Source: Octopus sinensis (Eukaryota). From it: a DNA stretch of 64,000 bases. The translations under genes and the position numbers were made by a program. This document shows positions 1 through 64,000 of the stretch, piece by piece. The stretch's first letter is position 1; each line of letters opens with the position of its first letter. The notes under the pieces are model-generated. The model had not been told where the DNA came from. It saw only the letters and a program-made list of their open reading frames with translations, and made no database searches. The stretch lies in the NCBI RefSeq assembly GCF_006345805.1, contig NC_043002.1:106888001-106952000 (forward strand). The letters are read 5' to 3'.

Positions 1-203
1 GGTCGATATAATCGACTTAATCCATTTGTCTGTCCTTGTTTGTCCCCTCTGTGTGTAGCCCCTTGTGGGTAGTAAAGAAATAAGAAAGAGGGCACCAGTA
101 GCACTTCTCTCTTGCACAAGACCAAACTGTATTTCATCTTGTCTTATCCTCTTTCAAACTAATTGGGCTGTAATTCTCTTTCTCTAACTTTCATGACCTG
201 GTC

Positions 204-495
204 AATTTGATACCCTTATAATCACTTTTTTAATTAGCAATTTGATACCTCTGTAATCACTTCTTTAATTAGCAATTTGATACCTCTGTAATCACTTCTT
301 TAATTAGCAATTTGATACCTCTGTAATCACTTCTTTAATTAGCAATTTGATACCTTTGTAATCACTTCTTTAATTAGCAATTTGATACCTTTGTAATCAC
401 TTCTTTAATTAGCAGTTTGATACCTCTATAATTCTTTAATTAGCAATTTGATATCTTTATAATTCTTTAATTAGCAATTTGATATCTTTATAATT
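204..495. repeat. 35-bp minisatellite, about 8 units
   Basis: aatttgatacctctgtaatcacttctttaattagc repeated; last units shortened. Confidence 0.95.
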
Positions 496-1828
496 ACATC
501 TATGTAAGGTATCTCTTTTACCCGTGTAATGCTGCTACATCAGTCATTAAGTATGGTACCTTCTCCTACAATCTGGGGTCAATGTAATCAACTAGACCCC
601 CCCCCCAATAATCTCAGGTTTCCTACTTGTACTAGGAAGGATTATTATTGTATTAAAACTCACAGCTTATTTTACTGGGGATGATGGAAAGTGTCAGCTG
701 TTTACTGGTTATTCTTCAAGAACTCTGCGAAGAATTCTTGCAGTTCCAAGCAATACTGATTTTTGTAGGTATTCTACCTTCACACTTGCACCAATGTCCC
801 TTGCCTTCCCCTTGTAGTAGAAAGGATTGTTGTTGTTGTTGTTGTAAGGCAGTGAGCTGGCAGAATCGTTAGCACATCAGGCAAAATGCTTAGCAAAATT
901 TTACCCATCTTTACATTCTGAGTTCAAATTTCACTGAGGTCGACTTTGCCTTTCATCTTTTTTTTTGGGGGGGGGGGGTCGATAAAATAAGTACCAGTTG
1001 CGTACTGGGGTTTGATGTAATTGACTCATCTCCTCCCCCAAAATTGCTGCCCTTGTGCCAAAACTTGAAAGCATTATTATTATTATTATTATTCATTGTT
1101 TAACGTCTGTTTTCCATGCTGGCATGGGTTGGGCAGTTTGACTGAGGTCTGGAGAGCCAGCGGCTGCACTAGGTTCCAGTCTGATCTGGCAATATTTCTA
1201 CAGCTGGATGCCCTTCCTAGCGCTAACAACTCCGCGAGTGTAGTGGGTGCTTTTTACATGCCACAGGCATGGGGGCCAGACAGTGGGTACTGTCATCAAC
1301 CATGTTTGGATGGTGCTTTTTACATGACACCAGCACAAGAGCCAGTCAGTGGGAACTGACGATAGCTACGATATTATTATTATTATTGAGTGAGAGAGCA
1401 GTTCATGCCATCAAAGTGACACTGGGGTAAAATATACGAAGCCCAATATACCCATCGTGACTACCCGTCTGATAAGGGTACACCAGGCACATGCATCACA
1501 ACCATATGTGCGCGACATGGTGATCTCATATCAAGATAAACAGCACATGACCTTGCAGGTGGGGCCCAGTTTGAATTTTCTTCAGGTTGAGTAGCCCATC
1601 CCGCTCAAAAGGTCCCTAAATAAGGGTTGTTTAAGGGTGTTGAAAGAACCACCCATGTTTCCAGAGGTGAATTATTCAAACCCCAAAGAATCCCTCTCAA
1701 CACATGGCTATGATGCTCCCCCACTACTTCTCTCTCATGATCAGAGATGTACATATCGTCAGCCACTAAGGGACATGCTCAACTGGTTACGGTCAAACAA
1801 CTGACAAGCAAATCTGTGGTATTGAGCA

Positions 1829-2060
1829 GGCGGCGAGCTGGCAGAAACGTTAACACGCCGGGCGAAATGCTTAGCGGTATTTCGTCTGCGTTACGTTGAG
1901 TTCAAATTCCGCCGGGGTCGACTTTGCCTTTCATCCTTTCGGGGTCGATAAATTAAGTACCAGTTACGCACTGGGGTCGATGTAATCGACTTAATACCTA
2001 TGTCTGTCCTTGTTTGTCCCCTCTGTGTTTAACCCCTTGTGGGTAATAAAGAAATAGGTA
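1829..2060 (+). mobile_element. tRNA-derived SINE family B (Ceph/Meta-like central domain) with TSD
   Basis: GGCGGCGAGCTGGCAGAA head, GAGTTCAAATTC B box, GCCTTTCATCCTTTCGGGGTCGATAAA domain; TSD ggtattgagcag; other copies at about 1-83, 846-1070, 2154-2355, 17505-17739, 29443-29678, 35891-36120, 47265-47500, 50097-50305 and 52038-52268. Confidence 0.88.
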
Positions 2061-3923
2061 TTGAGCAGAATATTTGCTGTAGCCCATCTTTATTATTATT
2101 ATTATTATTATTATCATTATTAATTATGGTGTCCTTGTACCAAAACTTGAAAACTGGCAGAATCGTTAGCACATCAGGTAAAATGTTTAGTGCCATTTCG
2201 TCCATCTGCACATTCTGAGTTTAAATTCTATGATGGTCGACTTTGTCTTTCGTCCTTTCAGGATCGATAAATTAAGTACCAGTCAAGTACTGGGGTTGAT
2301 GTAATCGACTATCCCCGTCCCCACAAATTCCAGGCCTTGTGCCTACAGTAGAAATTATTATTGTTGTTGTTGTTGTTATTTTATTTTATTTATGTGTTTT
2401 TTACTTTCAGTCTCTTAGTCTCTGGTTTTAATTTCAGTAAGTATACCATGTGAACAGGAAATAATATTGGAATGTAGTTTTGCTGTATTATTGGAATGAA
2501 ATATTGCTATGAGATTGGAATGTGGTGTTGCTAGAATATTGCCATTCCTAATATGTTGCTAGTTCATTGTGTCATGGCTCACATCTTACTAAGATATTGA
2601 CATTTTAGAATGTGCTTGCTCTTATTAACAATAGTATTGTCACATGCTGACACACAGGTGTGTTGTGTTGATGGCTAATAGTTTGATGACAAAGGGTCAG
2701 ATGATCCAACTGGAATAACCCTACAGGAAGAAGTGGTGAAAGCTAATTTCAGGGTTTCGGACCTCATAAAGCCGATAGATGAGGGCAACATTTGGTGAGA
2801 TTCTCTCTTGGAACAGAGCTTTGTAACCCATGCCAGCACGGAACTGCTGGTGATGTGCATAAATGGAAAGAGGCTGGAATGTAACAGGACAATTGGAAGG
2901 ATATGTAGTTCAGTTAGGTTGTCAGAGAAAGTAGATACTGGGAAAAGGCGTGGTCAGACGTGCAAGGAATTGGTGATGAAATATTATTAATTAGAAAATA
3001 AAAGAAAAAGGGGAAAGAATAGAGAAAAATTTGAGGGAGTTCTTATCTCAAACTTTCAGTGACTGTAGGGATATCACATAGAGTAAGCATATACTAATTA
3101 CTTTCAGTGGCGCTAAATAGAAGTGTGCCACAGGCAGTATTCATAAAGAGAACATCTTGTTGCAGTTATTTGACTGGCCATGCTGGAGCACCACCTTTAG
3201 TCGAACAAATTGCCAACAGGACTTATTCGTAAGCCTAGTACTTATTCTATGGGTCTCTTTTGCTGAACCACGAAGTTACAGGGATGTAAACAAACCATCA
3301 CCAGTTGTCAGGTGGTGGCAGGGGATGAACACAGAAACAAAGACATACACACACATAAGTATATGACAAGCTTCTTTCAGTTTCATCTACCTAAGTCCAC
3401 CAAATTCACTCACAAGGCTTTGGTTGGCCTGAGGCTATTCTAAAAGAAAACACTTGCCCAAGGTGCCACGTAGTGGGACTGGACCTGGAACCATGTGGTT
3501 GGTAAGCAAGCTACTTACCACACAGCCACTCCTGCACCTATAGCTATTCAATTTTATTAACTTACTTTAATTTAGTTTTATCCATTTGCCAGTACCGCCT
3601 GACTGGCACGTAAAAGCACCCACTACACTCTCATTGTGATTGGCGTTAGGAAGGGCATCCAGCTGTAGAAACTCTGCCAGATCAGATTGGGGCCTGGTGC
3701 AGCCATCTGGTTCGCCAGTCCTCAGTCAAATTGTCCAACGCATACTAGCATGGAAAGTGGACATTAAATGATGATGATGATATTACTATATCTCTGTCGA
3801 AATACACTGCCATTGTTTCAATTAATTTTGTGAATGATAAAGAATTTAGTAAAACAATTAATATTCAGCTGGTGTTTGGAACATAAATTAAGGTAGAATG
3901 TTGAAGGATGGTTTTAATTTAGA

Positions 3924-4325
3924 CTAGCAGTATCGCTCGGTGTTGCTCGGGTTTGTAAGGGAAATAACTATATAAGCATTTTTAGAGATGTAAAGTATAA
4001 TAGCCATCTCAATATGGCTAACCACAAAGGATGGGGGTGTTACTGTAGCTTTTTACGTTCTGAGATTTAATAATACATTTTTAGAGAGTTACTTCCCTTA
4101 TATAATAGCAAAAAAATGCATTAAAAAATGGGAGAAAATGATGGTAAATTTTTTTTAAAATCATAGACTCATCGTAGACGCACACTAATACCCAGAAGGG
4201 CTCGATATGAATCACGACTATAAGATACCTGGTTTTGGTTACACTGCACCGCAAAATGTGGGAGTAGTTAGGAATCTAAATTGTAGGAGACAGACACCAC
4301 ACAACTTCAGTTATATATATAAAGA
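3924..4325 (-). mobile_element. Non-autonomous Helitron
   Basis: On minus strand 5'-TC...GC-rich subterminal hairpin...CTAG-3', between A and T with no TSD; four copies in window; this one interrupts a decayed TTAA-MITE-like sequence. Confidence 0.85.
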
Positions 4326-5255
4326 TTACTTGTTGGTCTCAGGCGGATTGGTCTTAAAAGTGTTGAGGGATGTCAAGGGGACATAATTCTGGACCATTTA
4401 TTTTAAATAAATGGTTGAAATAACTAATTAAGGATGGTGGCTTGTTACATTCATTACAATCTCCTTCCATTTTGTGTCTGTGGTGCTCTGCTATCCAGCA
4501 GCACATCAATATTTGCACTGACGTAACATGGTGTAGCCTGATGAGCTGAGAGGTTCTCTTTTGGCGTTTTGCAGTATATTAGAGATGTTGCAATTCACAC
4601 ATCCTTGCCTGTACGATGTTACAATACAAGAAAATCTCCCAAAGAAATGATTGTAGTGACACCATGTAATCCAGTCATTTGTTATTCTACAGCACACTGA
4701 AGTTCTCTTCAGCATTGGATACTCTTAAAATTGATGATTACCAACCACCACCTGTGGACTTTCTGAATTGTTTACCTGTTGATTTGTGTTTTACCATATA
4801 GTCAGTAATGTTATTGATGTGGTGTGCTTCACTTTGATATGCCCTGATCTTTATTGATCTTTTAAATCAATATATATATATATATATTAATAATAATTTA
4901 ATAAATAAAACATATGCATACATACATACATACATATATGTACATACCTACATCTATATGTATATATACATGCATATATGAGTACAGGACACCACAAATA
5001 AACGTAGAACACAACGAGAAACGAAAACATAAAATCAAACAAGGAAACGGACTTTTTTTAACAACGAAAAAACAGAGTACAAGACAAACAATACAAGGAA
5101 TATTCCCCTTCATCAGCTGCCCCTGTTTCGACTCAATGCGTGTTTCGAAGGTAAGGGCAGAACACGATCCGGCCGAAGCAGTCCTTCCTGCAAAATGAAT
5201 TAAATAAAATTCTTTTGCAGAGGGGTAAAAAAAAGTGACAAGAACATATATATAT

Positions 5256-5334
<79 letters not shown>

Positions 5335-5453
5335 TTTACAAGGAAAAGCTTGACTGTGACTTTGAAGTTTTGGCTTTCTTACCTTTGTCAAACTATCTGA
5401 TGAAGGCAAGCAAGTCAAAACTTTGAAGTTACTGTCAACCTTTTCCTTGTAAA
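5335..5453. repeat. Short foldback element carrying a CpG-decayed hammerhead-like core
   Basis: Arms of about 57 bp pair with a few mismatches; right arm CTGATGA-A-GGC-aagcaa-GTC-AAAA-CTTTGAAG-TT. Confidence 0.75.
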
Positions 5454-5564
5454 TATTTAATAAGTATGTATTCTACTAAAAGTATTGTGTAATTTTTCAG
5501 TTTAATACTAAATTGTTATATATATATATATAGAATTCGACATGAAAATAAGCATAAACATATA

Positions 5565-5602
<38 letters not shown>

Positions 5603-5604
5603 TA

Positions 5605-6005
5605 TTACAAGTTCAGGTTTATACCTATAATTCTTATGACCCTGGGATATGTAACACACGGCCTAAATACCAATCTTGAGAAATTAGGCTCCTCAAAACC
5701 AGGAAAGAGAAAGCTAATTCGAAGACTACATATCAAATCCATATCCATCATTGGAACTGTAAAAATCTGTAAAACTTTCTAGAAGTTTATCATTTAAATA
5801 TATATGAGCATGTCTAGATATGCAACTATATGCATGAGAATACGTACAAATCTACACACATGCGCACACACATACATACATACATACATACATACACACA
5901 CCCTGTTGTTTATGTTGAAATTCTAATGAAGGAACCTTGTGTCTAAGTTAGAAACTGGCTCTTTCTCTCTTGGCAAGAAATCTTGAAATAAAACTGAACA
6001 ATGAC
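5605..6005 (+). mobile_element. Second, more truncated copy of the R4/Dong-like LINE 3' end, in a CA/TA microsatellite
   Basis: Clear similarity to 14740-15090. Confidence 0.75.
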
Positions 6006-7215
6006 ACCAGACACACACACACACACACAGTTAAAACATACGCACACATGCATTCATATACATATGTATGTGTGCGTATATGTTTTACCCGTCGAAACAC
6101 AATATATTGAGCCAGGATTATTGCTTTGGTCTGTTTAGATTTTGTGGTTTCTTCTTTAAATGACCCAGCAAAGTATTTTTCTGAATTGTGATGCTCTGTA
6201 CTTGTGCTAGTATCTACTTTATACTAACTCAGTAACACAATAACCCAATCAGTATATCGTTTCATGATGCTATTGGATCGTATGTTGTTATTCCAGGAGT
6301 TGTTGTGTCCATTATAAATTTATATGTAATGCCATGTTTGTACAGTAAGGTATGGATGGATGGACAGACGGATGTTTGTTTGTTACTGAGTGACTCAAGA
6401 GGCAGGAGTTTTGTGCTTTGGCATTCATCAAATCCATGTTTTCAGTTGTATTTTTCCTGTTTTTTTATTTCGCTAAACTTAAGGATATAAATGTTCACTT
6501 TTAACATCCACTTTTCTACGCTTGCATGGGTTGATCTAGGGCCTTAGTACAACACACTTGCCCAAGGTGTCACGCTGTGGTACTGAACCGAAGACCACAG
6601 GGTTGGGAAGTAAGATTCTTAACCACACAGTCACCCACCCCCCTTGATACCATGTCCCTCTCTTACTGTCCAGCACCATTTCACTTGTTGTCATTCTTCA
6701 TCCATTAATATACCCACTCATTATTACAGCCATCCCATACCCCTTCAGACCACCAAATTATCTCTTCACGGGCACTGTGCCCCGCCCTTCTCTCTCCTCC
6801 CTGCCCCTGCAACCTACCCAAACACATCCCTCTTTCCCTCCCCCCTGTCAACTGTATCATCATTACTGTCCCTTCTACTTCAACTTGTGCACCTCCCATC
6901 TTTGTATCCATCACTCCCGCCATCTGCCCTTCGGCCCTTCCCAATCTTCACAAACGTTGCCTGTCTTCCTCTCTTGCAATTGCTCCTATCTCTCCCTTAC
7001 TCTGGAAAGTCCACACCCACACACACACACTCCTAGCTCCTCTGTCCCCACTCACTACTCCTCACCTCATACCTTAAGGCGCTACCTCAACCCCCATCCC
7101 TCTATCTCTTTGGACTTACCGTTGTTTCATTCTCACTCTCTCCCTTAAATGTGAGCGGCCATGTAGCTTTTCCACAAGAGCCTCTTCCACGCCAAGTTCT
7201 TCTCTCACGCCTTAA

Positions 7216-7434
7216 CCCTTTAGTGTTCAGATTATTCTATCAAACATAATGCTTATTGATTCCCATTGATTTGAATTAATCATGCATTATCCCATATCTT
7301 CAAGATCTTGATGGTGTAATTACTTAATGTAGAATAACATTGTAGGGTAGGTGTGAGAGCCTGGATCTGGTCAGTTTGAGCATAAAACAGATTAAATATT
7401 TTGGCCGGATATGGCCGGTTTAAATACTAAAGGG
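7216..7434. mobile_element. piggyBac-type MITE family 1 (TTAA-CCCTTTAG...CTAAAGGG-TTAA)
   Basis: TTAA TSD and CCC/GGG TIRs; related copies at about 15428-15635, 41573-41793 and 49018-49226. Confidence 0.85.
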
Positions 7435-7729
7435 TTAAACCCCCATCTAACATAAGGGGTTTTATTGACTTGCAAACTGCAGAACGACTTCAACAGTGCT
7501 GGTACCACAGAAAAAGGACCCAGTACACACAGGTTTCCTTGCTTAGAAACAGGTGGGGTTTGGCGACAGGATGGACATCTGACCACAGAAAATCTGCTTC
7601 AGTTAATTCCATCCTCTCCATTCAAGCATCGGAACATGGATGTTAAAATGATGATGATGATGCGCAAAATGTAGTTTTTATTATTATTATTAACAAATGT
7701 CAAAATCTTGCTTTATTATTCATTCACAG

Positions 7730-7866
7730 GCGTCAAATCTCGTCTTGGACTCCAACGATGTTCAGAAGTAAGCTCCACTGCAGATGACCCCCAAGACACA
7801 GAACCTCTCAATGGTGACAGCAGTGGGGTCTTCAGTCGTCTTGGGCGGCCCATACTGAAATCATGA
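7730..7866 (+). CDS. C19orf47: Terminal coding exon of a probable C19orf47-like gene (upstream exons not identified)
   Basis: cattcacag|GC acceptor; VKSRLGLQRCSEVSSTADDPQDTEPLNGDSSGVFSRLGRPILKS*; two xRLG motifs and a C-terminal VFxRLGR as recalled for C19orf47; AATAAA at about 7879. Other RLG-motif proteins are not excluded. Confidence 0.55.
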
Positions 7867-10800
7867 AGTCTCCACTGTAATAAAACCATTGTACATCTTT
7901 CCATACAGACCAGTTTCATACACATCCATACACACACACACATACATACATACACTTACAGGTATACACATACATATCACACACACACGCACACACTTAT
8001 ATATATACACATCCACATATTTTGCATTTTTATACAGATCTCACGAATGCACATATTACACAAACACATGCTCACACACACACACAGACACATACATATA
8101 CATACGTGTGTGTGTACACCAACCATATAATGCCCACCACCACTACTTGCAGTTTGACCAAACTATGCAATCAAAAACTGACAATGTACCATGAAAAAAT
8201 ATTCTCCCCCTCCTCTCTCTCGCCTCCCCACCCAAGAAAACATTAAAAAAAAAAGCTGAACAGTGTTCCCCGCACAATTATCAGTTTACTCTTCCTCCTC
8301 CCCGCCCCGCCCCCCCTCTCACTATTTGAGAAGATATATTTATTTAAATTTTTGATGAACAAAATTTCTGCTCTCCTCCCCTGTTTTAATTTCCCCCCTG
8401 ATTAATTTCAACATAAACAGTCGTCAGCCCCCTATTTTCTTATATTTGTCTGCAATTCATTGCTATTCCCCTTTCTCCTCCATAGAGTTTTCCACTGAAG
8501 ACAGTTCTGTAACAATGACATTATTCTCCCTTGAAGTCTACAACATCAGAAGCAGCAGCAGACCCTCTACAGACTTGCAAAATTCCTCTTCCTGTGGAAA
8601 TGGTCTAAATTAGTTGTTACTGTTTTTTTTTTTTTTTTATATTCTTTATTTTTACTCAAATAATTTCTTTTCATTGCTCAAACCAATGATTCCTGCTTTG
8701 TAATGCAGATATTTTAGCAACAATGCTGATTGTTCAGCAATTTTAGTTAGATGTCTGCTGAATTGCTCACTATAGTAGTGATAATATGGACAGATGTATG
8801 TATGTATGGATGGTCATATATGGTCACCATGTAACAACACTTCAAGGAACAAACAAAGGATGATTTCTTCAAAGTTTGTTAATTAGTTCGTTAAGAAAGT
8901 TGAGGAGCAGCAGTAACGTCCTCTGCTAAATGCCTCACACAATAATATTTAGTTTGTTACATTTATGTTCTAAGTTAAAATTCTGCCAGGTTTAACTTCA
9001 CTTTTCACGTCTCTCTAAACACATTGGGGCCAATTCAGTTAATTACAGGTGTACAAATTAGCAACATGCCACCTGAAATAGAACCAGGACTCTATATGTT
9101 ATACAGGTATCTCTCCTTGTCGGCCATATGTATTTTTGATTCTCATACGATCCCAGTCGTGGCATTGTGGTTAAGAAGTTTGCTTTATAGCTACATGGTT
9201 TGGGGATCAAACCCACTACACTGCTAAGTATCTTCTACCACAGTCTTGTGCTGACTAAAAGCCTTGTAAAGGAAATTTGGTTGACAAAAGCTATGTGGAA
9301 ACCTGTTTGAAAGGGTTCACTCCTGTTTGTAGGTGGCTGACTTAATCTGGCACTTCCCCATGACCTGTTTTTATGGCCTTCAAGACTGGCAGAAGAAATG
9401 GAGAAGTTATCCTCAGACGTGGGACCTAACCCAAATGCTTTCAACAACAGAGCAGATTCCACTAAAAGTCATAGGTATTGCCCTTTTGCCCTTCCTCTTC
9501 TCCCTAAACCATAAAGAAAAACAAGAAAACCCCAAAAAGATTTAAAAATTAAGGAAATATGTGATCTACTTTTAATGTAGACTAAAGAAATATATTTTAA
9601 AAATTCAGGTTTTATGTGTGTGTTATTACATTTTTTTGGAAAAAAAAATATTTGTTTTTGTCTTAGCCAGAAGTGAAGAGCTGCTACTTCTGCAATAACA
9701 TGCAATGCCAAAGTGGGGACCTGTATATGACCACATGGTGATTTACTTAAAATATCTCCAGGTGCAGACGTAGCTGTGTTGTTAAGAACTTTGCCTCCCA
9801 ACCACATGATTCCAGTTTCAGTTTCCTGTGTGGCACTTTAGACAAGTGTCTTCCATTTTAGCCCCAGCCTGACCAAAGCCCTGTGAGTGGATTTGATAGA
9901 TGGAAACTGTAAGAAGCCTATTGTATGAGTGGGTACATATATGCTTATGCCTCCTTGTCTTGACATCAAGTGATAGTTGTAAATGAGTGTCACTGTTATA
10001 CAGGCAGTGTCGTTCATTGCCAGTCATGTGTGAAAACCTGTCTGGCTGTGGGGAAATATTACCTTGCATGGAAACAGGTGAGGTTTGGCATCAGGAAGGG
10101 CAGCCAACTTAGAGAAAATTGGCCTCAGTAAGCTCTACTCGACTTCTGCAAATGGATGTTAAAACAACGACGATGATCTTCATAAAAAGGCAAGTTTACC
10201 TCGATACGCTATCTGAATAGATGAAATGGTCACAGCTGGAATGTCTCGGATCAGGGCTGAGTTAAATGATTTGTATACATCATCATCATCGTTTAACGTC
10301 CGCTTTCCATGCTAGCATGGGTTGGACAATTTGGCTGAGGTCTGGCGAACCAGATGGCTGCACCAGGCTTCAATCTTGATCTGGCAGTGTTTCTACAGCT
10401 GGATGCCCTTCCTAATGCCAACCACTCTACAAGAGTGTAGTGGGTGCTTTTACATTCCACCGGCACGGAGGCGAGTCAGGCGGTACTGGCAACGACCTCG
10501 CTCGAATCTTTTACACATGCCACCGGCATGGGTGCCAGTAAGGCGATGCTGGTAACGATCATGCTCGAATGGTGCCCTTTTACATGCCACCAGCACAGGG
10601 GCCAGATAGCCGCTCTGGCAATGATCACGCTCGGATGGTGCTCTTTGTATAGATATACTATGCAAAAGATCTCTGTACAAAATATACAATAGAGTTGTTA
10701 TAGTTTGTATGCATTGGTTAGTCAAGGGTCATAATAGATGCTTGTCCACAGTTGCATGCTTTGGGAATAAATGTAGTTTTAGATTCATTCTCACTTTATT

Positions 10801-11199
10801 GTACCATGACTAGATAGATGTCTTTTATTTTGGCTTCAGACTGACCCATGGCTTGTGATTGATGGTTTTGATTGACAAAGTTTAAGAAGGTCATTGTATA
10901 TGTGTGAGGCATTCCTTCATCTTGACGTTGTTTGCACACATAAAAACAAAGGCCACTGGTTGTACAATGGTGTTTACAAATGGCCTTTAACACACATCCA
11001 ACCATTGTTGATGTTTGTTGTTCAAAGGATTGGAAGGTTGGAAACTGGTGAGTGTTAGTGACATGGAGAGCATCTGGTTGTAGAAAAGCTGTTTGTCAAA
11101 GATTTGTCTGACCCATGCCAGCACACATGGCAAGGTGGATGTTAGTCATGATGATGATGTGTTATTGATAATACCTAGAAGAAGGTTCTTCGTTTCTAC

Positions 11200-11640
11200 T
11201 CACCAAAGTGAATGATGCTTTGGCCAAGAGGAACTGATATCATCAGACAGTATCCGAAGATCAGGTGTTTCAACCCTGAACTGAAACACCCTCCCGTTGG
11301 TGGGTCAGTCGACCTGGCCAAATCACTGCTCATAATCTCTTCCTGGCCTCCAGCTTAACTCCTCTCGCTTGCTCCATAACCAATAAGAGGATCTTTCTCC
11401 TGCCTCTCCCATCCTGTGCTCAGTCACCTTTTGCTCTTTTCCTCTCATCCCAATGGCTGTGAGCATCCTCCATACCTACAGGGCAGGGAATCCCCTACAG
11501 CAAACCTCAACTGGGAAAAACCATGACTGCCATCCCTTCTCCCTGCAATTCTACAGAAGGTTCCTTTACTTGGTGCGTTCCCAGTTGTACACCTGGTCAC
11601 ACCCTTCTTCCCATTGGACCGCAAGCCCAGTCAAGATTAT
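11200..11640 (-). mobile_element. HERO/R2-superclade non-LTR retrotransposon 3' end (REL endonuclease relic)
   Basis: Minus translation with stops: LAVQWEEGC...CREKGWQSWFFPVEVCCRGFP...VWRMLTAIG...RMGEAGERSSYWLW. Confidence 0.75.
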
Positions 11641-12777
11641 TTTCTTATATATTTAAGTGCAAGCGTAGCTGTGTGATAAGATGCTTGCCTTCCAACCACA
11701 TGGTCCCAAGTTCAATCTCACTGCATGGCAACTTCAGCAATCGTCTTCTATATAGCCTTGAACCAACCAAAGTTTTGTGAGTAGATCTGGTAAGCAAAAA
11801 CTGAGAGAAGCCTTTTGAATATACATAAGTGTCTGTTACTATCCTGCCCTGACATCACATGATACTTGTAAGCAAATATCACTGTTTTGCAGGGACATAT
11901 CACCACACTTGGAAACGGGTTAGTGTTGGCAACAGGAAGAGTATCCTACCATAAAAAATCTGCCTCAACAAATTCCTCCCAAGCCATGCCAGCATGGAAA
12001 AGTGAACATTAAAATGATGATGTATATATTACATACACTATATTTAGTTATACTATGTAGTTGCTGGCCGTTGTCAGCCTCGCTTGGCCCCCGTGCCGGT
12101 GGCACATAAAAAGCACCATCCGTCCGTGGCCGTTTGCCAGCCCTGTCAGGCACCTATGCAGGTGGCATGTAGAAAGCACCCACTACACTCACGGAGTGGT
12201 TGGCGTTAGGAAGGGCAGCCTTCTGGCTTCCCAGACCCCGGTTGAACCGTCCAACCCATGCTAGCATGGAAAGCGGACACTAAATGATGATGATGAGTTA
12301 GAATATAGAATGTCACATGGTGTTGGCGAAAGAGGCCAATACAATAAGTACTAAGCTTTAAAAGAAAATAGTGCTGGGGTAGATTCATTGAGCAAAAATT
12401 CTTCTATGCCCCAGCATGGTCGCAGTCTAATGAATGAAGCAAGAGGGTTAACAGTTTTTGATGCTGAAATCTGCTGATGTTACTTCTATTGCTTTTCATT
12501 AGGTCGATATTTAAAGACTGATCGAAAATCTAATGGGTCACGGGCGATTCGAGATCAGGAATTCGGTTTCCCGTCATGGAACGGTTTCAAGAACGGCATG
12601 TACGTCACACACTCGAACCACCTCAGCATTTCTCTCATTGCAAAAGTTACACTTAGTCTCGGTAAAAGATTTTTATGTCCTAGAAAATTGACCGTTGCCA
12701 TTTGAAGGAGCGAAGTGCAAGGGAGGTAACTCTAGAGAAATAAATGCTTCACAGCTGCTAACGTTCAATGGTAGCAA

Positions 12778-13490
12778 AGCGGCGAGCTGGCAGAGTCGTT
12801 AGCACGCAGGGCGAAATGCGTAGCTGTATTTCGTCTGCCGTAACGTTCTGAGTTCAAATTCCGCCGCGGTCGACTTTGCCTTTCATGCTTTCGGGGTCGA
12901 TAAATTAAGTACCAGTTACGCACTGGGGTCGATTTAATCCGTTTGTCCTCTCTGTGTTTAGCCCCATGTGGGTAGTAAAGAAATAGGTATTTCGCCTGTC
13001 TTTACGTTCTGAGTTCAAATTCTGCCGAGGTCGACTTTGCTTTCATGCTTTCGGAGTCGATGAATTAAGTACCTGTTATGCACTGGGGTCGATATAATCC
13101 ATTTAATCCGTTTGTCCTCTCTGTGTTTAGCTCCATGTGGGTAGTAAAGAAATAGGTATTTCACCTGTCTTTACGTTCTGAGTTCAAATTCTGCCGAGGT
13201 CGACTTTGCTTTCATGCTTTCGGAGTCGATGAATTAAGTACCTGTTATGCACTGGGGTCGATATAATCCATTTAATCCGTTTGTCCTCTCTGTGTTTAGC
13301 TCCATGTGGGTAGTAAAGAAATAGGTATTTCACCTGTCTTTACGTTCTGAGTTCAAATTCCGCCGAGGTCGACTTTGCCTTTCATGCTTTCGGGGTCGAT
13401 AAATTAAGTACCAATTGCGTACTGGGGGTTGATCTAATCGACTGGTTCCCTCCCCCAAAATTTCGGGCCTTGTGCCTTGAGTAAAAGAAT
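12778..13490 (+). mobile_element. Tandem array of four family-B SINE units
   Basis: acgttctgagttcaaatt recurs at about 12843, 13003, 13173 and 13342; only the first unit has the 5' head; the last has a different 3' tail. Confidence 0.9.
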
Positions 13491-13563
13491 ATCCACTGGT
13501 GGTTAATTCGGATCATCACAAACTCAGCCAGTTTAGTTAGCAACCAACTACTATCATCTAGTT

Positions 13564-13950
13564 CAGAGGTCACCAGACTTTTTTCACAGAGAGAATGATG
13601 AGCAAGGGGCCACATAACCATTTTGTTCAAAACCAGTGAATACACAAAAAATAGACAGACCAACATCTTTGTCTACCAAAAAGTTATCAAAGAAGGCGAC
13701 CTTAGCAATAAGATAGTTATATCACACCCAGCACACACATATCCGAATCTCACAAACTAAGCAGTAAAACAGGCTGGTGGGATTTGGTGTTTAGCTTTTA
13801 AGATATCATCAATATTTGCTTTGGAATTGCTGCATCCAACCAAGAGAATTGCTTTCAAATGTTCATCCGTCAAACTCGTTCGATGTGCTGACTTCAGATT
13901 CTTTATTTTTGAAAATGTTTGCTCACAGACATAAGTTGTTCTAAAACTCA
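13564..13950 (-). mobile_element. hAT (Charlie/SPIN-like) transposon 3' relic
   Basis: TTYVCEQTFSKIKNLKSAHRTSLTDEHL is the hAT dimerisation motif; terminal CAGAGGTCACCAGACTTTTT...GGGCCACA resembles Charlie/SPIN ends. Confidence 0.8.
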
Positions 13951-13978
13951 TCATATATATATATATGTGTGTGTGTGT

Positions 13979-14260
13979 GGAGGCGCAATGGCCCAGTGGT
14001 TAGGGCAGCGGACTCGCGGTTTCGATTCCCAGACCGGGCGTTGTGAGTGTTTATTGAGTGAAAACACCTAAAAGCTCCATGATGCTCCAGCAGGGGGTAG
14101 CAAACCCTGCCGTACTCTTTCGCCACAACTTTCTCTCACTCTTTCTTCTGTTGGCCTGCTCGCTTAGCCAGCGGGGTGGCGTCATTCGAGGGCTAAAACA
14201 ATGCGAACGCATTGTGACCAGCGATGTGTAACTACATCTGATGGACTGGTTGGTCACGTG
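13979..14260 (+). mobile_element. SINE family C (alternative 3' module), in microsatellite
   Basis: Same head as the 26144-26515 copy; similar copy at 44412-44722; head-only copy at 61012-61147. Confidence 0.88.
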
Positions 14261-14599
14261 ATATATATATAATATGGGTGGCTAATTCGCAATTTTACAA
14301 CCTAATGGCAGAAATATCTACGTCACTAAAGTGGCAAATGGCACTAATCGGCACCAGTATTGCTAGAAATAAGAGTCAAAACAACTCAATCGTATGTGTA
14401 TGAATGACTGTTTACATTACAGGTACCCTTTGTTAAAAAAAGAAAACAATGTAGATAATGTTCAGTTAAGTGTTATTTGCATTGTACGATGCAGGTTTAC
14501 ATAATTTTATATAATTTACGCATAGAATTCATTTTGCTACGCTCTGCAGGTCGTTTCTTTCTTCTGATGACACTCTGTTGAGTAGAACCAATCTGCGAA

Positions 14600-15095
14600 T
14601 TAGAGAGAAAGAGAAGAAAAACTGTCCACAGTTGTGGAAATTAGCTGTCCAGCGGATGTTAACATAAAGCTGAAGATCAGTGAAAAAGAGAACACCTATG
14701 CTGAACTGTTGAGAAATCTGCAGTTACTCTATCCAGATTACAAATTCAGGTTTATATCTGTAATTATTGGGGCCTTGAGAAATTAGGCTTCTCAAAACCA
14801 GAAAGGAGAAAGCTGATTCGAAGACTACAGATCCAATCCATCACTGGAACTGTAAAATCTGTAAAACTTTTCAGAAGTTTATCATTTAAATATATATGAG
14901 CATGTCTAGATATGCAACTTTATGCATGAAAATACATACATAAAACATACAAATCTACATATACATACATACATATATATATAAAATTACCCTGTTGTTG
15001 GTGTTGAAATTCCAATGAAGGAGCCTTGGATCTAGGTTAGAAACCGGTTCTTTCTCTATTGGCGAGAAATCTTGAAATATACCGAATAATGACAT
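14600..15095 (+). mobile_element. R4/Dong-like (REL-endonuclease) LINE 3' end
   Basis: TVVEISCPADVNIKLKISEKENTYAELLRNLQLLYPDYKFRFISVIIGAL followed by a 3' UTR shared with 5605-6005. Confidence 0.75.
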
Positions 15096-15233
15096 GTATG
15101 TATATTACTCAAAGAAATTCCAATTTTGTATGATTTTCACGTTTTATTTACAATCTTATAATAATATAGTATAAGACATTATTAGGTAATATAATATAAT
15201 GAAATGATACAATATCAAATGTCCGTTCTATTT

Positions 15234-15278
15234 TGAACTAGTACTTTCATGCATTAAACTATGCAATCTTCAGGTTCA
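15234..15278 (-). ncRNA. Minimal type-I hammerhead ribozyme (Penelope-like element type)
   Basis: Minus strand reads UGAAC-CUGAAGA-U-UGCAU-aguuua-AUGCA-U-GAAA-GUAC-UA-GUUCA: 5-bp stem I, intact core, 5-bp stem II, palindromic AGUACU stem III, CUA cleavage triplet. Confidence 0.8.
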
Positions 15279-16029
15279 TGTAGTGGTGACAGTTATGTTT
15301 TACAATTTACAACTGTAGTGAGATGGCTAAACTGTGAGCCTTAAATACATTTGTATAGGCTGCAGAATGTTAATTTTTGCAAACTGTATTCTGACCAATC
15401 AGTGTGTGGCTTTACTAAATTACTTAACCCTTTAGTGTTTAATCCGGCCCAATATATTCTACATGTTTTATATTCAAACTGGCGATATCTAGCCTCTCAC
15501 TCCTAACCTACAATGCCATTCTGAAAATAAGCAATCACATCATTGAAACCTCAAAGCTATAAGATAATGCTTGATTAATTCAAAACAATTTGAGTGAAAA
15601 AGTATTACATTTAACAGAGTAATCTGAACACTAAATTACTTAAGTTGATTGGTTTTTGGTTTAGGCATCACGGTTTCTTGAACATATCAAGAGACCTCTA
15701 TTTTGACCCTGGCCAAAACAGTAATTGTTTGGCTATTTTTTAGAAATGTTGCAACCATTTCCCAAAGATTTTTACATTTCACTTATCATCAACGCCATTA
15801 TAATCTCCTTTATTATCGTCGTCGTTGGTGGTGTTGGTAGGAATAGCCGTGGTTATAGAACTTTAAACCCCAAAAGGAAGATTATTTTTACTGACTTTTC
15901 TCTTGACTCAGCTAGTATTTTCCTGTTATCATCATCATGAGCACCTTTAGTATTGTTGTTGTTGTTGTTAGTAGTAGTAGTGGTCGTAGCAGTAGAAACA
16001 GTACCTCTAAGTATGAGTATTATTGTTTA

Positions 16030-16329
16030 CTAGCAGTATCGCCCGGCGTTGCTCGGGTTTGTAAGGGAAATAACTATATAAGCATTTTTAGAGAGTTACT
16101 TCCCTTATATAATAGCAAAAAAATGCATTAAAAATTGGGAAAAATTTATGGTGTATTTTTTTTTAAATCGTAGACTCATCGTAGACGCGCGCTAATACCC
16201 AGAAGGGCTCGATATGAATCACGACTATAAGATACCCACTTTTGGTTAAACTGCACCGCAAAATGTGGGAGTAGTTAAGAATCTAAATCGTAGGAGACAG
16301 ACACACAACTTCACTTTTATATATAAAGA
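16030..16329 (-). mobile_element. Non-autonomous Helitron
   Basis: Same family; TC...CCCG-agcaacgc-CGGG...CTAG; A^T insertion. Confidence 0.88.
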
Positions 16330-16330
16330 T

Positions 16331-16610
16331 TTAGCTTGACTTGAATTTATTAAGAAAATTCTTTTCCCTGATTTTTCTCTCAATTTCACATGGACTGTGT
16401 AGGTTGCAGAATGGAAATATATTTTCCGACCACATATTGCTAGAAGGTTACTCAAAGGTATCTGACGGACATCTAGATCTCTAATTTGCTGTTGGTACAC
16501 ACGTGAACCTTCTGATAGTGCATTTCCAGTTTGACCTATATATAGTTCTTCACAATTCAGGCATTTGATGCAGTAAATCAAATTTCTGCTACTGCAGTTC
16601 ATATTTGCAT
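16331..16610 (-). mobile_element. Penelope-like element GIY-YIG endonuclease fragment
   Basis: MNCSSRNLIYCIKCLNCEELYIGQTG: xIY...CxxC...YIG motif typical of PLE endonucleases; degenerate downstream; bounded by a SINE and a Helitron. Confidence 0.85.
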
Positions 16611-17006
16611 TTACTCTTTACTCTCTTTTACTTGTTTCAGTCATTTGACTGCGGCCATGCTGGAGCACCGTCTTTAGTCGAGCAAATCGACCCCGGGACT
16701 TATTCTTTGTAAGCCCAGTACTTATTCTAATGGTCTCTTTTGCCGAACCGCTAAGTGACGGGGACGTAAACACACCAGCACCGGTTGTCAAGCAATGCTA
16801 GGGGGACAAACACAGACACACAAACACACACATACATATATACGACAGGCTTCTTTCAGTTTCCGTCTACCAAATCCACTCACAAGGCATTGGTCGGCTC
16901 GGGGCTATAGCAGAAGATACTTGCCCAAGATGCCACGCAGTGGGACTGAACCCGGAACCATGTGGTTGGTTAGCAAGCTACTTACCACATAGCCACTCCT
17001 GCGCCT
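16611..17006 (-). mobile_element. SINE family A, full length
   Basis: Reverse complement of the family A pattern. Confidence 0.9.
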
Positions 17007-18218
17007 ATTTGTGAATATTTCCCTGGTTTTTATGTATATATACTGGCCGTTTATACAAATTGTGATGGAACTTATTTTCGGCAAGAGCATTAAAGAAGAC
17101 CAAACGTAGGATATTTCTGTTAAAAGTACGAGACGATGTGTTTGTTTAATGAATTTGTTAAAATCTCGCAAAATATTGGATCTTTACGAAATTTGGAAAT
17201 TATATTCTATGCATAAAGGCTATAACCCCCATGACAATTCATAAATTTTTGCTGTTGATGAAATTTTAACCATAGATATATTAGACACAAATGAAGTAAT
17301 ATTTATAAAATTTCATCATCTTACAAGTTCACGGGGACTTAACACCCACAATTTAGTCATTTTATCTAAGCAAAGACGAATACAGTTGTACTCTTGGAAG
17401 CTGTAGGATCACCCGAGCATAAAAGATGGGCATTATTCGCTCATTATATTATAGGCACAAGGCCTGAAATTTTGTGGGGAGATGTACCTAATTGATTACA
17501 TGAATACCTATTTCTTTACTACCCACAAGGGGCTAAACACAGAGGGTACAAACAAGGACAGACAAACGGATTAAGTCGATTACATCGACCCCAGTGCGTA
17601 ACTGGTACTTATTTAATCGACCCCGACAGGATGAAAGGCAAAGTCGACCTCGGCGGAATTTGAACTCAGAACGTAACGGCAGACGAAATACGGCTACGCA
17701 TTTCGCCCGGCGTGCTAACGTTTCTGCCAGCTCGCCGCCTTAATTACATGAATACCAGTACTCCACTGGTAGTTACTTCATCGATCCCGAAAGGAAGAAA
17801 GACGAAGTTGACCTCGGTGAGATTGGAACTCAAAGCGTTAAGACGGAAGAAATGGCACCAAAGGCATTTTGTCCAAGGCAGGAACAATTTTGTCAGCTCC
17901 CTTACCTCACGCACTAAACAACACAAAAACTAATCAAACCTCGGATGACTATTTCACTAAAATAATAAAGGGAAGTAACTTATACGTATTTACGGTATTC
18001 TTTTATTCGTTTCAGTCATTTTGAGTACAGCCGCCATGCTGGAGCACCACCTTTAGTCGTACAAATCGACTCAGGACTTATTCTTCGTAAGCCTAATACT
18101 TATTCTATCGGTCACTTTTGCCGAACCGCTAAGATACGGGAACGTAAACACACCAGCATCGGTTGTCAAGCGATGGCGAGGGGACAAACAAAACACACAA
18201 AGTGTGTGTATATATGTT

Positions 18219-18251
<33 letters not shown>

Positions 18252-18863
18252 ATATATATATATATATATATATACGACGGGCTTTTTTTAGTTTCCGTCA
18301 ACGAAACCCATACACAAGGCTTTGGTCGGCCCGAAGCTATAGTAGACGACACTTGCTCAAGGTGCCACGCAGTGGGACTGAACCCAGAACCATGTGGAAT
18401 CTCTACCTATGTATGACTGAAGTTATTATCCCTGTCACTGTTAAATTCGCCTTATTGCATGATTTGTATATTCATGAGGCTAATTCTACATTAATACAGC
18501 ACCTCATCTCTCCGCTGCCGTTCATTATACCATTCCAGAGCTCTGTTCTGCCCGTCAAGATCTACGTTGTCAAATGTGCTGTTTCCTTTTTAAAATGCTA
18601 TTATCAATGAGGGATATTTCGCTGCTATTTCAAATAGGTTAATTGTACTGGAGGAATATAATGCATCTGCCTTTTGCAAAGTTAATGGCTGCAACCTTAG
18701 CAGGCGTCAGAAATAGGGAATCTAGTTTTTTTTTCATTCGCAAAATATGCATTTCTTTAAAAGACAGTAAAAAAAATCTGAAAATCGACTATAATAATGT
18801 GGCCTTCTAGCTAATGCCACGCTGTCTGTTGATTGACTAAAATTACCCAAATTTTATATTTTA

Positions 18864-19164
18864 CTAGCAGTATCGCCCGGCGTTGCTCGGGTTTGTGAGG
18901 GGAATAACTATATAAGCATTTTTAGAGAGTTACTTCCCTTATATAATAGCAAAAAATGCATTAAAAATGGAAAAAAATGACGGTAAATTTTCTTTTAAAT
19001 CGTAGACTCATCGTAGATGCGCGCTAATACCCTGAAGGGCTCGATATGAATCACGACTATAAGATACCCGCTTTTGGTTAAACTGCACCGCAAAATGTGG
19101 GAGTAGTTAGGAATCTAAATCGTAGGAGACAGACACCACACAACTTTTCTTTTATATATAAAGA
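18864..19164 (-). mobile_element. Non-autonomous Helitron
   Basis: Same family; TC/CTAG termini, A^T insertion. Confidence 0.88.
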
Positions 19165-19633
19165 TATTTTGTCTTTCACATTCTTTTTCATTAACATCCG
19201 AATGAGTTATCCGAAACGGACTTAATGCAGTATCCCGTGAAAACATATTTCTTTTTCTGTTACGACTTTTTTCATGTTTTCTTCATTTTTTGCACTGACA
19301 AGAATGGTAATATATAATTAAATTAATCATAATTAATTTAATCTCTTCCATGATGCTATTCCCATTTGAAACGATCGTATGCATGGATTAAAATGTTATC
19401 AAACTCTTAACATCTCTTCTCCATCTTTAATGGTTTTCTTGAGTTTATAAAAGACTGTGTTCTATAAATGCTCATAATATACCTTATATTTGTATAATTT
19501 TTATATTTTTAATGAAATACTTGCAATAGCAGGCCACAAATTTAATATGAAGAATCTTTATTAGAAATCTAACTTTGGACCCCACAAAGTAAAACTGTTC
19601 TAAGTGAACTCAACCTTTCTTTTATATATATAT

Positions 19634-20028
19634 ATACTCTTTTACTTGTTTCAGTCATTTGACTGCAGCCATGCTGCAGCACCGCCTTTAGTCGAGCAAC
19701 TCGACCTCGGGACTTATTCTTTTGTAAGCCCAGTACTTATTCTATCGGCCTCCTTTGCCGAACCGCTAAGTAACGGGGACATAAACACACCAGCATCGGT
19801 TGTCAAGCAATGCTAGGAGAACAAACACAGACACACACACGCATATATATATATATACATATATACGACGGGCTTCTTTCAGTTTCCGTCTACCAAATCC
19901 ACTCACAAGGCTTTGGTCGGCCCGAGGCTACAGTAAAAGACACTTGCCCAAGGTGCCACGCAGTGGGACTGAACCCGGAACCATGTGGTTGGTAAACAAG
20001 CTACTTACCACACAGCCACTCCTGCGCC
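19634..20028 (-). mobile_element. SINE family A, full length
   Basis: Reverse complement of the family A pattern. Confidence 0.9.
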
Positions 20029-20040
20029 TTATATATATAT

Positions 20041-20073
<33 letters not shown>

Positions 20074-20074
20074 G

Positions 20075-20260
20075 GTATCTAAAAGATACCATTATGCTAG
20101 ATATAGCAGTCAAAACTTGACTTTAAAACCACATCAAGTATTCCATACAGCACCAGTCCTCAGTCAAACCGTCCAACCACTGGTGTTGTATGAATATTTC
20201 ATGTGGTTTTAGAGTCAAGTTTTGACTGCTATATCTAGCACGATGGTATCTTTTAGATAC
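20075..20260. repeat. Inverted repeat (arms about 82 bp) with a SINE-derived spacer
   Basis: 20075-20157 pairs with 20179-20260; spacer cctcagtcaaaccgtccaacc matches the (GAT)n-tailed repeat family. Confidence 0.9.
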
Positions 20261-20557
20261 TCTTTATCATAATTTTAATAATAATTATTACCTATGAAGA
20301 TTTTATTCCCATGCTAGCCACTTGATATGATCGGTAATTTAAATAACGATCTTATCGTTATATATATACATATACATACATTATATATATATATATATAT
20401 ATATATATACAAAAAGCAATAAAGATTCAAGTTAATTTAAATGAATTTACTTGAATATGGTACCTAACTTAGATGCACCAAAAAAACTATACTGTTTTAA
20501 CAATACAGTAATGTGGGGTGATTATAAGCGAGAAAGAAGCAACAAGAATGGATAGGT

Positions 20558-20648
20558 TTTTAGTACAATCGTTTCATACAAGGACAGGCTTTATTAAAAG
20601 TTGCAAAAATTACAGCATATAAACGTGTCCCGTACTCATCAGCTAAAA
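20558..20648 (-). ncRNA. Mirror copy of the same hammerhead on the minus strand (left arm of palindrome)
   Basis: Reverse complement of 20693-20783 within the 20523-20818 inverted repeat. Confidence 0.72.
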
Positions 20649-20692
20649 TACATGAGTTCTCTAGACTAGGATGTCTAGAGAACTCACATGTA

Positions 20693-20783
20693 TTTTAGCT
20701 GATGAGTACGGGACACGTTTATATGCTGTAATTTTTGCAACTTTTAATAAAGCCTGTCCTTGTATGAAACGATTGTACTAAAA
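20693..20783 (+). ncRNA. Type-I hammerhead ribozyme with long loop II (right arm of palindrome)
   Basis: UUUUAG-CUGAUGA-GUACGGGACA...UGUCCUUGUAU-GAAA-C-GAUU-G-UA-CUAAAA; predicted GUA cleavage after 20777. Confidence 0.75.
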
Positions 20784-20812
20784 ACCTATCCATTCTTGTT
20801 GCTTCTTTCTCG

Positions 20813-20847
<35 letters not shown>

Positions 20848-20852
20848 GTCAA

Positions 20853-21195
20853 GACGCATGGCTCAGTGGTTAGAGCGTCGAGCTTACGATCGTGAGGTTG
20901 TGAGCTCGAATCCCGGACCGGGCTGCGTGTTGTGTTCTTGAGCAAGACACTTTATTTCACGTTGCTCCAGTTCACTCAGCTGTAGAAATGAGTTGCGACA
21001 TCACAGGTGCCAAGCTGTATCGACCTTTGTCTTTCCCTTGGATAACACTGGTGGCGTGGAGAGGGGAGGCTGGTATGCATGGGCGACTGCTGGTCTTCCA
21101 TAAACAACCTTGCCCGGACTTGTGCCTCAGAGGGTAACTCTCTAGGTGCAAACCCATGGTCAGTGTCTGACCGAAGGGGGTCTTTACCCCCTTTA
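20853..21195 (+). mobile_element. tRNA-derived SINE family D
   Basis: TGGCTCAGTGGTTAGAGC A box, GAGCTCGAATCCC B box, TTGAGCAAGACACTT CORE-like block; decayed relative at about 59400-59520. Confidence 0.8.
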
Positions 21196-21252
21196 TACAT
21201 ACATACATATATATATATACATATATATATATATACATACACATATATATAC

Positions 21253-21292
<40 letters not shown>

Positions 21293-21332
21293 ACATACAC
21301 ATATACATACATATTTATATATACATATATAA

Positions 21333-21384
<52 letters not shown>

Positions 21385-22454
21385 TATATATATAATATAT
21401 ATGTATGTATATATATATAAAGTTAATCCAAACATGAAAGCACAAAAAAAAAACACAACAACGCGAGGACGTGGAACAAATATAGTATTATTGGACGTTC
21501 AGGAAAGAAGGAGGGCTTAACGTTTCGTCGGAAACATAGGAGAAGGAAAGATCCAGAGAAGGGAAGACAGAGGAAAAAAAAAATATATATATATATATAC
21601 ATATATATATGTGTATACCGGTGGCACGTGAAAAACAACATTCGAGCGTGGTCGTTGCCAGTGCCGCCGGACTGGCTCGCATGTAGGTAGCACGTAAAAA
21701 CACATTTGAGCGTGGTCGTTGCCAGAACCGCCTGACTGGCCCTTGTGCCGGTGGCACGTAATAACACCCACTACACTCTCGGAGTGGTTGGCATTAGGAA
21801 GGACATCCAGCTGTAGAAACTTTGCCAGATCAGATTGAGCCTAGTCTAACCTCTGGCTCAGGTGCAGCCCTCAGTCAAAGTATCCAACCCATGCCAGCAT
21901 GGAAAGCAGGCGTTAAACGGTGATAATGATATCTCTTGTTTCAGTCACTTGACTGCGGCCATGCTGGGGCACCGCCTTTAGTCGAGGAAATCGACTGCAG
22001 GACTTATTCTTTGTAAGCCTAGTACTTATTCTATCGGTCTCTTTTTGCGAACCGCTAAGTTACGGGGACGTAAACACACCAGCATCGGTTGTTAAGCGAT
22101 GTTGGGGGGACAAACACAGACACATATATACATATACGCGACGGGCTTCTTTCAGTTTCCGTCTACCAAATCCACTCACAAGGCATTTGTCGGCCCAAGG
22201 TTATAGTAGAAGACACTTGCCTAAGGTGCCACACAGTGAGACTGAACCAGGAGCCATGTGGTTGGTAGGCAAGCTACTCACCACACAGCCACTCCTATAC
22301 ATACATATATATATATATACATACACACACACACATTTACCTTCTGTAGCGCAACTCCTTGTGAGTTTTGAACCAGCACTCTCAGATTTCCTCAGCTCAA
22401 AACCACGATCGCCCGCACCACCGCCGTATAAGGCATAACGCCTACGCAAATATC

Positions 22455-22545
22455 GCCCGACCAATCAGCACTGGATCACGTATTATGGTTGATCCGGAGA
22501 ACTTCAAAAGAAGTATACGAATTTTCCCCGCCAAAAAATTTGATC
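22455..22545. promoter_or_regulatory. Candidate promoter: CCAAT box, CHR-like and E2F-like sites in a CpG-retaining unique stretch
   Basis: gaCCAATcag at about 22460, TTCAAA at about 22503, ttttccccgccaaaa at about 22522; motif matches only. Confidence 0.3.
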
Positions 22546-23424
22546 AAAAATAGTGAAAATTTCGACGATCTCCATACGAAACAACGTATTTTCTCTGTTC
22601 AATGAGCTGCTTCTACCGCGCTTTTCCGCCTTTTTACATATATATTAATGATGTGTTCAATAAAAGGTACCAACGTAGAATAATTATATCGAAAAACACA
22701 CCCATTATGTGCAGTAATTTATAACTCCTACTTATTTCGTCTTCAAGAACTATGAACTACTTTCGTAAATTTATCTTAACATGTATTACGCATATTTCCT
22801 CACTATTATGTCGATTGTTCAATTTAATTATTTATTTGTACGCATGTAAGTATAAGCGATGCGGGTTTAATAAAATATTAGTGTGCGTTATCCTGGTCTT
22901 CACACGCAACCCATCTAATATTATCAACTAACAACGCATCAAAAACACAGCTTCCACAAACATGTTTAACTTTAACCTTTTTCCTTTTCTTTTATGAATG
23001 TTCTAAATAAAACTCATTACTTCTCTCTTTCTCTCTCTCCACACACACACGAATTACCATTCCCGTTTAGACTTGTAGCTACGATCTTTAGAAGAGAACT
23101 GATGCTGCTGCGTAAACATTAATTTATTGTAAATAATTTAGGCGGCAGAGGTTTACACTTCTGATAATACGTAGAAAATTAATAGAACATTATATATATA
23201 TATATTTATATATACTTACTTTATTGTTGTGTTATGTCCTATATATTTACAACAAAATCAACTGAGGCAAGATTGCTAAAAGCACCGATATCAACAAATT
23301 AATGATAAAATTATCAAATGTAGATTCGTCGATCGCGTTGAAAAACAAACAATAGTTACTGGATGTATGGTTTAAAGAAAGTATAAATGTTTGATATTAA
23401 ACGACTGCTTTTAAGAACACAAAA

Positions 23425-24015
23425 TTATGTGGGCTCAACTGAAGGTTTTTCTGATTCCTGTCCAGGTAATTCCATTGTAACGTCACTTGATGCTGCAACG
23501 CCCATCATCAACTGATCGTGGGCCAGCATCATTGAGACAACTTGATCATAAGAAGGAGGTAAAGAATCGTAAGGCGGATCAGTTCTTGACAGTGGACAAT
23601 AGATACTCTGTAACACTTCTTGGTAGGAGGGCAGTTCTGCTACGCCAGCTGAAGACCAATTTGTATCAATGTTATTGTGAATAGTCTCTATGTTGTTGCT
23701 TCCATCTTCGACACGATTTCCACCGTTTTCGTCGATCGGACAAACTGTTTCTTCTCTACGTTTTTTCGCGATCAAAAACTGTTTAACTGACACTATCAAC
23801 ATTAGAAATGACAAAAGCAACAGAAACGGACCTGTGATCGATTCCCAGAATATGATATTCCATTCCAACCAGGTGATGATTATTCCCAAAAACAACAAAG
23901 TAACTGAAACTTTTGCAAACATCATTGCAAGTCGGAATTCTTTAATTCCTGGTTCCTGATCCGTGATGTTGTCAGAGGAAACATTCAGCTGGTCGACAAA
24001 TGCCATCGCGTGCAT
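23425..24015 (-). CDS. Intronless 196-aa two-transmembrane protein with C-terminal PY motifs (PIRT/TMEM100/TMEM171-like architecture)
   Basis: ATG-to-TAA ORF in a repeat-free, CpG-retaining block; two hydrophobic helices (the second starts with GP), basic stop-transfer KKRR, then LPSY and PPSY motifs. Confidence 0.85.
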   Translation of the reverse strand: MHAMAFVDQLNVSSDNITDQEPGIKEFRLAMMFAKVSVTLLFLGIIITWLEWNIIFWESITGPFLLLLSFLMLIVSVKQFLIAKKRREETVCPIDENGGNRVEDGSNNIETIHNNIDTNWSSAGVAELPSYQEVLQSIYCPLSRTDPPYDSLPPSYDQVVSMMLAHDQLMMGVAASSDVTMELPGQESEKPSVEPT

Positions 24016-25636
24016 CTTTATCTTCGAGGTTAATATTTCCCTGTCAGGGGGTGCCGATTTCTTTCAAATGAAGGGATAGGTGCCCGTAAATTTATAAATT
24101 TATTCTATTTTTGCCAAACACTTGGCATTCAGAAGTCATTCTTTGAATCAGTTGTTTTACGAGATATTCTCATTGAATATGATACAACAATGAAAGAAAC
24201 GTGTGTGTGTGTATGGATGTGTACATATTTTTTTTTCGTTGATTCAAAACGTTAAATAGCTGCAAAATAGTAAAGTGTTTTGTTTTATTCTACATTTCCA
24301 GGTGGTCCTCGAACAAAATGAAAATTCAGCATTTACATTTTATCACAAATTTCAACTCAGAAAACCTTTTTATTTTCAGGCACCCTTTTTTTTTTTCTTC
24401 AATCTCTTCCGATCATCAATGAGATTTTCATGTCTACAGGAATTCGAAAAAAAAAAAAAAAATTCTTGAAGTTTGTTTTGTTGTTGTTTTTTAAAATCCT
24501 TTGAAGAAATGCGTCCTTAACGCCGACCTCAAACGATGTTCTGACGTCGTCGTCAAAATCTGAAACCTAATTTCTCTTCCTCTCTCACACAACTGCGTTC
24601 GTTTCCGCTCTAATTTCCCAATAAACAGGTCTACTGGCCGAAATACCAACAAACTTGTGTTTAAAAATATGTTAAACAAGTGACTGTTGCAGACGAGTAT
24701 CACCGCTATTTCCAGTTGTATTTCATCTCCACAATTGCCAGAATTATTGAATAACACACACGACATAACAAATAAGTTGTAATGCAAACAAATCCCATTT
24801 TGGCGAAGGTAAAGAATACGCACACCCGGTGTTTAGGGTCAAGGTTTTTGTTTCACCGAAAACGGGTAGTGGTGCATATTCTTTACCTCCGACCCCATTT
24901 TGACACAGCAACTCTTCTCAACGAACGAGGGAACGTCTACAGTAGCTCAACCTGCTAGAAATAACAACCAAATCATACTCTACTGTCTATAAAAAAGAAC
25001 ACGTCGAATCATGCAGTCCTGGTTACAATATTTGGAAATAAACATGGGATGATCAAAAATCTACTCAATCAAGGGTGACCTAGGGCTAAGCAACAAGAAT
25101 TCTTCCTTGCCAATTTTGCTTTCCTTACTTCATAGCAGAAAATATTTTAACATTTCAATAACCGTTTCCTTTTTATTATTTGTTTAATTATGAATATCTT
25201 TTAGAAAAAGAAGAGTACAATTTCAGTTGTAGCAGAAGCATGTTCACTCTTTACCTTTAGGTATCCACATTTATGCCTCTTTACCTTTAGGTACCCGTTT
25301 TGGTTCATCCCTTGATGGTCCAGTCCACCTAGCTTTATGCAGGCTGTCCACCCCTTAACATGATCGACTAGTCAAGCATCCCAACATTAGCTATTTAGGG
25401 GAAGCTTCTCCCCACTAATTCCTTAGAGAGGTGAGTTGCAACAAGTGAGTTTGGATCTTCGACATGAGAGCAGTTTTATTCCATTTTGCTGCTTGAGTGA
25501 GGAGACAATTGTAGCAGGATTCCTTGATGCCATCCACGCTTGGTGTTTTTTTCCAACGTTCATCTTCATCTTTAAGCAGCACTTTGAAATTACAGATTTT
25601 GATAGATTTATCCATGTTATACCAGTCACTGTATTT

Positions 25637-26022
25637 CCTTTTACTTGTTTCAGTCATTTGACTGTGGTCATGCTGGAGCACCGCCTTTAGTCGAGCAAAT
25701 CAACCCCAGGACTTATTCTTTGTAAGCCTAGTACTTATTCTATCGGCTTCTTTTGCCGAACCGCTAAGTTACAGGGACGTAGACACACCAGCATCAGTTG
25801 TCAAGCGATGTTGGGGGGACAAACGCAGACACACAAACATACACACACACACATATATACGATGGGCTTCTTTCAGTTTCCTTCTACCAAATCCACTCAG
25901 AAGGTTTTGGTCGGCCTAAGGCTATAGTAGAAAACACTTGCCCAAGGTGCCATGCAGTGTGACTGAACCCGGACCATGTGGTTGGTAAGCAAGCTACTTA
26001 CCACACAGCCACTCCTACGCCT
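25637..26022 (-). mobile_element. SINE family A, full length
   Basis: Reverse complement of the family A pattern. Confidence 0.9.
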
Positions 26023-26143
26023 ATAGCGGAATAAATGTTGCAGTCAATTTTATCATGTCTTCGCATTTCTTGATGTTCTTCATCCTGACTCTTACTAACC
26101 CAGGTATACTACTACCAGGGGCCTTAGCAACATTACATCATTT

Positions 26144-26515
26144 GGATGGATGGAAGCACTCCGTCGGTTATGACGACGAGGGTTCCGGTTGATCCGAATC
26201 AACGGAACAGCCTGCTCGTGAAATTAACGTGTAAGTGGCTGAGCACTCCACAGACACCTGTACCCTTAACGTAATTCTCGGGGATATTCAGCATGACACA
26301 GAGAGTGACAAGGCCGGCCCTTTGAAATACAGGTACAACAGAAACAGGAAGTAAGAGAAAGTTGTGGTGAAAGAGTACAGCAGGGATCACCACCATCCCC
26401 TGCCGGAGCCTCATGGAGCATTTAGGTGTTTTCGCTCAATAAACACTCACAACGCCCGGTCTGGGAATCGAAACCGTGAGTCCGCTGCCCTAACCACTGG
26501 GCCATTGCGCCTCCA
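26144..26515 (-). mobile_element. tRNA-derived SINE family C with 22-bp TSD
   Basis: GGAGGCGCAATGGCCCAGTGGTTAGGGCAGCGG head; TSD ccttagcaacattacatcattt at 26122-26143 and 26517-26538; (TCCA)n tail. Confidence 0.9.
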
Positions 26516-26934
26516 CCCTTAGCAACATTACATCATTTACCACCTCACTAAACAGTGTTTGTCACATTGCACTCGACTTCCTCCTCTAAAAGACCGTTTA
26601 AAGAAACCAGGGCTGAGAGACAACTTGTTAAGAGGCTGACCCAGTAACGATTCAGTGTTTCAGATCACATCATTGTTGATGTACTGTGATCCAGGAATAC
26701 GGGGAGTGACCTGAAACTGCTTGGTCTGAATAGCTGAAAATAATTTGTTCACCACTTCATTAGGTATCTTCAGTAAAGTACAGCTTTGTACCAGCCAGCT
26801 GTAGGAGCACTTGTATGGATTCCGTGTACTTTGTAGACATTTTCAAATCCTATGAAGGATTTAGTTTGGAGAGGAAAAGTTTCCATTCCAAAATGTTGAA
26901 CTGTCCAAAGATATATATATATATATATATATAT

Positions 26935-27130
26935 ACAATTGCAGCGTGGAAGGTGTTTAAGAAACACAAAAACCGTTAGATTCACTTCAACATTTAAATT
27001 TAATTTGTCAAAATATTTTCGTTGCTTTGAGACCGCGACTTGTTCCCTGACAATTTAAATGTTGAAGTGAATCTAACGGGTTTTGTGCGTTTCTTAAATG
27101 GCTTATAAACACCTTCCACGCTGCAATTGT
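26935..27130. repeat. Inverted-repeat element between (TA)n tracts, PLE-terminus-like
   Basis: acaattgcagcgtggaaggtgttta and ccgttagattcacttcaacatttaaatt recur as reverse complements at 27052-27130. Confidence 0.85.
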
Positions 27131-28010
27131 TTTCGTTCCAGCACACAATCTCAGATCAAGTCACTCGCTATGCAAGTATATCTCCATATATATATATATA
27201 TATATATATATATCCATATATATATATCCATATATATATATTATATATATATCCATATATATATATATATATCCATATATATATATATATATGGTTTTAG
27301 ATGATTTCATACCAATTTTGGTATGAAGTCTTTAGAATTTTGCTCAACTTAACATATTTGCTATGAACAATGAAGTACCTTAAAAGCTCTTTGACCGTTT
27401 TCACACTTCAGCTTAATCTCTTTGTGCTGGTAGATTTGTAAGAAAATAGAACGGAGATTTTGCATCTCAAGACACTTTATGAACTTGATAAACTTCCCTG
27501 TGACTCAGAACCACTATGTTACCGTTACACTAGCTGGAAATAGCAGTCAAAGCTCCTTCAAATCACATACTGCTCTAATGTTGTCCTGAGTGTTCTGTGA
27601 CTGAACAAAAGGCAAGGTTTTAACGCTGGAACATCTTTAGTCATTAGTCAGGACTGACCTGGGACTAAACAACTTTAATGTAACAAAGAGCTTTCACTCA
27701 AAATACAAAAACTTCAAGTCAACAAGGAAACATTTGTGTAGTTGTTCAACCTCTTAAAGCAATTACACCTACCATCTTCAAAATGGTGATGATACATTGC
27801 GTAATGTAATACTAGAAACACAAAGCTTAAAAGAACTGGATGATCATAGCTACAAGAATGTCTTAAATTCAGTTGCAGACTCACCACCAAGGCAGTTCAT
27901 AAATCCAGTATATTTATTCCTGGCGGTTGTACTTCTTCACTGCCAAAACAGACGAAATCCTCCAGATGATTTCGTCTGTTGAACCATCCTGGAGGGGGGG
28001 GGGCTTCAAA

Positions 28011-28312
28011 ACCAACAACAACAACACTGAACACCTTTTTGGTCTCCATGTGTCCAATACACGTGGACATGCCTACAAAGTCAGAAAACAACACAGCTCC
28101 CATGACTTTCGGAAACATTTTTTCACGCTCAGAGTTGCTGAAGCATGGAACAAACTGCCTGCGTCAGTTGTTGACTGCCATGACACTGCATCCTTTAAGG
28201 CCCTCATGCTTTCCGAAATCTGCCGAAACTACACCTGATTATACATACACTTTAGATGAGTTGTAGTGTACCTGAGCACTGTACACAATGTTTTTATTAT
28301 TATTATTATTAT
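28011..28312 (+). mobile_element. CR1-type LINE 3' end
   Basis: NTRGHAYKV...FRKHFFTLRVAEAWNKLPASVV...SFK motif plus (TTA)n tail. Confidence 0.85.
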
Positions 28313-29409
28313 TAGAAGGCTAAATACCATCTGGATTTTCACTTTGCTTTGGTGATAAATTCCAGTAAGACTGAACCATGTCTGTAGCTATCACCTTGCT
28401 TCCTAAACATCTAAATTTTTTCTATGCCATTCACAATATCGACCCTTCCTTGATTTATTTGAATTTATTCCGATAGACCATTGAGTTAATTTCTATTTTC
28501 TTTAAAAAAAAAAATTTTTTTTAAATACAGCAGTGCTGTCCCAATCATAATAATCTCTAAGGCAACCAAATTTAATAATCATCATCAACGTTTAACGTCC
28601 GCTTTCCATGCTAGCATGGGTTGGACGGTTCAACTGGGGTCCGGGAAGCCAGAAGGCTGCACCAGGCCCAGTCTGATCTGGCAGTGTTTCTACGGCTGGA
28701 TGCCCTTCCTAACGCCAACCACTCCGAGAGTGTAGTGGGTGATTTTATGTGCCACCGACACAGGTGCCAGACGAGGCTGGCGAACGGCCACGCTCGGATG
28801 GTGTTTTTTATGTGCCACCGACACAGGTGAAAAAAAAAAAAAACACCATCTGAGCGTGGCCGTTCGCCGGGGAATAATATTAATATTACCAGAAAATAAG
28901 GAGGGATTTTAACTCAGCCAGAAACTATCACAAGGTATTGTGATTGACATTACTCTATCACTTGCTACAAGCTGCTATATGGTCATTTGACCTGCTACGA
29001 ATAGCAGCCAATTCAGCAAAAAAATTGCACCATAGTACTTTCAAGAGGTAAAAGAAGGTGTAGATTGAGTGATATGATTCAAGCTTACAATGTCTTTGGG
29101 AAAGACTGGATGAACACCTGTCTGTTGACGCCTAGGGCTAAAACAACAACAACAACAAAGTAGTCACTGTTTTCATGTCCATTTTTATTTTACTTCATTG
29201 ATATAACAATAATTAAGAGAGAATTGGGTTGTTTTTTTTTTGGTAATTTTTTGTTCATTTTGTTATGACTTTGTTCTTTTATTTTTAAAAACAATACTTG
29301 ATAACTTTCAAGTCAGTTACCTGAAATTTTGTTTAGCCGTCCACTTTCCTCACCAATTTCTTGTGTGTGTGTGTGCAGGTGTGTGTATATATGTGCTTGT
29401 GTATGTATA

Positions 29410-29441
<32 letters not shown>

Positions 29442-32400
29442 ATACCTATTTCTTTATTACTCACAAGGGGCTAAACATAGAGAGGACAAACAAGGATAGA
29501 CATAGGTATTAAGTCGATTACATCGACCCCAGTGCGTAACTGGTACTTAATTTATCGACCCCGAACGGATGAAAGGCAAAGTCGACCTCGGCGGAATTTG
29601 AACTCAGAACGTAACGGCAGACGAAATACCACCAGGCATTTCGCCCGGCGTGCTAACGTTTCTACCAACTCGCCGCCGTTTATATATATATTATACCAAC
29701 CTGCAACAGCTTTCCTCTTTCCACCCAATCAGTTTCAATGAATATTTAACATCATTATTATTATTATTGTTGTTGTTGTTATTGAAAACCGTGGGTGGTG
29801 GTAGTTGTAGTAGAGGGTTTGGGGGAAGGGGAAGCAACATGTTTGTTTGATGACAAGAAGGAGGCAATGGGCTGTGGGAGTGTATGAGAAAAGAAAAAAG
29901 GAAGAAATTTGGTGTTCAATTTGGAAGTGGAGTCAGAAGAAACAGACAACTGACACACCAACAACAACAAAAAAAAAAAGTAGCAGCAGACAAATGAATC
30001 CATGTAACTTGTTTTTTATTCAACAGCCTGGTTATGGGGGAGGGGGGGAGTCAGGGGGAAAGAAAGAGGTTGGGGAACACGCAAGAGATAGAAGTTAATA
30101 ATAGAGGAGAAAGAATGAGGCATACACGTGTTTTATTGAGATATAATTGTAAGAATTAAATGAAAACAAAAAAAAAAGGGTTTAAAAAAAAAAATTATGT
30201 AAATGAAAGATTTGGTAGGGTGGAGAGACCCCTTTAAGAACCATATCCAGCACCAACCAATCATAAATTTCATGACAGTCACTTAAAATCCTCAAAATAT
30301 CTAAATATTTATTGAGGAATTTTAAGTTAAATTTGTAATAAAATAAATATACATTCTCTGCTGCCCTGACAATTTTGTCCATCAGTGTTGCAGAGAGCAA
30401 AAATCAAGATTAGATGAGAGGAAAAAAAGAGAAAAAAAGGTGGAATGTAAGAACACAAGAGGAAACAGTGAAGGATTTAAAATTAAGAATGAAAAATGAC
30501 AAAAGAAGGAGGTGGGAGACAAAGAAGAAGAAGAAGAAAAAAAAACTTTTTTTTTTTAACCAACAATAGAATTAAATCAACTTAAAATAGAATTTAACAA
30601 AAACAAACAAATCCCTTTTAATAATAATAATAATAATATATAGTGTTGTTGTTGCTTTTGTTTTTTATAGATCAAGATTAAAAGTTTTGTTTTAAAGTAA
30701 AAAGGTGTGTACCTGTGCGTGTGTGTGTGTGTCTGTGTGTAGGTTGTTTATTGACATCAGAATCTTCTAGATTTTGGCTTTCAACCACACCTCCATCACA
30801 TTGCAATAGGGGTTAAAATAAAAAAAAGAGAACAAACATTCTTATCAAAGGCAAAGAGCATCATGATATCACCAACTGTACTGCTTTTATTATCATCATT
30901 ATCATTAATATTATTATTATACAAAAACAAATGCCCCACCAAAGTTGCACTTTTATTTGATCTAACGAAATGAGATAAAACTATTGAAATACATATTTTT
31001 TTTTTCTTGTGTCCAACACTTGTTGTTTAGTGTTGGTCTTCTTTGTTTAATATTTCTGGGATCTGTTTTAACGAGGCACAAGGTCAAATGATTATCACTG
31101 ATAATTAGCTTTATCAAACGCCAAAAGGATGGAAAGTAACCTGTCTCTCCATGAGATTTGAATTTAGAATGTAAAACAGAGAAAGTTGTTTACTACAAAC
31201 ATCTAAAGGTCTTAATATTAGGACAGAGAGAGAGAGAGAGAAAATGAGACATTTATAAGAATAAACAGCCACAGGTAAATCCAAGAAGGTAAACTCAAAA
31301 TTACTAATCTAGCTTCCAGCAGAGCACTAATTATGTTAATTAGATAATCTAGTTTGGTGAAGTTCTTGTAATTAATGACTATTGTTACAGTCTTTGTCGA
31401 CAGAGTGAGGCAGATGGGCAGTCTCTGATGAGTTGTCCAAGATAGGACCAAAACTAATCAAGCCAATCCATATTTAAAACATCAATTCAACTGCACAGCA
31501 CAAAGACATCAGCTGAAGTTGTCTTCCCGACGACCCTCTCTCTCTATCTCAGCTTCATCAAAACTACCTCCAAACTAATAACAATTATTTCCAACATAGA
31601 AACAAGGCCACACATTTTCGGGAGAGGAGATAGTCTTTCAACAGGTCGTTTGATTTAATGAGTCAAGAAGCAGGAAAAGTAGTGTTGGTCATGGAGGGAT
31701 TTGAATGCAAAACATAACTAAACACTGCAAGCTATAACTACCATTTCTACTACAGCACAGTCTTCAATGGTTGAGACATCTTGCGAGGGAGGGATAAGGT
31801 GCTTTAGATTAATGCTAGTCTTTATTAGTTATTGACTCAGATTGATTCCAATGCAGACAGCAAAGAGACATAAAAGAAAAAAGTCTATTAGAATTGGTTT
31901 TAGCATCCACCCTGGGTACAGAGCTAAAGGATGGGATAAAGGTGCAAGATTGGGCGAGCGTGATTGTTGGGAAAATAAAAGGAAACAATGATCCAAGAGA
32001 GATTTGAACTCCTAATTTAGAGATAGAAATAAACGCCTCATTTTTTTTGTCACTCACTCAATTCAAAGGGACATACCTAAATACTTTAAGGATTTGTAAT
32101 GTCCTTACTACTAGCTTTGCTCTTACATGGACAAAAAAAAAAAGAAAAAAAAAAGGGTGGGGCATAATCAGTTCTACTGGTCTCAGTACATAACTGGTAT
32201 TTAACAACTCTGGAAAGGTGAAAGGCAAAGTTTACCTCAGTAAGATTTGAACTCAGAACAAGTAAAAGCCAGAACTAAACACTGCAAGGCATTTTGTCCA
32301 ATGTATTATGCTCTTCTATAATTTCTTACATAAGGCCATAAATTTCTGAAGGGGAAAGAAGCCAGTCAACTAAATTGATCCATTCCTTGACTGTGTTTAT

Positions 32401-32803
32401 GTCATCCACCACGGAAAGATGAAAGGCAAAGTAGACACTAATGGAATTTAAACTCAAAAAATAGCAGGACATGACTACAAACTACAAGGCATTTGGTTCA
32501 CTCAACTGGTACTGCTGTTTACCAATTAGTACAACTGATCACTGTGTGAAGCATTCCTTATAACAATAACAACAGGAGGAAAAGTAGTAATAACAAAGAA
32601 GAGGAGCAGCAGCCTGAATAGTTATGGATTAAAACAGCTGAACAACAATCTGAGGTCCGACAGATATAGTTTAAGAAAAATATAGACTGGGTGTGAAGAA
32701 AACATTTTAATAAACTCCTCAGAAAATTTTAGACATGTACAGAGTATAAATGTGAAACATGCTTTTCTTTGATTTGTGTGTATATATGTGTGTATGTATT
32801 TTA

Positions 32804-32842
<39 letters not shown>

Positions 32843-34866
32843 TCAGTCATTAAACAGTAGCAGCACTGCTTTGAGTATTGTCAACTACATCAAACCCCAT
32901 GTATATTTTGACTCTAGAAAAATGAAAAGTAAAGAGAACTAAGCCAGGACCTGAATACAACATTTGCAGAGGAATGCAACCAAACTACTGCTTAGTATTT
33001 GGTCCGATGCTATTAATTCTGCTGGCTACAGACAGACAGACAGGCATGCACAGACACACACACACACATACACACACACTCCTGTAGGCGATTCCCTGTA
33101 ATATATTATCACAGAAGTTTGGTCTTAAAAGATTCCAAAACTAGACCATAGTGTCAGACAAGATTATGAAATTTTTTAAAATGCTAAACAAATAGAATAG
33201 TGGAGTCCCTGCCTTCTGGCACTGGTTGCAAAACAAACACACATAACAAAACTTGTAGAGCTGTGATGAGCTGCCAACAGATCTCTATGGAGTTGCTCAT
33301 GACTTGCTTGAAAAAGTAACCAAATCTCCCTCAGTTTACATCTTAACATCATAATAATAATAATGATAAAAAAAAGAAAAGGAAGGGCACAATAAAGTAG
33401 TTGACTATGTAAAGGAATTAATACAGTCTAGATGATCGTGGTTGGAACACCTCGATCAAGAATGACATGGAGATAAAACAAGTTATCTGAAACAATGATT
33501 TTGTATATCTCTCTTTACTCTTTTACTTGTTTCAGTCATTTGACTGCGACCATGCTGGAGCACCGCCTTTAGTCGAGCAAATTGACACCGGGACTTATTC
33601 TTTGTAAGCCCAGTACTTACTCTATTGGTCTCTTTTGCCAAACCGCTAAGTGACGGGGACGTAAACACACCAGCATCGGTTGTCAAGCAATGCTAGGGGG
33701 ACAAACACAGACACACAAACATATATATATACATATATACGATATGTATATATGTGTATGTAACTATATATATATATATATACACACACATATATATATT
33801 TGTGTATGCAAATTTGGTAGGTTTGATACACACACACACACATATATAAATATATGCTCTGCCCCACCCCACCAGCAAGACCACACAAACCAGAGTTATT
33901 TCCCATTACTTATCATTCGGCATTTAGTTTTGGGGATTAGTTTCTTTCTATGTCATCATTTTGTACACGTGCACACAATGACAGAACAATGAAAGTAAAA
34001 GTGCAAGGAAGTAATCTCCCGCTAGACAAGATGCTTGCATCAGATGGGTGCAAATATCGTTTTCTCCCCCCCCTCCCTTTTTTTTTCTTTCACTGGTTTC
34101 AATAACTAGCCAGCAACCCTATTCTTAGTATCAGTTGCAAGAGTTTAGGCAATCTTCGTCTGTAACTTATAAAATGGTGAAGTTTCACCATTCTGTTGTC
34201 ACTGCACTGCCAATACATAGCATACCTATTTAAATCACCATTTTTATGTCTGCTTTTCCAGGCTGGCGTGACTTGGACAGGTCAACGAACAGACACACGG
34301 ACAGACACAGTTTACATCTTCCGCAAATCAATCACAAAGTATTGATCAGTACAAGGCTACATTAGAAGACCCTTGGTCAGCATACTGCCCAGCACAATCA
34401 AAACTCAAAACATGGTTTGCAAAGTAAATCTCTCAACCACATGGCTAGGCCTATAGATACACATGTACTGACGTATCTTTAAGCAGAAGCAAATTTTAGG
34501 AATGTGCATTTTATCATCAAAATATATTGTTGTGAATTAATCCATGGTTTGACTGTGTTACACGGAGGCAGATGGCATCCACCATCCACAGAACACTGCC
34601 CCCTACTAGCTGACTTGTCAACCACAGTTCACTCCCACCCAACAGATTAACTGATGCTGGGATTTTATTATCAATGTCGACCTGGCACTGGCTGAAGGTA
34701 CTAACATTAAAATAACTAATTCCATAACCATATCTCTGGATGGGTGGGGATGAGAACAAGGTGGGGCTGGAAAGTGAACCAAACAAACACTGAACTAGCA
34801 TAAAATAAATTAAAAAAAAAAAGGGAATATAAATTTTATTCTTTTGAGCTTAAAAAAGTTATATAG

Positions 34867-34902
<36 letters not shown>

Positions 34903-35618
34903 TTTCTTTATTTTACTAACTTCAGTTATTGGGCTGCGGCCATGCTGTGGCACCACCTTGTCTGCATGTTTCGTAAGTGAGACAAGCAGGAATAAGGGAG
35001 TTAAAAAATAAGAGGGAAGAAAAAAGGATGACAGGTAAGGGAGAGTCAGAAAAGCTAATATACAGGAGAGAGAGACGGGGCTGAGATGCAGGGGGACTGA
35101 GAGAAACTAAGTAGGAAAGATGGTCAGAGACACAGAATGAGACAGAAGTGAGAGGAAGTGAGGGCTGACAGCTCGGGTTAAAACAGAAAGAAAGTAACAA
35201 TAAAAAAAATAATAATAAAAGACAGCTAGAGAAAGACAAGAAAACCAGATAGAAAAGGGTTTTCTGGTGGTGCAAATTGCATGTGCACGAAGGACCGATA
35301 TATATAAATCCAACCCTGATAGAGGTTTGTCTTACTGTGAACTTAGGAATTGAAACAACAACAAAAACAAAGAAAACGGTATTTGAAGAGGGTTGGTTTT
35401 TATCCAGTGAGGAAGCTCAGGGAGGGTTGCAACTGAAAGCAGAGCAGCAACCAGTGAATATTACAATGAACAAGAAGCCTAGCAGTGTCATGGCTGTTGT
35501 TGTTGTTGTTGTTGTAGCTGCTGAAAAGTTAGTTACATAGGCCTGTTGGCAACAACAAAAAAAAAAAAAAAAAAAAGGTAACAAAGTGCAGACAAATGTC
35601 GTAGCCTCCTCATACAAA

Positions 35619-35780
35619 CTACTTCACAGTCTGAATGCTGCACTGTAACTGCATCTGGTTGAAACGCTGGCGTAGTTTCTCTCGAAGTTCCTGTCGCAAG
35701 CGAAGGTTGACTGTTTCATTCTCTCGGAATCGCTTAATCTCTTCTTCTGAAATCACATCGTCCTCTGATAAATGAGAAGA
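35619..35780 (-). CDS. GGNBP2: GGNBP2 terminal coding exon
   Basis: tttcag|TCT...; SSHLSEDDVISEEEIKRFRENETVNLRLRQELREKLRQRFNQMQLQCSIQTVK*, resembling the GGNBP2 C-terminal ISxxEI...R...L+++F motif. Confidence 0.88.
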   Translation of the reverse strand, partial: SSHLSEDDVISEEEIKRFRENETVNLRLRQELREKLRQRFNQMQLQCSIQTVK

Positions 35781-37612
35781 CTGAAACACACAACAGAAAT
35801 AGAAAAGATAGAAATTCAAATGAGACACGATTACTTCCTCCTCACTACAGCTCTAAGTTTAATTAATTAGAAATTTTTGTCTATTAATACTACCTATTTC
35901 TTTATTACCCACAAGGGGCTAAACATAGAGGGGACAAACAAGGACAGACATAGGTATTAAGTCAATTACATCGACCCCAGTGCGTAACTGGTACTTTATT
36001 TTATCAACCCTGAAAGGATGAAAGACAAAGTTGACCTCAGTGCAATTCGAACTCAGAACATAAGAATGGACGAAATACTGCTAAGCATTCTGCCCAGCAT
36101 GCTAACAATTCTGCCAGCTCACAGCCATTGTAAACATCATTATTGTTTAACGTCCGCTTTTCATGCTGGCATGGGTTGGATGGTTTCACTGAGAACTGGC
36201 AAACCAGGAGGCTGCACCAGGCTCCAACCTTGATCTGGCAGAGTTTCTACAGCTGGATGCCCTTCCTAATGCCAACCATTCCAAGAGTGTAGTGGGTGCT
36301 TTTACGTGCCACAGGCACGGGGGCCGATCATGCAGCACTGGCATAAACATAAATACTTCCTGAGGAGTTCGCTTTATAAATATAAATCTTCCAGGTTGTT
36401 GATCTCCTCTTTAAAGGTTTCTAATGACTTGTGAACACTATTCCACGGATGCCACGGAACAGATGCAGCAAAATGTTCTCAAACTTCTTCTTCCAGCACA
36501 CCCTCTCATCATGTCCCACTATGTTAGTTTACCTACCATGTGATGAATATAATGTAATATGGCTGGGTAACCATAGAAGAGACAGCAGACATACATTATT
36601 TGTTATTAAATAGTTCAAATGCTGTCTTTATCAACTTTGCATTTCCTCCTGCTGGGGTCAATAAAATGTGGTACAAGTCAAATACCGAGGCTGATACAAT
36701 TTCCTCTTCTCGCTGCCAGCATTTCTGACTTTGTGCCTATGTAAGAAAATTTAGTCTTACATTTTTAATAAGGAGAGGCTTGGCTCCTTCTAACCAGTAA
36801 CTCAATTGTAGACACTTTTAGGGACACACCCACGTATCATCCTCAAATGACACGGCTGCTCAAAATTTCTTTTTGGCTATAAACATTGCTAAAAACAAAC
36901 TCCTGTCTACAACAAATTTGTGGATGGTGAATAGCAAAACATTCTAAACATGTTATTTAGTTGGTTGTGATGACTTCAAAATTCCTTGTCTTTTTTTTTT
37001 TTACAAACCTTGCATAATGCTACATTTTCTCTTGTACACTCCTACATGGATCCCCGTTTAATGTAGACTCCCTTATTGGTTCATTGCTAAAATTTTTATT
37101 TTGAACACACCTGGTTTTAAATTAAGGGTATTGCTACATTAGAAGTACCAGTGGGGGGTGGAGGAGGGGTATAGCTGTGCTATACTTAATGATGGAAAGT
37201 ACTTATTGAACAATTTTTTACTCCATTAGAATGTTGAACCAAATTCGATGACTGGCACCCGTGCCAGTGGAGCGCTAACAGTGCCATCCAAGCAGGATCA
37301 CTGCCAGAGCAGCTGTGTCTGGCATGTAAAAAACACCATTTGCGAGCATGGCCGTAGCCAGTACCGCCATACTGGCCCTCGTGCCGGTGGCACTTTAAAA
37401 GCACCCACTACACTCTCGGAGTGGTTGGCGTTAGGAAGGGCATCCAGCTGTAGAAACTCTGCCAGATCAGATTGGAGCCTGGCGCAGCCATCTGGTTTGC
37501 CAGCCCTCAGTCAAATCGTCCAAGCCATGCTAGCATGGAAAGCGGACATTAAACGATAATGATGACAATACATACACATATATACATACACACACACACA
37601 CGCACACATGTG

Positions 37613-37823
37613 CGAGGGGTTGGTGAAAAGTTCCTGGCTTTAAAGGTATTGTGAAAGGCCATGTTGGAGGCCCAACCTTCCAAGTTCTTCTACAGGGCTT
37701 AGAAAAACTGAAGGACTGCTACAAGTGTGTGAAACAGAGGGGTACATGTTGAATAAAATTATAGTTAAGTAATTGCCCTGTATTTTCTTTTACCCAAAGC
37801 CAGGAAGTTTTCAGCAACCCTCG
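37613..37823 (+). mobile_element. Mariner-derived MITE
   Basis: Imperfect TIRs CGAGGGGTTGGTGAAAAGTTCCTGGCTTT / AAAGCCAGGAAGTTTTCAGCAACCCTCG; interior resembles a decayed mariner C-terminus. Confidence 0.75.
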
Positions 37824-38204
37824 TGTGTGTGCATCATCATCGTTTAACGTCCGCTTTCCATGCCAGCATGGGTTGGACTGTTTGACTGAGGACTGGCAAG
37901 CCAGGAGGCTGCACCAGGATCCAATTTCTTCTGGCAAAGTTTCTACACTGGATGCTCTTCATAAAGCTAATCACTCCGAGAGTGTAGTGAGTGCTTTTAC
38001 ATGCCAGTCAGGCAGTACTGGCATCGGCACCCTCAAATGGTGCTTTTTACGTGCCGCCTGCACAGGAGCCAATCTGGCGGCACTGGTAACAACCACACTC
38101 GAATGGTGTGCGTGTGTGTGTGTGTGTGTATATATATATAAACATGGCTTCAAACCAAATTTGAGTCTAGCTTTCTCAAAGAAACAAAAACACTACGTAA
38201 AAGG

Positions 38205-38610
38205 AGCAGGAGTGGCTGGGTGATAAGTAGCTTGCTTACCAACCACATGGTTCCGTGTTAATTCCCACTGCGTGGCACCTTGGGCAAGTGTCTTCTACTA
38301 TAGCCTCAGGCCGGCCAAAGCCTTGTGAGTGGATTTAGTAGACAGAAACTGAAAGAAGCCCATCGTATATATATATTTATGTGTGTGTGTGTGTGTGTGT
38401 GTATATGTTTGTGTGTCTGTGTTTGTCCCCCCCAAAATCGCTTGACAACCAATAGTAGGGTGTTTACGTCCCCGTAACTTAGTGGTTCGGCAAAAGAGAC
38501 CGATAGAATAAGTACTAGGCTTACAAAGAATAAGTCCTGCAGTTGATTTCCTCGACTAAAGGCGGTGCTCCAGCATGGCTGCAGTCAAATGACTGAAACA
38601 AGTAAAAGAG
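38205..38610 (+). mobile_element. SINE family A
   Basis: Family A head, body and tail. Confidence 0.9.
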
Positions 38611-38856
38611 ATATCATTATCACCGTTTAACGCCTGCTTTCCATGCTGGCATGGGTTGGAAACTTTGACTGAGGGCTGCACCTGAGCCAGAGGTTAGACT
38701 AGGCTCAATCTGATCTGGCAAAGTTTCTACAGCTGGATGTCCTTCCTAATGCCAACCACTCCAAGTGTGTAGTGGGTGCTTTTACTCAACTAAAGGCAGT
38801 GCTCCAGCATGGCTGCAGTCAACTGATTGAAACAAGTAAAAGAGTAAAATACTTAC

Positions 38857-38952
38857 ATCTAACATATCTTGTAACGATAAAGTCTCTTTCTGGAGTCTTC
38901 TCTCAGGCCGCTTCTGGAAGTAGTACTCATTTCTGTTATTCAATTTATTACA
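38857..38952 (-). CDS. GGNBP2: GGNBP2 penultimate coding exon
   Basis: ttttccag|TGT...GAT|gtaagt; CNKLNNRNEYYFQKRPERRLQKETLSLQDMLD, with SLxxxLD motif before the C-terminal helix; phase 0-0. Confidence 0.82.
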
Positions 38953-39224
38953 CTGGAAAAAGAATAAAATAATCTACAAAATCAGGTTACCAACTAATGA
39001 TGGCCTCTCACAACCATTTTAATGTTGTGAGTGGCTCCAACTGTTTAATCAACAGATTTATTTACTCATTAAATTAACAGGGAAGAGGATAAAAATTCCC
39101 AAAATTTGTCATTAAAATTACTTTGGGCAGAATTAGTTGGACACTTTTGTAATGATGTTAAGCCTTATCATTGGTCATCCTGCAGGCTCCCCTAACAGAT
39201 TCCATCAATACAGCAACCCTCGTT

Positions 39225-39467
39225 GTCAGTGTCGAGTCCAGTTTGCTGGACATTGTTGTAGAGCTGAAAAAGAGGTAATTTTTACTCTTCTCCTCTGGAA
39301 GCCATCTACTCGCAATACCAGAGGGCGCACACTCTCCTACCCTGATGTAATCTCCAGGGATACAGGCATCCAGCAACAGGACCTCCGTAATGCCATGATG
39401 GACCGTGAAGTCTGGTGTAGCATGGTAAATTCCATTGTCTCGACCACGGTCGAACAATGATGATGAT
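39225..39467 (+). mobile_element. RTE-type LINE 3' end
   Basis: QFAGHCCR...LLLWKP...RGR...YPDVISRD...MMDREVW plus (TGA)n tail. Confidence 0.75.
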
Positions 39468-39970
39468 CAATACAGAGTATTGTCATAATAGGAAGCCCAC
39501 AGCAATGAAGGAGTTGAGGCAGAGAAAATAGGGCCTAAGCAAAACAGAAGAGGTATGAATTGATCTAGTCCAGGCTGAACACTGTTTGTTCACTCAGAAA
39601 CTGGATACCTACAACTGGATTGTCCAACATGTCTCTTTTTCCAAGACAGTACCATGCAATTTTATCAAAATTTGGCTGTATTATGTAGAGAGCTTATCGG
39701 CAGTTCAAAAGACTTTTTTTCATTACCTCAAATGATTTAACAGAGCAGTATGGACAATTATGTGTGTGTGTGTGTATGCGTGCATGCACACACAGACACT
39801 AAGAGTTAGGTATGCCCTAAAACCAAACACTACAATTATCTCATGTGACCATTCATAAGATGGTAATCTTAGATATATTTGTGGTGGTGGTGGTGGTGGT
39901 GGTGGAGATGCAGTGTTCACAGCTGGAACTAAAGATCTGCTCAATCACAGGTATCATATTTATTCTTTAA

Positions 39971-40185
39971 CCCTTTCGTTACTGTATTTATTTTGAGATG
40001 CTCTGTGTTTCTTTCAATTACTTTATATATAACAAAGAATTTAGTAAAATAACTTTGTTATCATTCAGCTAGTGTTAGGAACATAAATTGTGACTAAGGT
40101 TTGGTGGAAGATTTTAATTCAAAACTTATGAATACAAGACATTTGTATTACAGAGCCGGTTTCAGCCGGGTTGGTAACGAAAGGG
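39971..40185. mobile_element. piggyBac-type MITE family 2
   Basis: TTAA|CCCTTTCGTTAC...GTAACGAAAGGG|TTAA. Confidence 0.9.
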
Positions 40186-40533
40186 TTAAAGTAATCCTGA
40201 AATTTACCTTACAATTTAGCATATTAACCACTTTACTAATGAACTACCAATGAACTACCATTACAGGTAGTTCATTGCAAACTTCCCACACCTGCCACAT
40301 GCACCACCAGTGGTACATTCTCGTAATTTCAGAAAATATTTCATTCTGTATCTCTGACATGGTTTTGAGAATATTTAAATAACGTCAGCGCTAAATATTA
40401 AAGTTTAATTATGAAATAATGTAAAAATGCAACAAAGTACATATCCTTGTAATTAAAAAGTATGCAGCATGACTAGAAATATGTTGCATCACCGGTAAAT
40501 TCCAATAACAGGCTGTAGCAGTTACTGTGTTAA

Positions 40534-41197
40534 CCCTTTTGATACCAACCCAGCTGAAACCGGCTCTGGCTCTGTAGTACAAATGTCTCATTTTCGTAAG
40601 TTTTGAATTAAAATCTTCCACCAAACCTTAGTCACAATTTATGTTCCTAACACTAGCTGAATGATAACTAAGTTATTTTACTAAATTCTTTGTTATACTT
40701 AAAATTAATTGAAAGAAACACAGAGCATCTCAACAGAAATATGGTAACAAAAGGGTTAAAATATATAACAGAGAAACAATTCTTAACCCTTTTGATACCA
40801 ACTCGGCTGAAACCGCTTCTGGCTCTGTAGTAGAAATGTCTTGTTTTCAAAAGTTCTGAATTAAAACCTTCCACACTAGCTGAATGATAACTAAGTTATT
40901 TTACTAAATTCTTATACTTAAAATTAATTGAAAGAAACACAGAGCATCTCAACAGAAATATGGTAACAAAAGGGTTAAAATATATAACAGAGAAACAATT
41001 CTTAACCCTTTTGATACCAACTCGGCTGAAACCGCTTCTGGCTCTGTAGTAGAAATGTCTTGTTTTCAAAAGTTCTGAATTAAAACCTTCCACACTAGCT
41101 GAATGATAACTAAGTTATTTTACTAAATTCTTTGTTATATTTCAAGTAATTGAAAGAAACACAGAACATCTCAAAATAAATATGGTAACAGAAAGGG
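40534..41197. mobile_element. Three tandem family-2 TTAA MITEs (40534-40755, 40787-40974, 41006-41197)
   Basis: Each begins TTAACCCTTTTGATACC and ends AAAGGGTTA; identical spacer aatatataacagagaaacaattc between units. Confidence 0.9.
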
Positions 41198-41855
41198 TTA
41201 GTAGATTTTCAGAACCTATGGCCAACCCAACACTGCATTATTCAAGCTGAAAAAGGAGCCTTTGTGTAGTTCCTCCGGCCAAAGAGGAGATCCTATGCAG
41301 CTACACAAACTCCAAGAAATAACAGCCAAATTTCCAACGAATTGCATAAAATGAGAAGGAAACCTGCCTCGCCAAGATAATGTAGTCTCGGATATACTGC
41401 AGCTTTCAAAATGACACAACAACGACAGCTTGAACACTGTTGGTCAGACATCTACCCAATGAAAGTTAGCCTATGGTTAAATACTAATAACAGACTTTAC
41501 TAATAATAATCCTTGTTTTTAATTCAGTGCAGATCCCAGAACGCCGATCATTGCCACAAAGATCATTTTTAACCTTTTAGTGTTTAAACCGGCCATATCC
41601 GGCCAAAATATTCTACCTTATTTTATGTTTAAACTAGTCCGGTATGGTCATTCATAGCTATCTTATTGTGTCATTTTAAGAATAAACAATCACATCATTG
41701 AAATCTCAAAGCTATGAAATGATGCAAGATTAATTTTACATGGTGTGAATACATAAGCTTTACATTTGACAGAATAATCTGAATGCTAAAGGGTTAAAGG
41801 AGATAATTAAGATACAAAATTCTCAGCAAGGTTTTATCAAGATTTATGAACTTAC

Positions 41856-41959
41856 CTGATCAGGGGACTGATCCTTTAGAGTAGAATTTCGATTTACCCG
41901 ACAATTATTCCAAGGGCTAAGACCTAGAGACACTGAATTTTCTAAACCATCACAGTCAC
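41856..41959 (-). CDS. GGNBP2: GGNBP2 probable coding exon
   Basis: tttccag|GT...CAG|gtaag; phase 1 to 0 exactly bridges the flanking exons; GDCDGLENSVSLGLSPWNNCRVNRNSTLKDQSPDQ; no strong homology recalled. Confidence 0.72.
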
Positions 41960-42936
41960 CTGGAAAATATATAAAAAGCCATATCACAAGAGGTTCAAAC
42001 TGAAGTTACACACGCACACTTCATTTATAAAATGAGACACCAGTTTCTGTCCCCCCCCCGTTTCACTAAAACCTTTCGTCATCCAACACAAGATGACCTC
42101 TTCCAATGCCTCCTCCCCTTTTATTGAAATCCTTTTATTTGTTTCAGTCATGTTGACTGCGGCCATGATGGAGCACCGCCTTCAGTCGAACACATTGACC
42201 CCAGGACTTATTCTTTGTAAGCCTAGTACTTATTCTATCAGTCTCTTCGCTGAATGGTTAGATTACGGGGACGTAAACACACCAACATCGGTTGTCAAGC
42301 AATGGTGGTGGGACAAACACACACACATATATATTCGACAGGCTTTCTTCAGTTTCTGTCTACTAAATCCACTCACAAGGCTTTGGTTGGCCCGAGGCTA
42401 TAGTAGAAGAAACTTGCCCAAGGTGCCACACAATGGGAATGAACTCAGAACCATGTGGCTGGTAAGCAAGCTACTTACCACACAGCCACACCTGCACCTA
42501 TCCTTTTTTGGTCTTGCAAGTAGTTGGTGACCCTGTCAGTGCAGGTGCCACTTAAAAAGCACCCAGTCCACACTGTAAAGTGGTTGGTGTTAGGAAGGGC
42601 ATCCAGCTGTAAAAATCCTTCCAAAACAATCACAGAAGTCTGGTGCAGGCTTCTGCCTGGCCAGCCCTTGTCAAACTGTCGCACCCGTGTTAGCATGGAA
42701 GGCAAACGTTAAACAATGATGATGATTTTACATTGATTACTGGCAGGCAAATCATATACATATCATCATCGTTTAATGTCCATTTTCCATGCTGGCATGT
42801 GTTGGACGGTTTGACTGAGGACTGGTAAGCCAGTGACTGCACCAGGCTCCAGTCTGATCTAGCAATGTTTCTACAGCTGGAAGCCCTTCCTAACGCCAAC
42901 CACTTGGAGAGTGTAGTGGGTGCTTTTTACGTGCCA

Positions 42937-43896
42937 CTGAATTAGGACTATATAAAATCATATAAGAAAACCATATCCAAGTTCATTAGAATGGAAAAAT
43001 GATTTTACTCCCAAAAGCAGTCACTCCTCAGGTCAAATTTCTAAAAAAACCTAAAAACTAATAATTGAAAGTTTAACTTACCTCATAATATAAGGAATAA
43101 AAAATAAGGATAAAAATATATAACTAAAGAAACAAAACCTGTAATGTAATCCCTAAGTTAAGGACATTAATATTAAAAGTTATGAACTAAAATGTTCAAA
43201 TAGAGTATTATTGTGAACATGATTAATTCATTATGGAGAAGGTAAATAAATGTAAATCCGTGTTAGTGTATAATGTCGATATTGTTTAGAATAAATTTAA
43301 AAAACATGACTTAACACCAACCACTCAGCAGAGTGGACTTAATGCTTTTTATGTGACACAAGCATGAGCGAGGTCAGTTTTGGCAAGGTTTTTATAGCTG
43401 ACTACCCTTTCAAATGTCAACCATTTACAGTGTGGGCTGGATGCTTTTTAAGTGGCACCTGCACTGATGGTCATTAAGTACCTTGCAAGACAAAAAAAAG
43501 TCATGTTTTTTTAATTTATTCTAAACAATATTAACATTCATCTTTTATTAACTTTATCCACTAACACGGATTTACATTTATTTACCTTCTCCATAATGAA
43601 TTAATCATGTTCACAATAATACTCATATTTAAATATTTTGGTTCGTAACGTTTAATAAAATTAATGTCCTTAACTTAGAGATTACATTACAGGTTTTGTT
43701 TCTTTAGTTATATATTTTTATCCCTTATTTTTTATTCCTTATATTATAAGGTAAGTTAAACTTTCAATTATTAGTTTTTAGGGCTTTTTTAGAAATTCGA
43801 CCTGAGGAGTGACTGCTTTTGGGAGTAAAATCATTTTCCCATTCTAATGAACTTGGATATGGTTTTCTTATCTGATTTTATATAATCATAATTCAG
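42937..43896. repeat. Long diverged inverted repeat (arms about 380-400 bp) in a GGNBP2 intron
   Basis: 42937-43312 is the reverse complement of 43498-43896 with scattered substitutions and indels; spacer is a decayed (GAT)n-family repeat. Confidence 0.92.
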
Positions 43897-43918
43897 CCAT
43901 GAAACGTGCGTAGTCAAT
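43795..43918 (+). ncRNA. Type-I hammerhead ribozyme with long loop II, antisense in a GGNBP2 intron
   Basis: auucGAC-CUGAGGA-GUGACUG...CAGCCAU-GAAA-C-GUGC-G-UA-GUCaau; core 43802-43808, GAAA 43901-43904, GUA cleavage after 43912; one mismatch in stem II. Confidence 0.68.
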
Positions 43919-44323
43919 GTACAAGTACTTACTTTTATACATTATATTATAGTATTAATTTTTATGGTTCAATTTATACTTTATTTGACTTTAGATTAAT
44001 ATTTTTTTGATGAATGTTTCTTTGTGTAATATTCGCTGTGATTTTAAAAGTATTTGCTCTTCTATATTATATGATTGTAATAATCTCACAGTTCAATATT
44101 ATATATTATTAAAATTTTAGACTAGTATTTTGTATGGTATGTCTCACAGCATGGTTTTGGAAGGGTTCTTCATTGACTGAGTTGTGGAATGGTGGTTTGT
44201 CTCTAAATTAGTTATATACATATATTATATATTACGAAATTCGGCATAATATTATTATACTGAATTTTACCTGTAAGGTTGGAATAATAATTTATTCCCT
44301 AATATTATTATTATTACTATATA

Positions 44324-44398
<75 letters not shown>

Positions 44399-44411
44399 TA
44401 CACGCACACGT

Positions 44412-44722
44412 AGAGGCACAATGGCCCAGTGGTTAGGGCAGCGGACTCGTGGTCGTAGGATCGCGGTTTCAATTCCCAGACCGGGCGTTGTGAGTGTTTA
44501 TTGAGCGAAAGCACCCAAAGCTCCACGATGTTACGGCAGGGGGTGGGTGGCGATCCCTGCTGTACTCTTTCGCCACAACTTTATCTCACTCTTTCTTCTG
44601 TTGGCCTGCTCGCTTAGCCAGCGGGGTGGCGTCATTTGAAGGCTAAAACAATGCGAAGCGCATTGTGACCAGCAATGTGTGGCAACATCTGATAGCCTGT
44701 TCGGTCACGGTGATCACGGTGA
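44412..44722 (+). mobile_element. SINE family C (alternative 3' module)
   Basis: Closely similar to 13979-14260. Confidence 0.88.
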
Positions 44723-45105
44723 TACACACACACACACAATCCCTGCTTATGACAATTATTTGCTTGGGAAGAGGATATTAAAATATTAGGAGAGCATGTA
44801 TGTGATTGTGTGTACATACATATGCATTTTTGTTTATTTTCAAGGCTGTTCTCCCATGCTAATGTGAGTTACAGGTATGCGTTATCAATGCATTGTTTTA
44901 CAGCCAAATCCCCTTCCTGTTGCTAACCCCTACCAGTCTTTCCAGGACGGGTTCATCTATTCCTCATTGTACTTAACTCGTTGAATCTTTGTCAAACCAC
45001 TCATCCCATGCCAGCATTAAACATAGACATTAAATGATGATCATCATCCTCATGTTCATCTTCAAAAGTGCAAACCCAGCAAAAAAAGTTTTTTAATACC
45101 AATAA

Positions 45106-45508
45106 GCGCAGGAGTGGCTGTGTGGTAAGTAGCTTGCTAACCGACCACATGGTTCCGGGTTCAGTCCCACTGCGTGGCATCTTGGGCTAGTGTCTTCTGC
45201 TATAGCCTCGGGCCGACCAATGCCTTGTGGGTGGATTTGGCAGACGGAAACTGAAAGAAGCCTGTCGTATATATGTACATATATGTATGTGTATGTGTGT
45301 TTGTGTGTCTGTGTTTGTCCCCCTAGCATTGCTTGAAAACCGATGCTGGTGTGTTTGCGTCCCCGTCACTTAGCGGTTCGGCAAAAAGAGACCGATAGAA
45401 TAAGTACTGGGCTTACAAAGAATAAGTCCCGGGGTCGATTTGCTCGACTGAAGGCGGTGCTCCAGCATGGCCGCAGTCCAATGACTGAAACAAGTAAAAG
45501 AGTAAAAG
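45106..45508 (+). mobile_element. tRNA-derived SINE family A (CORE-like), full length
   Basis: GCAGGAGTGGCTGTGTGGTAAG head with B-box-like GGTTCAGTCCC, internal (TA/TG)n, GTAAAAGA tail; further copies at about 3160-3541, 18000-18397, 21932-22295, 33510-33720, 42133-42498, 61149-61559 and 63774-64000. Confidence 0.9.
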
Positions 45509-45680
45509 AAATGACAACACCACCACCACCACTTGTAGCTCAGCACTTTTTGGAGAAAGCTAACTGTAAATACACACACACACACACACACATATATTGG
45601 ACAAGCTTCTTTTAGCCTTTGTCAACCAGATCCACTCAAAACCGAAATGTCTTGCTACAGAATATGAAAATAGCATTTAC

Positions 45681-46332
45681 CTTTTTGATGAAGAAAGTCT
45701 TCTAAACACATCACATCTGCATTCTCATTGGAACCTTGTAGTCCACAATTTTCACAGCCTTCTGCTCCTGATGAATACCCACAATCACTTCCGTTACTTG
45801 TCGTATAGTTGGAACCAACAGAATTTAAAGTTGTAGTAGTTGATGAGGACGACGATGAAGATGATGACGACGAAGAGGTGGCCATCCTATCTACGTTATG
45901 AACCAGGTCGCAACACCGCCCCATGTTGTAGTACTCAGCGTCCTCATCATCATCATCATCTGCCTCTGTAGTCATTGTATGCTTGCTATTGCTACTGCTA
46001 TTACTACTACTACTACTGCTGCTACTACTGCTACTACTACTACTAGTGGTTTTAGTGGCGATGTTTGAAGTTGTTGTTGGCCGACATCTGCGACCGCACC
46101 GGTGTGTTAGCAGAGATGGTGGCGATGTAGACTGCTCTCGTTGTAGTACCCTAGATTTTGACACAGCCTTACCACAACAGGGCGCCTTCATATCTGCCAC
46201 CTTTCGATAAATTTCATTGGCTGCCTTCTGACAGTTCTCTATGGAAACCAGTTTCATGTCATGATCGCTTCTGGAGATTTCCTTGTGACGACCATTGTAA
46301 ATTCTAGAACTTTTCTTTGGACTATTATCACA
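45681..46332 (-). CDS. GGNBP2: GGNBP2 large low-complexity coding exon
   Basis: ttttctag|TGT...AAAG|gtaaat; 652 nt open, in frame with track ORF 45655-46257; contains SDCGYSSG as recalled from GGNBP2 homologues, plus poly-Ser and poly-Asp tracts. Confidence 0.88.
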
Positions 46333-46494
46333 CTAGAAAAAGAATACAAAGATGAAAAAGAATATAAAGAATACTAAATAGGTAGCAATTCTAATAACAA
46401 ATTAGTGAAATAAATAAAAACAGGTCAACTAGTGAAATTCAAATTACGATATATGTAAACAAAGTTTGCTTTGTAGGAAAAGTGTTGAGATGTA

Positions 46495-46833
46495 TTGAAA
46501 TATACAGATAAGGAGATAGTTTATTCTCAAGTGCAGAATAATGCATGAATAGGATAGAACATCCTTATATTGCAGAAAAATTTGTCAGCAGCCAGCCACG
46601 AGACTCGAACTCACATCTCTGTGATTACTGGTCAAGTGCTTTACCATTAAGCTAAACTGCCCACTCACAAATTTTTCTGCAATTTTTGACTGGTAATCAC
46701 AGAGATGCGAGTTCGAGTCTCGTGGCTGGCCGCTGACAAATTTTTCTGCAATATAAGGTTAATGTCCTATTCATGCTACTCATGCATTATTCTGTGCTTG
46801 AGAATAAATTATCTCCATATCTGTATATTTCAA
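46495..46833. repeat. Inverted repeat (arms about 140 bp) built around a tRNA-like sequence
   Basis: 46495-46635 pairs with 46686-46833. Confidence 0.9.
46588..46662 (-). pseudogene. tRNA-like pseudogene or tRNA-derived head (Thr-like anticodon loop)
   Basis: GGGCAGTTTAGCTTAATGGTAAAGCAC...GAGTTCGAGTCTC...GCTGGCT: A box, B box and T-arm present; acceptor and anticodon stems mismatched; loop CCAGTAA here versus CTGGTAA in the partial mirror copy. Confidence 0.6.
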
Positions 46834-47539
46834 CCACTGAATGTTGATTTTGGATGGCACACAAGGCTGCAAAGTGCTGAGAGTTGTTGACAGAAGACAT
46901 GATAAAGGTAGACAACGGAAAAGTTGTGAGTTTAGTTTTGAGACTGTCAGACCTACAAAGTGACAGGCAAGACCCTAACACAAAAACTGTACACCTCACT
47001 GAGAAAGTCTTCTAGAGTTACTGGAATAACAAAAATTTTCATTATTGACTAATATTACAAGTGCAACAGCTAGAATAAGAATAGGATGGAGAAAGTTCAG
47101 AGAGCTTTTACCAGTTGGCAACAAAAAGTTACTCTCTCTGAGTGAAAGGAAGATTGTATGATGCATGTGTAGAAAGGTAATGCTCCATGATAGTGAGACT
47201 TGGGCCCTAAATGCAGAGGAGATACAAAGACTAGAGAGGAATGAAGCTGGTATGCACCACTGAAAGGCGGAGAGCTGGCAGAAACGTTAGCACGCCGGGT
47301 GAAATGCGTAGCCGTATTTCGTCTGCCGTTACGTTCTGTGTTCAAATTCCGCCAAGATTGACTTTGCCTTTCATCTTTTCGGGGTCGATTAAATAAGTAC
47401 CAATTACGGACTAGGGTCGATATAATCGACTTAATCCGTTTGTCTATCCTTGTTTGTCCTCTCTGTGTTTAGCCCCTTGTGGGTAGTAAAGAAGTAGGTA
47501 TGCACCACTGAATGTGCAAGACCAGTGTACAAGTGCAAC

Positions 47540-47815
47540 AAAGCACTGGTGTATAGAGGAAAAAAGTTAGGCATAAGAGGAATTAGAAACAGTCTGCAAG
47601 AGAGAAGATGGTGCTGTTTAATTGTGTGATGCATATGGGTGAGGACAGTTGCATGAAGAAGTGTTGATCACTTAAAGTAGAAAAAAATTGTGGAAGAGGG
47701 TGGCTGAAGAAGACATGGGACAAAGTACTGAAGGCTGATCTCAAAACATTGAGCCTCACAAAAGAGATGACAAAGGACTGAAATAGCCGGTGCATTGTTG
47801 TACAAGAAAACCTGC
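47540..47815 (+). mobile_element. RTE-type LINE fragment
   Basis: Decayed VMHMGEDSCMKKC..LKVE..CGRG..KKTWDKVLKADL; related to 54615-55050. Confidence 0.7.
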
Positions 47816-48513
47816 CCACCACAACAAAACTGATATTCTAAAACCACCATTGTAATGCATGTCCATGAGGGGCTCTGCCCCATCCACCTTCTCCCACCTA
47901 CATCACATTCCCTAACACCCATCACTTCCTCTATCACTTGAGAGCAGATCAGGCGGGCCCATACTACACCCCTGGTATTATCAGTTACCTTTACTTCCTC
48001 CCCAGTCACCTTTCCCCCTACCTACTGTCTCCAATCACCTCCTTTCTGTCCCTCCTCTGCCCTCCACCATCAACTCCTCATTTACCCAGCTACCACCCTC
48101 AATGCCCTCACACATCTACTACAACCCCTAACCTCAAGTCACTCCTATACTTCTCTCCATTTGATAGTCACCTCATCCTGTCCACTCACCCAACCCAAGC
48201 CTCCATATTACCTCACCTAATCTTACCACCCCCAATGTCCCTCAAGGGCATACCCTGATACATCTCTGCCATCATCACTTTCACTATTACTCTCTTTATC
48301 TTACTCTTTGTTTACTAACTGGGGTATCCATGTTTCTACTCTACAGCAAGACACGACACCAATATCTGTTCCCTCTGTACCTTAAATCTCTCAAATAGCA
48401 CAAAGCCACACACCCTTAATACTACTCCCTGATTTCCCAGTTGGGGAGTTTCTGCTTTGCAAAGTATTCGGTGACCCTGTGGGTGCTGATGCCACATAAA
48501 AAAACACATGAAT

Positions 48514-48834
48514 AAAAAGCATTGGTGATGGTACCACATAAAAAGCACTGGTGATGGTACCACATAAAAAGCACTGGTGATGGTACCACATAAAAAGCAC
48601 TGGCGATGGTACCACATAAAAAGCACTGGCGATGGTACCACATAAAAAGCACTGGCGATGGTACCACATAAAAAGCACTGGCGATGGTACCACATAAAAA
48701 GCACTGGTGATGGTACCACATAAAAAGCACTGGTGATGGTACCACATAAAAAGCACTGGTGATGGTACCACATAAAAAGCACTGGTGATGGTACCACATA
48801 AAAAGCACTGGTTATGGTACTACATAAAAAGCAC
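48514..48834. repeat. 26-bp minisatellite (12 units) inside a family E element
   Basis: tggtgatggtaccacataaaaagcac with period 26 from 48523 to 48809. Confidence 0.95.
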
Positions 48835-51155
48835 CCGATACATTAGGAAGGGAATCTAACTGTAGAAACCATGCCAAAACAGACTCTGGAGCTTGGTGCA
48901 GCTCTCCAGCCTTGCCAGCTCCTGTCAAACCATCCAACCCATGCCAGCATGGAAAATGGACATTAAATGATGATGATCGTCTTTTCTTCACTGCATTCTT
49001 TTTAATTCATTTTTTAACCCTTTAGCATTCGGATTACTCTGCTAAATATTTATTTATTTTGTTTTAATTTAATCCTGCTTTATCTTGTAGCCTTGAGATT
49101 TCGCTTGTGTGATAGTATATTTTTGGAATGGCATTACAGTGTAGGTGTGAGAGACAGGATCTAGCTGGTTTGAACACGAAACGAGTATTTGGGCCAGATC
49201 CGGCCAGTTTAAATGCTAATAATGGGTTTAAGCATTAAAAAGCTACTTTGAAAGAATGCAGCTAACACTGTATAAGTCAATAATATTTTAATTATTTCAA
49301 CTACAGGAGACAACTTCAGACATGTTTTGATCTTATTAGACCTCCTCAGTGAAGCATAGACTTGTGCATGCAGAAATAAAAATGAGAGAACCACTAATTA
49401 AATGTACAATGTAGCAGACAAGAATATGAAATAATTAACAAGCTTAAAATTAGGTACAAACTAACAGAGCATATGAAGGCATCAAATGATCATTTCTTAG
49501 AATTCTGGGTTTTGTAATAAAAACTACTACAACATTCAGTCCCATCTCACAGTAAGCAGTTATCCTGCATGGTCTCCTCTAAGCATGCAACTTAACCAAA
49601 TGTACAAAGCTATTATATCCACAGAGAACATTAGAACTTGGAGGAAAACCCTACCAGTTTGTAGATGAAATACTTGGAATGATAGAATATGGCACTTCTC
49701 TACTTCATCCATTGATTTAATTAGACAAGGCCAGTTGTAGCGATGGAAGATGGGATGATGTCTTGATCAAATGACTTATTCAAAACTTTTATTTAATAAA
49801 CCGTGAAGAGATGAAGGACAAAGTTGAAATCAGTGAAACTTTGAATGAAATACTACAGAGTATTTAGTCCATAATTCATCATCATCATCGTCGTTGTTTA
49901 ACATCTGCTTTCCATGCTGGCATGGGTTGGACGGTTTGACCGAAGATTGGCAAACCAGGAGGCTGCACCAGTCTCCAATCTGATCTGGCAAAGTTTCTAT
50001 AGCTGGATGCTCTTCCTAACACCAACCACTCCCAGAGTGTAGTGGGTGCTTTTACGTGCCACTGGCATGAGGACCAGTCACACGATACTGGCATTAAGGC
50101 AGCAAACTGGCAGAAACGTTAGCACGCCGGGCGAAATGTGTAGCCGTATTTCGCCTGCCGTTACGCTCCGAGTTCAAATTCCGCTGAGGTTGATTAAATA
50201 AGTACCAGTTACGCACTGGAGTCGATATAATCGACTTAATCCGTTTGTCTGTCCTTGTTTGTCCTCTCTGTGTTTAGCCCCTTGAGGGTAGTAAAGAAAT
50301 AGGTACTGGCATTGACCACACTCAAAAAGTGTTTTTTACGTGCTACCTGCACGGGAGCCAGTCCGGCTACACTGGCAACAGCCACGCATGAATGTTGTTT
50401 TTCATGTGCCACCTGCACATGTGCCAGTAAGAAGATGCTGGTAACGATCATGCTCAAATGGTGCTTTTTACGTGCCACCGGCATGGGAGCCAGTCAATGG
50501 CCCTGGCAATGATCGGGCTCAGATGGTGCTTAATGAAAATAATCTATAAAGTATCATTGTGAATGTACTCTTTACCAAATGCCCACAGCTGGTACATTCA
50601 CTGAGAAAAGTTGAAGGACTCAGAGGAGAAAAAGCAGTCCTGCAGTCATTATGTTTCCTAGGAATTCCAAAATTGGTGAGAGGAAAATAAGAAGGGGAAA
50701 AGTCCCACCATTAAAGGGTTGTTAGAGTAGGAATTAGAGTATCAAAATATCGAGTTATCTTTAGACCTGATTTGAATGGTTGCAGAAGCATAGATTCTTC
50801 TAAAAGGTATTTAATAACCAAAGTAGATTAAGTTCACATGCCAAAAACAGGTACACTCCATCCAACATGCTTTCAGTGTAGTTTTCATCAGCCCAACATC
50901 TCTCACAAACTTTGGGTCAATGCAAGGCTACAATTGAAAACATTTGTCCAGAATGCTGCTCAGTGTGAAATAGGACTCAAAATCACATAATTACAAAACG
51001 AAATTCTAAATTAAACAAGTAATTAAGTTATCTAATTTTAAAGCTTATATTTTCAATAGAAAATTGAGAAAAAAGACTATCAAATACACTTGTAAAAATC
51101 TTAATAAATTTCAATGTACTCTTAATAAAAGTACCATCATAAAATAAGCCCTTAC

Positions 51156-51344
51156 TTTGCACTCCGAGGAAATTTGTTTGGTGAGGGGAGGGGAATCCAC
51201 TTCGGACAGCTGGATTTTAGCTCGCCGCTTTTTCCTTTTTTCTCGTTTTAGCTCTCGTTTTTGTTCACGTAGTCGTTCCTCTTCGAGTAGTTCTTCACAC
51301 ATTAGTTCCAAGTTAGACACTCCCTGCTTTCGTTCCAATTCCAT
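51156..51344 (-). CDS. GGNBP2: GGNBP2 coding exon (coiled-coil/basic NLS-like)
   Basis: aacag|ATG...AAA|gtaag; MELERKQGVSNLELMCEELLEEERLREQKRELKREKRKKRRAK...; phase 0-0. Confidence 0.93.
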
Positions 51345-51814
51345 CTGTTAAGACAAGAATAGATAAAATGAGAAAATAGTGAAACAGAAAATTCTTCACT
51401 AAGAATATAAGACAAAAACTTCTTTATTATAAAACGTGGCGGATGCCAGCGCCGCCTTGACTGGCTTCTGTGCCGATGGCACATAAAAAGCACCAACCGA
51501 TCGTGGCCGCTGCCAGCCTCCCCTGGCACCTGTGCCAGTGGCACGTAAAAAGCACCCACTACACTCACGGAGTAGTTGGCGTTGGGAAGGGCATCCAGCT
51601 GTAGAAACACTGCCAGATCAAATTGGAGCCTGGTGCAGCCTCCTGGCTTCCCAGACCCTGGTCGAACCGTCCAACCCGTGCTAGCACGGAAAACGGACGT
51701 TAGACGATGATGATGAAAGACAGAAAAAAAGAGCATTTTTACAAGGCCCCAGCAACAGTGCTTTTTACATGAAGCACAAATTGATCAGGTGGAATTTAAA
51801 CTGAGGACAGTAGT

Positions 51815-52040
51815 AGTAGTCGTAGGTATCCATTGGTCTTGAGAGGCTATGGGTCTGCCTCCAAAGAAACCATGCCAGCTGCTGATAGTGGTGCAGCATC
51901 TGTTATGGCTGTACAGGCCAACACGAGAGTTGCAGCCATGCATTCACCAACAGCATTTGAAGGAGCTACTCATTTCTCCTTCCGTTGAGCGTGCTTTTCT
52001 TTGATGGCGAGTTCCTGTTTTTCTTCCGCTCTCTTCATAC
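51815..52040 (-). mobile_element. RTE-BovB-like LINE 3' end interrupted by a SINE
   Basis: Decayed C-terminal CNSRVGLYSHNRCC motif and a short tandem tail. Confidence 0.6.
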
Positions 52041-52537
52041 CTATTTCTTTATTACCCACAAGGGGCTAAACACAGAGGGGACAAACAAGGACAGACATAG
52101 GTATTAAGTCGATTACATCGACCCCAGTGCGTAACTGGTACTTAATTTATCGACCCCGAAAGGATGAAAAGCAAAGTTGACCTTGGCGGAATTTGAACTC
52201 ACAACGTAACGCAGACAAAATACCGCTAAGCATTTTGCCCGGCGTGCTAACGTTTCTGCCAGCTCGCCAGCTCTCTTCATACCCTTTCATAGTATTTGCC
52301 TCCAGTGTGGGTGATTATTTGCAACCTCCTCTTATCTCAGGAAGTCCAGATCAAATGACTTCATATCTCTCTTACAGACATCTTTGAAATGAAGACAGGG
52401 ATTCATTAAATATGACAAAGTCACTAAACCCCAACAACATAAGCATTAGGCTCGGAAGTACAAATATCTGACCCCAAAGCTTCCACATGATTTCAAAACA
52501 CATTTCAACAATTTAAGGATTTTGATTTGGGACTTAC

Positions 52538-52715
52538 CTCAAAGCCTTTCTTCAAGGCATTAATTCCTAAATAAAACAATATCTGCCAAGTTTGCTCTTC
52601 AGCTTTTAATTCCCGCCATATTCGATACATTCTTTCATGTAGATGGATGCCAAGGCAAGTAAGGACCTCTTCCTGGGCAATGTCAAGTGTTTTTGCATGT
52701 CTATCACGTCGGCTA
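52538..52715 (-). CDS. GGNBP2: GGNBP2 coding exon
   Basis: ttcag|TAG...GAG|gtaag; RRDRHAKTLDIAQEEVLTCLGIHLHERMYRIWRELKAEEQTWQILFYLGINALKKGFE, the most conserved GGNBP2 block; alternative acceptor would start at 52712. Confidence 0.95.
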
Positions 52716-53086
52716 CTGAAGAAAGAAAAAAAAATTCAGATAAAACAATAAAAATTGAAAAAAAAAAAAATATATATATATATATATAAATAAATAAATC
52801 TCAAAAACGTTTTATCAATAAGATTTTTTTTTGTTTTTCAAAATGCTAACAAAACCTCAGTCATGTATTTTAAAGAGAATAATGAGAATATATCTAAAAA
52901 GCAATATAAATAACTAGCATTTCGTAGAAAAGCCCTTAAATAGAGATATATAAGGAGTTTAGTTGGAATGTGTACATTGGATTCTTTTACTGAAAACCCT
53001 AGCTTATCCAGCCGGTCACTTCAGCATTTACTCACAAGGTTGAGTGCACCAATTGTTATTGGTCATCATCATCATTTAACATCATG

Positions 53087-53261
53087 CGCAGGAGTGGCTG
53101 TGTGGTAAGTAGCTTGCTTACCAACCACATGGTTCCGGGTTCAGTCCCACTGCGTGGCATCTTGGGCAAGTGCCTTCTGCTATAGCCTCGGGCCGACCAA
53201 TGCCTTGTGAGTGGATTTGGTAGGCGGAAACTGAAAGAAGCCTGTCGTATATATGTGTATG

Positions 53262-53309
<48 letters not shown>

Positions 53310-53330
53310 ATATATATATATGTGTATGTA

Positions 53331-53402
<72 letters not shown>

Positions 53403-53590
53403 TCCCCCTAGCATTGCTTGACAACTGATGCTGGTGTGTTTACGTCCCCGTCACTTAGCGGTTCGGCAAAAGAGACCGATAGAATAGGTACTGGGCTTAC
53501 AAAGAATAAGTCCCGGTGTCGATTTGCTTGACTAAAGGTGGTGCTCCAGCATGGCCGCAGTCAAATGACTGAAACGAGTAAAGAGTAAGA
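53087..53590 (+). mobile_element. SINE family A with expanded internal microsatellite
   Basis: Family A; long (TA)n(TG)n interior. Confidence 0.9.
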
Positions 53591-54614
53591 GTATGGATTG
53601 GACAGTCTGACATGAGGTGGCAGGGCAGAGGACTGTGCCAGGCTCCAATTGTCTGCTTTCGCATGGTTTCCATGGCTTGATGCCCTTCCTAATGCCAGCC
53701 AGGGGTCACCAAGTAACTTGCAAAACAAAGGCCCCCTCAACAGAGAGGGTGAGTAGTATTGAGGGAGATGGCTTTGTGCTAGTATAATAGGGGGATAGAG
53801 AATAGGTGTTTTGCTGCAGAGGAGAGACATGGTTACTCTGGGGAGATGAAACCAGTAATTAGAGATGGGGATGAGGTGACTGTAGCAAGTGATAGTGGCG
53901 GGGCTATTGTAGATATGTAGAGTGAATTGAGACTGATGGCAAAATAAGGGGTGTTAAAGATGGAGTAAAGGAGAGGGGAGATGGGGAGAGCAATGGTTGA
54001 AGGCGCCGAAAGGAGGTAACTTGAGGAAATAGAGAGCAAGGAAGGTAATGAGAGATGGAAGTCATTTGTTTTAAGGGAGGGTCTGTAGTATGTGCTTATT
54101 CTCTTCACAGGTGATTGCAGCAGCCAAGTAGTACCATAGATAGAGAAGTGGTGAGTGTTAGGGGAAGAGATGTTAGGGAAGTACTTGACAGAAAAAAAAA
54201 AAAATGTGGAGCTGAGGCAGGTCACTGTATGTATAAGCATACCAAGGTGGTTTTAGGATATCATTTATGCTGGGCTGGTCTTCTCGAGCACAGTAAAATG
54301 CCAGGTATCTTGGTCTCTTATTTTCTCTGTGAGGCTCAGCATCTTGTGATCAGCTTTCAATATTTCATTCTGTCTGGCACCTGTGCAGGTGGCACGTAAA
54401 ATGCCAGCTCTGTCTGGCACCTGTGCAGGTGGCACGTAAAAAGCACCCACTACTCTCACGGAGTGGTTGGCGTTAGGAAGGGCATCCAGCCGTAGAAACA
54501 CTGCCAGATCTGACTGGGCCTGATGTAGCCTTCCAGCTACACAGACCCCAGTTGAACCGTCCAACCCATGCTAGCATGGAAAACGGACGCTAAATGATGA
54601 TGATGATGATGATA

Positions 54615-55050
54615 TCTTCCTCAGTCTCCCCCTTACACAAGTTCCAATCATGTTGAGAGACTGATGCTTCTTTATGCAACTGTCGCCATCCATATGCATC
54701 ACATGACCATACCAACGCAGTCTTGTGCACATCTGATGCCTCTTATACCCAATTTCTCTCTTAATTCGTTTACACACCGTTGTACATGCACACTGACATT
54801 ACCCATCCAGCAGAGCATGCTGGCTTCATTTCTTTCAAGCTTTCACATGTCCTCAGTGTTCATGACCCATGTTTCATTGCCGTGTAGCATAGCTGTCTAT
54901 ACACAGGCATCATACAATCTGCTCTTCACTGAGGCAGAGGCCCCTTTTGTTACCAACAGAGGTAACAGCTCTCTGAACTTTGCCCCAGATGGTTCTGATT
55001 CGAGCAACTATGCTTTCACAACATCCTCCTCCACTGCTGATTTGGTCACC
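54615..55050 (-). mobile_element. RTE-type LINE fragment
   Basis: RLRWYGHVMHMDGDSCIKK...GTCVRGRLRK in track ORF 54571-54777. Confidence 0.75.
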
Positions 55051-55298
55051 TATGGTACCAGAATCTATTTGGAATCCTTTCAGTTACTGTCACAGATTTG
55101 GAAATTTTAAATTTAAGTGAAAATTTTCAAATTTGGTATCTTGATGTAATTCTTCTTGCTGAATTCAAATTTGGGATTCATTTATTCTCTGGACTATGTT
55201 AGAGAGATTCCAGAAGTTCAAAGTTTTACCATATTTAGTCTAATCAAAAAAAAGAAATCGAAAGTTGGCAATGCCTTAAATTGTTTTAACTATTTATT

Positions 55299-55742
55299 CA
55301 TCATCATCATCATCGTTTAACGTCTGCCTTCCATGTTAGCATGGGTTGGACGATTTTGACTGAGGGCTGGTGAACAAGATGGCCGCACCAGGCTCCAATC
55401 TTGATCTGGCAGAGTTTCTACAGCTGGATGCCCTTCCTAACGCCAGCCACTCCGAGAGTGTAGTGGGTGCTTTTTACGTGCCACCGGCACGGGGGCCAGT
55501 CAGGCAGTACTGGCAATGACCTCGCTCGAATCTTTTTACACATGCCACCGGCACAGGTGCCAGTAAGGCAACGTTGGTAAAGATCACGCTCGAATGGTGC
55601 CCTTTTACATACCACCGGCATGGAGCCAGTTGGCTGCTCTGGCAACGATCACACTCGGATAGTGCTCTTGGCACCCTACTAGCACGGGCACAAGTGCCAG
55701 TAAGGCGACGCTGGTAACGATCACTCAAATGGTGCCCTTTTT
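55299..55742 (-). mobile_element. (GAT)n-tailed retroposon family E with internal tandem GTGCCAC/AAAAAGCAC modules
   Basis: Many copies, e.g. 1095-1375, 3587-3780, 10278-10650, 12065-12296, 21618-21930, 28578-28870, 36136-36345, 37248-37565, 37831-38110, 42505-42726, 42763-42937, 51434-51716, 54370-54612, 57207-57610 and 59800-60148. Confidence 0.85.
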
Positions 55743-55924
55743 ATTGTTTATTACATTTAATATTTCATTTACAATACAAGATCAACATTTTATTAAAACC
55801 TATAAAATTTATTTTTCTCCGTTTGTAAATTATATGAACAAGCTAATTTGCAATAAGCGCACTAAAAAGAAAAGAGGAGTAGGTGTAAGAAGTGTAGAAA
55901 ACAGGGGCTCAGTTTGATGCTTAC

Positions 55925-56128
55925 CTGCCAGCTAGCTCTGGTTCAGCTCTACCAATGAGCCGAGAGAGAAATTCTGTATCACATTCAATATGTATATGCC
56001 TCTCTTGAGGACAACATCGCAAATGGTCATACAATGACGGACAATAGCCTTTTTCCTTCGTGTAGTCTACTTCACATATTAATATACCAAATGCACGCAA
56101 AACTTTAGATTTACATTCAGCACAAAAC
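55925..56128 (-). CDS. GGNBP2: GGNBP2 coding exon (Cys-rich region)
   Basis: tttgtag|G...AG|gtaagc; FCAECKSKVLRAFGILICEVDYTKEKGYCPSLYDHLRCCPQERHIHIECDTEFLSRLIGRAEPELAG. Confidence 0.95.
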
Positions 56129-58015
56129 CTACAAAAAAAAAAAAAAAGGAGAAAGTAAATAATAACCTAGTGTAATTTTAATGAAGTGCTGTATGATAAA
56201 GTAATTAAAATTGTCTGGAAAGCAATACAAAGTAAATTGGAAATAAGAGGAATAAAAACAAAAATAAGCTAAAACAGTGGTTTACACTTAATCTTATTTT
56301 ATGGAACAACAATAGCAATTCTAGGTACAAGGGCTGAAATTTTGTGGGAGGTGGCTAGCCAATTACATTGACCCCAGTACATGGCTGGTACTTATTATAG
56401 ACCCCATAAGTATTATAGACCCCATAAGTACTTATTATAGACCCCATAAGCAAAGTCAACCTCAACAGAATTCAAACTCAGAACATAAACATTAAGAGGG
56501 ATGAAACACAGCTAAGCATTTTGTCCAGCTCTGCCATATATATATATATATATATATTGCCTTTAACGTCTGTTTTGACTGAGAACTAGAGAGCCAGAGG
56601 CTGCACCAGGTTCCAATGTCATCTGGCAATGTTTCTACAGCTGGATGCCCTTCTTAACACCAACCACTCCAAGAGTGTAGTGGGTGCTTTTTAGGTGTCC
56701 ACTGGCATGGGAGCCAGTCAGGGGGTACTGGCATCGATCAGCTGGGAATAAAAATAGGGTAACTAGTTTTGGACCTCAATTGTCACCATTTCACTTGTAA
56801 ATGCTCTTCAAAAAGAGAGTGTCAACATCAATTTTACCTTCTCTTGTAAACATCACAGTTTTTTGCTTCTATGCTTTCATTAATAAATACCAAAGTAGAC
56901 CCCACTGCTGCTGGCACCACATAAAAAAGCATGTAGTCCAATCTGTAAAGTGATTGGCATTAGGAAGGGTCCCTAGCAGTCAAAAATATGCCTAAGTAGA
57001 CAATGAAGCTTCACACAGTGCACTGGCTTACCAGCTTCTGCAAAACCTTCCAACCCATACCAGCATGAAAGCCAGACATTAAGCAATGATGATGATGAAA
57101 CAGGTCAAATATGTTTACAGTTATGGTTATGCAGCATCTTGGGTGTCTGCTGCCCAGAGCCCAAGATCAATCTAAGCTCTGGAAATGAAATTCAACACAG
57201 AACATGTCATCATCATCATCATTATTTAATGTCCGCTTTCCATGCTGGCATGTGTTGGACAGTTTGACTGAGGACTGGTAAGCCAGTAGGCTGCACCAGG
57301 CTACAATCTGATCTGGCAAGGTTTCTACAGCTGGATGCCCTTCCTAATGCCAACCACTCCAAGAATGTAGTGGATGCTTTTTACAAACCACCAGCATGGG
57401 AGCCAGTCAGGCAGCACTGGCATCAACCATGTTCGTATGGTGCATTTTACATGCCACCAGTATGGGAGCCAGTCTGGAGGGACTGGCATCAACCACGCTC
57501 GAATGATGCTTTAACGTGTCACTGGCATGAGAGCCAGTCCAGAGAGACTGGCATCGACCATGCTCGAATGGTGTTTTTTAGATGCCACCAGCACAGGTGC
57601 CAGTCATGCGATATAACTGACATAATATTTGAAAAATCCATAGCACTTTATCACTACTTATTGTATTAAATGTGCTTTCCAACTGAAATTTAAATGCCTT
57701 GTCCAGAGTCACAGTCCTGGGCCAGAATGCTATTGACTGTCACTAATTTCTCCTGTAACATTATGGACTTCTACAACGGCAGCAGTAGCTGTCACATTTC
57801 TTGCTTGATCTGTAGTCATGAGATTTGGTTATAACCTATAAATTAATTAGATCCACTGTGAACAAATTAACATCAGTGACATAACTACCAAACCTTATTG
57901 AACACTAACTACACACCAAGTTTTTGACAGCTCACTAAACAGAAACTAATAGGAATAACTTTATAGCATTGATAAATAATGAGAAGTAGCAATATTTCAA
58001 GGTGTGTTTAGTTAC

Positions 58016-58126
58016 CGGTGTTTACGTAGATAAGCTTCCAAAGTATCTTGCAATCCGTCAACATCAACCAACACAACTTCTTCTCTGCACTCTTGTGATA
58101 ACAGATCCCATATATCAATCCAGCTA
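58016..58126 (-). CDS. GGNBP2: GGNBP2 coding exon
   Basis: tttag|T...CG|gtaac; SWIDIWDLLSQECREEVVLVDVDGLQDTLEAYLRKHR; phase matches both neighbours; TAGTAG tandem acceptor. Confidence 0.93.
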
Positions 58127-58210
58127 CTAAATTTAAAAACAAAAAAAAAAAAACCAATTATTTTCAAGCAGTGAAAGCAAAATATATATCAAAGAAAAGC
58201 AAAAATACAA

Positions 58211-58246
<36 letters not shown>

Positions 58247-58804
58247 TATTAGTTCCATAAAAAAAAAAAAGCCATATGCATTTTTGCTCTCTTTAGAATC
58301 AGAGCACAGGTGTGTCTGGTCAAGAAGTCAGCTTCACAGCCACATAGTTCCTATTGTAAAGCAGGACACCTTTCATCATAACCTAGCAACAAGTTTCCTC
58401 GTATTAGCGTTGTTTAAGTAGGCATGTCATCAAGGTAATCTACAAAAGGGCTTCATGGAAACAATCCTTCCGTTGATCAGAGAGAACAACTTAAGGAGAA
58501 TACATAGAGATAAATGTCACCATAGCACTATCCAAGATTAGTCTTAGCTTAATCTTATCAATCACATACTCTGACTACTTCAATCATTTTATCTGCATAT
58601 TTCTTGCAAAGACCTGTTGGGGCAAGTGAAATCGAAATCGGAATTGAACCAATCCTATGACTGGCACCCGGCAGATACCAGGACCCCTGGACAGGAGATA
58701 CGTAAAAAGCACTATCCAAATCGTGGCCGATGCCAGCTTCTGGCCATGCTGAGTGTGCACATGCACACAACCTATACATACATATATTACACACACACAC
58801 ACAT

Positions 58805-59275
58805 ATATTATGTTGAGTTAAAAGTTTTGCAATATTTTGGTAATTTATTTGCTTTATCCATCAATTTACAACAAAAGCAGCTGAGCATTCAAAGTCGAGG
58901 CCATTGTGTTGCATTGTCTGAAGCAACCCTTCTACCAGTTCTTTGATGCCATGCTGATACCCGTTCTTGTCCTTTGAGGTAAAGAACAACTCCATTGAAG
59001 CTTCTACCTCCTCTTGGTTGCTGACGTGTCTCAAGTGCAGCAACTAAGCAACAGATCAGAACAAGTAACAATCCAAGGGAAATATTCTTCCACAATCCAA
59101 ACAAGCATAAGCAGTGGTTTAGCAAGGGTCAGCTTCCAGAACCTGTCACCAAACATGAGCATTTTGAACACAAGGTGATGCTCTGCCTCTGGTGGGAAAA
59201 TAAGGGGATAATTCACAATAAGTTTGTTCTGGACAGTTGAGCCATCAATGCCAACCTCTACTCTGAAAATCAGCA
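58805..59275. mobile_element. Rearranged mariner transposase relic (two fragments in opposite orientation)
   Basis: Minus 58870-59040: FFTSKDKNGYQHGIKELVEG (C-terminus); plus 59080-59220: HNPNKHKQWFSKGQLPEPVTKHEHFEHKVMLCLWW (catalytic-domain motif). Confidence 0.75.
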
Positions 59276-60466
59276 AAAATACCCAATGTTAGTTAACCTG
59301 ATCCATTTAGATTGAGAAATCCTAGAATTTTGCAAGACTCCAACTCAGTCACTCTCTGTGGTTTGTGCTTGTACCAGGTCTTATTATTATTATTATTACT
59401 AGACACATGGCCTAGTGGCTACGACGTCGCACTCACGATCACGAGAGCGTGGTTTCAATTCCTAGGCCAGGAGGTGTGTTGTGTTCTTGAGTAAAACACC
59501 TCATCTCATGTTGCTCTACAATCACTTCGACACTCCACATGTGGTACACACCATCCACCGGTTCAGGCAACATCAATTTGAAGGACGGCATGAGCTAACG
59601 TACAGCACATACATTTGATCAATATAAACAAATCCTTTTGCAAAAGCTGACCACTCATACATCATCTTCAATGGGAGAGTCCATCATCATCATCATTGTT
59701 TAACATCCGCTTTCCACGCTGGCGTGGGTTGAACAGTTTGCTTGAGGACTGGCAAGGCAGGAGGCGGTACCAGGCTCCAATATGATCTAGCAAAGTTATG
59801 CCAGCCCCGCCTTGACTGGCTTCTGTGCCGGTGGCACATAAAAAGCACCATCTGAACGTGGCCGATGCCAGCACCGCCTCGACTGGCTTCTGTGCCGGTG
59901 GCACATAAAAAGCACCAACCGATCGTGGCCGATGCCAGACCCCTCTGGCACCTGTGCAGGCGGCACGTAAAAAGCACCCACTACACTCGCGGAGTGGTTG
60001 GCGTTAGGAAGGGCATCCAGCTGTAGAAACTCTGCCAGATCAGACTGGAGCCTGGTGCAGCCCCTGGCTTCCCAGACCCCAGTCGAACCGTCCAACCCGT
60101 GCTAGCGCGGAAAACGGACATTAAACGATGATGATGATGATGATGATGGATGCCATTCCTAACGCCAACCACTCTAAGGAGTGTAGTGGGTGCCTTTTAC
60201 GTGCCACTGGTATGTGGGTCAGTCAGGCGGCACTAGCATTGACCACACCCGAATGGTGCATTTTATGTGCTGCTGGCACCGGAGCCATCATTATTATTAT
60301 TATAACAACAACATCACAACAATAATTTAACACAGACACACAAACACAAATATAAAAGGGAAGTTTATCAAATCAATATCCAATACATTATTGGGTTTTT
60401 GTTTTGCTTTTTCCCAAAACTAAATACAACAGAACATTTAATAACAAAAGAAAACTTGACGCTTAC

Positions 60467-60565
60467 GCAAATGGCCTTGTTTTGTGTGTATCTAAGGAGT
60501 GAAGATTACATCGTTTATTTTTCTTGCTTTTTGGTATAGATTCCATCACAGAATTCAATTTTGCC
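60467..60565 (-). CDS. GGNBP2: GGNBP2/ZNF403 internal coding exon (first visible; upstream exons outside window)
   Basis: tttctag|G...GC|gtaagc; encodes AKLNSVMESIPKSKKNKRCNLHSLDTHKTRPF, matching the recalled GGNBP2 motif IPKSKKNKRCxLHSLDTHK. Confidence 0.92.
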
Positions 60566-61318
60566 CTAGAAAGGAAAAAAGAAAAAAAGAAAAGAAAAGC
60601 AATTACTATGTAGTAGTAGTAGTAGTAGTAGTCAATATAAATGATCAAAAGTAGTATTTAAACTTATGAGACTGAAATCAGAAATTCTGCAGACCCTCTT
60701 GGTGTTGCAGATCTCAACAAGTTTGACCCTTTTTAATACCATGCCACTGATGATCAATTCCTGGTTCTATGACAAACTTTCAGTTTATAGTGGCTTATAT
60801 TAAAATTTTCTTTTAAATTTCGAATTAATTTAGGCCTCAAAAAAACCCTTTAATAATGGTAAATATATTTTAATGAATTCTTCATTATTTGCAAAATTGA
60901 AATAAATAAAATGTATTTTAAAAGGAATATGGTAACAAAAGAGTTAATGAAGAAAATAAGCCTTTTTTTAAATTGAACCCAAAATTTCTTTATTGTAGAT
61001 AAAGAATTTGTGGAGACGCAATGGCTCAGTGGTTAGGGCAGCAGACTTGCAGTTGTAGGATTGCAGTTATGATTATCAGACCAGGCGTTGGGAGTGTTTA
61101 TTGAGCGAAAACACCTAAAGCTCCATGAGCCTCTGGCAGGGGGTGGTAGCGTAGGAGTGGCTGTGTGGTAAGTAGCTTGCTTATGAACCACATGGTTCCG
61201 GATTCAGTCCCACTGTGTGGCACCTGGGGCAAGTGTCTTCTACTATAGCCTCGAACCGACCAAAGCCTTATGAGTGGATTTGGTAGATGGAAACTGAAAC
61301 AAACCAGTCGTATATATA

Positions 61319-61359
<41 letters not shown>

Positions 61360-62375
61360 TTGTGTGTCTATGTTTGCCCCACACCCCAACATCGCTTGAC
61401 AACTGATGCTGGTGTGTTTACAACCCCATCACTTAGCGGTTCGGCAAAAGATACTGATAGAGTAAGTACTAGGCTTACAAAGAATAAGTTCTGGAGTCGA
61501 TTTGATCGACTAAAGGCGGTGCTCCAACATGGCCACAGTCACATGACTGAAAAGAGTAAGTTCAATCTCATTGAAGAGCACCTTAGGCCGAGCAAGGGGT
61601 CCATAGACCCACCCCACTACATTTTGTAAAACTGTCCTTGTAATTGTTTTATCATACGAACTTTAAATTCATCATGCATTTTTAATCGACCCCAGAAAAG
61701 CATTTTATTGTTGTAATCATTCGTGATTGTATTGTATGTTCTATGTTGCCCCTAGTGGGTAATAAAGAAATGTATAACCTCAAGTTAACCCAAGTCTTAT
61801 GGGTGAACAAGAGTTAACAGCCTGTGGAATGTACTGTACCCAAATCAGTTGCTGGGTTTAACACTACTGACAGGCCACTGGGTACAACTGGATACCACTA
61901 GATGTGAAGTTCACACTGTTGCAAGCATTCAGATCAAGTCTCCCATCTGAAAACGACGACGACAGAGATGCAAAGATGCAAAACCATGATTCATCATTTT
62001 GTCTTCCCCTTCCACCAGTCCTCCCCTTCCTCCTATCCTTTCTCCTCTGACGAAACTAAAAAAAAAAAGAAAAAAAAAATTTTTTTTTTCTTTCAATAGC
62101 AGAAAATATTTCCATCACAAAAAAAGTAGGTTGCAGTAGTGATGGTGGCAGGAGATGGCATCCCAACATCACTCATCGATGATATTAATGGAAGGAGTAG
62201 GGAGGCTTGGAATGCCTTAGCACTCAGCCTAGAATATCAGTAGGGTTTTATTGATTGGTAAGTTACCTCCTTCCTTTTTAGGTCATCAAAGTAATCTTTG
62301 ATTTAGTATATCTAGCAATCTCTTTATGCACCTCCTCTCTTCCTTTGAACACTAAATTGATATTTGTGCATATAT

Positions 62376-62412
<37 letters not shown>

Positions 62413-62591
62413 GTGGTTCCCTTATACACAATGCATCTAAAAAATAAATAAAATCCTGTGTAAATTTTGAGTTAATTCAGGCAGGTATTTTCAGCCAGAT
62501 AATTATATAAGAAAGTGAAATTAATCTAAACTTGATAAGACATAGCTATTAGTTCACTAAGTTCAGAAGCGGAAGCAGATGAGAACGGAAA

Positions 62592-62987
62592 TCTTTATAT
62601 ATAAAAGTCAAGTTGTGTGTCTGTCTCCTACGATTTAGATTCCTAACTACTCCCACATTTTGCGGTGCAGTTTAACCAAAACCGGGTATCTTATAGTCGT
62701 GATTCATATCGAGCCCTTCTGGGTATTAGCGCGCGTCTACGATGAGTCTACAATTTAAAAAAAAATTTACCATCATTTTTTTCCATTTTAATGCATTTTT
62801 TCGCTATTATATAAGGGAAGTAACTCTCTAAAAATGTCTACGATGAGTCAACGATTTAAAAAAAAATTTACCATAATTTTTTTCCCATTTTTAATGCATT
62901 TTTTTGCTATTTTTTGGCTATAACTCTAAAAATGCTTATATAGTTATTCCCCTTACAAACTCGAGCAACGCCGGGCGATACTGCTAG
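62592..62987 (+). mobile_element. Non-autonomous Helitron with internal duplication
   Basis: a|TCTTTATATATAAAAG...GCAACGCCGGGCGATACTGCTAG|t; internal gtctacgatgagtc...atgcattttt block is duplicated. Confidence 0.88.
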
Positions 62988-63365
62988 TTAAATCTATAAT
63001 TTCTTAGTTCAATAAAACCCTTCAATGGTATTAGAAATTCAGGCTTGCCTACTCGTTCCGTTATTGGTTCAAGTTATAATTTTCCCTCCTTTATCAAAGC
63101 AATTATGTCAATACTCAACCACAAACACCAGCTGAGTAAGAGCGGCAATGGATGCTATAAACAGCAAATCGAGTTAATCTGGCAGGCAGAACAGCAGAAG
63201 ATTAACGAGAAGAAAGCATTGTTATTTTAATCCACATCAATGTAACAAACAAGGTTCAAACCGAAGTTTTGTTTGTTTTTTAACAGCTTTATTTAAAGGG
63301 TCATGTCCTTTACACAGCCATCCTTTAATTTTTTTAATGGCATTCTATTAGATGTGGATATATAT

Positions 63366-63758
63366 ATACTCTTTACTCTTTTACTTGTTTCAGTCATTTG
63401 ACTGCGGCCATGCTGGAGCACCGCCTTTAGTCGAGCAAATCGACCCTGGGATTTATTCTTTGTAAGCCCAGTACTTATTCTATCGGTCTCTTTTTGCCGA
63501 ACCGCGAAGTAACGGGGACGTAAACACACCAGCATCGGTTGTCAAGCAATGCTAAGGGGACAAACACAGACACACAAACATATATATATATACACGGCAG
63601 GCTTCTTTCAGTTTCCGCCTACCAAATCCACTCACAAGGCATTGGTCGGCCCAGGGCTATAGCAGAAGACACTTGCCCAAGATGCCACGCAGTGGGACTG
63701 AACCCGGAACCATGTGGTTGGTAAGCAAGCTACTTACCACTCAGCCACTCCTACACCT
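63366..63758 (-). mobile_element. SINE family A, full length
   Basis: Reverse complement of the family A pattern. Confidence 0.9.
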
Positions 63759-64000
63759 AATATATATATATTCCTTTATTCTTTTATTTGTTTCAGTCGT
63801 TTGACTGCAGCCATGCTGGAGCACCACCTTTAATCGAACAAGTCAACCCCAGGACTTATTCTTTCTAAGCCTAGTACTTATTCATCAGTCACTTTTGCCG
63901 AACCGCTAAGTTACAGGGATGTAAACACACCCACATTGATTGTCAAGCAATGGTGGGGGGACAAACACAGACACACATACATACATATATGACAGGCTTC

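What the first reader, a model, noticed from the sequence alone, without database searches (positions are those of the whole stretch)
15234..15278. Compact, intact minimal hammerhead downstream of a Penelope GIY-YIG fragment
Seen: a 45-nt minus-strand motif UGAAC-CUGAAGA-U-UGCAU-aguuua-AUGCA-U-GAAA-GUAC-UA-GUUCA. All catalytic-core nucleotides are present, the closing position of stem II is U-U, and stem III is the self-complementary AGUACU, which cannot close as a monomer and fits dimeric folding. A PLE GIY-YIG relic lies on the same strand about 1 kb upstream (16331-16610), with a Helitron and a MITE in between. Inference: the ribozyme and endonuclease may be remnants of one fragmented Penelope element.
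Basis: partly seen in the sequence, partly recalled or inferred. Interest (0 to 1): 0.75.

Follow-up and report, generated by a model that had tools for sequence, protein, structure and literature searches.

The report
Penelope hammerhead in a shattered copy
This is a real hammerhead-ribozyme motif of a kind already known from Penelope jumping genes, sitting in the tail of one dead, thrice-interrupted copy; the family likely spreads from uncut RNA, and its youngest lineage carries a change in the catalytic core that would weaken cutting.

Summary
Relatives carry the GIY-YIG relic, the 3' UTR and the hammerhead as one piece (11 of 11 loci found by protein). Here that piece is split by a SINE-like repeat, a Helitron and a TTAA-type MITE. 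It is the 3' pseudo-LTR of a 5'-truncated Neptune/Nematis-type Penelope-like element (PLE). The 45-mer's best predicted two-strand fold is the double hammerhead. The U·U closing stem II is fixed in this family and a sister family and is a known natural variant. 'Intact' is not special: 14 of 26 subfamily copies keep the core. PLE hammerheads are published (2014). Side result: copies start at a promoter-like site 41 nt before the ribozyme, hardly ever at the cut site (at most 2 of 100; 0 of 30 in this subfamily). The youngest lineage (337 exact matches; 7 of 8 long-ORF copies fetched) fixed U4C. So cutting is likely not needed for insertion, as shown in vitro for an anole PLE. This scan noted a similar pattern in another genome. 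Cleavage is untested.

The parts
15234..15278 (-). Type I hammerhead motif: stem I 15278-15274/15238-15234, core 15273-15267, U10.1 15266 with U11.1 15249, stem II 15265-15261/15254-15250, GAAA 15248-15245, palindromic stem III 15245-15240, predicted cut 15239^15238
   Evidence: Sequence, folds, pairs kept with other letters in a sister family
15094..15427 (-). Distal part of the PLE pseudo-LTR that holds the hammerhead; ends in an AT-rich microsatellite, without the optional tail
   Evidence: Shared with relatives at 78-95%
15310..15402 (-). Promoter-like motifs of the pLTR: CCAAT box (15402-15391), TATA-like box (15349-15339), initiator-like site near 15314 where family copies pile up their 5' ends
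   Evidence: Motif positions; 5'-end pile-up. Promoter function is inferred
15428..15629 (.). About 200-bp TTAA-target MITE inserted in the pLTR; the terminal repeat at its 15629 end is damaged
   Evidence: Absent from relatives (empty site seen in 3 of 6 relatives checked); 3 further window hits; terminal inverted repeats in another copy. The piggyBac-like label is recalled
15630..16029 (-). Last codons and stop of the PLE ORF (stop about 16022-16020) and 3' UTR/pLTR
   Evidence: Colinear in relatives
16030..16329 (-). 300-bp non-autonomous Helitron-type insertion (TC...CTAG, subterminal hairpin, inserted between A and T, no duplication)
   Evidence: Junctions and 5 further window hits
16330..16612 (-). 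Dead GIY-YIG endonuclease relic: frameshifted, with the conserved Arg and both His of the CCHH motif changed
   Evidence: Translations; tblastn to an intact relative, 67%; relatives' Pfam GIY-YIG hits
16613..17010 (-). High-copy SINE-like repeat inserted into the PLE ORF
   Evidence: 21 window hits; PLE sequence continues on both sides
17008..17049 (-). 5'-most surviving piece of the PLE ORF (between RT and endonuclease); the copy is 5'-truncated near here
   Evidence: 86-88% to intact relatives, 60 hits

Best explanation
The motif is the inherited hammerhead of the 3' pseudo-LTR of an old, dead Penelope-like copy; it would cut only as a dimer, likely weakly, and likely does nothing at this locus, because the family appears to insert from uncut RNA. 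Shown: the single element broken by three insertions; membership of the oldest of four subfamily groups (about 7% from their majority); retention of the fold across families; 5' ends at a promoter-like site rather than the cut site; U4C fixed in the youngest clade. Inferred: in a full-length partial tandem, transcription starts at the initiator 41 nt before the upstream hammerhead and reads through a second hammerhead 4272 nt later. The two could pair through AGUACU and swapped stem I into a double hammerhead. Reverse transcription starts at the pLTR end or tail and copies uncut RNA back to its 5' end. The window copy has no partner hammerhead in the 64 kb, so any cut would need a partner transcript in trans.
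For: Linkage. Dimer: the co-fold optimum of two 45-mers is exactly the double hammerhead, -18.0 vs -11.8 kcal/mol for two monomers; forcing stem III in the monomer costs about 4.8 kcal/mol. Uncut template: 16 of 47 copies examined start 75-95 nt before the anchor (initiator about 84) and 2 start within 4 nt of the cut site. The other 53 of the first 100 listed carry the whole motif (searches compared by eye). In the window's own subfamily, 0 of 30 start at the cut site and 10 of 30 near the initiator. U4C: 337 exact matches; one nested clade, 100/98 support; median divergence 1.4% vs 2.2-2.3% and 7.3%. Literature: metazoan PLE hammerheads cut poorly and only as dimers (PMC4209133); anole PLE inserts from unprocessed RNA and hammerhead mutants do not affect insertion (PMC11167929); U4C lowers activity considerably (PMC3088659). 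No special protection here: 14 of 26 subfamily copies keep the core.
Against: The motif is not drifting freely over long times. It differs less than its flanks among 30 copies picked by a downstream anchor (5.6% vs 8.9-9.6%, p 1.5e-4; core alone p 0.053), and the sister family keeps core and pairing with other letters. So it has had a selected role, possibly cutting that removes or circularises RNA without leaving 5' ends. With flanks added, the window homodimer's best fold is not the double hammerhead. Only 1 of 26 copies is identical to the window over all 44 nt. U4C was still enough for viroid infectivity (PMC3088659), so the young lineage may still cut. No RNA ends could be examined.
Confidence: 0.72

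Rival explanations
1. The hammerhead is an active processing ribozyme of the family: it cuts tandem transcripts to unit length as a protein-assisted dimer, and the product is circularised before copying, so cut-site 5' ends never show; U4C only tunes the rate.
For: Tandem hammerheads 4272 nt apart; dimer fold; conservation above flanks; compensatory pairs between families. Circularisation was proposed in PMC4209133, and protein-assisted cutting was shown in PMC11167929.
Against: 5' ends pile at the initiator-like site, which a closed circle would not mark. The youngest lineage carries U4C and has lost the outer stem II pair.
Confidence: 0.17
2. This particular copy is kept by the host, for instance as a cleavage element in a same-strand host transcript, or as a trans-acting enzyme strand against young-element RNA.
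For: Zero changes in 44 nt against 7.2% divergence of the copy overall. Promoter-like motifs retained. A window/young heterodimer folds as a double hammerhead, -17.5 kcal/mol. A TMEM51-like frame lies on the same strand 8 kb upstream.
Against: No orthologous locus was available to test constraint.
Confidence: 0.07
3. The motif is a chance match, or unrelated to the GIY-YIG relic.
For: No Rfam hit; unremarkable monomer energy; a loose core pattern is matched by chance in this genome (76 vs 58 control).
Against: Hundreds of exact copies against 0 control; physical linkage in relatives; covariation between families.
Confidence: 0.01

Closest known systems
Type I hammerheads in pLTRs of metazoan Penelope-like elements (Cervera and De la Pena 2014, PMC4209133; read parts 1-2 of 4 of the main text, no supplements), in particular the variants with a small palindromic helix III
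   Same: Position in the pLTR, short stem I, palindromic stem III that needs a dimer, mostly solitary copies in truncated elements
   Different: U10.1·U11.1 in place of the usual G10.1-C11.1, fixed across two families; no separate extra nucleotide after A9 if the U·U is counted as 10.1/11.1; youngest lineage has U4C
Neptune/Nematis clades of endonuclease-bearing PLEs (Craig et al. 2021, PMC8557442; passages seen)
   Same: RT followed by a CX4CX2C linker and a GIY-YIG domain with CCHH; partial tandem and inverted copies; 30-nt optional tail; (TA)n targets
   Different: Clade not placed on a tree here; an N-terminal frame of about 430 aa appears out of frame with RT in most assembled copies (unresolved)
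PAc, the Poseidon PLE of the green anole (PMC11167929; passages and second part of the main text seen)
   Same: Two classes of 3' end, with and without an AC-rich tail; copies appear made from uncut RNA
   Different: There shown in vitro, and the hammerhead overlaps the start codon; here seen as a genomic footprint, and the hammerhead lies about 245 nt before the start codon
Natural core variants U10.1-U11.1 and U4C (Perreault et al. 2011, PMC3088659; section 8 and passages seen)
   Same: Both variants are described; U·U is the best-tolerated mismatch at that pair, and U4C lowers activity considerably
   Different: Reported there as rare variants (U4C in a viroid), not as fixed states of whole transposon lineages

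Membership tests
PLE-associated type I hammerhead | Conserved core C3 U4 G5 A6 N7 G8 A9 / G12 A13 A14, A15.1-U16.1, H17 | tested here: met
PLE-associated type I hammerhead | Stems I and II in type I order, pairing kept across families | tested here: met
   91.5% of cells paired vs 22-57% for slid controls (25 copies that I picked). Only two between-family changes are independent (G-C/A-U in stem I, A-U/G-C in stem II); the rest can be CpG decay
PLE-associated type I hammerhead | G10.1-C11.1 closing pair of stem II (consensus, not absolute) | tested here: not met
   U·U; U11.1 in 62 of 67 window-subfamily matches, also the commonest state in the sister family; known natural variant
PLE-associated type I hammerhead | Lies in the pLTR of a PLE | tested here: met
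PLE-associated type I hammerhead | Self-cleavage (as a dimer) | not testable with these tools
   Fold prediction only; no raw RNA reads
Strict min-HHR (no helix III/loop 3) | Absence of helix III | tested here: not met
   GUAC lies between A15.1 and U16.1; this is the small-palindromic-helix-III variant of PMC4209133
Neptune/Nematis EN+ PLE | RT with C-terminal GIY-YIG in one frame | tested here: met
   In relatives L043 and L045 (RVT_1 scores below Pfam's cut-off, GIY-YIG above it in L045); the window copy keeps only the endonuclease end
Neptune/Nematis EN+ PLE | CX2-5CxxC linker and CCHH motif | tested here: met
   Read in relatives' translations against the definition in PMC8557442; both His lost in the window relic
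Neptune/Nematis EN+ PLE | Partial-tandem and inverted copies, optional tail, (TA)n targets | tested here: met
Neptune/Nematis EN+ PLE | Placement in the Neptune clade by RT phylogeny | not tested
Non-LTR retrozyme | Short non-coding tandem units, each with a hammerhead | tested here: not met
   Single motif in the window; tandem period in relatives is the whole 4272-nt coding element
Non-autonomous Helitron (insert 16030-16329) | TC start, CTAG end, subterminal hairpin, A|T insertion without duplication (features recalled) | tested here: met

The most novel reading that the evidence does not exclude
The youngest lineage of this family escaped its own ribozyme by fixing U4C, and old core-intact copies such as this one, still carrying promoter motifs and the shared AGUACU and stem I, act as trans-cleaving enzyme strands on the young element's RNA: a fossil-ribozyme brake on an active transposon.
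Probability: 0.07. Interest if true: 0.75.

Novelty: new member of a known kind. Interest (0 to 1): 0.3.

Why it matters
The locus itself is an ordinary relic of a published kind. Its family is a small natural experiment on an open question: what PLE hammerheads are for. One lineage ladder holds a canonical core (old) and a U4C core (young, several hundred copies, most of the long-ORF copies fetched). The 5' ends of copies record an uncut template in both. This matches the in vitro result for the anole PLE, and it gives matched natural RNAs for a direct cleavage comparison.

Tried and rejected
Rfam scan: no hammerhead hit. RNA evidence: no RNA holder listed, only contigs of runs whose type is a guess. 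Laying them cannot show ends, strand or expression; three guessed-RNA runs had next to no cover over the window's hammerhead, which proves nothing, and both U4 and C4 letters appear in another organism's run. First divergence estimate and tree were spoiled by non-homologous flanks of truncated copies and were redone on homologous columns (67 of 104 copies long enough for the tree; copies identical over 250 nt were collapsed, which inflates the young group's divergence). The lower variation of the hammerhead was set aside because those copies were chosen by similarity to it; one search repeats the test on copies chosen by a downstream anchor. A programmed frameshift between the N-terminal frame and RT could not be settled: spacing differs among copies through homopolymer indels and no downstream structure was predicted. 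Retrozyme reading rejected (no short tandem units). Luense et al. on dimer-cleaving PLE hammerhead variants is not held; I saw only its citation and a review's summary, so it, and supplements that I did not open, may already list U·U or U4C PLE variants. Searches for prior description; none showed this family or a U4C PLE lineage in listings or the passages read. bioRxiv 10.64898/2026.07.22.740005 and PMC3846280: passages only.

Full report
Observation. The 45-nt motif is at 15278-15234 on the minus strand exactly as written. It has the whole hammerhead core, a 5-bp stem I, a 5-bp stem II closed by U·U, and AGUACU between A15.1 and U16.1; the predicted cut is 15239^15238. It is the only full type I descriptor hit in the window, and 5 of 200 simulated windows gave any hit. 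Rfam found no hammerhead and the monomer energy is ordinary, so the case rests on the family.

It is one broken Penelope-like element. The region is a repeat in the 2.7-Gb animal genome G000 (1038 candidates). In 7 of 29 loci found with the hammerhead region, and in 11 of 11 loci found with the endonuclease relic, window segments 16612-16329, 16029-15630 and 15427-15094 follow each other without the insertions. The inserts are a 300-bp Helitron-type element at 16030-16329 and a TTAA-target MITE at 15428-15629. The relic is dead: frameshifted, with the conserved Arg and both His changed. Full-length relatives have 770-777 aa frames with RT and C-terminal GIY-YIG, a CX4CX2C linker and a CCHH motif. 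They also show partial tandems of period 4272 nt, inverted pairs, an optional 30-nt AC-rich tail and (TA)n targets. These are the marks of Neptune/Nematis PLEs as defined in PMC8557442 (passages); I did not place the family on a reference tree.

The fold. Two 45-mers co-fold best as the double hammerhead, with a 6-bp intermolecular stem III and swapped stems I: -18.0 kcal/mol against -11.8 for two monomers. With about 40 nt of leader and 30 nt of trailer, the window homodimer prefers another pairing, so the dimer is possible, not assured. A sister family (125 exact matches, control 0) keeps core, U·U and GUAC, with G-C to A-U in stem I and A-U to G-C in stem II. The tool's other 'both-side' changes can come from CpG decay and should not be counted. 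U11.1 is present in 62 of 67 window-subfamily matches. The U·U is therefore a lineage trait, and it is a described natural variant (PMC3088659, section 8). By the terms of PMC4209133 (parts 1-2 read) the motif is the small-palindromic-helix-III variant rather than a strict min-HHR.

Is this copy special? It belongs to the oldest group (7.2% from its majority). Among 30 copies chosen by an anchor downstream of the hammerhead, 26 span it; 14 keep all 11 core positions and 1 is identical over 44 nt. The motif varies less than its flanks (5.6% vs 8.9-9.6%, p 1.5e-4; core alone p 0.053). I read this as constraint on source elements, not on this insertion. An unchanged 44-mer is expected in about 8% of copies.

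What the family records. First, 5' ends. Short copies pile up at an initiator-like site 41 nt before the hammerhead, about 30 nt below a TATA-like box. Of 47 copies examined from the first 100 listed by a downstream anchor, 16 start there (75-95 nt before the anchor) and 2 within 4 nt of the cut site. The other 53 carry the full motif (lists compared by eye). In the window's subfamily the figures are 10 of 30 and 0 of 30. Copied RNA therefore usually still held the uncut hammerhead. Second, the core. There are 541 exact U4-type and 337 exact C4-type matches. The C4 copies form one nested clade (100/98; 23 C4 plus one likely CpG revertant). They are the least diverged (median 1.4% vs 2.2-2.3% and 7.3% in pattern-sampled copies) and make up 7 of the 8 copies with frames over 730 aa that I chose to fetch. 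U4C lowers activity considerably in vitro, though it still allowed viroid infectivity (PMC3088659).

Mechanism. Inferred: transcription starts at the pLTR initiator and runs through hammerhead, ORF and the next pLTR. The element's protein nicks AT-rich DNA and starts reverse transcription at the pLTR end or tail. Copying from the first site gives the short initiator-to-tail copies; copying from the second gives long, variably truncated ones like the window's. This follows the anole PLE, where unprocessed RNA is the dominant template, hammerhead mutants insert normally and cutting needs protein (PMC11167929). Cutting, if any, would be weak and dimeric (PMC4209133). The window copy has no partner in 64 kb. 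The main rival is protein-assisted cutting with circularisation, which the long-term conservation keeps alive but the initiator pile-up argues against. No RNA ends could be read.

Verdict. It is a new member of a known kind. The added value lies in the family-level footprint of an uncut template and the fixed U4C. I had reached both before looking up earlier notes; a note on another genome reports a like pattern (unchecked). Seven paper searches did not show this family, but one key paper on PLE hammerhead variants was not held. Interest 0.3.

Noticed in passing
L109, L045-L050, L055 (G000; e.g. L109:5055-6400): Young full-length copies have an N-terminal frame of about 430 aa with no Pfam match that overlaps the RT frame by about 30 codons. 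Spacing to the RT anchor was 113 nt in 4, 112 in 4, 114 in 1 and unread in 2 of 11 copies, across A and T runs: either a programmed frameshift or assembly errors.
   Followed up: partly
L177-L179, L197-L211: A sister PLE family (125 exact pattern matches, control 0) with a shorter stem II hairpin, the same U·U and the same GUAC palindrome; one decayed copy lies behind an RT-GIY-YIG piece about 50% identical to this family.
   Followed up: yes
L171, L175, L176, L188-L191: A third hammerhead family with the canonical extra nucleotide and G10.1-C11.1 pair, the same GUAC stem III and a GGACCA/UGGCC stem I; no RT found in the flanks fetched.
   Followed up: partly
L116; L117: Copies with the young loop but U4. 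U4C creates a CpG, so deamination can restore the canonical core; L116 nests inside the C4 clade.
   Followed up: partly
L109:9037-9152: The young lineage's loop II has become palindromic, and its predicted homodimer with flanks is a long duplex through stem-loop II rather than a double hammerhead.
   Followed up: partly
L059, L072, L084, L117 and others: Many short copies are head-to-head inverted pairs joined at the initiator-like site about 41 nt before the hammerhead.
   Followed up: partly
window 23428-24063, minus: 212-aa open frame with two hydrophobic stretches and PPxY-like motifs, weak Pfam TMEM51 match (E 2e-4, below cut-off); likely a host exon on the same strand as the hammerhead, 8 kb upstream.
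   Followed up: partly
window 15617-15630 and 15414-15427: The MITE is flanked by a 14-bp direct repeat instead of a plain TTAA duplication; the first bases of one terminal repeat are overwritten by flank sequence.
   Followed up: no
window 48460-48927 and 168-482: Minisatellites of period 26 and 35 bp.
   Followed up: no
L002 (G000:C9035): A near twin of the window's pLTR (95-96%), with the first few bases of the MITE junction but not the MITE body; possibly an allele, a haplotig or a duplication.
   Followed up: no

What the first reader, a model, noticed from the sequence alone, without database searches (positions are those of the whole stretch)
42937..43918. Intronic fold-back in GGNBP2 in which only the antisense hammerhead is complete
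Seen: arms of about 380-400 bp. The plus-strand arm, antisense to GGNBP2, holds a full hammerhead (CUGAGGA 43802, loop II of about 78 nt, GAAA-C-GUGC-G-UA). The arm read in the GGNBP2 sense direction keeps CUGAGGA (43025-43031) but ends at 42937, just before the GAAA half, where a family E repeat begins. The architecture matches the 20.7-kb ribozyme (G-U closing stem II, large loop II, 4-nt loop III, GUA) despite dissimilar sequence. Inference: a large-loop-II hammerhead subclass, with possible selection against a sense-oriented self-cleaver in the host pre-mRNA.
Basis: partly seen in the sequence, partly recalled or inferred. Interest (0 to 1): 0.72.

Follow-up and report, generated by a model that had tools for sequence, protein, structure and literature searches.

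The report
Penelope retroelement stub with long-armed hammerhead
The fold-back in this cephalopod gene's intron is the decayed, back-to-back tail of a Penelope-like jumping gene; its hammerhead motif belongs to a long-armed type with over 13,000 matches in this genome, and the missing half in the sense arm is likely an accident of insertion or decay, not a sign that the host purged a self-cutting RNA.

Summary
Arms 42937-43312 and 43498-43896 are 90% identical and lie in a GGNBP2-like intron; only the antisense arm has a full hammerhead core. Both arms are the 3' end of a Hydra-clade Penelope-like element (PLE), in the known inverted 5'-truncated layout.

Selection against a sense ribozyme is not supported, but the genome-wide orientation test could not be run. 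Six of 31 other copies with the same 5' half also lack the GAAA half. Intact sense hammerheads occur in other introns. In the pre-mRNA the sense arm is predicted to zip into a ~376-bp rod. The 'complete' arm is the more decayed one. The stem II mismatch is family-wide, and G-U closure is already in print.

The long-arm class is real: 13,526 core matches with a 38-99-nt helix II domain against 925 short ones (84 and 47 in controls), with covariation across 23 families. It is often a long hairpin, not a loop. The published descriptor (loop 2 at most 10 nt) and Rfam miss it. Cleavage is untested. This scan reported long-armed PLE hammerheads before on other DNA.

The parts
41958..45678 (-). Host intron of a GGNBP2-like gene (exons 45679-45977 and 41856-41957 flank it)
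42762..42937 (+). SINE-like 'family E' copy, cut at the junction with the left arm; no (TA)n and no remainder of the PLE arm on this side
42937..43312 (-). Left arm: inverted, 5'- and 3'-truncated copy of the PLE 3' UTR, sense to the host gene; holds stem I 5' strand, CUGAGGA and most of domain II, lacks GAAA and the cleavage site
43025..43031 (-). CUGAGGA half core of the left arm
43313..43497 (+). Spacer: second family-E-type copy with an A-rich 3' end, sitting at the exact centre of the palindrome (inferred later insertion or capture)
43498..44317 (+). Right arm: 5'-truncated 3' end of a Hydra-clade Penelope-like element; common family 3' end near 44232, optional tail to about 44317
43799..43915 (+). 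Type I hammerhead motif, 92-nt domain II, 2-bp stem III with near-palindromic loop, predicted cut after A43912; decayed at 43798, 43872, 43885, 43888, 43907
44318..44385 (.). (TA)n run at the element's 3' end, the reported target of Hydra-clade PLEs
20523..20818 (.). Comparison locus: two-armed insertion of an unrelated, very young repeat family with a complete hammerhead on each strand (20699 +, 20642 -)

Best explanation
The fold-back is a decayed two-armed insertion of a repeat whose longer copies carry Hydra-type Penelope reverse-transcriptase and endonuclease remnants, and the sense arm likely lost its GAAA half by ordinary short copying or later deletion rather than by selection against self-cleavage. 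Steps. Shown: the hammerhead lies in the 3' UTR, about 0.9 kb behind the endonuclease remnant, on the coding strand. Inferred: the cDNA stopped about 330 nt upstream of the ribozyme, and a second, inverted copy was made from the same template and the same 5' point. Inferred: a SINE-like copy entered the centre of the palindrome, and the outer end of the left arm was never made or was deleted with its (TA)n flank. Predicted: in the GGNBP2 pre-mRNA the complement is transcribed first, so the sense arm zips into a ~376-bp duplex and could not fold as a ribozyme even if whole. Inferred from published PLE hammerheads: in the active element the motif cuts slowly after GUA, as a dimer joined through the palindromic loop III and probably with help from the element's protein, so a lone intronic copy is likely inert. 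The long helix II is a conserved structural arm; its role (protein docking is my best guess) is untested.
For: Repeat family: 42 matches at 87-100% (40 of 99 candidates scored). Protein remnants upstream on the same strand in L056, L006, L067, L073: DKT, GLYRDD, CxCX5C linker, YIG, CxxC and CxH around the conserved E and N, matching the Hydra definition; one 769-aa homologue at 30%. Inverted 5'-truncated copies are described PLE anatomy. Half hammerheads are common: 7 of 32 exact 5'-half matches examined (of 33 listed) lack the 3' half, 6 of 31 without the window. In the 3 other insertions where both arms carry CUGAGGA from a shared 5' junction (L004, L012, L033) the inverted arm also stops before GAAA. 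Intact sense copies in introns: a both-complete pair in intron 1 of an NT5DC3-like gene, G000:C4:66493014 (-, sense) and 66494240 (+), and two tandem sense motifs at G000:C22:24895495 and 24893615 between collinear PF05761 exons. Both cores complete in 17 of 28 loci of the 20.7-kb family. The window's full motif costs 10.7 kcal/mol to adopt the hammerhead fold against 4.4 and 5.2 for two family peers. PLE hammerhead monomers showed no cleavage; PAc needed its protein; slow intronic hammerhead cleavage did not block splicing (second-hand).
Against: No genome-wide orientation count was possible: host exons were found in 2 of 60 flanking loci and 0 of 20 paired loci. The C22 exons are assumed to be one gene; 50 kb between them was not fetched. 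HHR-bearing retrozymes are depleted from introns in Xenopus, so some purifying selection on such repeats is plausible. The cause of the left-arm truncation (1-nt overlap at the junction) cannot be read from one genome. The 15 versus 2 private substitutions between arms are not explained.
Confidence: 0.8

Rival explanations
1. Selection against a sense-oriented self-cleaver: a complete sense hammerhead would cut the GGNBP2 pre-mRNA 1 kb before the 3' splice site, so alleles with the GAAA half deleted were favoured, and such bias exists genome-wide.
For: Truncation falls between the two core halves in the sense arm. L074 (same strand as a host exon, GAAA broken) and L083 (antisense, intact) point the same way. 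Retrozymes are depleted in Xenopus introns. Fast ribozymes can abort splicing (second-hand).
Against: 19% base rate of the same truncation elsewhere; intact sense copies in introns; duplex masking; short palindromic helix III impedes monomer cleavage.
Confidence: 0.1
2. The fold-back is kept as a functional double-stranded RNA element of GGNBP2 (editing substrate or splicing aid), the ribozyme being incidental.
For: Predicted ~376-bp rod in the pre-mRNA, nested in a second 400-nt inverted SINE pair at 42132-42501 and 45102-45500 whose outer ends lie about 175 nt from each splice site. Heavy A-to-I editing in cephalopods is recalled, not from a call.
Against: The arms have drifted to 90% with a 17-nt deletion and no sign of compensation; such palindromes are common debris. 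Editing was not measurable with contigs.
Confidence: 0.07
3. The plus-strand motif is active in an antisense transcript and regulates GGNBP2.
For: All core nucleotides are intact.
Against: Stem I is cut to 3 bp by a private change, the helix II extension is damaged, and the minimum-energy fold is not the hammerhead (z -0.17); no same-strand partner motif was found by the descriptor nearer than 23 kb.
Confidence: 0.03

Closest known systems
Hydra-clade C-terminal-EN Penelope-like elements, e.g. Hydra-1_Obim, Penelope-13_HM (Craig et al. 2021, PMC8557442; passages and supplement Files S1 part and S2 read)
   Same: DKT motif, CxCX5C linker, CxxC and CxH around E and N, (TA)n target, hammerhead near the 3' end with small palindromic stem III, inverted 5'-truncated copy (listed for Penelope-13_HM), G-U at the base of helix II in some members.
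   Different: Listed Hydra hammerheads have loop 2 of 3-10 nt; here domain II is 92 nt (38-99 nt across families). The 3' UTR is longer (about 1.3 kb). The window holds no ORF.
Type I hammerheads of metazoan PLEs with palindromic helix III (Cervera and De la Pena 2014, PMC4209133; main text parts 1-2 of 4 and whole supplement read)
   Same: Type I topology, 2-bp helix III with palindromic loop, short helix I, opposite-strand pairs 100-700 bp apart, G-U closure in several listed examples.
   Different: Their descriptor allows stem II of 3-7 bp and loop 2 of 3-10 nt, so it cannot find these. No extra nucleotide between A9 and G10.1 here.
PAc (Poseidon) hammerhead (Frangieh et al. 2024, PMC11167929; passages read)
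   Same: PLE pLTR hammerhead; alternative 3' ends giving an optional tail, as seen here (near 44232 and near 44317).
   Different: Other clade; short helix II; cleavage shown only with protein. Not tested here.
PLE-X hammerheads of spike mosses (File S2 of PMC8557442) and the discontinuous Clec2 hammerhead (review passage, PMC6765202)
   Same: Long inserts between core halves are tolerated: loop 2 of 29-35 nt in PLE-X, several hundred nt in Clec2.
   Different: Isolated cases marked as deviating; here the long arm is the majority form of this architecture.

Membership tests
Hydra-clade PLE | RT followed by C-terminal GIY-YIG endonuclease | tested here: met
   Broken frames in long copy L056: RT motifs then YIG; homologue P0001. 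Pfam gave no RT or GIY-YIG hit on these pieces. Not present in the window itself.
Hydra-clade PLE | DKT in place of DKG | tested here: met
   VVQSDKTG in L056 (definition)
Hydra-clade PLE | CxCX5C linker; CxxC and CxH beside the conserved E and N; no CCHH | tested here: met
   CNCRSKTKC in L056; FCLCT..E and KCRH in L006; read by eye from broken frames
Hydra-clade PLE | Insertion into (TA)n | tested here: met
   44318-44385 in the window and many family 3' ends; absent at the left arm's outer end
Hydra-clade PLE | RT phylogeny with reference Hydra proteins | not tested
   No tree was built
Penelope/Poseidon clade | DKG motif, CCHH in the endonuclease, no Zn-finger linker | tested here: not met
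   DKT and a CxCX5C linker instead; my first assignment, dropped
Type I hammerhead ribozyme | Core CUGANGA, GAAA, UH in order | tested here: met
   Window + arm; 26 of 30 family copies
Type I hammerhead ribozyme | Helices I-III supported by covariation | tested here: met
   23 long families picked by core pattern only: II.2-6 paired 85 of 115 (permutation mean 44.6, max 65 of 5000), I.1-3 53 of 69 (27.8, max 42), loop III palindrome 42 of 46 (25.2, max 34)
Type I hammerhead ribozyme | This copy can adopt the fold | tested here: inconclusive
   10.7 kcal/mol above the ensemble, P(helix II) about 0; prediction only
Type I hammerhead ribozyme | Self-cleavage after NUH | not testable with these tools
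   Needs an in vitro assay
Rfam hammerhead families | Covariance-model match | tested here: not met
   No hammerhead family among 50 hits at E<=1 in the window
Non-LTR retrozyme | Non-coding head-to-tail units each with a hammerhead | tested here: not met
   Dispersed 5'-truncated copies of a coding element

The most novel reading that the evidence does not exclude
Hydra-clade PLEs of this cephalopod use a hammerhead class that published searches cannot see: a dimer-type core with a 38-99-nt structured helix II, found over 13,000 times. The long arm is the docking site for the element's own protein, so cutting happens only in the retroelement particle, which is why intact copies can sit sense in host introns without harm.
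Probability: 0.2. Interest if true: 0.62.

Novelty: new variant of a known kind. Interest (0 to 1): 0.33.

Why it matters
The locus itself is ordinary retroelement debris. The class it belongs to matters more: counts of genomic hammerheads rest on descriptors that cap loop 2 at about 10 nt, and in this genome long-armed cores outnumber short ones of the same architecture about 15 to 1. Young families with identical copies give ready constructs to test what PLE hammerheads do, which is still open. With a gene annotation, 13,000 oriented copies would allow a direct test of whether hosts purge sense-oriented ribozymes from introns.

Tried and rejected
G-U closure as mere CpG decay: fits the sister family (CACG, CATG, CACA mixed) but is rejected as a general rule, since the 20.7-kb family has at least 40 identical copies with U and 23 of 26 intact family A cores have G-U. 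Poseidon assignment: dropped for Hydra. Arms ending at the cleavage site: not seen; internal ends scatter from about -310 to +340 around the core. Family E inserting into the arm: no remainder of the arm on its far side. Orientation test by Pfam on flanking ORFs: 299 of 4,848 candidates from 60 loci gave host exons in 2 loci; 150 of 4,429 candidates from 20 paired loci, after I dropped by eye ORFs that looked transposon-derived, gave none. Expression and editing: no RNA holder on record was listed; only contigs were available, with almost no cover of the arms, which is no evidence either way. The gene context of the 20.7-kb element was not determined. Pfam and the protein atlas did not name the host gene; the homologue search did. 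Lunse et al. 2017 and Arkhipova et al. 2017 were not held; either, or their supplements, may list long-helix-II PLE hammerheads. Literature searches; none returned a description of this class or of orientation bias for PLE hammerheads.

Full report
Observation. The fold-back is real: 42937-43312 pairs with 43896-43498 at 90% over 399 columns, and the minus-strand RNA folds as one rod of -576 kcal/mol. The plus arm holds CUGAGGA (43802), a 92-nt domain II, GAAA (43901), C-GUGC-G and UA, with a predicted cut after 43912. The minus arm keeps CUGAGGA and stops 4 nt before GAAA, at a SINE-like repeat. RNA-type contigs and splice dinucleotides place it in intron 41958-45678 of a minus-strand gene whose exon is 85% identical to a cuttlefish GGNBP2-like protein. 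Rfam finds no hammerhead in the window.

What the repeat is. The motif has 42 matches at 87-100% in G000 (lower bound), and the element runs past the fold-back to about 44232, with a tail to about 44317 and a (TA)n run. Longer copies carry, upstream and on the same strand, broken frames with DKT, GLYRDD, a CxCX5C linker, YIG, and CxxC and CxH around the conserved E and N. These are the features that define the Hydra clade of Penelope-like elements (PMC8557442, passages). I first called it Poseidon; earlier notes of this scan pointed to Hydra and the motifs confirmed it. No tree was built. An inverted 5'-truncated copy beside the main one is described PLE anatomy, and opposite-strand hammerhead pairs 100-700 bp apart were reported in 2014 (PMC4209133).

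History of this insertion (inferred). Both arms start at the same base and share rare variants (0 of 23 and 0 of 36 other copies at two sites), so they come from one template. A second family-E-type copy with an A-rich end fills the centre. The left arm's outer end has no (TA)n and no remainder beyond the flanking repeat, so it was either copied short or deleted later; one genome cannot tell which. Against the family majority the right arm has 15 private substitutions and the left 2 over 362 columns (p=0.002). I cannot explain this. Four of these changes hit stem I and the helix II extension, so the 'complete' motif is the more decayed: its hammerhead fold costs 10.7 kcal/mol against 4.4 and 5.2 for two peers, and its best fold is no better than shuffles.

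Is the sense truncation selected? Of 32 exact matches to the 5' half that I examined (33 listed), 7 lack the 3' half, 6 of 31 without this locus. In the three other insertions where both arms carry CUGAGGA from a shared junction, the inverted arm also stops before GAAA (L004, L012, L033). Their gene context is unknown. Insertions with both cores complete are frequent: 17 of 28 loci of the 20.7-kb family, and by my hand count 44 of the first 100 matches form such pairs. In the same search I found two tandem sense cores between collinear PF05761 exons on C22 (one gene assumed, 50 kb not fetched). Against my reading: L083 is antisense and intact, L074 shares the strand of a CARD exon and has a broken GAAA, the C4 pair is very young, and retrozymes are depleted from Xenopus introns (bioRxiv 10.64898/2026.07.22.740005, passages). 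Eight oriented arms cannot test a bias. Mechanism also argues against a need for selection. In a head-to-head insert the antisense arm is transcribed first and masks the sense arm. Short palindromic helix III motifs do not cut as monomers (review PMC6765202, passages). PAc cuts only with its protein (PMC11167929, passages). Slow intronic hammerhead cuts did not stop splicing (PMC2995048, passages citing Dye 2006 and Fong 2009).

The long-arm class. An exact pattern for the core with G10.1, Y11.1, a 2-bp stem III, a 4-nt loop and GUA gave 12,019 matches with a 38-68-nt domain II, 1,507 with 69-99 nt and 925 with 7-37 nt; reversed controls gave 43, 41 and 47. The pattern does not count minimal hammerheads without loop III, and some matches are retrozyme-like arrays, so 'majority' holds for this architecture only. 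The 75 fetched matches fell into 28 families, 23 long. With one copy per family and no pairing used in selection, helix II, helix I and the loop III palindrome all covary beyond 5,000 permutations (85 of 115, 53 of 69, 42 of 46). Domain II often folds as an irregular hairpin, but support is mixed: z below -1.5 in 10 of 23 families, median -1.3. G-U and G-C both close helix II (13 and 10 families). The A.C at the fourth pair is shared by this family and its sister, so it should not be 'repaired'. I linked only this family to PLE protein remnants; the other families were not checked.

Comparison with print. The 2014 descriptor caps stem II at 7 bp and loop 2 at 10 nt (supplement), and its 56 examples include G-U closures. 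Hydra hammerheads in File S2 of PMC8557442 have loops of 3-10 nt; two spike-moss PLE-X motifs have 29-35 nt and are marked as deviating. 'Long helix II' in viral type I hammerheads means 6-8 bp (PMC13725137, passages). PMC3088659 and PMC10085705 were read in passages. Seven searches returned no description of this class. Two key papers were not held and may bear on novelty. Earlier agents of this scan reported long-armed PLE hammerheads in this and other genomes.

Verdict. The locus is ordinary retroelement debris, likely inert; confidence 0.8. The orientation idea is unproven and unlikely (0.1). The long-armed hammerhead is a real new variant of a known kind, untested for cleavage. Interest 0.33.

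Noticed in passing
window 42132-42501 and 45102-45500: A second inverted pair (400-nt SINE-like copies, 80%) brackets the fold-back in the same intron; its outer ends lie about 175 nt from the 3' and 5' splice sites.
   Followed up: no
window 20523-20818: Two-armed insertion of a very young family: at least 40 identical matches among 696 candidates, both hammerheads complete, two fixed 3' ends about 25-30 nt apart. Gene context not determined.
   Followed up: partly
window 43498-43896 vs 42937-43312: Private substitutions are lopsided, 15 in the right arm and 2 in the left (p=0.002), with no A-to-G bias. Unexplained.
   Followed up: partly
window 46590-46661 (-): tRNA-like match above the Rfam gathering score (36.4 bits) inside a GGNBP2 intron.
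   Followed up: no
window 23428-24063 (-): 212-aa open frame with a weak TMEM51 match (E 2e-4, below cut-off).
   Followed up: no
window 16249-16617 (-): Remnant that looks like a GIY-YIG endonuclease with a preceding cysteine motif, probably another PLE clade; read by eye, no Pfam support.
   Followed up: no
L033:4985-5142: Both arms of this insertion carry the same ~75-nt extra sequence inside domain II, and the core halves of the main arm remain.
   Followed up: no
L199 (G000:C1:17881902-17881942): A short form of the sister family's helix II (22-nt domain) with the same A.C mismatch; a natural arm-less control for assays.
   Followed up: no
G000:C2:27922321-27935037; G000:C1:4297863-4299124: Tandem hammerhead arrays with periods near 550 and 400 nt, retrozyme-like.
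   Followed up: no
L016, L017, L051, L053, L072, L075: Several family copies begin 347-369 nt upstream of the core, a possible preferred RNA start.
   Followed up: no
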